From the human T2T-CHM13v2.0 reference genome, Homo sapiens, in the NCBI RefSeq assembly GCF_009914755.1, contig NC_060930.1: 64,000 nucleotides of DNA; one strand, given 5' to 3'. Each line of letters starts with the position of its first letter. Position 1 is the first letter of the stretch. Shown here one piece after another: positions 1 to 64,000 of the stretch. A program made the translations under genes and the position numbers. The notes beneath the pieces were generated by a model, which did no database searches, was not told the origin of the DNA, and saw nothing but the letters and a program-made list of their open reading frames with translations.

Positions 1-184
1 AGGTGAAGCTGGCCTAGCAGCGCTGCCAGGGGCACACATACCCCAGGCCCACGCGGGCCATGTGGCTGGCCCTTCCACCCCCAGCCTCCCTTTCCCTTGA
101 GCTCTGCCCCAAAGAGTTAGGAATGAGGAGTTTGTAAAATATGTGTCACTGGCCATTCTTGCCCTGAAAAATCAGGAAATATTC

Positions 185-501
<317 letters not shown>

Positions 502-2221
502 TGACAGCCTTGCAAACAAGAGGCCCTGAGAGAGACAAGGTGAGGTGTAGCAGGCGGGGCCAAGCCCAAGAACGCGGTGCCCACTCCAACATTTCCTTAG
601 ATCCCTATAGACAGAAAACAACTCAGAAAACAGACTAGCTATTACAAGGTTTCCTTGGACAGTCAAGGCTCTCTCGGAGGTGAAGCTGGGGGCAATGCCA
701 ACTCACCTCCCTGGGGTGCAAGCAACAATGAAAGGGAGAGCAGCCTCCCATGGCTGGGGCTGGAGAGCAGCTTCCTTGGGCAGCAGTCTCTATTCCTTGA
801 TGGAAGGGATGGTCCCCTCTAAAGGAAGGAGATAGCCCTTGCTCCTTTTCTATAATAGGACCTCTCTTCCCACCACTGTAACCTTCACCTCTGTAAATGT
901 GCTCAAAGGGCCCTCACGGTTACTTAGGGCCTATTTAAAGAAGACTTCTTCCACTGGTTTCTTTGGGACAGTCAGTATTTTCCTGTCATTGTGCTTACTT
1001 TTTCTAAGAATTCCAGCAGTCTGCATTCTGGCCATTAAGATCAAGGTGACGAAGGGCCAATGTTTCCAGCTGGGTATGAGGAGGGTCTTCTACGGAGGAG
1101 GGTCTTCTACAGAACAAAAATGCCATGCCCTTCTGAGCTGAGAGGAAAGGAGAGGAAACTGGCCTACTTTTATGGGTCATTTTCCCAAAAAATTATATAG
1201 GGAGCTCCCATACTATTCCAGGGACTGTTGGAAGGTAAAAGAACCAATCTTTACCCGTAAGAAGAGCCTACTAAGTGATGGGTTGGAGGTTAATAGGGAA
1301 GTTGAGTGTGTGAGTCAGCAGAATGAGCCAGCATTCAATAGCTCAGTGCAAAAGCACACATTCATCGGTTAAGGTCTTGTTCCTTAATAGAGATGGATCG
1401 TTTGCTGGTTGGTGTTAACTGAGATGCTTCCTGATTAAAATAATCAGCAAATGAAAATGTATCTCAATTTTCAGAAGCTCATTTCATATGAATCACTTTC
1501 GCTTTTCTGGGATTTCAAATAAATTGGAGAGCTTGGGTCAAATGATGTTTTAGGGCGCTCACAACTGTTCTCAATGCTTAAGAGCTTACTTGAAAGAGTA
1601 AGTTACAAGCCTCTTCATGAGACATGAGTCGGACATCCCAGGGGATGTTTCCCTTTGTTATCCAAAGGACCCGGAACGTTGTCCTATCAGGCACCTGACT
1701 CACTGGACCTCTTCCCTGTGGCTGCTCACTGCACCTGACACAAATCTGCGGTGGCCGCATCAGTCAGAGGCTGCCCTGCACCCTGCGCAGCTGGAGAAAG
1801 GCTTGGGCTTGGCCTGAGAACTGACCTCTGGTCTCTGGACAAGGATGCAAGGTTCCCACCACTGGTAGGTAAAGGGACTGCCCCCCATTCCAACAGGCAC
1901 AGGGGTGGAAAATAACTGTAAGATCCAAAAGGGGCCCCATGACTAACTTCAGCCTCCATGGGAGGAAAATACAGGAGCCTCCGAGGGCCACATGGGCCCC
2001 TCGAGTGCTTACTTAACTTGAAGAGGAAATTGCCCCACAGACTCCACCAACGGATACAAAGACACTGAGGCCCAGGGCAGTGACGAATCCCAACGGCCAC
2101 ATCCGACCACCTTCTGGTCATCAAGAAATGGAAAATTTCAAGGATGCAGCAAAGATATTTTTTCTCTTAGACTGGTAGTCCTAGGTGAGCTTTCAGCTGA
2201 GGCCACTAGGAAAAAAAAGAC

Positions 2222-2233
2222 CACACACATACA

Positions 2234-2267
<34 letters not shown>

Positions 2268-2343
2268 ATGTACACATATATGTATATGTATATGTACATA
2301 TACACATGCACATACACATGAATATATATATGTGTGTGTGTGT
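2222..2343. repeat. Compound (CA)n/(TA,TG)n/(TG)n microsatellite
   Basis: Directly visible alternating purine-pyrimidine tract. Confidence 0.95.
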
Positions 2344-3589
2344 TTTTGTGTAGCTTATACATAAGCCACCCTCATGGGACAAATATAGAAATCTAAAAAT
2401 AAAACAAAGAAAACTTTGGGAAGGCAAGTGGGACCTGGCACCCAGTGATCTGAAGGTAGCTGAGTTGTGTCAGGGTTATGGAAAGCTTAAGACAGGAACC
2501 CCAGGAGATCTGCCTGTAGCAGCCACTGAGACACTCCTCCTTCCAGAACAACTGACATCTCAGGCTCTGCAACAACTTCCACCATTACTACCCTGTTCCA
2601 AAGTTGTAAAGCAACTGAAGTCCCAACTCTAATAGTCTCAACAATTGTATTACCTAACAGTATTACACAGGCCAATGTCATTGATCAAATCTCATTACAA
2701 GAAAGAATTGCTTGTATAGGGCAAGTCGTGGTGATATTTTGATTTGGTTAGCAAAAAAAGTGTCTCTGGGACTAATTCTACACAGCAAATCCTCTATCTA
2801 GGCCTGTCCCTTAGACTGGTTACTCTGTGATGAAAATAGCTGGTTCTGAGCAGGGAACAGGGTGGACCTGTGAGAGGGGCTGAGTGGAACATGGCATGGC
2901 TCTGCTTATGGCCCCAACTCCCTCATGGGTAAGAGAATTAAACTCCAAGGCTCCACCCAGGCAAGGGAGGTCACAGCCACAGGCCCAGGAACCACAAAGG
3001 TGAAACAGGGAAGGGAAGATGCTCCCTCTGATGTTTCAAAGCTCTGAGTGAGCGGCAGAGCACCAAGGAGCCCCACGTGTGCTTGAGTGAGGCATCGGGG
3101 ACAGGAATCAGCACTGGGGTTCCAGCCTGATGGTCCCTCCTGGCTCACTCAGCTTCATCTTTGGTGAGGTGATGGGAATTGGCCCAGATGGTCCCTTCCA
3201 TCTCTAGAGTCCTAACATCCATAACAACATGAATCGGCATATTAGCCCTAGAAATGATCTTGCTGGATCATTATCAGGCTACGTGGCACACAGGCCACAG
3301 AAGTGGCTTCAAGTGCTGTGCCTTCTACACAGCAAAACTAAGTATTTATGAGATCAGCTATGGAGAGTAAAACAGAGAAAAAGGAACTGGGCAGAGTGGG
3401 AAGGGGATACCAGCAAGCCAGAACTTTTGGCTCACCTGGCAGTGAGAGCCAAGAGCCTGAAAGCCTTGCTCCCAGATGCTGGGGGATAGCATGAGGTATT
3501 CCTTAATTTTACCAATAGCTCGAGGTAGGGCATCCCCTCTGCTGACAAGGCAGGGGCACAGCAACAGTAACAGCAGCAGCCAACCACAC

Positions 3590-3778
3590 TTACTAGTACT
3601 CACAGTGCACCAGGCACTCCCAGGTGCCTTACATGTATCAACTCATTTAGTAACGCCACAAGACAATTCTGGCATGGACATATTTCAATGCCCATTTTAC
3701 AGAGGAGGAAACTGAGGCACTAAAGATTTAAGAAGCTGGTTTTGAACCCAGGCCAATTGGATCTAGTGTCTGTGCTTG
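3590..3778 (-). mobile_element. MIR
   Basis: Core CCCATTTTACAGAGGAGGAAACTGAGGCAC. Confidence 0.85.
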
Positions 3779-3974
3779 GCAGGGTTAGCCAGGGCCTGTG
3801 CTTCCACATGGTTCTGGATTAGTCAACATGAGTGCGGATGGGGCGTGCCATTGACTGAATGCCACTGATGCACCAAGTCTAGGCACTTATTCATGTGCAT
3901 TAACTTTGGGATTCTCTCTCTTCTGCCCTCCTCTTCAACTGTCCTGCCAACCTGGTCAGCACCTGGTCCAACTC

Positions 3975-4462
3975 TAGCTCAATCATCCCTTCCTCAGGGG
4001 CACATTCTCTGACTCCCCAAAACAAAGTCTAGCTTCCATTGCGTGCTGACATAGTTTCCTCTACTCCATCTTCCTGTTGCTTCCCATGGCTTGACATTAT
4101 TTACTTGCCTGTTTATGTAATAAACACTTCTCTCCCTGGCAAGACTCTAAGCCAGTGCTGACCAGCAGAACTTTCCACAACGATGGGGATATTTTACATT
4201 TGTGCTGTTCAACTTGGTAGCCACTAGCCGCTGTTGAGCACTTGCAGTCTAGCTGGTGTGACTGAGAAACTGAATTTCAAGTTGTATTTCACTGTAGTGA
4301 GTTTAAATTTAAATAGCCACATGTGGCTACCACATGGGACAGCGCAGGCCTAATCCCCACGAAGGCCTGTTTTGTGCTGCAGTATCCCCAGGGACTAGCA
4401 GGGTCAGAATGCAATAAACATTTATGAAATGAGTGAATGCGGAATGAATGGATGAATGAATG
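3975..4462 (+). mobile_element. L2 3' end, interrupted by MER3
   Basis: L2 tail motifs ending in AATAAACATTTATGAAATGAGTGAATG / (GAAT)n. Confidence 0.7.
4153..4347 (+). mobile_element. MER3 (hAT-Charlie)
   Basis: CAGTGCTG start, GGTAGCCACTAGCC, TTTAAATAGCCACATGTGGCTA, GGACAGCGCAG end. Confidence 0.88.
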
Positions 4463-6004
4463 GAAGAACACATGAGAGGGAAGTTGATGATGAATGAAGA
4501 AAGAAGCAGGATCCAGGAGCACCTGTTCTTCTTTCTTGTCCTTTCTGCACTGCCCCACTAACCTGCCATGCACCACCATCCCCGACCATCATGCCTCATC
4601 CCCTGGGTCTTGAGAGGTTCCCTGGAGGAGCTCCTTGCTGCTCCACCTTTACAGCCTCTGAGATCATCATAGAGTCAGGAGCCATAAATGCCCATTTCTA
4701 CCTCCCAACCTTGGTCAGGAGGTATGTCTTCTGCAGACTGCCTTATTTCACCTACTGAAGATGCACCGGAGTAAACAAGCTATCATCCCCTGCTTAAATA
4801 ATCTTAAGAGATTATTTGTCCCAAGAGAGGGATCATCCCTCTTTCCCCACTCTAAGCCCTTCACAGAACTTAACCAGCAAATGTAGATTCATCCTATCAG
4901 ACCGTTCACCTCCCAACTTGGCGGAGGAGCATGAACTAAGTAAGGAAACGGTGGCTCAGGGAAAACTCACAGCACCCGGGACTGGAGAGTCAGCAGCCTT
5001 GGGTCAAATTCTAGCTCTGCCACTAACACATCAGGGAGCTTGGTGAAGCCTCACAGGCCTGTCTCATGGCTGCTGCTTAGTGTTTGTTCAGCTCGTATTT
5101 ATTAAGCTCCTGCCATGTGTAGGCTGTGTGAGGGCACTGGGGCTGCGGCGGAGGATGGCATGATCGTGGCTCCGGCTCTATGGAGCCTTGGCTCTAGCAA
5201 GCGCCAGAGAGAGCAGCTCATGATAGGAGCTGCGGGGGGCAGGGGGTGCGTGCAGAAGAGTGGGCATTTGGAATGGGGTGGGAAGAAAGGAGGCAGGAAG
5301 ATGCAGAGAGACTCTGGTCACTGAGGCATGTCCATGGGCACCCTGAGCTCCTTGGTGGCAGTGGGAGCATGAAGGAGTTGGACATACCCTGGACGCTGCC
5401 CAAGACCCAGCAGGGAGGCAGCTGGTCAGGGAAGGACAATGGGTAGGGGCCAGAAGACCCCTCTCAGAGTGGGGCTGGACCAGCTGTGTGCAGCCCGAGG
5501 GCCAGGGAGCAGGAACTGTAATACCCTTCATCTTCTTCAACAGCTGAAGCATCTTTTTCCACTTGGTCTTTTACTCTTGGAAAAGCCAGGCTCAAGTTCT
5601 AATACCGCTCCTGATCCTCAAGGAGGTTAGCTGGAGCAGGTCTGAGGCCCCTGCGGTTTTTCTCTGGGTTCAGGAACAATCTGCTCTGCTCCTATTTATT
5701 GAGTCCCCGCCTGCAGATGAGCAGGTGTGATCCCCATCCTCAAGGCCCACCAAGTCTACTGGGAGAGGCAGCCACGCTCAAACCACTATCCGGAGGCAAA
5801 ATGAGCCACAGACAGGCACGCGTAATGTGAGAGCTCAGTGGAGGGGAAGTGATATCAACAGTGGGCATCAAGATGGCTTCAAGGAGACATGGCCTCTGAG
5901 CAGAGCCTTGAAGGACACACAGCCTTCTAATGGGGAAGCAGGGGAGGAGCTTAAGCAGGAGGGATAGCATAAGCAAAGGCATGGAGGTGGGAAAGCCGCA
6001 GATC

Positions 6005-6317
6005 AATGGTTCTCAACCTTGGCATATGAAAACCTCCCGATGAGCTTTCACAGGCTGATGCCCAGGCCCCATCAACCAGAGATTCTGAGGCAACTGATCT
6101 AGGATAAGGTCCAAACATTGATATTTATTAAAAGATCCCCAGGGTTGAGGGTTGAGACCCTTGCTACCTGGACCAGCAACAGCAGCAGCAGCACCTAGGT
6201 GCATGTTAGGGATGCGGAGTCTCAGGCCCTACCCTGGACCTCCTGAAACAGAGTCTGGATTTTAACAAGAGCCCCCAGGTGATTGTGGGCACGTGAAGGT
6301 CTAGGAAGTCCTGCTCC
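6005..6317. mobile_element. Two adjacent MER5-family elements (MER5A/5B-like ~6005-6163; MER5A1-like ~6164-6317)
   Basis: CAATGGTTCTCAACCTT...GGTTGAGACCC; CAGCAGCACCTAGG...TTTTAACAAGA...CCAGGTGATT. Confidence 0.75.
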
Positions 6318-7148
6318 AGAGGAGTTACATTGAAATCAGCTGGCTTACATTTTTCTGATCAAAGGCACCTGGCTCACTGCTGTGAGGAAGTGGCAGGACC
6401 CAAAACAATACCAAACGACCAAAAGCAGCACTAGCCACGTGTCAGAGCTGGCCTCTGCTGGGCACCATGGGGAAAGGAGGGTCACCATATGGCTCAGGCA
6501 CAGGAGAGAGGGAAGGAAGAAACTTGGGGGTAGGGAAATGGGCAACCGGTCTTCTGAACAAGACTGGGATTCTTCTGAGGCAGAGAGAAGAAAAGGAGAC
6601 CTGGGTCACGGGACGTGGGTAGGGGGATGCACGCCCGCACACACGCATGTGCACAGAGGTATGAAATTCAAAATGGTGCTAAAGAAGTGTCAGGCTCTAA
6701 GAACTACTGCCAGAAAGTGAGTACTAAATTAAATGCATATGCTCATTAGAATGGAATTTTTAAAGAAATTAACAAGCACTCTCCTGTTCACCTCTGGAAA
6801 GCAGCAGTGTTACTTCTGAGAATTATGAGCTGGAAACCAGATCAAAGGTAGACTCACGTGGTGCTCCCTCTGCCACCTCCCTTCCTCACACACCATTCCT
6901 AGGAGTCCTTCAGGATTTATGACGGCTCTCCCTGCACCCAGCCTGCCATCCTGCATCCAGATCTTGGTAGTAATCAACCATGTGGCTAGAATGGGACCTA
7001 CCAGAGGTCCTTCCGCACCATAATACCAGGGTTCCCACATGGGACTCTCTGCACTGCCCACACTCAGGAACTTCTCAGGAACGTGAGCTTTTTGTGGTGG
7101 TGACTCAATGTATATTTGTTTATCTTTATATTTTTTTCACAATTGGTC

Positions 7149-7505
7149 TGTGCCAGACAGTTGGCTGACTAACCCACCAGTAATCCCTAACCTCTCCTGC
7201 CCACCTCCACTAGAGAGGCTGGAAAAGCTAAATCATCTTTTTCCCAGCCTTTCTTGCAACTAGGGGTGAACACATGCTACTGCCAGGACTGACGAAAGCA
7301 GCAGCACTCGGCCGAAAAGCCAAAACACGAAGAAGGGCAAAGCGGAAAGACTGAAAACTCTTATCTATCCTTGAGGTCACTGCTGAACTGCAGGTCAATA
7401 CCAGATAACCACTGCCTCTATCCAAACTTCTGGTTTATGAGAAAATGTGTTTCTCCATCACCATTCCTTTGTTTTTCTGCTACTTACAGCCAAAAGCATG
7501 CCTAT
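7149..7505 (+). mobile_element. Old MaLR LTR (MLT1-type) fragment
   Basis: TTCCCAGCCTTTCTTGCAACTAGGG and 3' CTGCTACTTACAGCCAAAAGCA motifs. Confidence 0.55.
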
Positions 7506-8835
7506 GGTCTTTCCTGTCCTCCACGTCTCTCCTTCCATCTGCTTCACCTCCTTGCCTATTTACTGTTTCCATCAGTTTTTGTACCACCCTCTGCTCCTTT
7601 TTTCCTTCATCTTTTCCTATTCATCTCCTCCGTCCCCAACTCACAATATAATAGCAGGGTCGGAAAACCAACCCACTTTTGAAACATCAAGTCTTAATGT
7701 CCAATCAGTCCTCAGGCAGCAACTACTTCTGAACCCAGGAAACTCAATAGCTACGAATTGTACCCAAAGCTGCAAAAAACAATAAGCAAATTCTATTATG
7801 TTGTTTCTTTACTTCTTGGATTACTTTTCTGAGCTAATAAAAGCACATAAGGATATTTCACAAGTGTGTTTATGTTTCTATTTAACAAACCTTGAATTTC
7901 ATAGCAGGTATCAAGCCTCAGCCAAACCCATGCAGACTGACAGATCAACAAAGACAACAGGCCCTGAACAAGTAGCTCTCCTGAGAACAGATGTGTAAAC
8001 AGAAACACAATGTATGAATTACCCCAGTGCTCTTTCCCAGGTAGACTGAGAGAATCTGGACACTACCTGTGGCTGAGCCCTGGAGCCACCAGAATTTAAT
8101 CAGATACGTGATTAAGAAAAGTCTATTTTAATGCTGAATAAGATTTCTATCTTTCAGTTTACTACTTAATACATATTCAAACCAACATGTTTTCTGCGAC
8201 CATCAACATGTCTTGACCTCTTTTAGGGTATGAAGTGCTCAAAGGCAAGAACTGTGTCCAAATGGCACCACGTCTTTCCACCCTGCACCCACCCCAGGGC
8301 TAAGTCTTGTCCTATCCTCAAAACAACAGCAATCAAGTCAAAATCAGAAATTGCATAGCAGTTGCCAGTCACAACCAAACAACCATTTCTTACCTGTACC
8401 TGCTACAGAAATTACTCATATTTTCAGGGCTCCCTCATTTCAAGAATGATTCACATTTTTTTTGTGACTCAGACACACCACCCCATTACTGCTCTAGCTC
8501 ATAAGGAGTGTGGAGTGACAGCTTTAAGGGATGTGTTAAGTACCCCCAAGACTACCTTGGAGGGAGGGCAGGCAGAGAGAGGGATGAGGGTTCACCAGGC
8601 CCATTCACAGACGGTTGAGGGTTCTTTCTGGTGGCAATGTGCAATTTGTCAAAACATGAATATTGCTGCCATGTTCAACGTCTACTTATCAGCCCATAGA
8701 TTAATCTATTTATTCTTTTAAAAGTAGCATTTTCCCCCCGTATTAGCTTTGTTTCTTCTTCACACACCACATAAGAAGCTTCAGAAAGGTCACCTTTCCT
8801 GAGTGATAAATATGGGCAAAAAAGAAAACTCCTCA

Positions 8836-9003
8836 ATTTATTTTATTTATTTATTTTGAGACAGAGTCTTGCTCTGTCACTCAGGCTGGAGTGCAGTGGT
8901 GCAATCATAACTCACTGCAACTTTGAACTCCTAGGCTCAAGCGATCCTCCCACCTCAGCCTCCTGAGTAGCTGCGACTACAGACGTGTGCCACCGCACCC
9001 AGC
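8836..9003 (-). mobile_element. Free Alu monomer (FRAM/FAM-like)
   Basis: Single right-monomer-like unit with tail; perfect 17-nt TSD GGCAAAAAAGAAAACTC at 8815-8831 and 9004-9020. Confidence 0.88.
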
Positions 9004-9369
9004 GGCAAAAAAGAAAACTCTTCTCAGATCGCAGTAAATTAACATTCTCAGAGGATTCTTCTGAAATGATCAATTTCTTTCTAGAACTTTCTCTGATGGA
9101 GGAAGTTTCTCCTTCCTCCATAACACCCCTAGCTGATTGGATTTTAAGGGGTGATCTTCATGCCTATGGGTGCTGGGAAATTGTTTAGAACTAGTTACTC
9201 CAAGGACCCTGCCAGTTCTAAGGGGCCAAGGGCCCATCATTTCTTCCTGGGTTCCAAAACAGTCCCCCGTGTACAGTGGAGAACACAGCCTGGATTCCCC
9301 CCACATCCTTCCAGATTTGGGTGCAGGGTTTTCATGACCTCAAATCACTTACCAGCGGAGCAAGGAGTG

Positions 9370-9570
9370 GAAGAAACAAGAGGACTGACAGACAGAAAGC
9401 TCTAGGTTTGAACCCCGCTCTGTGTGATGTTAAGCATATTACTTAACTCTTCCAAGCCTCGGCCATCTCATCTGTAGATTAATACCTGCCCTGCAAGGGT
9501 GTTTCAAGGATTACAAATAACTGTAAGAAGTTTCTGGCCCAAACAAGATCCTCAGTACTGGCCAAATATC
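9370..9570 (+). mobile_element. MIR
   Basis: TTACTTAACTCT...AAGCCTCGG...CTCATCTGTA motifs. Confidence 0.7.
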
Positions 9571-10453
9571 AATGAGCATCATTCTTATCACCATAGTGAA
9601 AACACTCAAGAATCACATTCAACTCTGTGACAGCTGAATCACACCAAAGTACAGGCACTGGGTGGTCTGTGTGTATGTCTGCTAAGGATTTTCATTCTGC
9701 CGAGGATCTGTTCATGGGTCTGCCCCGGAGTCTAAGGCCCCGGGAACAGGAGGGAGCAGGCGTAGAGCAAGGTTTTGGACAATGCAACCCAGGAAGGTAT
9801 GTTTACCTCAGAGATGGGTGCCTGTTCTTTTTCTGGGAGACTTGGCCTACTATCACAATTCAGTGGGTTAGCAAAGGTCTGAATGATGCCAAGGCCCCAG
9901 GTCTACCCCTAGCATGGCTCCCTCTTCCAAAGCCATGGAGCCCACAGCCTTTACTTGCCAGTTGTTTCACGAAAAAAAATGACCAGCAGTCCCAAAGGGC
10001 AAGTTACCATAATCCACTGGCACTACTACAAGAACACTAAACATTTCTTCATCAGTTCATGTTGGATGTGATGGGGTAGGAGTCTCAACTTCCTTTGTAA
10101 GAAGGATGGCATAATGAATGTTCAATATCAAGTCATACATAGACATTCCCCTCCCACAATCCCAGGCTTTGGTAATTATTAGTAGAGCCATCTGCTCGGC
10201 TTAATGAAATGTGCAATCTCCTGTACATATAATTAGTGAAATCATTTTACTTAATTAAACAAATTAATTAATTGCAAGGATACTGCAACCATTTTCCAGG
10301 AACTGCATCCAACTCATTTATTCTGCATGTGTCTACTGGGCTCCCCCTGAGGGCAGAGGCCCATGCCAGTGCTCTGAGGAGGTAAAGATTCCCACTGTCC
10401 TGAGCAGAAATGAAAGCCCAACACGCAGTTGCTGATGACTGTCCCTTCCGCTT

Positions 10454-10564
10454 AGGGCATTCAGTTCATCCTAGCTTTCCTGGGATTGTCTTGGTTTTAA
10501 AGTTGAAAGACCATGTCCCAGGAACTCCCTCAGCCCTAGGCAAACTAGGGTGGTTGGTCACCCT
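10454..10564 (-). mobile_element. MER94 (hAT-Blackjack)
   Basis: Ends GGCAAACTAGGGTGGTTGGTCACCCT; internal GGTTTTAA...TGAAAG...CCCAGGAACTCCCTCAG. Confidence 0.8.
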
Positions 10565-10849
10565 ATACTTTGGCTTGACCTGGGGTCAAAGGTCACCACT
10601 GGACAATCTCCACTGTAAAGGAGATGGCAAATAGTGGGTATCCTGCAACTCCAGCCCCTACTCATGGCAGACATTGCTAGTAGACCCAAGAGTCCCACAT
10701 CCTTCTCACCTCTGTTCCAGGCAGCCACTATTAATCACCCTGAACAGGAGGCCTGGGAAATTAAATCTATTTTCTAACTATGCCTGAGAATCACAGAAGC
10801 TCCAGGCTCAAAAAAAAAGAAAAGAAAAGAAAAGAAAATGCTGTCAAAG

Positions 10850-11150
10850 TCTAGCCTAATCATCCATACAGTGCTTAAATCCCTTCTACAGTGTTATCCA
10901 CAAGTGGCTAGCCAGCTCTCCTTGCATACCTCTAATGATGGGGACTCACTGTCTCATAAAGCAGTTCTTCCTGTCTTCAACAGTCTTGGCTGTAAAACTC
11001 TTTCCTTGAAGTTACTAACATGTCTCTCTCGTCAGTCTCTTTTTTGGAAACCACATGGTGGCCCCTCAAGTGACGAAGCACAGTTATTAAATTGCTCCCA
11101 AGTCTTCTCTTTTCTAGGCCCAATTTCTCCAACTGTTACTCACATGATTT
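10850..11150 (-). mobile_element. L3/CR1 fragment
   Basis: CTCCTTGCATACCTCTAATGATGGGGACTCACT resembles the antisense L3 3' region. Confidence 0.5.
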
Positions 11151-12409
11151 GGTTTAAAGTTGGCGTGCCATCCTAATCTAATGACCCATCCAAGGCCTCT
11201 CTGGGGCCAGGTACTCACACATGGCTCCCACACCAGTCACCTTGTTCCTGGTGGATTCTATGCTCTGCTATAGTATCTGGCTGCCCCACCTCACATTGAC
11301 TCATATCAACACCCTGATGCCATTTCTGAGCCTGTTACTGTTGAGCCACAACTCCATCCATCTGTCACTGGGCCTCCCAGGAGCTTACACTCCATCTGGA
11401 GAGTCCTGGGATATGAGAAACCCACAAGATGGTAAGAAAACATAATATAAATTATAGACTGCCAATTTCCCAGTTACAAACAACTCGCTCTAAAGGTTTG
11501 CTTAAAAGTAATTTCTTTAAAATGCTGATAGCATGTAGCCACAAGAAACCATATTTAAAATGAGGGTTAGACTCCCAGGTCAGCCCACAAAAGCCTTCTG
11601 AACTCATAATGTACCTGCCGCATAAAACTAACAGTGTTATTTTAACTCTATGTAGCCACCATTTATAAGATGGTTTCCACGGTGACATGCACTCTGAGAT
11701 CCATTTCAGAGAACTACACAAAAGGTATACCTGGTGTCGCGCTGCTCTATGAGGTTGTAGGGGGAGCCTGCTGACCTCGGAGGAGAACTGACTCTAGACA
11801 CTGGTCCTCCCAACCCCCTTCAGGCCACAGGTCCTTTGAAGTGTGTTATCCTAAGGACAGAGCGTATGTGCACAAGCCTGAGTGAGCTGTGAGGCTGCAG
11901 CCAAGAGAACTTCTGGAAGGAGGCAAGTGATAACAGGTATGGGGTTTGGTTGTATGTGTTTGTGGTGGTGCTGTTTTTCAACAATCTACTACAGACATGA
12001 GGATAGGGGTATTTCTCAAAGTCAGAAATGTAAAACTAGAAAAGTCACAAATTGTCTTGTTCTTCTCTGAGCCTGTAAGCAGGATCTTTATAAGCTGGCA
12101 CCTACAGTGCTAAGAGGGTAGGGGGAGGAAGACGGACTGACGCATAACTGACCGCGTGGGGAGGCCAGCAGAGCTGCTGAGCCTCAGTTCTTGCCTGTGG
12201 AAGCTTCAGCCATATCCTTCCTTATTCCTGCCCCAACCATCCCTTGGCCCCAGGCCGACAGAGCAGGCAGGAAGGCACTGCATGGAATTGGAGGCCAACG
12301 CTTCCTGGGCATCCCACCTGAAGGAGAAGGAGCTGCGTTCACCTGGAGAAAGGCAGGTGCTCCCAAGGACCGAACTGCTTGGAGTCTCAAGGCCAGACTG
12401 GAGACCCTG

Positions 12410-12715
12410 CTCCATGCCCCCACTATTGTTCCAAACTTGTTAACTAGTGCTGTTAAACTCCCCAAGCCTCAGCTTCCTCATCTCTAAACTGAGCAGAATG
12501 TCCTCTTCGCAGGTCAGGTGCCAGTAGTAACGGAAAGGCAGTCATAATAACAGCTGAACTTTCTGAGCTCTGACCAGCACTGCTCTATGCATATCACTTC
12601 CATTAACTCATTTCAGCTGTACAAAAATCCTATTATTTTGTAAATGAGGAAACTGAGGCCCAGAGAAGATGAGTTATTTACCCAAAACCGTGTAGCTAGT
12701 AAGCAACGAGGTCAG
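12410..12715. mobile_element. Two MIRs in opposite orientation (+ ~12410-12530; - ~12545-12715)
   Basis: AAGCCTCAGCTTCCTCATCTCTAAA and TTTTGTAAATGAGGAAACTGAGGCCCAGAG cores. Confidence 0.8.
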
Positions 12716-12929
12716 GAGGATAGGTAAAAAGCTGCTTTGGAAACTGTAATATGGTATATAAATGGTGGTGATCATTACTGTTAACAACTAACACAGGAAA
12801 ATGCTTGAGTGCTCAAGCCCGGGCCATCTTTTCTACCACAAGGCATCTGGGCGGTTCCTGCCCAGTGCTACTAAGACTCTGCTAGGATATCTCCTCCAGC
12901 CCCAACTGCAGATCAACCCAAGCAGTCAC

Positions 12930-13255
12930 CTTGGCAGGACATGCTGCTTGCTAAATGTCACAGCCCCCCACCAGATGCTTGCTCAAAGGCTGCCACTTCA
13001 CCTGACCACCTGGATGAAAACTGCAAAATGCACCCTACCCACCTTCTTTGTCTTATTTTTTTCCCACAGCACTTATTACCTTCTAACCTTCTACATATTG
13101 TACTTATTTGTTACTGCATGTCTAGCCCAACTAGATTACAGGTTCCATGAGGGCAGGGAATCTTCTCTGTTTTGTTCATTGCTATATCTTCAGCACCCAG
13201 GACAGTGCTGGACACGTGGTAAGCATGTGGTATTTGCTGAATGAGTGAGCAAGTG
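12930..13255 (+). mobile_element. L2 3' end
   Basis: CTAGATTACAGGTTCCATGAGGGCAGGGA...TATTTGCTGAATGAGTGA. Confidence 0.85.
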
Positions 13256-14923
13256 AACCTATATTATCATGGAGAAAATGTCCATAATATATTGTTAGGC
13301 AAAAGAAGGCAGGCCTGCCTCTAAATTCTATATATAATGATTTCATCTCTGTAAATGCATTACTGTGTCTGAGCATGTGTGAGTGGACAGAAAAAAATGT
13401 CTAGAAAGCTACACATGAAAATGTTCATTGTGGTTCTTTCCAAAAGGCAGGAGCAAAGACAATTTTAACTTCTTTCTAAATGTTTTACAAACACTATGTA
13501 CTATTCCTGTAAGTTTGTAAAGCAATTACATTGGAAAGCAAACACATTTGTGCATGTGCACACACACACATACACACACACGGGAGAAGCATACATTGGT
13601 TACAGAGGACCCGAGCAAGAGGTGAGGCCCAGTGACAGCTTACCCACCTTCCCAACAGCAGGCTGGTGCAGCTTCTTCACTCACAGACCGGCAATGCTGA
13701 GAGAAATAACAGAATGAGGTTTACACAGGCCTAGGACTCAGCAGCACCTCCTTCAGAACTCCTCCAAAAAAGGAAAATTCTAAAAACCAAAAGCTATTTC
13801 ACTGCCTCTCCAGAGCAGTCTTGGAATTATTTAATCCTCTGTGTTTGTTTTTAAATTATATTAGAATGTTCCAGAAAATGTAAAGCTAAACTAATACATA
13901 AAGTGCAGTCTTTTGCAACTAAAAATCCACTTTGCATAAAAAGCCTCATTCTCCCATGCCAGTATTAAACTGGAAGTCAGGATAACTGAATTCCACCCAA
14001 GATCCTAGGCCTGGCTTGGGGCACCGTCTTGATTCCTGCCCTCCTTCTCCATTCTGACAGCATATTCTGTATACAGGTGCCCATAGGAAACCAACCCAGT
14101 GACTTACACATCCCCTGTCACCTGTAAATCACCGAGGTGCCATTAATCAACAATATGCATCCAGTGAGGGCCAACTCTGGGCCCAGCATGGGCAGGTGCT
14201 ATGAGGTGGAAAAAAAGGAAACAAAAGATAAAGTCAGCCTTCAGAGAAGGACTAACACACAAGAAACAAGGAAGAAAACAATTGCACTCCCTTAACGGCA
14301 CAGTGCTTACTATATGTGTAATGAGAGTTCTAAGAAAAATGAGGTAAGTGTGGGCAAGAAGGCTGCGAGGAAGAGGGTGGGCTCATGCTCAGGCTGAGCC
14401 AGCAGCAGACCAGGGTGCTGAGGTTGGAGACAGGAGGTGGACCTCAGCACCTGTCACCTCAGGACTGTGGGCAGAGCCACCCCAGCCACTACCGATTCCC
14501 CTGCCCCTGCCTTCCAGGCAGGGGGTGCTGCTTTGACCAGTTAATCGGTTGCCCACTTACTGAGCACCACGTGTGCACAAACAGCCTCCTGCACAGGGGG
14601 CCGACTCCCCCTGAAGGCAGATGAATTCTAACTCTCTGTGACAGAAGCTTTCACATCTCAGTTGATTTCAGGAGCCAACCAGAGCCAGAGAGGAAGAGAA
14701 GCATGTGCATCTATGTCCAGCTCCAAGAACTCTGGTCAATCCACAGCGATCCAGAGCAATGCTCTAGAAAGGCCTCTATTAGAAATGCAAGCAAGGCTCA
14801 GGTAGAAGCAGTGGAGAAGGCAGAAAGAGGAGGAAAGAGGCCAAGTCAAGGACATTGCAAAGGGAAAAGGAATTTCAAAAGATGGCTTTGCAGGGGGCAG
14901 AAAAGAGAGCAAGTGGCATCTAA

Positions 14924-15005
14924 AGAGACCAACCATCCTAGAACTCAGGACTTTCATACTAAAACCAGGACAGTCCCAAGCAAACCAGGACGAGTTGGTC
15001 AACCC
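14924..15005 (+). mobile_element. MER94, internally deleted
   Basis: GACCAACCATCC...GGACTTTCATACTAAAACCAGGACAGTCCCAAGCAAACCAGGACGAGTTGGTCA. Confidence 0.8.
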
Positions 15006-16388
15006 AGCCATACCATCCTCAGGGATGCTATGAAGTTGCCTGATAACTGGGTACTCTTTCTCCCATCCTTTGTGGAACTGTCATTGCTCGTTAGCACCCC
15101 TGGGGCCAATGGAAAGGAAGAAGTGGTCAACCCAGGGAGGTGACTACTGTGTCCTTCCTGCTGTCCTCCTGGCTTGTATCCTCTCATCTCAACCATGGAG
15201 GTTTCCAAAGGGGCTCAGGTAGAATAAAATGCTTTATTGCTGTTCTTAAAATAAAACCTAGAATCACAGCCACTATCCTTTATTCCACTGTTTCACAGAC
15301 ACGAGCTTATCAGCCATCCAGTTGGGAGAGGACCCCATGTATCCCTCTTGGAGAAATAAGCACCTTATCTGTAACAAACTTGGAAATCAGAAGAAGCTGG
15401 AGGGGTTGGCACACTCAGCTCTTGAAGCCATCTCCATTCATTCTCCATCTCCCTCTTCCTTCTTAGAGCTTCAGTTCCCACCCACCTCTCCCAAAGGCAG
15501 GCTCTAAGAGAGTACTCCACCCACATAATCTGTTCATTCAACGAGGATTTACTGAGCATTTACTATGTGGCAGAAAGTTTGTTAGGCAAGATTCAGAACA
15601 CAAAGCACAATAAGACACAATCTATGCCTTCCAAGAATTTATGGTTCAGTTGATGGGGAGAGGGAGTGGAGGTGTGGGCAAGGATGGTGTAGAGGTGAGA
15701 ATCATTCAATTATTCAACACATATTTACTTTCCTCTTAATATGTGCCAAGAACTGTACTGAGAGAATGTAGATAAGTAATGGAACAACTGCAAAACCATG
15801 TATAAATGCTGGTCATGTCGGAGACCTCAGGACAGCAACCGCCCCAGCCACCGAGGCAAATACCAACTGATCACCGCTTCTCCTTCGCATGGCAGTATGT
15901 GCTGTGGAGGACTAAAAACAAAAGAAAAGCGGTAAGACCAAGCCCTGACCTCAAAGAGTGAACCAAATGATCAAGGAGATAAAACCCCCACAAATAAAGC
16001 AATTCGCAAACCACCAGGTATGGTGAAGAGCTAACTGTGGGACACAGAACTTCAGCACAAGGAGCAACAGAGCTGGACAAAGTCTGCAGAGCTTCCCAGA
16101 GGGAGCGGAGGTAAAACCTGAGAAGTAATACCGAACGGGGAGCATTTTCCAGGCAGGAAGAACATAACAGGTATCTGTGATTTTTCTCAAAAATCAAAGG
16201 TGAATGTATAGTTATTACTGAAAGTGTTTCTAAATGGCACACCTATCCACGCATCTTTGGCTTGAGTAAATAGGAACCTTGCCAATAGTGACCTTCACAA
16301 ATGTGAGTTACACTGGAATAGAAAGATGGGCATCAAATCTAACTTCAGCTGTCCACACTATGAAGGTGGGGAATTGAAACATACTTAA

Positions 16389-16825
<437 letters not shown>

Positions 16826-18459
16826 TAAACAAATTTCATCCTTCTGTTAGAAGAACACTCCACAACTCAGAGAAAGAGAAACTGAATTACCGGGGACGAT
16901 CCACGTATTAATAACTGGGAATCGACCACATTGGTTTTTGCTATAATGATATTCACTAAGTATGAGCAGAAAGGCCACCTTTGGTCTAATGGTACACTGG
17001 TCACTCAATAACAAGTTAACAACCATTGACTGACTATTTAATGAAGAACACTGCAATGGTGCTAAAGGAATGGAAGGGAGGGAGCAGTGGGAAAGATTAG
17101 TTAGAAGGAAGGCAGGATACAGTGAAAAGAAGTGGAAGACTCACGAGATAGTGAGTCTGGTCCCAGCTCCACCACTGCAAAGTCTTGAGTAAGTTGATCC
17201 CACCTTTACTTCCGCATCCATGAACATGTCCTATCTATCTCTCAGGGTCATTTATAGTTGAAATGAGGTAGTGTAAGCCTAAGTGCTTGGAACTGCAGAA
17301 GGCTCTGTATAATGCACCGTGAGGATTTGGAGGTACCTACTTCCCCAGCTTCACTAACTACCCTGTCTACTTTCCCAAGAGTCTTCTGAATCTCTCAATT
17401 TGTCCAATCCTCTCAGACAGTAACTGTTTCAGGGGAGCACAGGGGCCAAGGGAACCCAGTCAGGGGCAACTAAACTCAATTCCAGACCTTTGGGTGGCCC
17501 ATCAAGGAAGCTGTCTTTTTTTTTTTCCACTGGAAAAACTGGTTTTGGGGCATCTCAGCTGAGCCCTGGGTAAAGCCTCACCTGAGGCCGGAATCTACCC
17601 CTAGATTGTTCAACCACATAGGCCAATACATTTTCTTCTTCTGCTTGAACCAGTCTGGGTTGGTTTTCAGGTAATCAACTAACTGATAGGGAATGAATGA
17701 AAATATGGTTAAAGTAATGCTATAAACCCTTCTAACTCCTCACGAAACCTGTGGCTCCATAAGCTACCCAGTGAACCATTTCCTACCTGGTGTCCTGAAG
17801 GAGGTGAAGATATGAAAAAGATCACTCAAGGAACAAAAAGAAGAAAGACAATCATAAGCAATAAAACCAAAGTGATTACTGGGTCTGCCTTTATTTGCTT
17901 CCTATCTTCTAAGACCAGGGAGGGTCACAGTGATGGAGGGGGTAAAACCCTTCAATGGTAAGCCAAAGAATTAGTGTCTATCTCAGCTCTGCTTCTGCCT
18001 GTTTTCTCCAGATGTTTACCTATTCTCTTTCATGGTAACCGCCGAAGAGCCCAGAGGAACAATACCAATATCCCACTGATTTATTTTATATCTTAAAAAA
18101 TTACTCAGGTCCTGCAGTACTGAGCTCATGTTCAAATTAAGTTTGCTGAAAATCTAATTTGGGATGAGTAATTTAATTTGGCTACTACAATTAAAAGTGG
18201 TGCAGTATTTGTGTTTTAGAGGAAAATCGTATTAGATTCACCTAATCTTATTAGTGGACTATCATATTTAGATTGCATTCTATCTGGAACAGATACATAC
18301 TAGATTGATTTCTTTCATAAATCATTTGGGAGACCAAAGGGACTAGACTTCTCCCTGCTCCTTGACCACCCACCCGACGCAGGTCAGTGCAGTCAGTGAA
18401 TGCAAAAGAGGCCTCACTGAGAAGCCCACTGCACAGCTCTGGAATTCACTCATCCAACA

Positions 18460-18580
18460 CATCCACCTAGAACAAGCCCTCACGTTTTGCAGATGAGTAA
18501 ATGAGGCCCAGAGTGAACATGTGATTTGCTTCGGGTCACATGGTCAGTTAGTTAGTGACAGAGCTAAAACTACATTTAAT
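18460..18580 (-). mobile_element. MIR
   Basis: GTTTTGCAGATGAGTAAATGAGGCCCAGAG...GGTCACATGG...TTAGTGACAGAGC. Confidence 0.75.
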
Positions 18581-19822
18581 TTCCCTGCGCCACAGTTTGT
18601 GTCCCTGATGCTCCAACACATGTGTTCTTTATAAGCTCTAACACGAAAAATGGCCAGATGGCCCCTGAGGCCCCGCTATTACTCACTTGGTTAAAGCATG
18701 GAGTCATCAGATGCCACCTCTCAGCCTGCCTCTCTGCCTCTCTGAAGTTCCTAGGGAAGGAAAGGGGCATGGAGAAGCTGATCTCACTATCTCCATGGAT
18801 AACTTAGACCAGTGCCCCAAATCCTTCCTGTCAAGTCCATCTTCTTGATGACGAGTTTAAACCCCCTCACTCCCAGGTAACAAAAATTCACATTAAGGAC
18901 ATTCAAACCCTATGACAGGTCAGGAAAAAGAGTCTGGTTTGCGTTTTAAAATGTTATTAATCTCAGGAGTACTGTTAACTGGGCAGACTCAATGGGTATA
19001 ATACCACACATCGGGGCTCCAACTGCAGAGTTTAACCTAAGAAAATGAGGTTATGAAGCAAAAACATGAAAATAAGCTAGATAAGAACACTTGCAACATA
19101 TGACAAGTGAATACACACACCGCATAAAAATCCCTTGTACATGATTTTTCAAAAGATGGAGCACTGCAAAATAAAAATGAGAAAAGACCCAAAGAGGCAA
19201 TTCTCTCTCTCTCACTCTCTCCCTCTCTCTCACACACACAAACACACACACACACACACAGATTACTGATGGCCTCATGAAAAATGTTCAAATGCATTAG
19301 TAAGCAAAGCTTGCAAACTGAAACAACACGATACTATTTTCAACGATCAAATTGGCAAAAACTGAAACAACTATAATGTTCACGATAGTCAAGGATGCCC
19401 TGAAATAGAAATCCTCAGATGCTACTGATGACTGTAAATTAGTCCACATTTCTGAAGGGCCATCTGGTGATATGGATCACTAGCCTTAATACTGAGTTCA
19501 CTCCCAAGAATATTCCCTGATGAAATAATCAGAGGAATACTCCAAGATTTATGTGCAGAGACATTTATAGCAGCAATATTCATACTAATAAAAATCTAGA
19601 AAAATCCAATGGTACTGTAATAGAAAAATAAAGAAATGATACATCAATACAAGGAATAATATGTCGGCTTTAAAACTCATGTTTTTGAAAAAGATTTAAA
19701 GACACAGGGAAATGTTCACAAAATTATGCTAAAACTCAAAGCTATTAATAGGATGGTTCTATTTTGTGAAGAAAAATATATAGCATATGCATTATATAGA
19801 TCATGTGCTTTATAAATACAGT

Positions 19823-20584
<762 letters not shown>

Positions 20585-21257
20585 ACACACAGAAAAACTA
20601 CTGAAAGGAAAACAACCAAATTTTATCTGATGCACTGTATGTTAGTCAAATTATAGGTATATTTTTAAAATGTATTTGATTTGACCACAAACATATCTTA
20701 TTTGGTAACCAAAAAGTTACTGAAATAAAAAAGCAGACTTTAGGTAGCAGTGTTATATGGTGAAATCTTAAAATAGTGAATATGGTTACAAACATTAAAA
20801 TGTAGAAAATTACAAGGGCTCAAAGGAAAAAAAATCTAGACGTACAACCTTTAGCAAGATCTACTTAAACAATTCTGGACAAATGATTGTACAAAAATGA
20901 ACCAAGGTTAGAATCCTTTAATATGTAAAGAGCCCTTGTGAGCCAATTAAGTGAGAGATAAATATAATAACTGGGGGGGAAAGACATAATCACTTAGTTA
21001 TAAAATATGAAACGTAAATGATATATAAAAAGATTTTCAAACTCATTAATAATCAAATACATGCAAATGAAAATGAGATCATCTTTATCTCTTTATCAGA
21101 TTTATACATTTAAAATATTGTGAATATAGGATCCAACATTGCTAAGATTATCGTGAAATGGGTAATCATATACACTGAAAAAAGGAGTTTAAAATTGTAT
21201 CATAATTCCAATGAGTAATTTGGCATGACAACAGGAAAAAAATGCCTTAGCTTTCCC

Positions 21258-21437
21258 AGGCAGGGTGCAGTGACTCAAACCTGTAAACTCATCACTTTGT
21301 AGTCCTAGCTACTTGGGAGGCTGGGCTTGAGCCCAGGAGTTCGAGGCTGCAGTGAGCTGTGATCACACCACTGCACCTTGGCCTGGGCGACAGAATGAGA
21401 CTCCATTTCAAAAAACACAAACAAAAAACAACCAAAA
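21258..21437 (+). mobile_element. AluJ with large internal deletion (left-arm 5' end fused to right arm)
   Basis: ...CACTTTG joined directly to TAGTCCTAGCTACT; GAGTTCGAGGCTGCAGTGAGC. Confidence 0.85.
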
Positions 21438-21543
21438 CCCCCTTTGATTTTCTAGATATTTGTTGAAAGAAATAATTAAACAAGTATGCAAAGTATACAC
21501 CAGAGTTGTTTGAATAGGAAGATGGAAAAAAAAAACAACTCAG

Positions 21544-21858
<315 letters not shown>

Positions 21859-24484
21859 GACAACTCAGCTATCTATCTGTAAGGAGCTGGTTAAATACAT
21901 TATGATATATGTGTGTTTGTGTATTCATGTACTGAAACAATGTACAGACATTAAAATTATGCTGAAGATCTAAATGAACAAAGCATAAAAATGCTCATAA
22001 GGTAAAAAAGCAGGCTATAAAGCAATTCAAGTAGTATAATTTCTTTATTGTTTAAAAAATGTGTGTGTGCGTGTATACATATAAACATAGTTATAAATGC
22101 ATAAGAAAAGATTATGGGAGGATTTTAATAAAAATCGTGATGGTAGTTCTGGAATTATATATTTGCTATATTTTATAAGCTTTCAACAATGGATATGTAT
22201 TACTTTAATTTTTTTATGTTTGATTGTGAAAAATTTCAAACGTACACAAAAGTAGCTAGAATATATGTACCCATTACCAGCTTGGATGAAGATCTTCAGG
22301 GGTCTCAGTGTAAGAGCTGGAATGTGGCCAGAGGCCCTTTGTGAGGCATGGGTGGGATTGGGGTTTGGATCCAGCTGCCTTGGAGGGTGATTGTGTCAGT
22401 GCTTGGGGGAAGGGTCCAGATGCAGCCTGCAGAGCCATGAGAGGGCATATTTCTTATTACTGCTGAATTTGTACATTTTCTATATATTTGTTTAGTGTTG
22501 TATTTAGTTATCTACTCAAGTGTTCTAACAAGGTTTAGTACTTTTCTTTTTAATTTGAGCACTTTGCAGTGTAAAGATTAATTCTGTCATATTATTGCCA
22601 GTCTTTCCCCAGTCTGTTGTTTCCCTTTTTTTTTTTCACATAAACGCTTCATTTTCCTGTAGTTTGATTGACTATTCTTTTCCTTTTTGAATGCTTTTCT
22701 TTTGTTTCTAAGTAATATTCAATGCTATAGATTTCCTATGCCTCTACATTTTGCACTTTAATTGTTTAATCCATCTGTAATTCATTTTGGTGAAGCCAAA
22801 ATGATTTTTCCCAAATTGTTAATGAGGCATCAGAATTATTTATTGAATAATTTTTCCTTCCCCACTGATTTGTGATGACTGCTTTATGATTTATTAAATT
22901 ATTTATGCAAGGGTCTATTTCTGAACTATCCTAGTTCACTAATCTACTTCCTCCTTTTATGACAGCACCACAGTATTTTAATTACAAAGACTTTATATTG
23001 CATTTTAATACCTCATAGTGCTATATATTTTAATATCCAATAGATCTAACTCCCTTTCCCCAAAACCACTTTCAGAATTCCCCCGATGTTCTCATCTATT
23101 TATTTTTCCAAGCAGACATAGAAACATCTTGTGAAATTTAAAACATCCTGATGGGACTTTCAGAGGAATGGTACTAGACTCATGAACTAATTTGAGAAGA
23201 ATCCAAATCCTTAGTTTCAAGCTCATTATCTAGAAATAGGGTTTTTAGTAAAACTCTTTAAGTCTTCTTCATCTACAACTAAGCAATCTGTAGTTAATAA
23301 TAACTTTGTCATTTTTCTTTATAATATTTATTCTCCAAGTTACTATTTTATGACTCTCTGCATTGACTAAAACTTGAAGAGGTAACGAGTGATGCCTTTA
23401 TTGTTTCACCAGTAAGTATATAGCGGCAGTGGGCTGCATGAACCTGATATTCCTTATAATATTAAAGATTGGTCACTTTATATATTCCTCTTAAAGTGGT
23501 ATATAAAAACTTAAAAACTGATTGAATACACTTTTGGAATTAATGAGGTTATTACATATCTTTATTTGAACAACTTATATGAACCATAGGAAAATATATG
23601 TATATGAAGCTATTCCTGCATTCCAGGAATATAATCTATTTGGTTATGGTAGAACATTCACATACTCTATTGTTGAAATCTACTCGCTAGAATTTTATTT
23701 AAAACTTTTACATTCCTAAGTGAGACTGGTATAGATCCTCCCTCTGGGGACTTGCCTGTTTTGATATCAGGGCCTTGCTTGCTTGAAAGAAGGATCTGGA
23801 AGTTTTCCATCTTTTTTCTCAATCCCGCAACAGTTTATATAACATAGGAATTATCTGTTCCTTGAGAGTTTAAAAGGATTTTCAAAGGCCTTTTTATATC
23901 TTAAAATATTCCACCTGGCACAGGGGTGTATGAGTGTGTGTGTGTCCACGTGGACATTACCATGTTAGTATACATTTAGAATGACATGTAAGATACTGAT
24001 CTCAAATGGAACAGCTCTATTATAATTTATGGCCATTCTTTCCCCCATGAAAAGGGAGTAAATGCCCAAGATGATAAAGTGTTCAGAAAAAAACACATTT
24101 TCCCAGGCTTTGGTTCCAAGAGCCTCCTTTTAAGAGGCACATGAAGGTTATAGAAGGTGATCATGGAATATTGGATGTGTTGAACCATTCAAATTTCATT
24201 GAGGCTGACCAAGTTGGCAACCACAACTTTACCACTGACATTCGGAACTAGGAAAGCTGAGACCTGGAGAGACAAGGAGAACCTCTGTCTAGCCCCAGGT
24301 CACCTCCAGCTCTGTGGTAAAGGTCTTCCAACTTCCCATTTTATTGTGCCATCTGCAGCCTAGGATGCTTCCCCTCTTCCACAACAAGGAACACTTGTCG
24401 CTCTAAGGCTTTCTGTACTGCAGGGCCCCTGGACCAGTGACCCTATAAGCACTTCACAGGCACCACAAATAAAGACTCAAGAGT

Positions 24485-25176
<692 letters not shown>

Positions 25177-25287
25177 AGAATGTTGTGGTAATGTCTGTCA
25201 AAAAGCACAATGTCGTCTGCCGTGGAGCAAGATATGCCTTGAGAGAAACCAGTGGTAAGGGGTCTGAACAAATTAAGACCCAATGTT

Positions 25288-25654
<367 letters not shown>

Positions 25655-26248
25655 CTACTAGAAGGACTCAAACGGTAACGCTTTGCCTAAGAATGCGGTT
25701 AACAGACAATAACTGTAGGTGTTAGTGTGCCACAGAATGGTCTTCTTTTTATTGAGAAAGCCACATCTGAGATCACGTCCTTGTTTACAGGAGACCCATG
25801 AAACGTTAGAATTAGGACACCTTTTGCCAGTCAAGGTGATGAGCATTAGGATAGTCCTGCAGGAAGGCAACCAACTTGCTTTGGCTCCAGGATTCCATGA
25901 TTCCATTCACAATTTCACACGGGCGAGCGAGCAGTCTTTCTGTCCCAGTCAACAAGGACAGAGGGGTTACTTTCACACCAGTCATGGCCTAACACAGAAG
26001 CTTAATCCTGACTGGAAGGCAAAGTGTGTTTGTGGCAAAGCCAGGCAGACGTGTAATGAAAGCAGAATGAGTAATGTTTAGTTAAGCTTCTGGATGGCAG
26101 GGGTGGTTGGGTGTATGTTTGGGGATTTTTAATGACTCCAAAAGGCGTCTTAAAAAGTCACACTATTTTGGCAGTTCTGAGATGCAACTTTTGCTACAAG
26201 TACTAACACCAGCAAGTGACTGCTACAAGTATTAATACTAGCACTTAC

Positions 26249-26360
26249 CGGCAACATTTCTCACAAGCACCCCTTCCTTTCTGGGGCTCCTGGGATCAAA
26301 CCAAGTTTTCTGCATATGTGGGGGGTTGGGGGTGGGGTTGGCACACACACCCTTTCCCAC
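26249..26360 (-). other. TRERF1: 112-nt internal exon, probably non-coding 5'UTR exon
   Basis: Minus strand: branch-like TCTGAC ~30 nt upstream, acceptor GCCTCTGTAG|GTGGG, consensus donor CCG|GTAAGT; unique, repeat-free flanks. Gene symbol is tentative. Confidence 0.75.
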
Positions 26361-27685
26361 CTACAGAGGCATACCATACAACTGAAAGTCAGATCAAATT
26401 GAAGACATTTATCATTTTTAGGGTTAAATAGTGGAAAAGGAAAAACTGTTGACACACTTTCTAATTTGAACTACTTAGGTATTGCAAGATTTTCTTCCTG
26501 CTGGTGGAAAATTAAACTAACAATTCTAAGTTAATGACTGCAGGGTAAACGGCTCCTTCCTTATAAAATAAATTGGGTTTATCAAAACTTGTATTAAAAT
26601 GGATTTTCCCCCAACTTTAACTTATAAATCCAATCAAGATATGACTCTAGAGAACTCTTAGGCTCCAAGTGAGGCTTCAAAAAGTAGGGTGTATTTCCCT
26701 ACAGTTGCACATTCAGCAGCTAACTCCACATCACCAGGTGGGCACCTGACACCTGGAGGGCAAATGCGGGGCAGTGCCCACCCTCCCTTGGTGGAGTTTT
26801 CACAGGTGATGTCAGAAAAATAAGAACAATGTAGTAAATTATTCCTAAAGCTGAGTGTTTTCTATTTAAAGATTTTTGTTTTGTTCTTATATTATCTTTT
26901 CCTACTACTTTGGCATCAAGATGGTTTTTTCATAAAAGCTTTGTGATGAGTGTTAAGAGTTTTTAAAATGTCCTAACTTGGCAAAATAAAAAAGACTGGG
27001 AGCCCTAGGTCAATGACCTAAAGCTTTTTTTTTTTTTTTTTTTTCTCCTAGTGCTTTCTGGGTCCAGGCAATCTTCATTTGAGAACCACTAGTTTACAGC
27101 ACTCTCTGAGCCAAGGAATTTGGAGTCAACCAGTGCTCATCTAGGTATCAAAATGGTGGCAAGCCCCAAGTGCAACTAACAACCTACAGAAGACGGAAGT
27201 CTAACTTTAGTCAACACTCAGGGAGTGGGGATGAAGAATGTAGTCTTCAAAGCTCCTGGCCACTATGGAACACTGTTCTCCTGCTGCACCCTACATGCTC
27301 ACCCCTCCATCGTCAAAGCCTCCTCCTCCTGGTTCTGGAACAGGTGGTAAAGCTTTTGGAGGCCCTGTGCCAACCAGTGCTCTCCGCACCGTTAATCTGG
27401 GAACCCCAAATCAAGATGCTTGACCCTCCTGGGATTCTGAGAGGTCAGCCCTGTGGCACCAGAGGCTTTCTGGAATGATTCATCATATTGTCAGCTGAAA
27501 TTCTACTGAAGTGGATGCCCAAGACTAGTTTCTCAGTACTGCAGTATCTCACTCAATCCCAGTGATCCGAAAATCCATCCATCCTCCCAGGACAGTCTGA
27601 CTGTGTAGCTGGTTCAGGAAACCAAAGGCAAGCGGGGGTCACTCATCCCTCCAGAGCCTCCAGACTGAGAATAAGGAAAAAAATC

Positions 27686-28017
<332 letters not shown>

Positions 28018-28369
28018 TCATGAGGTCATGACAGGCCATCAACTATTTAAGAGATTTTTCAACTAAGAATATAAGAACATATTGCCATAAAATTTTAAAA
28101 TCCCTATATTCTAGAGGTTCTATCTATTTTCAGTTGTATGCTCCTTAAACTTATCTGTATTTAGGCTTCCCCCAAAATGAATTCTAACAGAAAAAAAAAA
28201 CTTCGGTAAAAAAAGAATCCATAAACACTAAATATTTTAATACCTTTATTTACCTCCTCTCTAACAGAACTAATCAGCAGCAGATAATATATTTGTTACG
28301 AAGAGAATTAATTTTCTAGTTAAACATGCACATAAAAACATAAAGGTGACAATATTTGGCAATATATGA

Positions 28370-28510
28370 CACTAATAAAGGTAACATTTATTGGGCTATC
28401 CACTGGGCTAAGCGCTTGACTCAGATCACCTCAGTTAATCCTTACAGCAAACCTATAAAGTAGGTGCTATTCTTATTTCCATTTTATAGATGAGCTTATA
28501 AATGAGGAAC
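28370..28510 (-). mobile_element. MIR
   Basis: TTAATCCTTACAGCAAACCTAT...CCATTTTATAGATGAG. Confidence 0.8.
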
Positions 28511-29009
28511 CTCATTACTGTAATTTAATCTTCACCAACCCAGAATTTGAGTTCAGTGTTTACTCTGGCTATTAAAAGGTTGAATAAGCAAATTAGAAAT
28601 TAAACGGGATTTCAGAAGATATATTTAACCTACTAGAAGGTCGTACGTTTTAAGACATACTGAAAAACAGATGCTAACTGCTTCCAACAGGATGTGTTTG
28701 GGAAGATCCTGCCTGACACTATACCACATTAAAACACTTGAAGATTCAAACTTTTACTAGTTAAGGTTGAGTGTCCTCTCACTATTATCCCCAATGACTG
28801 GTCCAAGTTAGTAAGGTATTATTCTACTTCTATGGGTGGTACAGTATGGTGGATGTCAGCTGCGGCTCCCAAGTTCTATTTCCCTCCTACCCTGACAAAG
28901 TGTCCAGAACTCTACACACCCCCAGCCTCCCCACAGCCTGGTGCAGGAGCCAGTCTGGTGCAGAAGCCAGCCTGAGGATGAACTGACCCAGGGAGGAAGG
29001 AGTGGAGAG

Positions 29010-29046
<37 letters not shown>

Positions 29047-29243
29047 GATGGTTTAGGATACTGCTGAGCTGCTGGTTCACACCCACCCTGCAGTCCACCC
29101 TATCCCTGCACATGGCAGGTACATGAGCTGATTAATCAATTCATTGTGCCGTGGGAGCCCCTGAGTTAGGTTTTCTGGTATTCAGAATTAGGATTTTTGG
29201 TAGTCAGCCTGAAAGAATCCAAACTGATAAATGGGAAACGAGC

Positions 29244-29604
29244 TTCTATGGCCTGAATGTTTTGTGTCTCTCCCAGATTCATGTGTTGGAATCCTAATCC
29301 CCAAAGTGATAGTGTTAGGGATGAAGCCTTTGGGAGGTGATCAGGTCTTGAGGGTGAAGCCCTCATGAACAGGGTTAGTGCCCTTATTCAGGAGGTCTGA
29401 GAGAGCTCTGGTCCCTTCCATGACGTAAGGACACAAGAAGTTGTCAGTCTGCAACGTGAAAGCAACCCTCACCAGAACCTGACCATACTGGCACCCTCAT
29501 CTCAGACTTCCAGCCTCCAGAACTGTGAGAAATATGATTTGTTGGTGGTTATAAGCCTCCACATCTATGGCATTCTGTTATAATAGCCCAAACAGACTAC
29601 GATG
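29244..29604 (+). mobile_element. MLT1A0/MST-type MaLR solo LTR
   Basis: GCCTTTGGGAGGTGATCAGGTC; CAGACTTCCAGCCTCCAGAACTGTGAGAAAT. Confidence 0.88.
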
Positions 29605-29974
29605 TGTGTGAATCCACAGTCTCTTCCTGGCACTTACTCAGATTTTGTTTTATGTTGTTTTTTGGGTTTTTTTGTTTGTTTGTTTTTAAACTGTTTCAAA
29701 TGTTTTGTGTTGTTTTTCCCGAGAAAATGTAAGGGGCTTTCGAGAAACACTTTCATGAATTAATGAGTGGCCTTGGGCAAATCCCTTGACTTCCCTGGGT
29801 CTTTTCAAGTCTGAAAAGGACTGGGATCTCCGTTGCTCCTACCATCCCTCACAGCCGGCACATCTACGTAGCTGACCTCACAATGCAAAGTTTCACTCAA
29901 ACATACACAAAAGCCTCTTTTGGTCTAAAGTAGAAACGTCCTTATAATCCAAGTGACCTGCAACTCTTGACTCT

Positions 29975-30446
29975 GTGAGACTGTTCCCATTCGCTCCGCA
30001 GATCCACCCTCCATCCTCCTTCAGGCAGCTCTGCCCCACAGAGGCTCTGCCCTCCGTGGACAGCATCCACCCAGTTCCCTTGCCTTCTGGCTCTGACTGA
30101 GGCTGCCTAATGGGAGGCACTGGCATCAGGAGATGGGAGATCCAAGGGGTTCAATAAGGATATTTATTCTTTTGGCTCCTTCCTGGCCATGCTGCTGTAG
30201 GTTGATTGCATTCCTCTACCAGGGACACCTCTCCAGCTCCTGTTTCCCATCCCGACAGCCAGTCCCTCCCTCTTCCTTCCAGGCACAGTAACAGCTCCCT
30301 GACACTGCTGGCCCTGGGTGCTTCAGCATCCCTTCTTGGCTTCTCTTAACTCTGCCTGCATCCTTATAAAGACTCCCTTCAGTAGACGCTCTTCAATTAC
30401 CCCATTTGCACGAGCCACGTGTTTCCGACTGGAACCCCGAGACACA
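29975..30446 (+). mobile_element. ERVL LTR (LTR33/LTR16 family)
   Basis: AATGGGAGGCACTGGCA..CAGGAGAT; GTAACAGCTCCC...GCCCTGGGTGCTTCAGCATCCCTT. Confidence 0.75.
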
Positions 30447-31539
30447 ATGGCTTTAAAATTAAATCAGAATCAGGCACAATAAAAAAGAAACCGAAGCAAT
30501 CAATTCTGAGCCTCATACAGGAGGAATGGAAAGCGTGGCACATGCCAAGAAAACAAAACCACACACACCGAAATAATCAAATCAGATACCACCCCCCTTC
30601 CCCACTGTCGCCAAGAATGTGTGGAGGATGGAGCCATCTCTTGCCGGATCAGGGTTTACACCTGAAATAAAAGCTTAAAATTCTATTTATGCACAAACTA
30701 CTGACCCTTGAAACAGCTTGTGGGAGGCCCGGCAGAGGAATCATAGCTGTATGCCCATTTTATGGAGGGACAAACTGAGAATGGAAGGGATCATGAGGCC
30801 AGACCTGATAAAAACGCGAGGAATGCCCCAGGGCCAGCTAAGGCTCCTGAGTCCAGCAATCCGCCTCTGGCAGGCTCTGTGGAGCTTCCCACAGTGGCCT
30901 TCTACACCTCCACTGCATCCCAGACATTTTTAAATCCTTCTAAACACTTCTAGAACTACCATCCATGGACATCCATTGGATCCTCAACTATTTACAACTC
31001 TGCAAAATCAAGAGACACCCTCCGCCCCATTCCAGAAGCTGCCAAAAACCATTATGTGAATCCACAATCCCTGACCATTTCCCAGAGAAAATTTTCTAGA
31101 AATTAATGGATGTCCAGGCCCAGAGCAGCCCTCCTCCACTTCCTGGGGCATTCTCCACACCATATGGGTCCAAGAAATGGTCTTACGACTGCTTTGCTGT
31201 AAAATATTCCAACACCAAGAACTCCCGAGAAGCGACCTGTTTGAGGATGAAGAGGCTGAATCTTTCAGGGTCGTCCTGCTTCTGCGTCTTCTTCCTTCAG
31301 CATTCTCCACAGCCAGGGCCTGCAGGAGTGACCCAAAGAGCACAGTCAGGACATCTGGCTTCAGCATGGGAACAGTGAGTATCAATCAGGGAGAGGTCGG
31401 AGGAGTGACCTGGGATGGAGCCCTGAAGAACCCAGCAGCTGATGGGCCCACCCAGGACGAGGACCCAGCAAAGGCTGCTGAGGAAGGTCCCGGGGGAGAA
31501 GAGGACTTAGGAGACCAAGACGTTCAACTTCATTCTGGT

Positions 31540-32760
31540 TATTCAGGCTCTAAACCCAAGTCATCATGGCTTTCCTCTTTCCCTCACACCCCACGTCTAA
31601 TCCATCAGCAAAGGACGCCAGCTTCAACGTAAAGTAATATCCAGACCCTCACCGTTTCTCGACACCTCCACTGGTACCACTTTAGTCCAAGCAAGCAGCA
31701 TCTCTCATTAGGTTATTGTGATAACCCCCTAATTAGTTGTCCCACTCCTCCCCTCACCTTTCTATAACCATGTCTTGGGGGTTGAACTGTGTCTCCCCAA
31801 GATTCCTATGTTGACATCCTGACCCCTAGGATCTCAGAATGTGGCATATTAGGAGACAGGGTCATTGAAGATGTCATATTAGGAAACAGGGTCATTGATG
31901 ATATAAATAGTTAAGACGAGGTCCTACTGAAGTAGGATGGGGGTTCCTAATCCAAAATGACTCTGGTGTCCTTATAAAAAGGGGATATTTGGAAGATTGG
32001 AGGTTTTCTGCCACAAGCCAAGAAGCTACCCAGAGTTGGAAAGGAGCCCGAAACAGACCCTTCCCTGGAGTCTCCAGAGGAGCATGGCCCTGCCAACACC
32101 TTGATCTTGGACTTGCAGCCTCCAGAGCTGTGAGACAATAAATCTGTGGTTTAAGCCACCCAGTGTGTGGTACTTGGTTATAGCAGCCCAAGCTAACAAA
32201 TACAGCATGCTCCCCAGAGCAGCCTAAGTGATCATTTAAAAATCACTCTTCTGCTCAGAACACTCCTGTAGTATTTCATCTGTATCAAAGTAAAAGCCAA
32301 AGTCCTTGAAATGGCCACAGTCCACATGACTTGGCTGGGCCTCCTCCCTGATGGACTGAGACACCTGACCTCTTCTCCTCCTACTCTGCCCTTCCTCCAT
32401 TTCCTCCAGCCACAATGGCTTCCTCAAACATCCAGGCAGGCTCCTGCCTCAGCCCTCCATACTTGCTCTTCCCCATCCCTGGAGCACTCTTCCCCCAGGC
32501 ATCTGTCACTTCCTACAGGTTTCTGCTCTCACGTCCTTTGCAGTGAGGCCCACCTCAAACCCCGGCCCCCTTCCTAGCCTCCTTCCCTGTTGTATTTCTC
32601 TTTGCAACCCTTATTACCACCTGACATTTATTATTTTTTTCATCCCCCTTTCCCCACTTCCCTTAGACTGTAAATTCCCTGAGAGCAGGGACATCGTATT
32701 ATGGTGTGCCCAGAGCCTGGCACATAGTAGGTGCTCAAGAAATAGCTGTTGAAAGACTTT
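31540..32760 (+). mobile_element. L2 3' portion, inserted into an antisense L2 (~31380-31530 and ~32770-32910)
   Basis: CTTAGACTGTAAATTCCCTGAGAGCAGGGAC...CCTGGCACATAGTAGGTGCTCAAGAAATA. Confidence 0.85.
31773..32204 (+). mobile_element. MLT1B/C MaLR solo LTR
   Basis: GCATGGCCCTGCCAACACCTTGATCTTGGACTT; ends AATACA; near-TSD CCATG/GCATG. Confidence 0.88.
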
Positions 32761-33774
32761 GTATGATGGAATCAAAGAAGCCAAGAGAAAAGAGAGTTGC
32801 AAGAAGGAGGAAGCTGTCCAGTGTCAAAAGCAGCAAAGAGCCCAGACAGATAAGGACTGAAGTGTCCGTTGTGTGTGGCAACATGGAAGCCGTGGGTGAC
32901 CTTAGAGAGGGCAGCCCCTGCAGAAGGCAGGAGGCCTCTGCAGCAAACCCACCGGGTCCCTGCTCTGGACCAGGCATAAGCCCCCACCAGTGGAGGCCAG
33001 CCTGCGTGGGCTATGTTAGCGAAGGCAGATTATTTCCACACATCCATCTGTAAGGGGAGGAGAAAAGAGAAGGTAAGGCTGAGGGGTGTGAAGGGCTGAG
33101 GAAGTTGCTGCTGCAGGACTGAGGCGTGAGGTCCCAGGGGCCGCAGGAAGCATGGGGATCCCTGTCCAGGGAGAGGGTTCTCTCTGGCCAGGAGGAAGGA
33201 TGTCTCTTTCTCTGAGTGCAAGGAAACCAGGTGGGAACGAGCCCAGATGCAGGTCAGCACACAGGAGGGCAGGTGGGAACCTGAGTGGGCTCGCCGTGGA
33301 GTAATATTTTCAGTGAACACAGAAGCCAGGTTGTCTCCTGAGTGGTGAAGGGCAGACAGGAGAGGAGGCTGGGGTGCACGTCCCACTGTGGGTATCAAGT
33401 GCGGGCGTGGCCCTGAAACCCAGCACCTCCTGACGTTTCTGCCCTAGGTGGCTTACTCTCTCACCCTAGTCCACACCCTGACTGGAGACAGCCAGCTGCT
33501 GGCCAGTATCCCAGAGGGCCCTGCTCTAGCCAGAGGCCGTGGTTTCGTAGAGGCACAATCTGCATGGATGTGGGGTTTTCTGTGACAGCCCTCAGTAGCC
33601 AGGGTTTAGGAGGAGAAGTTCCTAAAGCTGAATTCAAAGGCCCCAAGCAGTTCCATCTCTTTCTGTGAAGGCTTCATCATTCTCCCGGGCTCCCAGACTC
33701 AGAACCTCATACTCCACTCCCCTAATCCCTCCCAGTCACAAAACCATGCCTCTTCCCGCATGAGAAGATTCATT

Positions 33775-33945
33775 ATTCCTTGAGCACCTACTAAGTGCTG
33801 GGTGTGTTACAAGTTAAAATCCTCAAACAAGAGTCCTGTGAAGTGTTTTTAGCCTCTATCTATAGATGACAAAACAGGTTGAAAGAGATGAAGTAATTTG
33901 CTCAAGGGCACACAGGTAGCAAGTGGCAGAGCTAAGATTTGAAAC
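33775..33945 (-). mobile_element. MIR within an L2 fragment
   Basis: AGAGATGAAGTAATTTGCTCAAGGGCACACAGGTAGCAAGTGGCAGAGCTAAGATTTGAA. Confidence 0.8.
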
Positions 33946-36900
33946 CTTCCACTTCCCTCTCGTCTTTTCTACATACACTACCACCACCCTAGTCCAAGTC
34001 CTCAACATTTCATTCCTAACTCTTGACATGATAAATGTCTCCTAAGTTACCTCCCAGCACTGCCCATTTACAGTTCACAAATCGAGACGGATCTTCTTAC
34101 AGCATTGCATTTACTAATCCCGGCTCCATGCTTTGGCTTTGGAGGCTCCTCAATACAGGAACATTCCAAGCTCCACAGCCATCCCTTGGGATCCTTCATA
34201 AATGGTGCACATCTCCTTCTTCAATCTTGTTTCCCATGCGTACCTCTGCTCACCCCATCTGTAATCCCCTGCCCAGTCCATGCACCCCGTCAAGGTCCTA
34301 ACACCCAGCACATTCCTCCCCTGCAGCTCTGCCCTCTGGCCACCCAGCTCCAGCCCTCTCCTGCAGTCTGCTGGGTGGCACCAACCCAGCTTACCAAGCT
34401 CTCCTGGCTCTTCTGAGCTCACTGCATCTAGCTTCTCTGGGCAAGAGCTCCCTGTGCCCATGTGGACTGCCAGCTTCTTGAGGGCAATGAATCGTGTATT
34501 GACAATGCTTGCAACTGCCCGCTGCTCAACACAGTGTCTCAGTTATTTGATCCACAGAACAATTCTGATGCTCAGGTGATATGATTCCAGAAGTTTTTCA
34601 GAAAATGTAGGAGAACCAAGATGGCCAAGTGAAGAGACACAGGGCCTTCTTGAAGCTGGGAGGCATACCTATTCTTCCTGTGCAGGAGGCACCAGAGTCC
34701 GGCACCTCCTAACATCCACTCTAACGGGGAGGAGGATGGCTGGGTTTGGCTCCTCCCTCCTCTTCCTGCACCTGCATATTCAAGGTCTTGGTGTCCTTCC
34801 TTTACCACCCTTTCACATGCTTTTGTAGACATAGATAGATATACTCTCTTCTTCCTTCTTCAAGGGAGAGCTTGAAATGTGAGAAATCCAGCTGTGTGGA
34901 GAAGCTCATGGTGACTGGCAGAACAGTCAGGACTGGGCAACCAGAAGCAGGAAAAAGAATATTCTATTTTGGGAAATGAGGAGCTGGACTGATCCACTTC
35001 GATCACCAGCTATGGACCACCATCTAACAATTCTGGGATTCCCAGAGCCACAAGAGGGAGATGCCTGGGAAAGGTGAAAATCAGCAAAACACTCAAGGGC
35101 CATCTGATCACCCCAGGCAGACAGGCAGATCTGGGTAACATGGGGCTGAGAGAAAACCACAGGTTTCAAGGGGATGCTGTCACCAAGATGCCCCATAAGA
35201 AATCAGGATCTGCCCAAACCAGGGGCAACCAAAGGGGCATTGTACTCCTCAGGACTTAGCTGAAGTCACAGGAGCACTGGAGTCAGGCCTGCGATCAAAT
35301 CCTGACCTCGTCAGCCAGGTCAGCCTTCACCTCTTGGAGGCTGGCTCTGCATGAGTGACTGTGAGGCCTAAATAAAATTAAGTGTATAGAAGTATAATAT
35401 CTAGCACAGGCCTGGCCTTACATAAGGGGCACACTCAGTGTTGCTCCCCTCCCCCTTTCCAGCCTTCAGACCTCACAGCTCTCTCCACTCTTACTAACAG
35501 AAACAAGCACAGAGGCCACAGAGCATTTCCCAGCAAGAAGGTTTGCAAAGAAGGATGGCAGAAGTCCGCAAAGAAACAAACAGGCCACCCCACTGCTGGT
35601 AAGAGAGAAGCACCGGACCTCGGTGAATGCCCGGGTTTCAAAACACACAAAGCTCCGAGCCTCTGATTGTACCTAAACAGGAAGTTTGTGACAAACTTAG
35701 AAAACACGCATGCACAATGGCAAGAGGCTGCACGCCACTGAGAAAAGATGAAATCCGGCCCTGCTGGGGGCTCTGTGTGGAGGAGAGGCGTGCAGAGCCA
35801 ACACTCCCACCGCACCAAGATCTTCCTGGCTGTAGGGAGGCACCCTTACCCTGGGCTTCTCCTCACCCCAAGCATGGGAGGGATTTGGGCCAAAATGTGT
35901 GGAGCTGCTCTGGTTTCCAAAGCCAGGCTCTGCTCACCCCCTCCTGCTCTCTCTCCCACCCCTACCCACTCAGGCATCTAGGACATCAGGTACTCCCAAC
36001 AGCTGGCAGGGGCCTGGTGACTGAGGTGTATAGCAGGGGACCATTTTTCAGCTGGGAGATCTTAGCACAGAAAGGGGAAGTGACACACAGAGGTCCCGCA
36101 GAGCTCCCATCCCCGATCTGATCTCCATCTGGCTGCCCGGCCAGCGTCTGTATCATCGGGCCCTTTAGCATTCCACAATGGGGTCCTCAGCTGCCATCTC
36201 CTTCCACTTTGACACCCTGCCTGGCCCTAACATTTTTACTTGCATTGCTCACACCAGTATGGGGCTCGATAACTTCAGTTCACTTATCTGAAAGTGCAGG
36301 CAAATGTGGACACAATCTGTGTCTCATCTCAAGTAGAGGACAAACTTGGGAGATTGTTCACAATCTCCCAAGTGCCCGTGGAATGGGCCCTGCATCCAGG
36401 CAGTATACTTGGTGGCTGTGCTCCAGTAAATACTCGGTAGATTAATACACAACATCAATACCTTCCTATTGTACCTCCCCAACCAGGTTATGTCCCACTT
36501 GTCTCTGAGTCACCCTCAGCAAGGACAGGTCCCTCTACCCCTCCTGAGTGGAGGGCCCAGCTGTAAACTCAGTCTCCTGATGGTTGGCTCCTCGGCGCCC
36601 CCACACAGCACCTCCCGCAGTGGTTTCCTCGCCCCCCCAAGTTAGGTTCCTTTTTAAAAAAATGACTCATTTAGGAAGAGACAAAACCAAGAACTTCAAT
36701 GGTAAAGATAAAACAGCAAGCACCAAGACTCTAAACACCTCCCACTCCATGTAGAATTTAGATCCGATAAAGCTTCCCCAAACTGGACCTCCTAATTTGG
36801 AACTTACGGTATACACAATTCTTCTAGCAAAGACACTTCCAGTAATGTCTCAATGTTTCAGCGTCTTCTTTACAAATAGAGATGGCCCCAGGACTCCAGG

Positions 36901-37212
36901 CAGTAGTTTTTTCAAAATGAGGGAATGAGAAATTAAAGATTAAAGTCCACGCTTTGGACTTCTGGGTCAAAAAAGTAATTATTTGATGTTTTACTACATT
37001 TATGATTCTAATTTATTGATTGCAGGACATAGGCATTATATCACAGGCCTAATGAGAATTATGGGGAGTTTTTTAGTTAAAAAATGACTTCTTGGTATGT
37101 AAGAAGTTTATGACATTTGTGCACAGTATCTGAAAGGAATGAAATTATATGATACAATACAGAGAATAGTAACATTTTAGGGCTAAAATGAGCAATTAAG
37201 ATGACCCGAATC

Positions 37213-37365
37213 CAGGGGTTCCCAATGTTAGCTGCATTTCTGAAAAAAATTCCCAGGCTCCCCAAGATTCTGACACATTCAGTCTGGAGTGGGGCTCTGA
37301 CATCAACTGTTTCCTTTTATAAGTTTCCCAGTGATTTTAATGTGCCTACAGGGTTGAGAACTGCT
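37213..37365. mobile_element. MER5-family DNA transposon
   Basis: CAGGGGTTCCCAA...CCCAGTGATTTTAATGTG...GGGTTGAGAACTGCT. Confidence 0.7.
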
Positions 37366-37367
37366 TA

Positions 37368-37711
<344 letters not shown>

Positions 37712-38677
37712 CTGAGGAGTCCAAAACTGCATAGTCAGTCAGACCCAAAACCAGAACTGAATCTAAAATCTGCACCCCCACCCAGTCCGGTTCTACACGT
37801 TTGCTCAGGTTTTTGGTATTCACAGATTTGCTAAAACTTTTTTTTTAAACAAACAAACAAAAGAGGGGACTAACTAGGGCTGCCAACTTTTGTTTTGTCA
37901 AGCAAAGGTATTTTACAAATATCTACCAGTTATCATACTATTACCACTTCCTGATGTGTCTCTTGTCTATTTGCATACCTGCTGCCCTCTCTGGCCCAGT
38001 CTCCACCCAGGAGGTAAAATTTCACAATATCTGGCCCCGCCCACTGTTGCATTCACCTTCACTCACCCTGCTCCTTATGACAAATCCAATCAAAACCCAG
38101 GCCTAAAAACTTCTCCGTCTCCTCCTTCTCTAACTCCAGTTTCTGAAAGTCTCTTCTGTAACCACAAACTACTTCCCAGTCCCTCTAAACCTACCCTTCA
38201 CCTTCCTCCTGACCTCCACATGAAAACATCTGTACAAGCCATACTAACAGTTTTGCTATTCCACACACATTATCCCTTCTAAATGTCTCCCCTACCAACG
38301 ATATACCAGCAACTATTCAAAGAGGCTGCCTCTGAGGAGCAGAATTAGGGGGTAAAGGATGGATGCAGGGGAAGGGGGGGTCTCTTTATACCCTACCATT
38401 CGAATTTGGGAAAGCATATATTCTTTTCAATGGACACAAATCACACATACACACATACACACAGCAGGTTACAAAATGCATCTCTGATTTGCTTCTGTAT
38501 TTATAAAAACACAAAAAATTGTCTGGGAAGTATGCATGTCCAGGTTCTAAATGTAAACGATATCTGAGTGGTGGGATTATGGGTGACATTATTTTCACTT
38601 CCCTTTCCTCTTTGTTATCTTTGTTATGTTTTGTTTACATAACAAAGAAAAAATAATAGTTTAAAACCTGAACCAGA

Positions 38678-38786
38678 GCTGGGCATGGTGACACATGCCT
38701 ATAGTCTCAGCTACTTGGGAGGCTAAGGCAAGGGAATCACTTGAGTGCCTGGGCAACATAGCAAGATCCCATCTCTTTAAACAAAA
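38678..38786 (+). mobile_element. FLAM-like Alu monomer
   Basis: Short monomer; near-TSD AAAACC(A)TGAACCA. Confidence 0.8.
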
Positions 38787-40139
38787 ACCATGAACCAAGG
38801 CATTATCTGATGTCCGAAACCTACATAGTTTAAAAAGCAAAGGTACCAGAGCAGGTCACAGACTGGCATAGAGAATTATCTCTTTTCTGTAAAATGAAGG
38901 GTCTTCCCCAGCCAGGCCCTCCTGGCTTCTGTGCGTGGCCTGGGTCCTGAGTCTACCACTGGCATTGACCCCAAGTCAACCCTTGGCCCTGCCAGCCCCC
39001 AAGAACAGATGCAGAAGAAATGTCCTCACATAGGTATAAAGCCCCTTCCAGAGCCTCTCTGGCCTTCTGAGGTCACCCCCTATCAGCTCTCCCTGGCCCC
39101 TGAGGAGGATCCACTATCCTCTCCTGAGTGTCTCCTCTGAGCCCTGGTTTTCGCTGTTTTCCTCTATGTTTTTCCCAGGCTATGCTCCCCAAGGCTTTCT
39201 GAGTCTCTGCAAAGGGGAGCAGCCACATACAATCCAAGTAACCCTCAGGCCCACAACCTGTAAATCAGGAGCCCAGAAACTCTTTAGATGGAGTGCAAAC
39301 GGTGGGATTCTCCACAGTCCCCACGGCTCCCTAATGTTTTACAAGGCAGTGAAGAGGGGTGGCGGAGTGCTCTAGGCAGCAAGAACAGAACTGAGAGTTC
39401 AAAGGCCTGGAGGTCAGAGGGTAGGTGATGTGTTCAGGGAAGTAAAAGGCATTCAGGATAACTGGAGTGTCTCTGAGCACGTCCAAGGCCTAGCAGAGAG
39501 AAAACTCTAAGGAAACTTACCAAAATTCACAAGGGCCAGCAAAGAAGGGCCTAAACAAAGAACTCTCAACCTTTCATCTGCTGTGTCTCCTTCCAAATGC
39601 TTCCTCACTTGATCTACCCTTCCAGTGTCTAGGAGGATCTAGGCCAACAGGAGTGGGTGGCAAAATAGGAATAGAGAAAAAAGAAATGAGATTAAGCAGC
39701 CCCACACAGGAGGCAGACTGAGGTCCTCCCAATGTAGCGGTTCCCGAGGCCAAGAGACCTGATGCTCAACCCCCTCCTTGGCATCAGCTCCAAAGGCAAA
39801 GGACATTTGCAATGTATCCAAACTTCTGGGGCTCTCGAGGTAGCTTTTTAAAGAACTTTGAGACTTCAAGAGTGCCAAAACACAGATTGGCATGCTCAAC
39901 CAGATGCATCTGTGACCTGTGTGAGGCCTTCTGGGGAACCCTACAGAGCTGGACTAGCATTCAGCCCCTGTCCTATAAGAAAGAAGCCATTGGCAATTCT
40001 GTCTCCTTAAATGTCCCCCCACATTGTGCTTGTATATGGCAAGCTCATCTGCTCAGGGGGAAATCTTGCCCTGTAGCAGCACTGTTCTGTTTAAGTAGGA
40101 GGTATGTGCCTGTTTTCCCTCCCTCAAAATCTCAACTAA

Positions 40140-40445
40140 GGCTGGGCGCAGTGGCTCATCCCTGTAATCTCAGCATTTTGGGAGGCCAAGGAGGGTGGAT
40201 CACTTGAGGTCAGGAGTTCGAGATCAGCCTGGCCAACATGGTGAAACCCCGTCTCTACTAAAAATACAAAAATTAGCCGGGCATGGTGGCAGGTGCCTGT
40301 AATCCCAGCTACTCAGGAGGCTGAGGCATGAGAATCACTTGAACCCAGAAGCCAGAGGTTGCAGTGAGCCGAGATCAAGCCACTGCACTCCAGCCTGGGT
40401 GACAGAGCAAAATTCAGTCTCAAAAAACAAAAACAAAAACAAAAA
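40140..40445 (+). mobile_element. AluSx-like
   Basis: Full dimer; TSD core CTCAACTA. Confidence 0.95.
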
Positions 40446-41490
40446 CCCCTCAACTAGACTGTAAGCTCCTACTAGAGTCAGCTCTAGCTTCTGTTCTTCA
40501 TTTGCCTTAAAGAAAGTCCTCCCTGTTGGCTTTTGTTGAGCTCTTACTAACCAAGTAGAAAGCCAGTTCTCAAACCCATCAGCTCCTACATGAGGCTTCT
40601 GTCCAACAGCTACGGCTCTCACTGGGCTACAGGGACAGTTCTTTCCAATGGAGTTCCTTCAGGCCTCAGAGTGGCAATGGCTTCCCCCCACAGGACCATT
40701 CCCCTGTGACCACTTAGAGTCCAGTCTCTGGGTGCTGTATCCTCCCAGTCAGTTCCCTTCCCCCTAACTAACTTAAAGTCTCTTCAACTAAACCTTTTGA
40801 GTGAAAGAAAACTCACGACCTAGGATTCGCACCTAAGAAAGCTGGATTCTCATTGGAGACTTTGGAGATGCGCACACTCAAAACAGCCAGACAACATCCC
40901 AAGGGATGGCAGAGAATCGCCTGCCACTGATGCCTAATAGAGAGATGGAGAGGGATGAGAAGGTCTCAGAGGAAGTGAGATCTGAGTTGGGTCTCAAAAA
41001 ATGGGTTCAATGGGGTCAACTGGAGAGGAAGTAGGAAGACCATCCCAAGCAGTGGGCCAGCACACACGTGGCACTGACCACAGGGTGGGTGGGGCCCCAC
41101 TACGGAGGAATGAGACCCTGAGTCAGGCAAAGGGTAAGAGTGTGTGTTCGGGAGTCACGTCAGAATTGGTCTGAGCTCAACTCTACCTCTGGCTAGCTGA
41201 GCAACTGGGTAGCTTGCTAACCTCTCTCAGCTCCACATTTTTCCTCAGTAACAGGATGAAGACAAGGATAATCAGGGTACCCATGCTATGGTTGTTGTAA
41301 AGATTTAATGAGAGGATGCACATAAAATGCTGTCAATAAATATAATTTGTTATTCTTGCTACAGTCAAAATACCAGTGGCCATCCTGCTGGTGTGGCCGG
41401 GGCACTTTCTTCTTTCTAACAGCCACAGTGTTGTGAAGAAGGGAGCACTGGTGGACTGGGCACATCCTGAGTCACCTAAGAAGGGGAAGA

Positions 41491-42420
<930 letters not shown>

Positions 42421-42464
42421 GGGAAGAGCCTGCTAAGCCTTAGAATGCCCAGGCAGCCGGGGGC

Positions 42465-42843
42465 GGGTGTGTGCAGCTTGCCCCTACACACTCTGTTCTC
42501 TGCCCTTCCTGGACCACTGGCTATATCAGCTGGGCTCTCTGGGCTTCCAGCTGGATTTAGTTAAAGTGAGAGCATTTATTCCCCCTTCCTCCTCTTCACC
42601 ACAGTTTGACAGTGGTTGTGTCTCGTCACCATCACAGCTGTTGTCGAGGCCCTTTCTACCCATCCCTGGGGCTCCTTCCTTCTGGCCGAGGGGAGGTAAT
42701 AGCTTCCCACTGTTGTCAGCTCTGGGGAGCCTCACCAGCCTTAGATGGTTTCCCTCACCATGCCCACACATCTGTAAATAGTCCTCTCCAGTTAAACCCT
42801 CTGTGTGTACCAGTCATTTCCTGCCAGAGCTCTGACTGACAGA
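42465..42843 (+). mobile_element. ERVL LTR (LTR33/LTR16 family)
   Basis: GGTAATAGCTTCCCACTGTTG; TGCCCACACATCTGTAAATAGTCC; ends CTGACTGACA. Confidence 0.75.
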
Positions 42844-42965
42844 GCAAGACCTACATCCACCTACCAGATAGATGGGGCTGAGAGGACAGCCCGGTCCTAC
42901 CCTCACCCCCTACCATCTCCTCAGAGGTAGAAATGTGAACGGCAGTGTTTAAGACATAAGCACCT

Positions 42966-43263
42966 GGCCAGGTGTGGTGGCTCACACCTGCAATCCCAGC
43001 ACTTTGGGAGGCTGACATGGGTGGATTGCCTGAGCTAAGGAGTTCGAGGCCACTCTGGGCAACATGGTAAAACCCTGTCTCTACTAAAAAAATACAAAAA
43101 ATTAGCCGGGTGTGGTGGCGTGCACCTGTGGTCCCAGCTATTCAGGAGGCTGAAGCATGAGAATTGCTTGAACCTGGGAGATGGAGGTTGTAGTGAGCCA
43201 AGGTTGCACCACTCCAGCCTGGGCAACAGAGCAAGATTCTGTCAAAAAAAAAAAAAAAAAAAA
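42966..43263 (+). mobile_element. AluS
   Basis: Full dimer; TSD AAGACATAAGCACC at 42951-42964 and 43262-43275. Confidence 0.95.
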
Positions 43264-44624
43264 GACATAAGCACCAATGTGTTTTGCCCAAAAGTAATTA
43301 TACGGGAAATTAACACCCCTGGAAGCTGGAAGAAACCCAGGAAGCTCAGGGTAAAGCGACTGTCCCAGCCCAGGCAGGGCCTTCTGTGTTCTTCCAAGTC
43401 CATCACACAATGGGGCGCCAACAAAGTCACAGGCTCTAGATGGGTGCCTGGCATATGGTAGGCACTTCATAAACACCTGTTCATGAAGATGCCTTCTGGC
43501 TGAAGATGCAAGCCCGAAATCCAAGAGATCCTGCAGAATTGGATACTCCATGAAAGCCACCGCTCTGTGGAGCAGCTCCGGAGCCACCCTTTGCTCATCA
43601 TCCCATGCACATGAAGCTCAGAGGAGCCTCTTCTTTATCCACACAAATGCTAGTTCCTCCTCTCTTAGCAAGAAATGCCTGAGGCTGACAGCTGTCTCGT
43701 CACCTCTCTTGCTGATTTCGCTGCTCCTCATGCCCTCACAGGGCCAAACACAGCCTTGGTTTTGTGCAGTCCAAAAGCATTTATTAAGTGTCTACTATGT
43801 CCAAGCACCATGCCAGGCACTAAAGTTCCAAAGGCGATTAAGACAAAAGTCTCAGGGTCCAGGGACCACGAAGAACATGAAGGAGGAAGGCTACACACTG
43901 ACTGACTAAAGAGGATTCTCAAAGATGGGTGAAGAAGCCTGAACTAAACTGGTCTTGAAGACTGCGGCTGTGATTACTATGGGGGGCTGTGATCACGATC
44001 ACTATGGGGAAGGAGAGGGAAGGTGCAGGAGGTGTAAAGAGGGAAGTGGGAGCCTGGAGAACCCCTGGACAAGGGCAAGCAGAAGTGAACTTCACAGGGG
44101 CCAGAGCAGATAAGAACCAGGCAAGGGGCTTGTCTCAAATGGGGCCCCCTTGATTCAAAAACCAAGCACATTAAACAGAAGAAATGAAACCCGATTAGAA
44201 GCTGTCTCCTCCTGGCAGCCTCACAAGTCACAATGTCCCCCCTTTAGGAAATGTGAAGGCGGTGTGGCTGGGTCTGGGGGAAACTGCTTGTCCTGAAGGG
44301 GATGTTTCTCGGCCTACCACTCACCACCAAGCTCCCCAGATGTTGGGGTCAGCCCAATCAGTGTGAAGGGGGCCTGGCCACCCCCAGTTCCAGGGCACTG
44401 AGCACTCCCACCCCAAACAAAATAAAAACCTTTCACACATGCTTGCTCTTACTTGGAATTCTAAAATTAAACGTTCATTCCTCTCACCTAAAAGGTTTCT
44501 CCTTTTATAAGCTAATATGCAAATGCCTTGGAGAGGCTAAGTCTTAGCAGCCACATATCCGCTTAGCATGAATGCTTCCAGAGGATCGTTCCTGGAAAAC
44601 AGGCTTTGCGTGAGGGATGTCTGA

Positions 44625-45080
<456 letters not shown>

Positions 45081-45092
45081 TCCTCTAGCTAA

Positions 45093-45405
<313 letters not shown>

Positions 45406-45414
45406 TAAAAATAA

Positions 45415-45802
45415 AAATTTAATTAGCATACCAAAAACTTCACTCTTTTTTAAAGTGTACAATTCACTGATTTTTAGGATAGTCACAAGGTGGTACAACT
45501 ACTACTATGACTACTTTATTTCAGGGCATTCTCATCATCCCAAAGAAACCCCGTACCCATTCGCAGTCACTCTCTTTTCCTCTCTTCTCCTGACAGCTGC
45601 TTTCTATCTCTACAGATTTGCCCATTCCGGACATTTCCTATAAATGGGATTGTACACCATATGGCCTTTTGTGACTGGCTTCTTTCACTCAGCATAATGT
45701 CTTCAAGGTTCATCCATGTTGTAGCATGTATCAGTACTCCAACTGCTTTTATGGATGAATAACATTCCATTGTATGGATATAACACATTTCATTTATCCA
45801 TG
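45415..45802 (-). mobile_element. L1MB-type 3' end
   Basis: GACTGGCTTCTTTCACTCAGCATAATGT...GTTCATCCATGTTGTAGCATGTATCAGTA. Confidence 0.88.
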
Positions 45803-46108
45803 AAAATACTTTGTAAAGGACAGAAAAAATGATGCTGTCAGCATCCGTGGGGCTGCTTGGGCAGTATGAACATTTATAAATCATCCTTCTCTGCCCCTTC
45901 TACCAGGACTCATGGGCACTGTCCAAACCCTCCCTACCCAGTTGTACGGATTTTCCAAACGCACAGTGGCTCAGGATAGCAGCCCTGAATCTCACAGGCC
46001 ATGATAGAAATAACTCAAATTCCTTCCGAGGGAATGTTCAGTGCCTCTCAAATTGTGTTATATACATCTCCATGGTTGGTCCTGGTAACCTAAGATGGAA
46101 GTGGCAAG

Positions 46109-46269
46109 GGCAGCACTGGCTTTAGGAACATGCAGCCCGTGCGGTCTCACAGGACCCCATGCTTGCTGAAGGTGCTCTTGTCACCATCTTGAAAGTCTTA
46201 ATGATTTTTAATCAAGAGGCCTCACATTTTCATTTGCACTGAGCTCAGTAAATTATGTAACTAGTTCTG
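46109..46269. mobile_element. MER91 (hAT-Tip100)
   Basis: GTCACCATCTTGAAA...CATTTTCATTTGCACTG...AAATTATGTA. Confidence 0.75.
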
Positions 46270-47074
46270 GGTAAGAGGCAAGGGATTGGGAAGGGGGAAG
46301 AATTTGGTGATCTTCCCAAAGCTAGTGGGACTATTACTGCTGTGTTATAACAGCTCATTGGCCAGGTTGAGGGGCAGGTGAGGGGTTGAAGGGAGGTGGA
46401 GATAAGCGGATGAGGGGTACCAGCTTCCAAAGAAAGCCCAAGACCATATCTTCCTACGCTGAGGGCTGAACACTTGGCTGATAAGGCCTCCCCAAAACAG
46501 CCAGACTAGCTGAAAGCAAACTTGATAAGTCGAGGCGATACAGGCTCAGACTGTCAAGCAGAGGGAACTCAAACTGAAACTTGTTTGATCTTGTGATTGC
46601 TTATAGGTTGAGACCAAGAAGAAAAAAGAAAAAAAAAAAACCCACATTTACTAAAGTAACCGGCACTGAGAAAACTTTTTAAATATTTACTTTTTTAAAC
46701 TGTCACCTTTATTTTCAGCATATCAAGAAAGTCATGGTTTCATCAAAAAGCTGATATTCAATCCAAAGAGGGCAGAATTTCAAATGCAGAGGTCTACATG
46801 GATTTCAGTACTAGAAGGGACCTTGGGAACAACCTAGATCACTGGCCCTTGTCTGTCAGAGGCAAAGACCCCCGAAGCCCATCTGCATGGATCCCTAGGA
46901 GAGTCGATGCCTAGTCCAATTCTTATTTTATACATGAGGAAGCTGAGGCTGAGAGAGGGGAAGTAACTGTCCAAGGCTACCCACAAAAAAGGGGCAGGAC
47001 CTAAACCTGGGAGCTTTCAGCTTCCCCTCCCAACCTCCCAATTTTATGAACACAATCAAAATTTATATATTGTA

Positions 47075-47368
47075 GGCTGGGCCGGTGGCTCATACCTCTA
47101 ATCCCAGCACTTTGGGAGGCCAAGGCAGGCAGATTGCTTGAGTCCAGGAGTTCAAGACTAGCCTGGACAACATAGTAAGACACTGTCTCTACTAAAAATT
47201 TAAAAAAAAATAGGCAGGCATGGTGGCATGCACCTGTAGTCCCAAGCTACGCAGGAGGCTGAGGTGGGAGGATCAATTGAGCCCAGCAGGTAGAGTCTGC
47301 AGTAAGCCGTGATGGCACCACTGCACTCCAGCCTGGGTGACAGAGTGAGGGCTTGTCTCAAAAAAAAA
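47075..47368 (+). mobile_element. AluJ
   Basis: Full dimer with J diagnostics. Confidence 0.93.
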
Positions 47369-47772
47369 TTTTTTTAATATATTTTGTGTGTACCACCCCC
47401 CACAGTCTTTCCCTGGGTCCTCAGCTCATCTTCTAGTACCTGTCTTTTCCTTGCCAGAAAAGGGAGTCTAGGCATGGTAGGTACAAGGGCCACGCAGGAT
47501 GAATGGAGCTCAGGAAATGTTGCCAGCCTACCATGCCAAAGAGATGGATCCACATGGCCAATGGAAAGCAATGGAGTCTCCACCACCCCAGCCCACTGTG
47601 TCCTTTTCCTATAGAGGAGACTAACCAAATCAAACCATCCTTAAAACCAAGGGCCTGGAGGCCTTTCATTTCCATTTGTGTTTATCTTTCCTTCCTCCCC
47701 TCCCTCCCACCTTTGCTCCCTTCCTTCTTTCAACAGATAGATACTGGGCACTTACTATATGTCAGGCATGTA

Positions 47773-48557
<785 letters not shown>

Positions 48558-49223
48558 TGAGCCAGGGAACAACTGACCTGACCAAGCCTTAACAGGACTT
48601 CCCCGACCACTGCTATTACCAGGCAGCCTGTGTGGGGCATGCCAATGAGAGGACTAGACTCAGGAGCCAGGCTGAAGCCCAGCATAGCCTCTAAGCAGTG
48701 TGTGATGCTGATAAAAACCCTTCCCTTCTCTGGACCTCCATATTCTCCTCTGTGACATGAGGTCAGGCTAGATGATACTTTATGTCTTTTCTTCAAAAGT
48801 CTTATGATTGCCCAAAGAGTCTAAATGTCTCACTCTCTGACTTGAGAGAAAGTAGGGAACAGCAGCCAAGTTCAAGAAGCCCCCAGCAATTCCCCACCGC
48901 CTGCCCCACCTTATAGCAATTTCTCACTCCCCAAAGGGCATGGCTCTCTAGGGAAAAAGGTCCAACCCAGGAAACAGCCACGTCAGCAATGTCCTCTAAA
49001 GATTACAAAGGGCAACCACTAAAGATAGCACAGCCTTTGCACGGGCTCCAGGGTGGGGTTGGGCCCACAGAGGGGCCACATCAGCAGGCACCACTACATC
49101 TCTTCTGCCCAGGCTGCCACACTCTCCCTCCTGCCTCCTCCACTTCTGTCCTGGGAGAAAGAAAGTTAGGGGTTTAAGAATGGAAACATCCATTTCCATG
49201 AGGATTCTCTTTGTATCACACAT

Positions 49224-49500
49224 CATCAAACTGAGTCAGAAAGCAAGACTCAAATATCTTCCATCAGGCTGGATAAGCAGGGTTTGTCTCTCCCCCATCA
49301 GACTGGGAGGTCCTGGAGAACATGAACTGTTGCACCATCAGACTGAATTCATCCTGCACCTCCTTCTATGCCTTTCCCCTCAGACAGGGGCTTCCTGAGG
49401 ACAGAGGCTGTGTCTCCCTAACAGATTGGGAGTCCCTGATGGCAGGGGCTGTGCTGCCCCCATTGGACTACAAGCTCCCCGGAGACAGGGTTTATCTGCC
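49224..49500 (+). repeat. Degenerate ~40-bp tandem array (about 7 units)
   Basis: CATCAGACTG-like unit starts at 49224, 49262, 49296, 49336, 49378, 49419, 49461. Confidence 0.7.
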
Positions 49501-49548
49501 TCTTTCCCTCTGTCACCTCAATGCATCCCATAAGGCGTCTCAGTATTT

Positions 49549-49605
49549 GGTGGTTCCTTAAAACAAGGCGCTGGTTGAACCAGCGCCTTGTTTTAAGGAA
49601 CCACC
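49549..49605. repeat. Perfect inverted repeat, 28-bp arms, 1-nt spacer
   Basis: GGTGGTTCCTTAAAACAAGGCGCTGGTT-G-AACCAGCGCCTTGTTTTAAGGAACCACC. Confidence 0.98.
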
Positions 49606-50179
49606 CAGGGATTGGACCACCCACCCAGGCATAATAGCCTGTGATCCCTAGCCATTAACCTATCTGAATATGAAGCTCCATGCTGAATGAAAAGAAATTA
49701 AAAATCAGCTTCACCTAACGACTTCCTAGTAAGGCTGTTTATAGGGTAGGACCAAAGGCTGTCCTCATTTTATAAATAGCCCTTTCTGGTGACTGTGGTG
49801 AGGCTGAGCTGAAATGCACCTTGAGGACCAAGAGCAGGGAGCCCACCAGCCCAGCCGTGATTGAAGCTGGGTTCTACAACCATCTTCTCAGCTTTCAGGA
49901 TAAGAAGCCCATCTCAGAGAGGCAGGGCCACTCCTCCCTCAACGGAGGAGGGAAGGGTGGATGAGAAGGCAGGGGAAGTGGCTCAGCACAAGCTTCAGCA
50001 CCTCCTGGGAGAAGCAGAGCCCACCCCAGACTTGGGGAGAAGTATTCAAGCACAGGAGGGCTCAGGGAGGCCATCAGAGGCTCCCCTGGAATCTAGTGTG
50101 CTGGCTGTTCTTGGCAAAGGGTTTCCACAGGACTGAAGAGGAGGGGCAAGAAGGCTGGAACTGCCAATGGCTGAAACCA

Positions 50180-50365
50180 ATAATAATAATAATCACAATT
50201 ATAATAGCTAACACTTAATGGCACTATTGTAAGCACTTTCCCATACTCAGTTAATCCTCATTACAGTGCTAATAGTATTCCCATTTTACAGACAAGGCAA
50301 CTGAGGCCTGCCCAAAATAATGAACAGGTGAGGAGTGAGGAGTGAAGATTTCAACCCTTCAGTGT
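50180..50365 (-). mobile_element. MIR
   Basis: CCCATTTTACAGACAAGGCAACTGAGGC. Confidence 0.8.
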
Positions 50366-50984
50366 GGTTCCCAAGTGTGGTACCCAAATCCTTGGGTGTT
50401 TCTACGGTTCCTCGGAGTCTCCAGGGTTGGACATGGAAGGCCACCCAGGGATGGGCATCCTGACGGCACAGGAGACTCATAGCACAACAGGGTCTCACCA
50501 TGTGGGGAGCACGGACACACTGAAAATGCCACCTGATGCATCAATGACCCTTTCAGACCCTTCCAGCCTCAGGTTAAAACATTTTATCTCCCGTGTCTAG
50601 AGTATCCTTAAGAGAAAGAGTGATTCTCTTAGCAAAATCCTTCTCAAAGACGTGATTAAAAAAAAAAAAAAGCTGCCAAGCAGAAGGCAGTAGGGTGGAA
50701 CCAGTGGTCACTGACAGGTCTCACCTCTCACAATCTGAAAAGTTAGGACACAGGGTACTGACTTATTTTAAAAACAGTGTGCTGGTTGCACTTTCAACTA
50801 AAATTCTCCATGTTTTTCCTAGGCCTCCACACCTTTTCAGGTGAAGTTTTTCTGAATGCAAATCAGTGAGTCCCACTGTGCCATAAAAGAGTGTCCAAAA
50901 TGTCTGAAAACAGAAGGAAACAGTGGATTCGTGCAGCTTTTTTTTTCATATTAACAACCAGACCCCATTTTGCTTTACATCAGG

Positions 50985-51216
50985 GCTTTCATGTCTTGAA
51001 CGTGGGATTTGGGGCTAAAATAGGAAGCTTTCCTCTGCACTGAAGGATGTTTAGTAGCATCCCTGGCCTCCACCCACTACATGCCAGTAGGATTCTCCTT
51101 CCTCTCCATCTCCCAGGACACAACAACTGAAATGTCTCCAGACATTGCCAAGTGCCTCTTGGGGCTTGGGGGGTGGGGTGGGTGTGGGGCAAAATCACTC
51201 CCAGTTGAGAACCACT
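50985..51216 (-). mobile_element. MER20 (hAT-Charlie)
   Basis: AATGTCTCCAGACATTGCCAA...GGGGCAAAATCAC...GTTGAGAACCACTG. Confidence 0.88.
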
Positions 51217-51277
51217 GCTTTGTGTTTAGATAAACATCTGAAAAGTTGTCTGGAGGTTGGGGCAAAAAACATATTGA

Positions 51278-51488
51278 TAGCAAGACCCTGGCTCTCCAAA
51301 AAATAAAACAATTAGCTGAGTGTGGTGGTGCACAGCTGTAGTCCCAGCTACTAGGGAGACTGAGGTAGGAGGATTGCTTTAGCTCAGGAGGTCAAGGCTA
51401 CAGTGAGCTGAGATTCTGTCACTGCACTCCACTGCACTCCAGCCTGGGTGACCGAGTGAGACCTTGTCTTGAAAAACAAAAACAAAAA
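51278..51488 (+). mobile_element. 5'-truncated AluJ
   Basis: Starts late in the left arm; TSD AAAAACATATTGA; internal 10-bp duplication CACTGCACTC. Confidence 0.9.
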
Positions 51489-51999
51489 CATATTGAGCAT
51501 AGTTTTGAAAATGTAACTCACATACTGTTTACATCCAAATGTATCCTATTTCTCCTGACTTCTGGGACACTGTGTATTTGAAAATCTCCAGTGTCACTAT
51601 CATGCCTCTTTCCTATGAAGCTGCCTAAATGCAAACACTCCGTGCTCTGGATACCCCCTAACACCCCCTTCCTCCTCCCAACCCTGGCTTTCCTAGTCTC
51701 ATTTGTGTCCATCTCCCCACCAACCCTTCCTCACGTGTTCAACCCACCAGGAGGCACTTGCTCTCCATATGAGTCAGACTGTTCCCCGCTCCGACGAGCA
51801 TTGTAGGGGTGAGGACCAGAAACCACCAAGCTTGGAGCCCCCAGCAGCCTCCAATGCAGCAATGGCCACACCCAAGAAAATGGACTCGTTTTCATCACCA
51901 GAGAGTTGATCCATCCCACTCACCAAAGCCTCATTTGAATGCACAGGCTGCCCCAGTCCCCAGAGTGGGCTACACAAAATACAGAAATGGGTCAAAGAG

Positions 52000-52860
52000 A
52001 TACCAAATCTAAAAGACTTGGAAAGACCAACAACTCAACAGAAACATGGACAGACTATGAATCAAAAGAAAATACAAATGAATCCTAAACTTGTGAAAAG
52101 ATGTTCAACCATACTCATAAAAGAAATACAAATTAAAACTGAGATACCAATTTTCATCCATCAGATTGGCAAAGATAAAAAAGTCTGATAACTTACTGGT
52201 AACTCATCAATGAATGAGACATCCTCACCACTGTGTTGGTGAGGATGTCTCATTCATTGATGGTTTCGGTGTAAATTGCTACAACCTCCTTGAAAGGATA
52301 CTTAGTATGTCTATCAGTATCACAAATGTAGAGATGCTTTTACCAGTAATTCCACTTCTAGGAATTTATCCTACAGACATACTCCTATATATGCAAAAAC
52401 ATACACAAGGATACTCACTGCAGTATGATTTATGACAAAGGATTGGAAGTAACTACAATATCCACCATTTGGAGGGTTGCTTTAATAACTTATGATTCTT
52501 CTGTAAAATGGAATGTTATGCAGCTATAAAAAAGAATAAAGGAAAAAATGTTTTATAAGAATGAGGGCATCCTCTATGTCATAATATGGAATAATTTTCA
52601 ATGTATATTGCTAGGTAAGACAAGCAAGCCACAGAATAACATGAATAGTATGCCAACAGTTGTTGAAAAATAGTACATATTCATATACACATTTATATGC
52701 ATAGATTATCTTTGAAAAGATACCCCAAAAGCTAATAAAAGTGGTTACCTATTGAGAGGAAAAATGGGTAGCTGGGGGCAGAAAGAATTATTTAACCCAC
52801 TTTAGACTCTTCATAACTTGCAAATTTTATATCATGTACACACCTCAACTATTAAATCAA
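52000..52860 (+). mobile_element. Old L1M 3' fragment
   Basis: CATCAGATTGGCAAAGAT; TAATTCCACTTCTAGGAATTTATCCTACAGA. Confidence 0.85.
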
Positions 52861-52984
52861 TCAATAGGAAGCAAGCAAAAAGAAAAAGTTTCTAAGTAAC
52901 TGATCTAGTTCTACCACCACCATGTGTGCATGCATGCAACACGCATTATAGTCAGCTACAATTTTAAATCCTCTATTCCTATAA

Positions 52985-53516
<532 letters not shown>

Positions 53517-54314
53517 TGATCCTGGTTTTCTGATTCAAAAGTAGGATGATCAACATAACAAGAATACACAAGGAGCTCACCAGCTTCTCTTCTTAACAGG
53601 GTTTTGAAAATGTTCTTCCTCAAAATTACCTTCCCATCATCTGAAAAATGTACAGTCACTGACACTGGGGCCACCACCACCCTGAAGTTACGTGGACAGG
53701 CAGGCAGAACCCTTTAGAAGGTGCACTATAATAACCACTGCCAGGAACGCAGGTGCACTCACACTTTCGATAATGCCTCCAAGTACTATCAGCTGAGACT
53801 GTGCAGCACAAAGTGACCTGGACCCCGAAACCTATCGGGAGTGGCAGGCACCTCTAGAAGCCACCTGAGAATCCTCCCTGCAGCTCTGCCTGTGGCAGTG
53901 TTTTAATGGCATATTACTCAAAGGCACCACTGACATCACTTTTAAACCTACCCCACCACCACTGCCACTTCATCATAAAATAACCCTTATATTTTAAGCT
54001 GTAAATCAGCATTTGTCAAGTTCTAAATTGGGCTACAGCAATATTTATTCATCAAAGAATAAATCTTCTCTGCACAGTCATAAAACTGCCTAATAATTTA
54101 ATATGCTATCATTCTTACCTGAAACTTGTCAGAAAGTGGCCTGAAAGAGGTATGTGTTTTACAGTTGACTGGCGGTAAGCCTATAGTTTATTAAATAGTT
54201 CACAGTTTTAATTCTCTATATGGGGGGAAATGGCACACAGAACATATCCTATGCAGAATAACAATTCAGAGATTCATTAATCTCTGTTTTGGGATAGAAA
54301 AAAAGCAGATTCTC

Positions 54315-54720
<406 letters not shown>

Positions 54721-55087
54721 CTAAAGAGGACCAAAGACTCCCCCAATGGGTAGAATAGATAGAAAAGCAAGAAAAACCCAAATTGTAGCACTTGGCATGG
54801 AGCGTGGACAAAAGGCACTGGATTAGAGAATTAATGTTAGGGGACAGGTCTGTGCAGCAACAAGACATGATGGAGAAATGTTAGAAGGAAAAGGTGGAAA
54901 CACCTCTAAGCTGCAAAATTATCACAGATGGATCAAGAAGCCAACTCCTGGGACCCTTCCGGATCTTTGGTTGGGAAGCTCTCTGGAGCTGGGGGGTTGC
55001 ATTTCAGCAGAAGGATGTTCTTCTCACAGCCCAGTGCTGAGACACTGCTCTCTCTGAGGATGAGATGCGCAGCAACTAAGCTCTTAG

Positions 55088-55309
55088 GTCAAGATTTCAC
55101 AACTATTGACATTCAGGCTGATCATTCTTTGTTGGAGATGGGGTTCCTGTACATGTAGGATGTTTAGCAGTATCCCTGGCCTTCACCTATCACTTGCCAG
55201 CACCCCCTACCATCATCACCACCATCACCAATTATGACACCCAAAAATATCTGCAGACATTGCCAAATGTCCCCTGAAGGCAAAAACCACCCCGACTTGA
55301 GAACTACTG
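55088..55309 (-). mobile_element. MER20
   Basis: GGATGTTTAGCAG; CAGACATTGCCAAATGTCCCCTG...TTGAGAACTACTG. Confidence 0.88.
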
Positions 55310-56018
55310 TCCTAGATGAATTAAGTCTAAATTTTTATTTATTTTGGGGGATTTAAAAAAATTTTTTTGCTGTTGTTTTATACACAGGATCTAAGAATTA
55401 AGTCTAATTTAACAAAGGTGGGCCACTGGGGGTAAACCCACTCTGCCCCAAGAAATGTTATCTATTTCCTTTTCACTGCCTTTTCTCAGAAGTTTCAAAA
55501 TACAAATCTAAGGAAATGCAGAAACTAGAACATCAATATTTAGCTCACACGCTGCAAACTTCTTACTAGCGAAGTCCAAGCCTGCCTAAGGGCCGAGAAG
55601 CTCCAGCCAGACTTAGCTTTCTTTCCTTCTTTCCCTATTCTGTAGCCCCTCCAACATATCCCCTACCTACCAGCCTTTACCTTTTACTATTAAGTTACCC
55701 CCCATTTCCTTTACGTTCTTCCACAACCTTGTGGTTTACTCTGGCACAAGAACATCTTTCAGGCTGGCATGCACTGGTGGTTAATGACAAGGTGGTTTTC
55801 TAAGCCACAAACTCTATTAATTTTATGTTCAAATGCACTCGCTCTGTTCATGGGTGAGTGTGGGAGGCAACGCCTCCCCAGTGCTGAACACTGAATTCAT
55901 TATAGTACTTCAATAATCAAACAAAGATAGTGAATCACTTTTTAATTGGGGGAAAAAAGCCAATTTCATATGTTCACATTCGGGGCCACATTTCCCACAA
56001 GAATTTTTACATCAGTAA

Positions 56019-56345
<327 letters not shown>

Positions 56346-58499
56346 TGAAAGATTCTAGCCAGCGAGCTGCCTGGCTATCAGGGTATCAAAACCAATTGGG
56401 AGATAAGAGAACCTGGGCTGAACTCAAATAAATGTTGTTAAAAGATGCAGTTTTGATTTCTTTCTTTTTTTTTTTTTTTTAGGCAACTTTATTCAGGCAG
56501 TACTGGAACAGGATGGGAAATACTAACATGAAGTTGGGTTCGAATTATTTTTCACCTGTTTTTAATCATCTATTACACAGGTAGATGGTGCCCAACCTTC
56601 AAAACCAGAAGACTAGGAAAAATACGAGCTCAGCACACTTACACAGTCTCAACTCAGTGCTGGCTGGCCTGGCATCAAGTCCGCACAGTTGCCGCCAACC
56701 ACAGTCAAGTTGGTACAGCTGCCATAGAAAGCTGAAAATCAGACTGCCACGAGATCTGCCTGAAAGTTCTCTGTACATTCCCCCAAGTTTCATCCACCTG
56801 AAAAATGCCAGTTACCACCACCTAGAACACCTTTAAACAGCTTGGTGGCACTGCCAGAGTAAGAGACACCTAAGGCTTGGGTTTTTCAGAAGGTGAGGAT
56901 TCCGTTAGTAAGTTGATTAGAACTCCCAGAATTAGCCCAGCAGTGTCAAACAGCCATGAGAGGCAATCGGCTTGGTTTTTAAAAATGGTTTCAGTCTCAT
57001 GCTCTATGTGTTCCATTCATTGTGTACAACTTCACTGAATTAGCAGACAGTCCAGCTTATGGCTTCCATGCCTCCACCAAACAAGATTAGAGAAAAAAAC
57101 AAAACAAAACAAAACAGAAATGAAACCACAGGAAGGCAGGCAGGTATCCAAGTCATGGGCCCCAGTGTGGATCAGTTTGGATGCACTGTGTGCCTACAGG
57201 GTCTTGCAGGTGAAAACAGCCTCTGTTACTGAATCCTTCCACCAAGACTGGAACCTAGACACTCAGAGCAGGCCTTAAACACAATCTGAGAATGACAAAG
57301 ACAAAATACCATGGACATAAGATAGAATTGGAGAGAGGGGGTACTTAAAAAGAAAAAATCAAGACAACCATTAGCTTTTCTTTAAAATAGCCCACTCCCT
57401 GGTGCACTTCCAGTAGAATACAGTTGACACTGAAATCTGTAAGGCTGTGGCACAGGCAAGAAGCGAGGTACCTCTGTGTGTCAGTGGCCAGTCTGCCTAT
57501 CTATCAGCAAAGCTGGAGGATTCCGGGTCAGGATGTGCCCTGGACAAGGGAAAGCTGGCCCTAGAGAGACATTCTATTGCCAGGCTACAGACCACACTCC
57601 AAGCCCAGCTCTCTCAGAAACTGATGCCAGTGAAGGCAACGTGAGAGACGCAGGCTGTGACAAGAGTGAACTAAGAGGCAGGACACTGCTCCATCACTTT
57701 GGGTCACTGCTGGAGGTCCCCATTGTCCATCTCTCCATTGGCATCCCTTAGTGTTAAATAAGACTGGACCAGTGACCCAGCACGGAGCCTCTGAACCCCA
57801 AAGAATGTGCCCAGTAAGCATGGGCTCACCATTCCTGTTTTCATTCTTTTATTATTAATATTATCCAGCCGTCATTGATTAAGCACCTATAATGCCTTCC
57901 CTCCCAACTTCAAACACTTGATAGGAAGGTAAAGTGAGGCAATTCAGGTGAAGCCCACACAAACACATAGCTCTTATCATTAGCACAGCTATTATTGTGA
58001 GCTCAAACCCACTCAAAGCCCCTACAGAACTAACTCAACCTGAGTTAAGTGAGCTAAAATATCCCAAGAGGGAGTGCCTATCAGAAGCTTCATTTCTCAG
58101 GACCACGTTTGCTCTTCAAATGAGAAGCTAGTTGTCTAAAGGAACAATCTCTCTCTCCATCTGGCCAGCCAGTGACTTGTCCCTTGTATGTGTGAAATGT
58201 GCCTTCCCCAACAGGAGGCATTTTAAGCTTGACGGGGTTTTGTTAAAGTTAATATACGTGGGCCCTTTACAATCCTGGAAACTAATTATTGAATCGCCTC
58301 TCTCCTTCTTCAAGTCATCAGGTGGAAATGAAAAACGGAGGTAGAAGCAGAGAAAGAAAAAGTGTCGGGGGAGAATTCTACTTTCCCCACGTCTTCGAGT
58401 ACAAGAGCTAATCTAGTCCTACAAACGAAGATATACAAGAGGCACAATTTAAATAACTTTCCCAGCCTTTAATTAAGCAAAGTAGAGTGAAAGGATCAA

Positions 58500-59000
58500 C
58501 AGCCTCTGACATGAATTTGCATACCTTTTGCCAAGTTCTGTGTGTGTGGAGGGGGAGTCACATCTTCCCCAAACTTGTTTCACACTCACTACTCATTCTC
58601 TCCACAGGCCTCATAAGAGGCACAACCATTTAAAACAAACAAGAGCTTCTAACCCAACCATTTGAGAGAGCTATGTGATTTTAAAAAGAAAAAAAAAGGT
58701 CAACAGCGTTCTGAGTACATATCGCAAGCTTTGTTCTACTCGCTTCCCCACTTCCTGTTGCTTCCTCACCTCGTAACTTTTTATTTTTGAAGCCTATGCG
58801 TTCGCACTGGTATCACTGTAAGGTTTCAGTGGGAGGCCGTCGGAGAGACCAGGATGAGGAGGCTCTGTACTGTTCTGAGACAGACAGGACCGTACGAAAG
58901 ACAGAAATCACAACCGCCCGGCCCTCAGGAAAGTACAGCCAAAATTTCACCGCTCCCGTCAACAGTGGGGGTGCTAGGAAAACAGTTGTGGGCGAGCTTT
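58500..59000 (-). promoter_or_regulatory. Candidate internal promoter/enhancer with ETS cluster
   Basis: 15 CpG in 58701-59000 by hand count; ACAGGAAGTG at 58749-58758 flanked by two more GGAA cores; octamer ATTTGCAT 58515-58522; donor AAG|GTATGC at 58525. Confidence 0.55.
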
Positions 59001-60259
59001 ACTTTGTGGGGAGCACACTGTGTGGGCAATGGTCACTTAACCATTAGTTAGTACCAAGTGGCTTACAGCTGGGGGCAAGGGGAAAAAACACTTGACACCC
59101 ACAGACCAAGAAATACACGAGCCGGCTCTGCAGGTTACTAGGGCCTCTCCAAACACCTGCCCAAGCCCTGCACTCCAGGGAGGGATCACCACTGGGAAAA
59201 GGAACTGAAAGACTGAAATGCTTTGTGAGTGGGACCCTGTCTTATCTCCAGCTTAGAACAGAGGTCAGAACAAAAGGGGGACATGGACACCATTTGGCCA
59301 GACCCTTCCTGTTACAGAGGACACCAGGACCAAGAGCTGTTATCACAAAGCTAATTTACTCACAGGAGACCAGGTATTGGATCCCAGTTCTCCCATCTCC
59401 CAGAACAGGGCTTTTCGAGATCTTCTCAAACGAACATGGAGCAGGTGCTCAATAAATGTTGGCTCAGCTACACTGGACTGCAATGCATGGTGGGTGGAGA
59501 GTGCAACCCTAAAATACTTTTTGTCTGATACCAGGAGGTCCCATCTTCCAGAAGATGTTTTGGGGGTTAGAGTAGCCTGTCCTCATAATCTACTCTGGCT
59601 CTTAAATGCCTAGGGTTAAGGACTGCCCTTCAACAGGTCCCTAAGCTAGACTGTTGCACCCATCTGCCATTATTTCCCAGCCGGGGGGAACAATTCTGGG
59701 AGACAGGGTGATATTGCACAAGTCACAGGGCAGGGAATGAAAAGCTGGGCTCCAGCCTCTGGTGAACAGTCTCAGCAGATGGCCTCAGGGAGTCCTCCTG
59801 CCCACACCCACCACCCCCATGCCTTCCTGCATCCACGTGTACCCTTTGAACACGATCTCTAAGAAGCTGCTGGTCCTGTGGGCCTCGGATCCTAAGAGCC
59901 TATACTCTCCCATCTGCTGGCCACCACAGAGCTCATTCTTCTGCCCCCACCTTCACCCTCAGCCTTCCCGCCTACTCTACCTGCCTAGAACATCTGTGGG
60001 CCCTCAGAACATGGAGCAGTGGGCTGGAGGGTTCTATGTACATTTCTACCTAATTTGAGTTTACCATGAGCTCTCGATGTGTCTTCTGGAATCCTCCCCA
60101 CAGAGTAAAGCTTTGCTCCCAAAATAAAATAAAACTTAAAATGTGATGAAGGCCTGTATGTGCCAGGTGCTTGGCCAGGGTCAGGCTGGGCTGTGTCTCA
60201 GGAACTGGGAGAAAGACATCCAGAGTTGGAATCCAAACAGCTGAAGCCCAGCTTCACCC

Positions 60260-60700
60260 CATCAGCCTCTATCTCCTTCCCATGACTGATTTTCTTCGCA
60301 GACCTCATCGACACCTGACATTGTAGTAGATGTGTACACGTATACTTATTATCTGTCTTGCTCATTGGAAGGAATGCTCCATGAGGGCAGGGGCTGGCTT
60401 TGTCTATCCTGGCAGCCAGGGCAGCACCTGGCACATGGCAGGGGTGTGATGCCTGCTAAATGAATGAAGAAATGAATGAGTGAATGAATAAGCAGTTGAT
60501 CCTGGATGTGCCTCAATCATGACCAAGTCACTTAACATCTTTAAGTTTCCTTATTTATAAAATGAGGATAATAATCATGTATTCTTTATGTGACTGGAGT
60601 GATCATTAAACAAGAAAATGATCATAAGAGCATTTAGGACGTACCTGGGACACAGCAAACCAACGATAAACGTTAGCTATTACTTGTTAGCCATTATTAT
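60260..60700 (+). mobile_element. L2 3' end (~60260-60490) followed by MIR (~60510-60700)
   Basis: GCTCCATGAGGGCAGGG...(GAAT)n; AAGTCACTTAACATCTTTAAGTTTCCTTATTTATAAAATGAGGATAATAA. Confidence 0.85.
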
Positions 60701-61114
60701 TATAGTCACTGATGGAAACAGAGAGAAATAAAGCCTCTTTATTATACCCTGGGCAGTTTTTAGGCTAACTAACTGAAATTCTGTGTGTGTAAGACCTATC
60801 CAGAAAGGATCATTAAGAGAGGCCTGAGCCATGGGCCTGCATAGATACTATGGGTCCCTCAGAGCATCAGTCTTAGCAGAAAATCTTTTCATGTCCCTGA
60901 AAGTGATAAGCTCATTTGCACAAAGGTTGCTTTATGGGTCTCTGATAGCCATCATCCCAGCAATTAAAGTCTTCAAATACCTAATTCCTGCCCTCAAGAG
61001 CTTACAGTCCAGCTGGGGGAAATGAGACATTAACATATGAAAGGTGACCTATAAATTCAAACTCAAGACAACATATGTCAAATGTCAAATGAGTACACTG
61101 GAGATGAAGTCCTG

Positions 61115-61164
61115 AGAAACGCTGGTAAGGCGAATGTTTAACAAGCAGCACACACACACATACA

Positions 61165-61200
<36 letters not shown>

Positions 61201-61345
61201 GCAGTTGTCAATTTCCATGGTATAAATACTCCCACTATGGCGTTTCAAGCTGCCGACGCGAGGGCCACTGGACATGGAGTTGGGAAGAGACATGCACAGT
61301 TAACTCCCACGAGCTGGTGCGAGCCAGCTTCCACACGCATCACCG
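61115..61345 (-). mobile_element. MER63A (hAT-Blackjack) with internal (CA)n at 61149-61200
   Basis: TAAATACTCCCAC...TTTCAAGCT...GGAGTTGGGAAGAGA...CGAGCCAGCT. Confidence 0.85.
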
Positions 61346-64000
61346 ATCTAGGTCCTATTGTCAATAATCTCTCAAACAGGTCAAGGGCTGTGGGCCAAGT
61401 GGTCAGTGCTAACAACCAGCATCTTTGTAGTACTTCAGGTTACAAAGCACATCAGAGGTCATTACTGTATTTCATCCTCACCACCTGGCCAGAAAGGCAT
61501 TCCTGCCTTCATTTTGCAGATAAATAAACTGGGTTTCAAAAAAGTACCACAAATTTTTCACTGTCATTCTGCAAGTGAGTGACATTGTCAGGGCTTGAAC
61601 CAGTATCTTCTGGGGCAGCCAAGGCCTCTCATCATCCCCTCTGCCCCTGAGAAGGAGGGCTTCTCAGAGAAGTGGTTGAAGGACGATGAGAAGTAAGTAA
61701 AGGTCAGAACAGAGATTCAGGAGAGGTACAGCACTTAAGCAGATGGTGAATTCCCTGCAGAGTGCAAAGGTCACGGGAGTGTGCAAGGCCTGGCAAAACC
61801 TGAAACTAATGCAACCATTTAGTTCAGTGTGCTTCACCAGAGAATTTCTTTCCTAAAACAGTGACCTAGCTATTAAAATCTGCATTCCCAAATCCGCTGC
61901 AGCATTAGGTGAATGAGCAAAAGAAATGGAAGGCAATTTAGATGACTAAATATAGGGGAGCTGGTTAAATAAGTTATAGAACTTCCGCATAATAGAATGC
62001 TGTGCCACCACAGAAAGTCAGGTTTTAAAAGAGCAGTGTACAACTAGGAAATCCTCACAATAGAGTTTTTAAAGCACATTACATAACAATATGTGCAATA
62101 TGATTCCAGTTCTGTAAAAATGAACAAGCAGGCAAACTCTCCAATGTATATATGCAGGAAAAAAAAAAAAAAAAAGACTGGGATGTAAACTTCCAAATCC
62201 TCACACTGGTTTCTTCCAGAAAGATGGATGTTTTTATTTTCTTCTCTATGATTTCCTATATGTTCCAACTTATTTCTGTTAACAGGTTGCTTTTATGACC
62301 ATAAAACAGTAAACGGACCAGATTTTTAAATCTGGATTTTCAAAGCCTGAGAAGACTACAAAGAATCAGTGAGGTAACGCCCAGGAAGACACCCCTCTAG
62401 GGTGAAGGTCCAGGTGCTCAGGCCTCTGATACTTTCCCCATATACTCCAAAGAGACAAGCCAGGTCACCCCCAAACTCCAACTCTCCCCCCACAACACAC
62501 TAACAACAGCACATCCCTCCATACCATCCCCGTGCCTCCTCCGTCAGCAGGCTATCCTGTCTACACCCTCCCCTGATCAACGCCCACCTTGGTGGGGGAC
62601 AAGGCTTGGAAGGCACAGCAGAGAAGCCAGGCACAGCCAGTAATTCATGAGCACCCTCCATGTGCTGTGCAGTAAGCCAGGGCTTCACATACGGGACTGC
62701 AGATGTACACATTCATTCTAATACCTAGTCATTGCTTCCAACACTTTCCAGAGAGGAGACTGAAGTTCAGAAATAATATCCAGGCTCACTCAGCCAGCGA
62801 GTGTCCAGGATTGGGAATAAAAACCAAGTCTAACCAGAAATGGTCTATAGATGCTTAAGAGGCTTGCCCAACAACTGCACTTGGCCATTAGGAAATGCAA
62901 AACAATAATAATATAGCAATACTAATGCAAAAAAATTTCAATTCAACTTTTCATTTATACTCAGGCTGAAAGTGAAATGTACCACCAGTCCTGATTTGAG
63001 AATATTAAAAAAAAACAGATATTTAATCATTTTAAAGGAAAGAAAAGGAAAGGAGGGGGAAACCTCAGCTCTGCGCTCAACCCTCATTCAGTGAAGTAAA
63101 AATAAAAACCCAACCTCCCCCCAACACATTGTGCTTTAATGAAAGCACCAAGCCAATCTTCTTCACTACCGCCCACCACAGCCCACTTCGTTTAAATTTA
63201 GGCACCCACCAGGCAAACTGTACCCAGCCACATTCTCTGAAATGAAGTCATAAAATTCTCATCTGTAACACCGGCACTTGTTCCCAGGAAAACAAGACAG
63301 GTGGGGTAGACAGGGCCGGCACCCTTCTGGGGAGTCCAGGCTGTGCCTCAGAAGAGCCCTTTGCAAAGAGTTGGTTCCGTGACCAGGCTCAGCCCACATG
63401 GGGCTGTGTGACCTTGTGACAGCCAACTTCCCCTCTACAAAGTCAGGGTGGACTAACTAACAGGAGCGCTAAGGCCCATCTAAATGTACAGCTCTATGGC
63501 TAAAGCCCAGATGCCCCACCCACCTCCCAACACCCAGAAAATGAACAGCAACCCAAGATGGGGGTAGAGCAGGGCTAAATTCATTGGTGTGACCTGGGGC
63601 TGCTGTCATTCTTAAGATCTGGCTCTTGCAGTATTCAGTTCTCAGGAAATGTCTGACAACAGGAGGGGGACAGAGGATTGAGCCCGCAGGAAGGCTTTGG
63701 CAATGAAGGCTCTGTGGCCACCCTTTGGTCCCATTCAGGCAAGATCGGAGAGATTTTGCCCACTCGGACTCAACAAACTCTGAGTCCCTGATGCCATACC
63801 TGGCTTTGTAAGTGTGACTGGGTCAGAGAAGAGACCGAAGAGAGAAGCTACTAGCTAATGAAAACTCTCCTCAGTTTTCTGGATGAAACTGAGGCTTGAG
63901 GGGCCTACAAGCTAGCTGGATTTTTCTTCCAACAACCTAGTCCATGGATTTTTTTCCAAGGTTCTCTTCCAGTGTTTCATGAGCGTATCTAAGCCCTTAC

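What the first reader, a model, noticed from the sequence alone, without database searches (positions are those of the whole stretch)
49549..49605. Perfect 57-bp palindrome (28-bp arms, 1-nt spacer) in non-MITE sequence
Seen: zero mismatches over 28 bp, CpG retained in both arms, abrupt ends. It is GC-balanced and does not resemble MADE1 or the MER elements in the window. Chance occurrence in 64 kb is negligible. Inference: a recent template-switch (fold-back) mutation or intrastrand conversion. It could extrude as a cruciform and would fold into a ~27-bp perfect RNA stem in the host pre-mRNA, making it a candidate de novo small-RNA precursor or ADAR substrate. The tiny loop is suboptimal for Drosha.
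Basis: partly seen in the sequence, partly recalled or inferred. Interest (0 to 1): 0.75.

Follow-up and report, generated by a model that had tools for sequence, protein, structure and literature searches.

The report
Ordinary copy-back palindrome in TRERF1 intron
A perfect, single-copy 57-base palindrome sits in an intron of the human TRERF1 gene; it is likely the scar of one replication slip that copied neighbouring DNA backwards, a known and common mutation, and its predicted RNA hairpin is likely too short for normal microRNA processing.

Summary
The palindrome is real: 28-bp arms at 49549-49576 and 49578-49605, 1-nt spacer, no mismatches; chance about 1e-11 per window. The arm occurs nowhere else in the genome at up to 3 mismatches, so it is no MITE. 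It most likely arose by short-range template switching, a described class with >50,000 inferred events in human genic regions (PMC10710096). Two neighbours support this: a 26/6/26 palindrome at 52205-52262, whose left arm is absent from 4 of 4 scorable repeat paralogs, and a 14/2/14 palindrome at 36344-36373 that likely is a published human-lineage switch event (offset recalled). No primate orthologue was available, so origin, age and the older arm are untested. 'Recent' is loose: perfection fits ages to tens of millions of years. The host-sense RNA folds to a 27-bp stem, 3-nt loop, no basal stem, outside the 36±3-bp optimum; no Rfam family reaches threshold. Verdict: new member of a known kind, likely neutral. 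A chr6p-restricted 39-bp minisatellite family beside it may be more interesting.

The parts
49549..49576 (+). Left arm of the perfect palindrome (28 nt). Weakly resembles one unit of the adjacent 38-39-bp repeat array, in the array's orientation and register
   Evidence: Ungapped unit profile 8.8 bits; 1.4% of random 28-mers score as high at best phase; anchor 49543 = previous anchor 49465 + 78. A gapped test was not significant (58% of 249 random stretches as high).
49577..49577 (.). Single-base spacer (G); RNA and DNA folds open the innermost pair, giving a 3-nt loop
49578..49605 (+). Right arm (28 nt). Its first 5 nt recur at 49599-49603, so removing 21 nt from either arm leaves a sequence with short inverted seeds at both switch points (inferred pre-event state)
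   Evidence: the 5-mer recurs 21 nt further on; seen in 5.3% of random window 28-mers anywhere and 1.1% within the last 9 nt
49256..49497 (+). Degenerate array of about five to six 38-43-bp units of a minisatellite family confined to chr6p
   Evidence: (5 profile hits, 3.9-37.1 bits)
49453..49521 (+). Weak match to the 3' part of an old dispersed repeat (L2-type; family name recalled, no RepeatMasker call)
   Evidence: 7.1 bits, E 0.001 in a 240-nt search, profile from 14 genomic copies
49601..49632 (+). 12-nt direct repeat (11 of 12 alike, spacing 20) overlapping the end of the right arm; meaning unclear
   Evidence: family D1
52205..52262 (.). Second perfect palindrome (26/6/26) inside an old L1-type copy (name recalled); about 35 nt holding the left arm are extra relative to paralogs: an internal example of local inverted copying
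   Evidence: 4 of 4 paralogs with both anchors (of 17 examined) lack 34-35 nt
36344..36373 (.). Third perfect palindrome (14/2/14); likely the published gold-standard human-lineage template-switch event 3170 (hg38 chr6:42368118-42368135, type 3-1-2-4)
   Evidence: mapping uses an hg38-T2T offset of about 171.76 kb from recalled gene coordinates

Best explanation
The perfect single-copy palindrome is likely the neutral scar of one short-range template-switch mutation in a TRERF1 intron. Shown: two identical inverted arms, one copy in the genome, no perfect target-site duplication, repeat-derived left flank. Inferred: at a stalled fork the nascent strand switched briefly to the opposite strand, copied about 21-28 nt of the adjacent sequence backwards and returned (type 3-2-1-4 or its mirror 1-4-3-2); a 5-nt word present at both ends of the arm would have served as the pairing seed at both switches, giving a net 21-nt insertion. 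Which arm is old is unresolved (slight lean to the left arm). The RNA is predicted to fold into a 27-bp stem in the excised intron and would be degraded with it, at most lightly A-to-I edited.
For: Perfect arms far beyond chance. Single copy. Class is common: 53,666 putative switches in genic regions, 31,007 forming new stems, 6,054 miRNA-sized, 57 of 6,054 annotated as miRNA (PMC10710096); over an assumed 1.5 Gb that is about 1.3 new stems per 64 kb. Types 1-4-3-2/3-2-1-4 create inverted repeats and are 31% of events (PMC5453318); 65% of ape events lengthen the sequence, copied tracts up to 128 nt (PMC7954356). Neighbour at 52205: left-arm stretch absent from 4 of 4 scorable paralogs, and both arms share a ~15-nt loss relative to 3 of those 4, so copying came after local decay. 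Neighbour at 36344 likely equals published event 3170. Recurrent 5-mer, p 0.011-0.053.
Against: No orthologue aligned: the defining ancestor-descendant test is missing. This locus is not in the great-ape event table (1 event in hg38 chr6:42.2-42.5 Mb of about 4,000 rows), nor found by coordinate search of supplements of PMC9435742 (21 of 22 files searched) or PMC10710096 (3 files). Those lists drop repeat-masked templates and the genome-wide set of PMC10710096 was not among the files seen, so absence says little. Tests of which arm is old were weak or null (p 0.115; 65: not significant). No perfect repeat with arms of 18 or more in 149,756 nt of other loci (44 loci, not random), so two of 26-28 bp within 2.6 kb is somewhat more than background suggests (2-18% by published counts).
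Confidence: 0.8

Rival explanations
1. An older imperfect inverted repeat was polished to perfection by repeated arm-to-arm conversion (classical quasi-palindrome correction), rather than made in one step.
For: Same mechanism family; conversion of near-perfect repeats is documented in human-chimp data (PMC5453318 Fig. 2 legend). Would explain perfection at any age.
Against: Complementarity stops abruptly at both outer ends; no decayed outer arms. The recurring 5-mer fits a single insertion.
Confidence: 0.08
2. The hairpin is a functional RNA element of TRERF1 pre-mRNA (young microRNA-like precursor or edited stem) kept perfect by selection.
For: Intronic and transcribed with the host; stem pair probabilities 0.81-1.0 over 27 pairs. 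81 of 99 intragenic switch-derived miRNAs are sense-intronic (PMC10710096). Loops of 3-23 nt are compatible with processing (PMC5340965).
Against: 27 bp is below the 30-55 range used for miRNA-like stems and the 36±3 optimum; no basal stem; the only CNNC is 12 nt from the stem base. No MIR row in the gene table. Rfam best 37.9 bits against gathering 100. Base rate 0.9% even for proper-size stems.
Confidence: 0.04
3. It is a lone miniature DNA transposon or hairpin-type insertion.
For: Palindromic short element; 8-nt flanks are 5 of 8 alike.
Against: One copy in 3.1 Gb at up to 3 mismatches per arm. A 3-of-8 decayed duplication does not fit 0-of-28 arm mismatches. No TA flanks.
Confidence: 0.03
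4. It is a sequencing or assembly fold-back artefact, or a variant private to the CHM13 line.
For: Fold-back artefacts produce perfect palindromes with tiny spacers (general knowledge). Could not be checked against reads or other assemblies.
Against: The assembly is multi-platform and polished (recalled). Neighbouring palindromes look biological.
Confidence: 0.03

Closest known systems
Short-range template-switch mutations, four-point model (PMC5453318; PMC7954356; PMC9435742)
   Same: Perfect inverted repeat with minimal spacer in unique intronic DNA; tract of 21-28 nt lies within the reported range (median 12, max 128); a likely catalogued event lies 13 kb away.
   Different: Longer than the median; not listed in the tables searched; ancestral state not available here.
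Template-switch-generated miRNA hairpins (PMC10710096; e.g. hsa-mir-4713 with a 28-nt switch, hsa-mir-5690 on chr6)
   Same: Same likely origin, sense-intronic position, similar copied length.
   Different: Stem 27 bp with 3-nt loop and no basal stem; no miRNA annotation; not found in Dataset S1 (part 1 of 3 read, whole file searched by coordinate prefix and gene id).
MITEs such as MADE1 and MITE-derived miRNAs (recalled)
   Same: Short near-perfect palindrome.
   Different: Single copy, no TA or perfect 8-bp duplication.
PATRR cruciform palindromes (PMC7999016, passages)
   Same: Palindrome with almost no spacer.
   Different: PATRRs are several hundred bp and >90% AT; this is 57 bp and 50% GC.

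Membership tests
Short-range template-switch mutation | Reverse-complement copy of a nearby template (within about 100 nt) | tested here: met
   28 of 28 complementary, adjacent
Short-range template-switch mutation | Ancestor or outgroup lacks one arm and a switch alignment beats the linear alignment | not testable with these tools
   No primate genomes held (no relatives). Repeat-paralog proxies inconclusive for this locus
Short-range template-switch mutation | Not a simple or low-complexity repeat; all four bases in the copied tract | tested here: met
   No tandem repeat over it; 50% GC
Short-range template-switch mutation | Listed in published event catalogues | tested here: inconclusive
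   Not found; catalogues filter masked sequence and my hg38 position rests on a recalled offset
MITE / non-autonomous DNA transposon | Multiple dispersed copies | tested here: not met
MITE / non-autonomous DNA transposon | Target-site duplication | tested here: not met
   No TA; 8-nt flanks 5 of 8 alike
Canonical pri-miRNA | Stem of about 35 bp with basal segment | tested here: not met
   27 bp, no extension against 36±3
Canonical pri-miRNA | Apical loop of 10 nt or more for efficient processing | tested here: not met
   3 nt
Canonical pri-miRNA | Precisely stacked mature and star reads | not testable with these tools
   No read data; one novel-miRNA catalogue was not held
Rfam RNA families | Score at the family's gathering threshold | tested here: not met
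   mir-624 37.9/100, mir-3914 29/97; likely structure-only matches, alignments not viewed

The most novel reading that the evidence does not exclude
This TRERF1 intron is a template-switch hotspot (three perfect palindromes in 16 kb, two long ones 2.6 kb apart, possibly from one troubled fork), and the 27-bp, tiny-loop hairpin yields a Dicer-independent, miR-451-like small RNA (miR-451 route recalled): a primate microRNA caught at birth.
Probability: 0.04. Interest if true: 0.6.

Novelty: new member of a known kind. Interest (0 to 1): 0.2.

Why it matters
As read here it matters little: it is one of thousands of such hairpins in human genes. It is a clean teaching case, with two neighbours, and gives a sharp test (a 21-nt gap in outgroup primates). 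If both long palindromes date to one branch, that would point to chained switches over kilobases. If arm reads were found, it would be a proto-miRNA of non-canonical shape. The side finding, a minisatellite family confined to 10 Mb of chr6p, may deserve its own look.

Tried and rejected
MITE: rejected by copy number and flanks. Tandem or simple repeat: none over the palindrome. Rfam: nothing at threshold. Right flank 49578-49900 has no relatives in the genome, and 49455-49577 only itself. Which arm is old: first tail test had only 4 copies and was uninformative; tail profile from 14 copies gave 13.3 bits for the right-arm-old model against 9.3, p 0.115; gapped unit profile not significant for any model; ungapped unit profile favours the left arm modestly and post hoc. 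Fold z-score -8.8 only restates the palindrome. Background frequency: only 149,756 nt of non-random loci could be counted; two palindrome papers read in passages gave no count for perfect 25-30-bp arms (PMC7680136 allows 4 mismatches; PMC13155455). Literature searches: TRERF1+palindrome 1 unrelated listing, TRERF1+miRNA+intron+novel 18 listings, none on this locus by title and abstract start, arm sequence 0 papers, minisatellite family 0 papers and 20 of 63 listings unrelated. Earlier scan findings were not available. Protein, structure and microbial collections were not used: irrelevant to a human intron.

Full report
Observation. The sequence at 49549-49605 is a perfect inverted repeat: 28-nt arms, one G between them. 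It is the longest of its kind in the window. Chance expectation is 1.1e-11 per window. Arms are 50% GC with one CpG each. No tandem repeat covers it. By the supplied gene table it lies in an intron of TRERF1 (minus strand), 18 kb from the nearest exon in the window, with no miRNA row.

Not a transposon. A DNA search of the whole genome with 161 nt around it returned only itself and its own reverse. A pattern search with the arm at up to 3 mismatches returned 1 forward and 1 reverse match, both this locus, control 0. There are no TA flanks, and the 8-nt flanks agree at 5 of 8, which does not fit arms with 0 of 28 mismatches.

Surroundings. The left flank 49256-49497 is a decayed array of 38-43-bp units. 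Its relatives are tandem arrays of 38-39-bp units; 53 of 54 DNA matches and 96 of 96 pattern matches lie on chr6 between 33.9 and 43.9 Mb, apart from one on contig 16. The last unit and what follows (49453-49521) match weakly a profile of 14 dispersed repeat 3' ends (7.1 bits); I recognise these as L2-type from memory, no call names them. The right flank has no relatives.

Neighbours. A second perfect palindrome (26/6/26, 52205-52262) lies in an old dispersed repeat (42 matches; L1-type by recall). Of 17 paralogs examined, 4 carried both anchors; all 4 lack 34-35 nt that hold the left arm and align through the right arm; 3 of the 4 carry about 15 nt that both arms lack (pairwise pictures of two more paralogs show the same 35-nt gap, others are too diverged). 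So this one was copied locally after the repeat had decayed. A third (14/2/14, 36344-36373) maps onto the only event that the great-ape table of PMC7954356 lists in hg38 chr6:42.2-42.5 Mb: number 3170, gold standard, human derived, type 3-1-2-4. The mapping uses an offset from recalled hg38 gene coordinates and should be checked by liftover.

Mechanism. Short-range template switching makes such repeats in one step. PMC10710096 (parts 1-4 of 6 read) infers 53,666 events in human genic regions, 31,007 making new stems and 6,054 of miRNA size, 0.9% annotated as miRNA. Here the first 5 nt of the right arm recur 21 nt later (p 0.011-0.053): removing 21 nt from either arm leaves short inverted seeds at both switch points. 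This predicts a 21-nt gap in outgroups. It is inference. Which arm is old is open: an ungapped unit profile scores the left arm in the array's orientation and register (8.8 bits; 1.4% of random 28-mers; 42 of about 127,800 positions), but a gapped test is null and the mirror model gains only non-significantly on the tail profile (p 0.115).

Age. With assumed rates of 0.5-1e-9 per site per year and CpG sites at tenfold, a pair of arms stays perfect with probability 0.58-0.76 at 6 Myr, 0.06-0.25 at 30 Myr and 0.003-0.05 at 65 Myr. So it is probably younger than the primate root but need not be human-specific. It is absent from the ape table, which would fit an origin before the human-gorilla split, but that table drops repeat-masked templates (PMC7954356 passages). 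It was not found by coordinate prefix in 21 of 22 supplementary files of PMC9435742 (abstract and passages read) or in 3 files of PMC10710096 (one further file too large to read).

Function. In host-sense RNA the stem has 27 pairs at probability 0.81-1.0, a 3-nt loop and no basal extension; the only CNNC is 12 nt from the base. The optimum is 36±3 bp and loops of 10 or more, though 3-23 nt are compatible (PMC5340965, abstract and introduction). Rfam gives only sub-threshold hits; the two families hit, mir-624 and mir-3914, are themselves listed as switch-made hairpins. A 27-bp perfect duplex could be edited by ADAR at low level (general knowledge, untested). The DNA hairpin is -34 kcal/mol as a single strand; extrusion in a supercoiled plasmid is plausible, but known unstable human palindromes are far longer and AT-rich (PMC7999016 passages).

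Against my reading. The defining test, an ancestor with one arm, could not be run. No arm of 18 or more was seen in 149,756 nt of other, non-random loci; published counts over an assumed 1.5 Gb give 2-18% for a second event within 2.7 kb, so the pair is mildly unusual but not evidence of a hotspot. An assembly artefact was not excluded. Searches found no paper on this locus; supplements of most papers and one novel-miRNA catalogue were not seen.

Verdict. Real, single-copy, most likely a neutral template-switch scar (0.8). New member of a known kind. Interest 0.2.

Noticed in passing
window 49256-49497; G000:C6:33.9-43.9 Mb (L026-L044): A dispersed family of 38-39-bp minisatellites, arrays of about 3-23 units in both orientations, is confined to about 10 Mb of chr6p: 96 of 96 genome-wide matches to a 30-nt unit at up to 3 mismatches, 31 of 31 at 1 mismatch. 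The unit resembles an L2-type 3' segment (name recalled). How it spread locally is unexplained. Two literature searches found no description, which is thin. Possibly more interesting than the finding itself.
   Followed up: partly
window 52205-52262: Second perfect palindrome (26/6/26) in an old L1-type copy; left arm is an insertion relative to 4 of 4 scorable paralogs. With a 6-nt loop and a predicted lower stem it looks more like a pri-miRNA than the 57-mer.
   Followed up: yes
window 36344-36373: 14/2/14 palindrome, likely published human-lineage template-switch event 3170 of PMC7954356, which that paper also lists under TF binding sites; 39 nt from the RefSeq enhancer 36216-36305.
   Followed up: partly
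window 32640-32770: L2-type 3' end remnant (name recalled), 29 genomic matches; used as reference.
   Followed up: partly
L026:1458-1668 and 2753-3029: Two arrays of the 39-bp family face each other in opposite orientation about 1.1 kb apart, which could form a long RNA duplex if transcribed.
   Followed up: no
window 38618-38648: 12/7/12 perfect inverted repeat, AT-rich; not examined.
   Followed up: no
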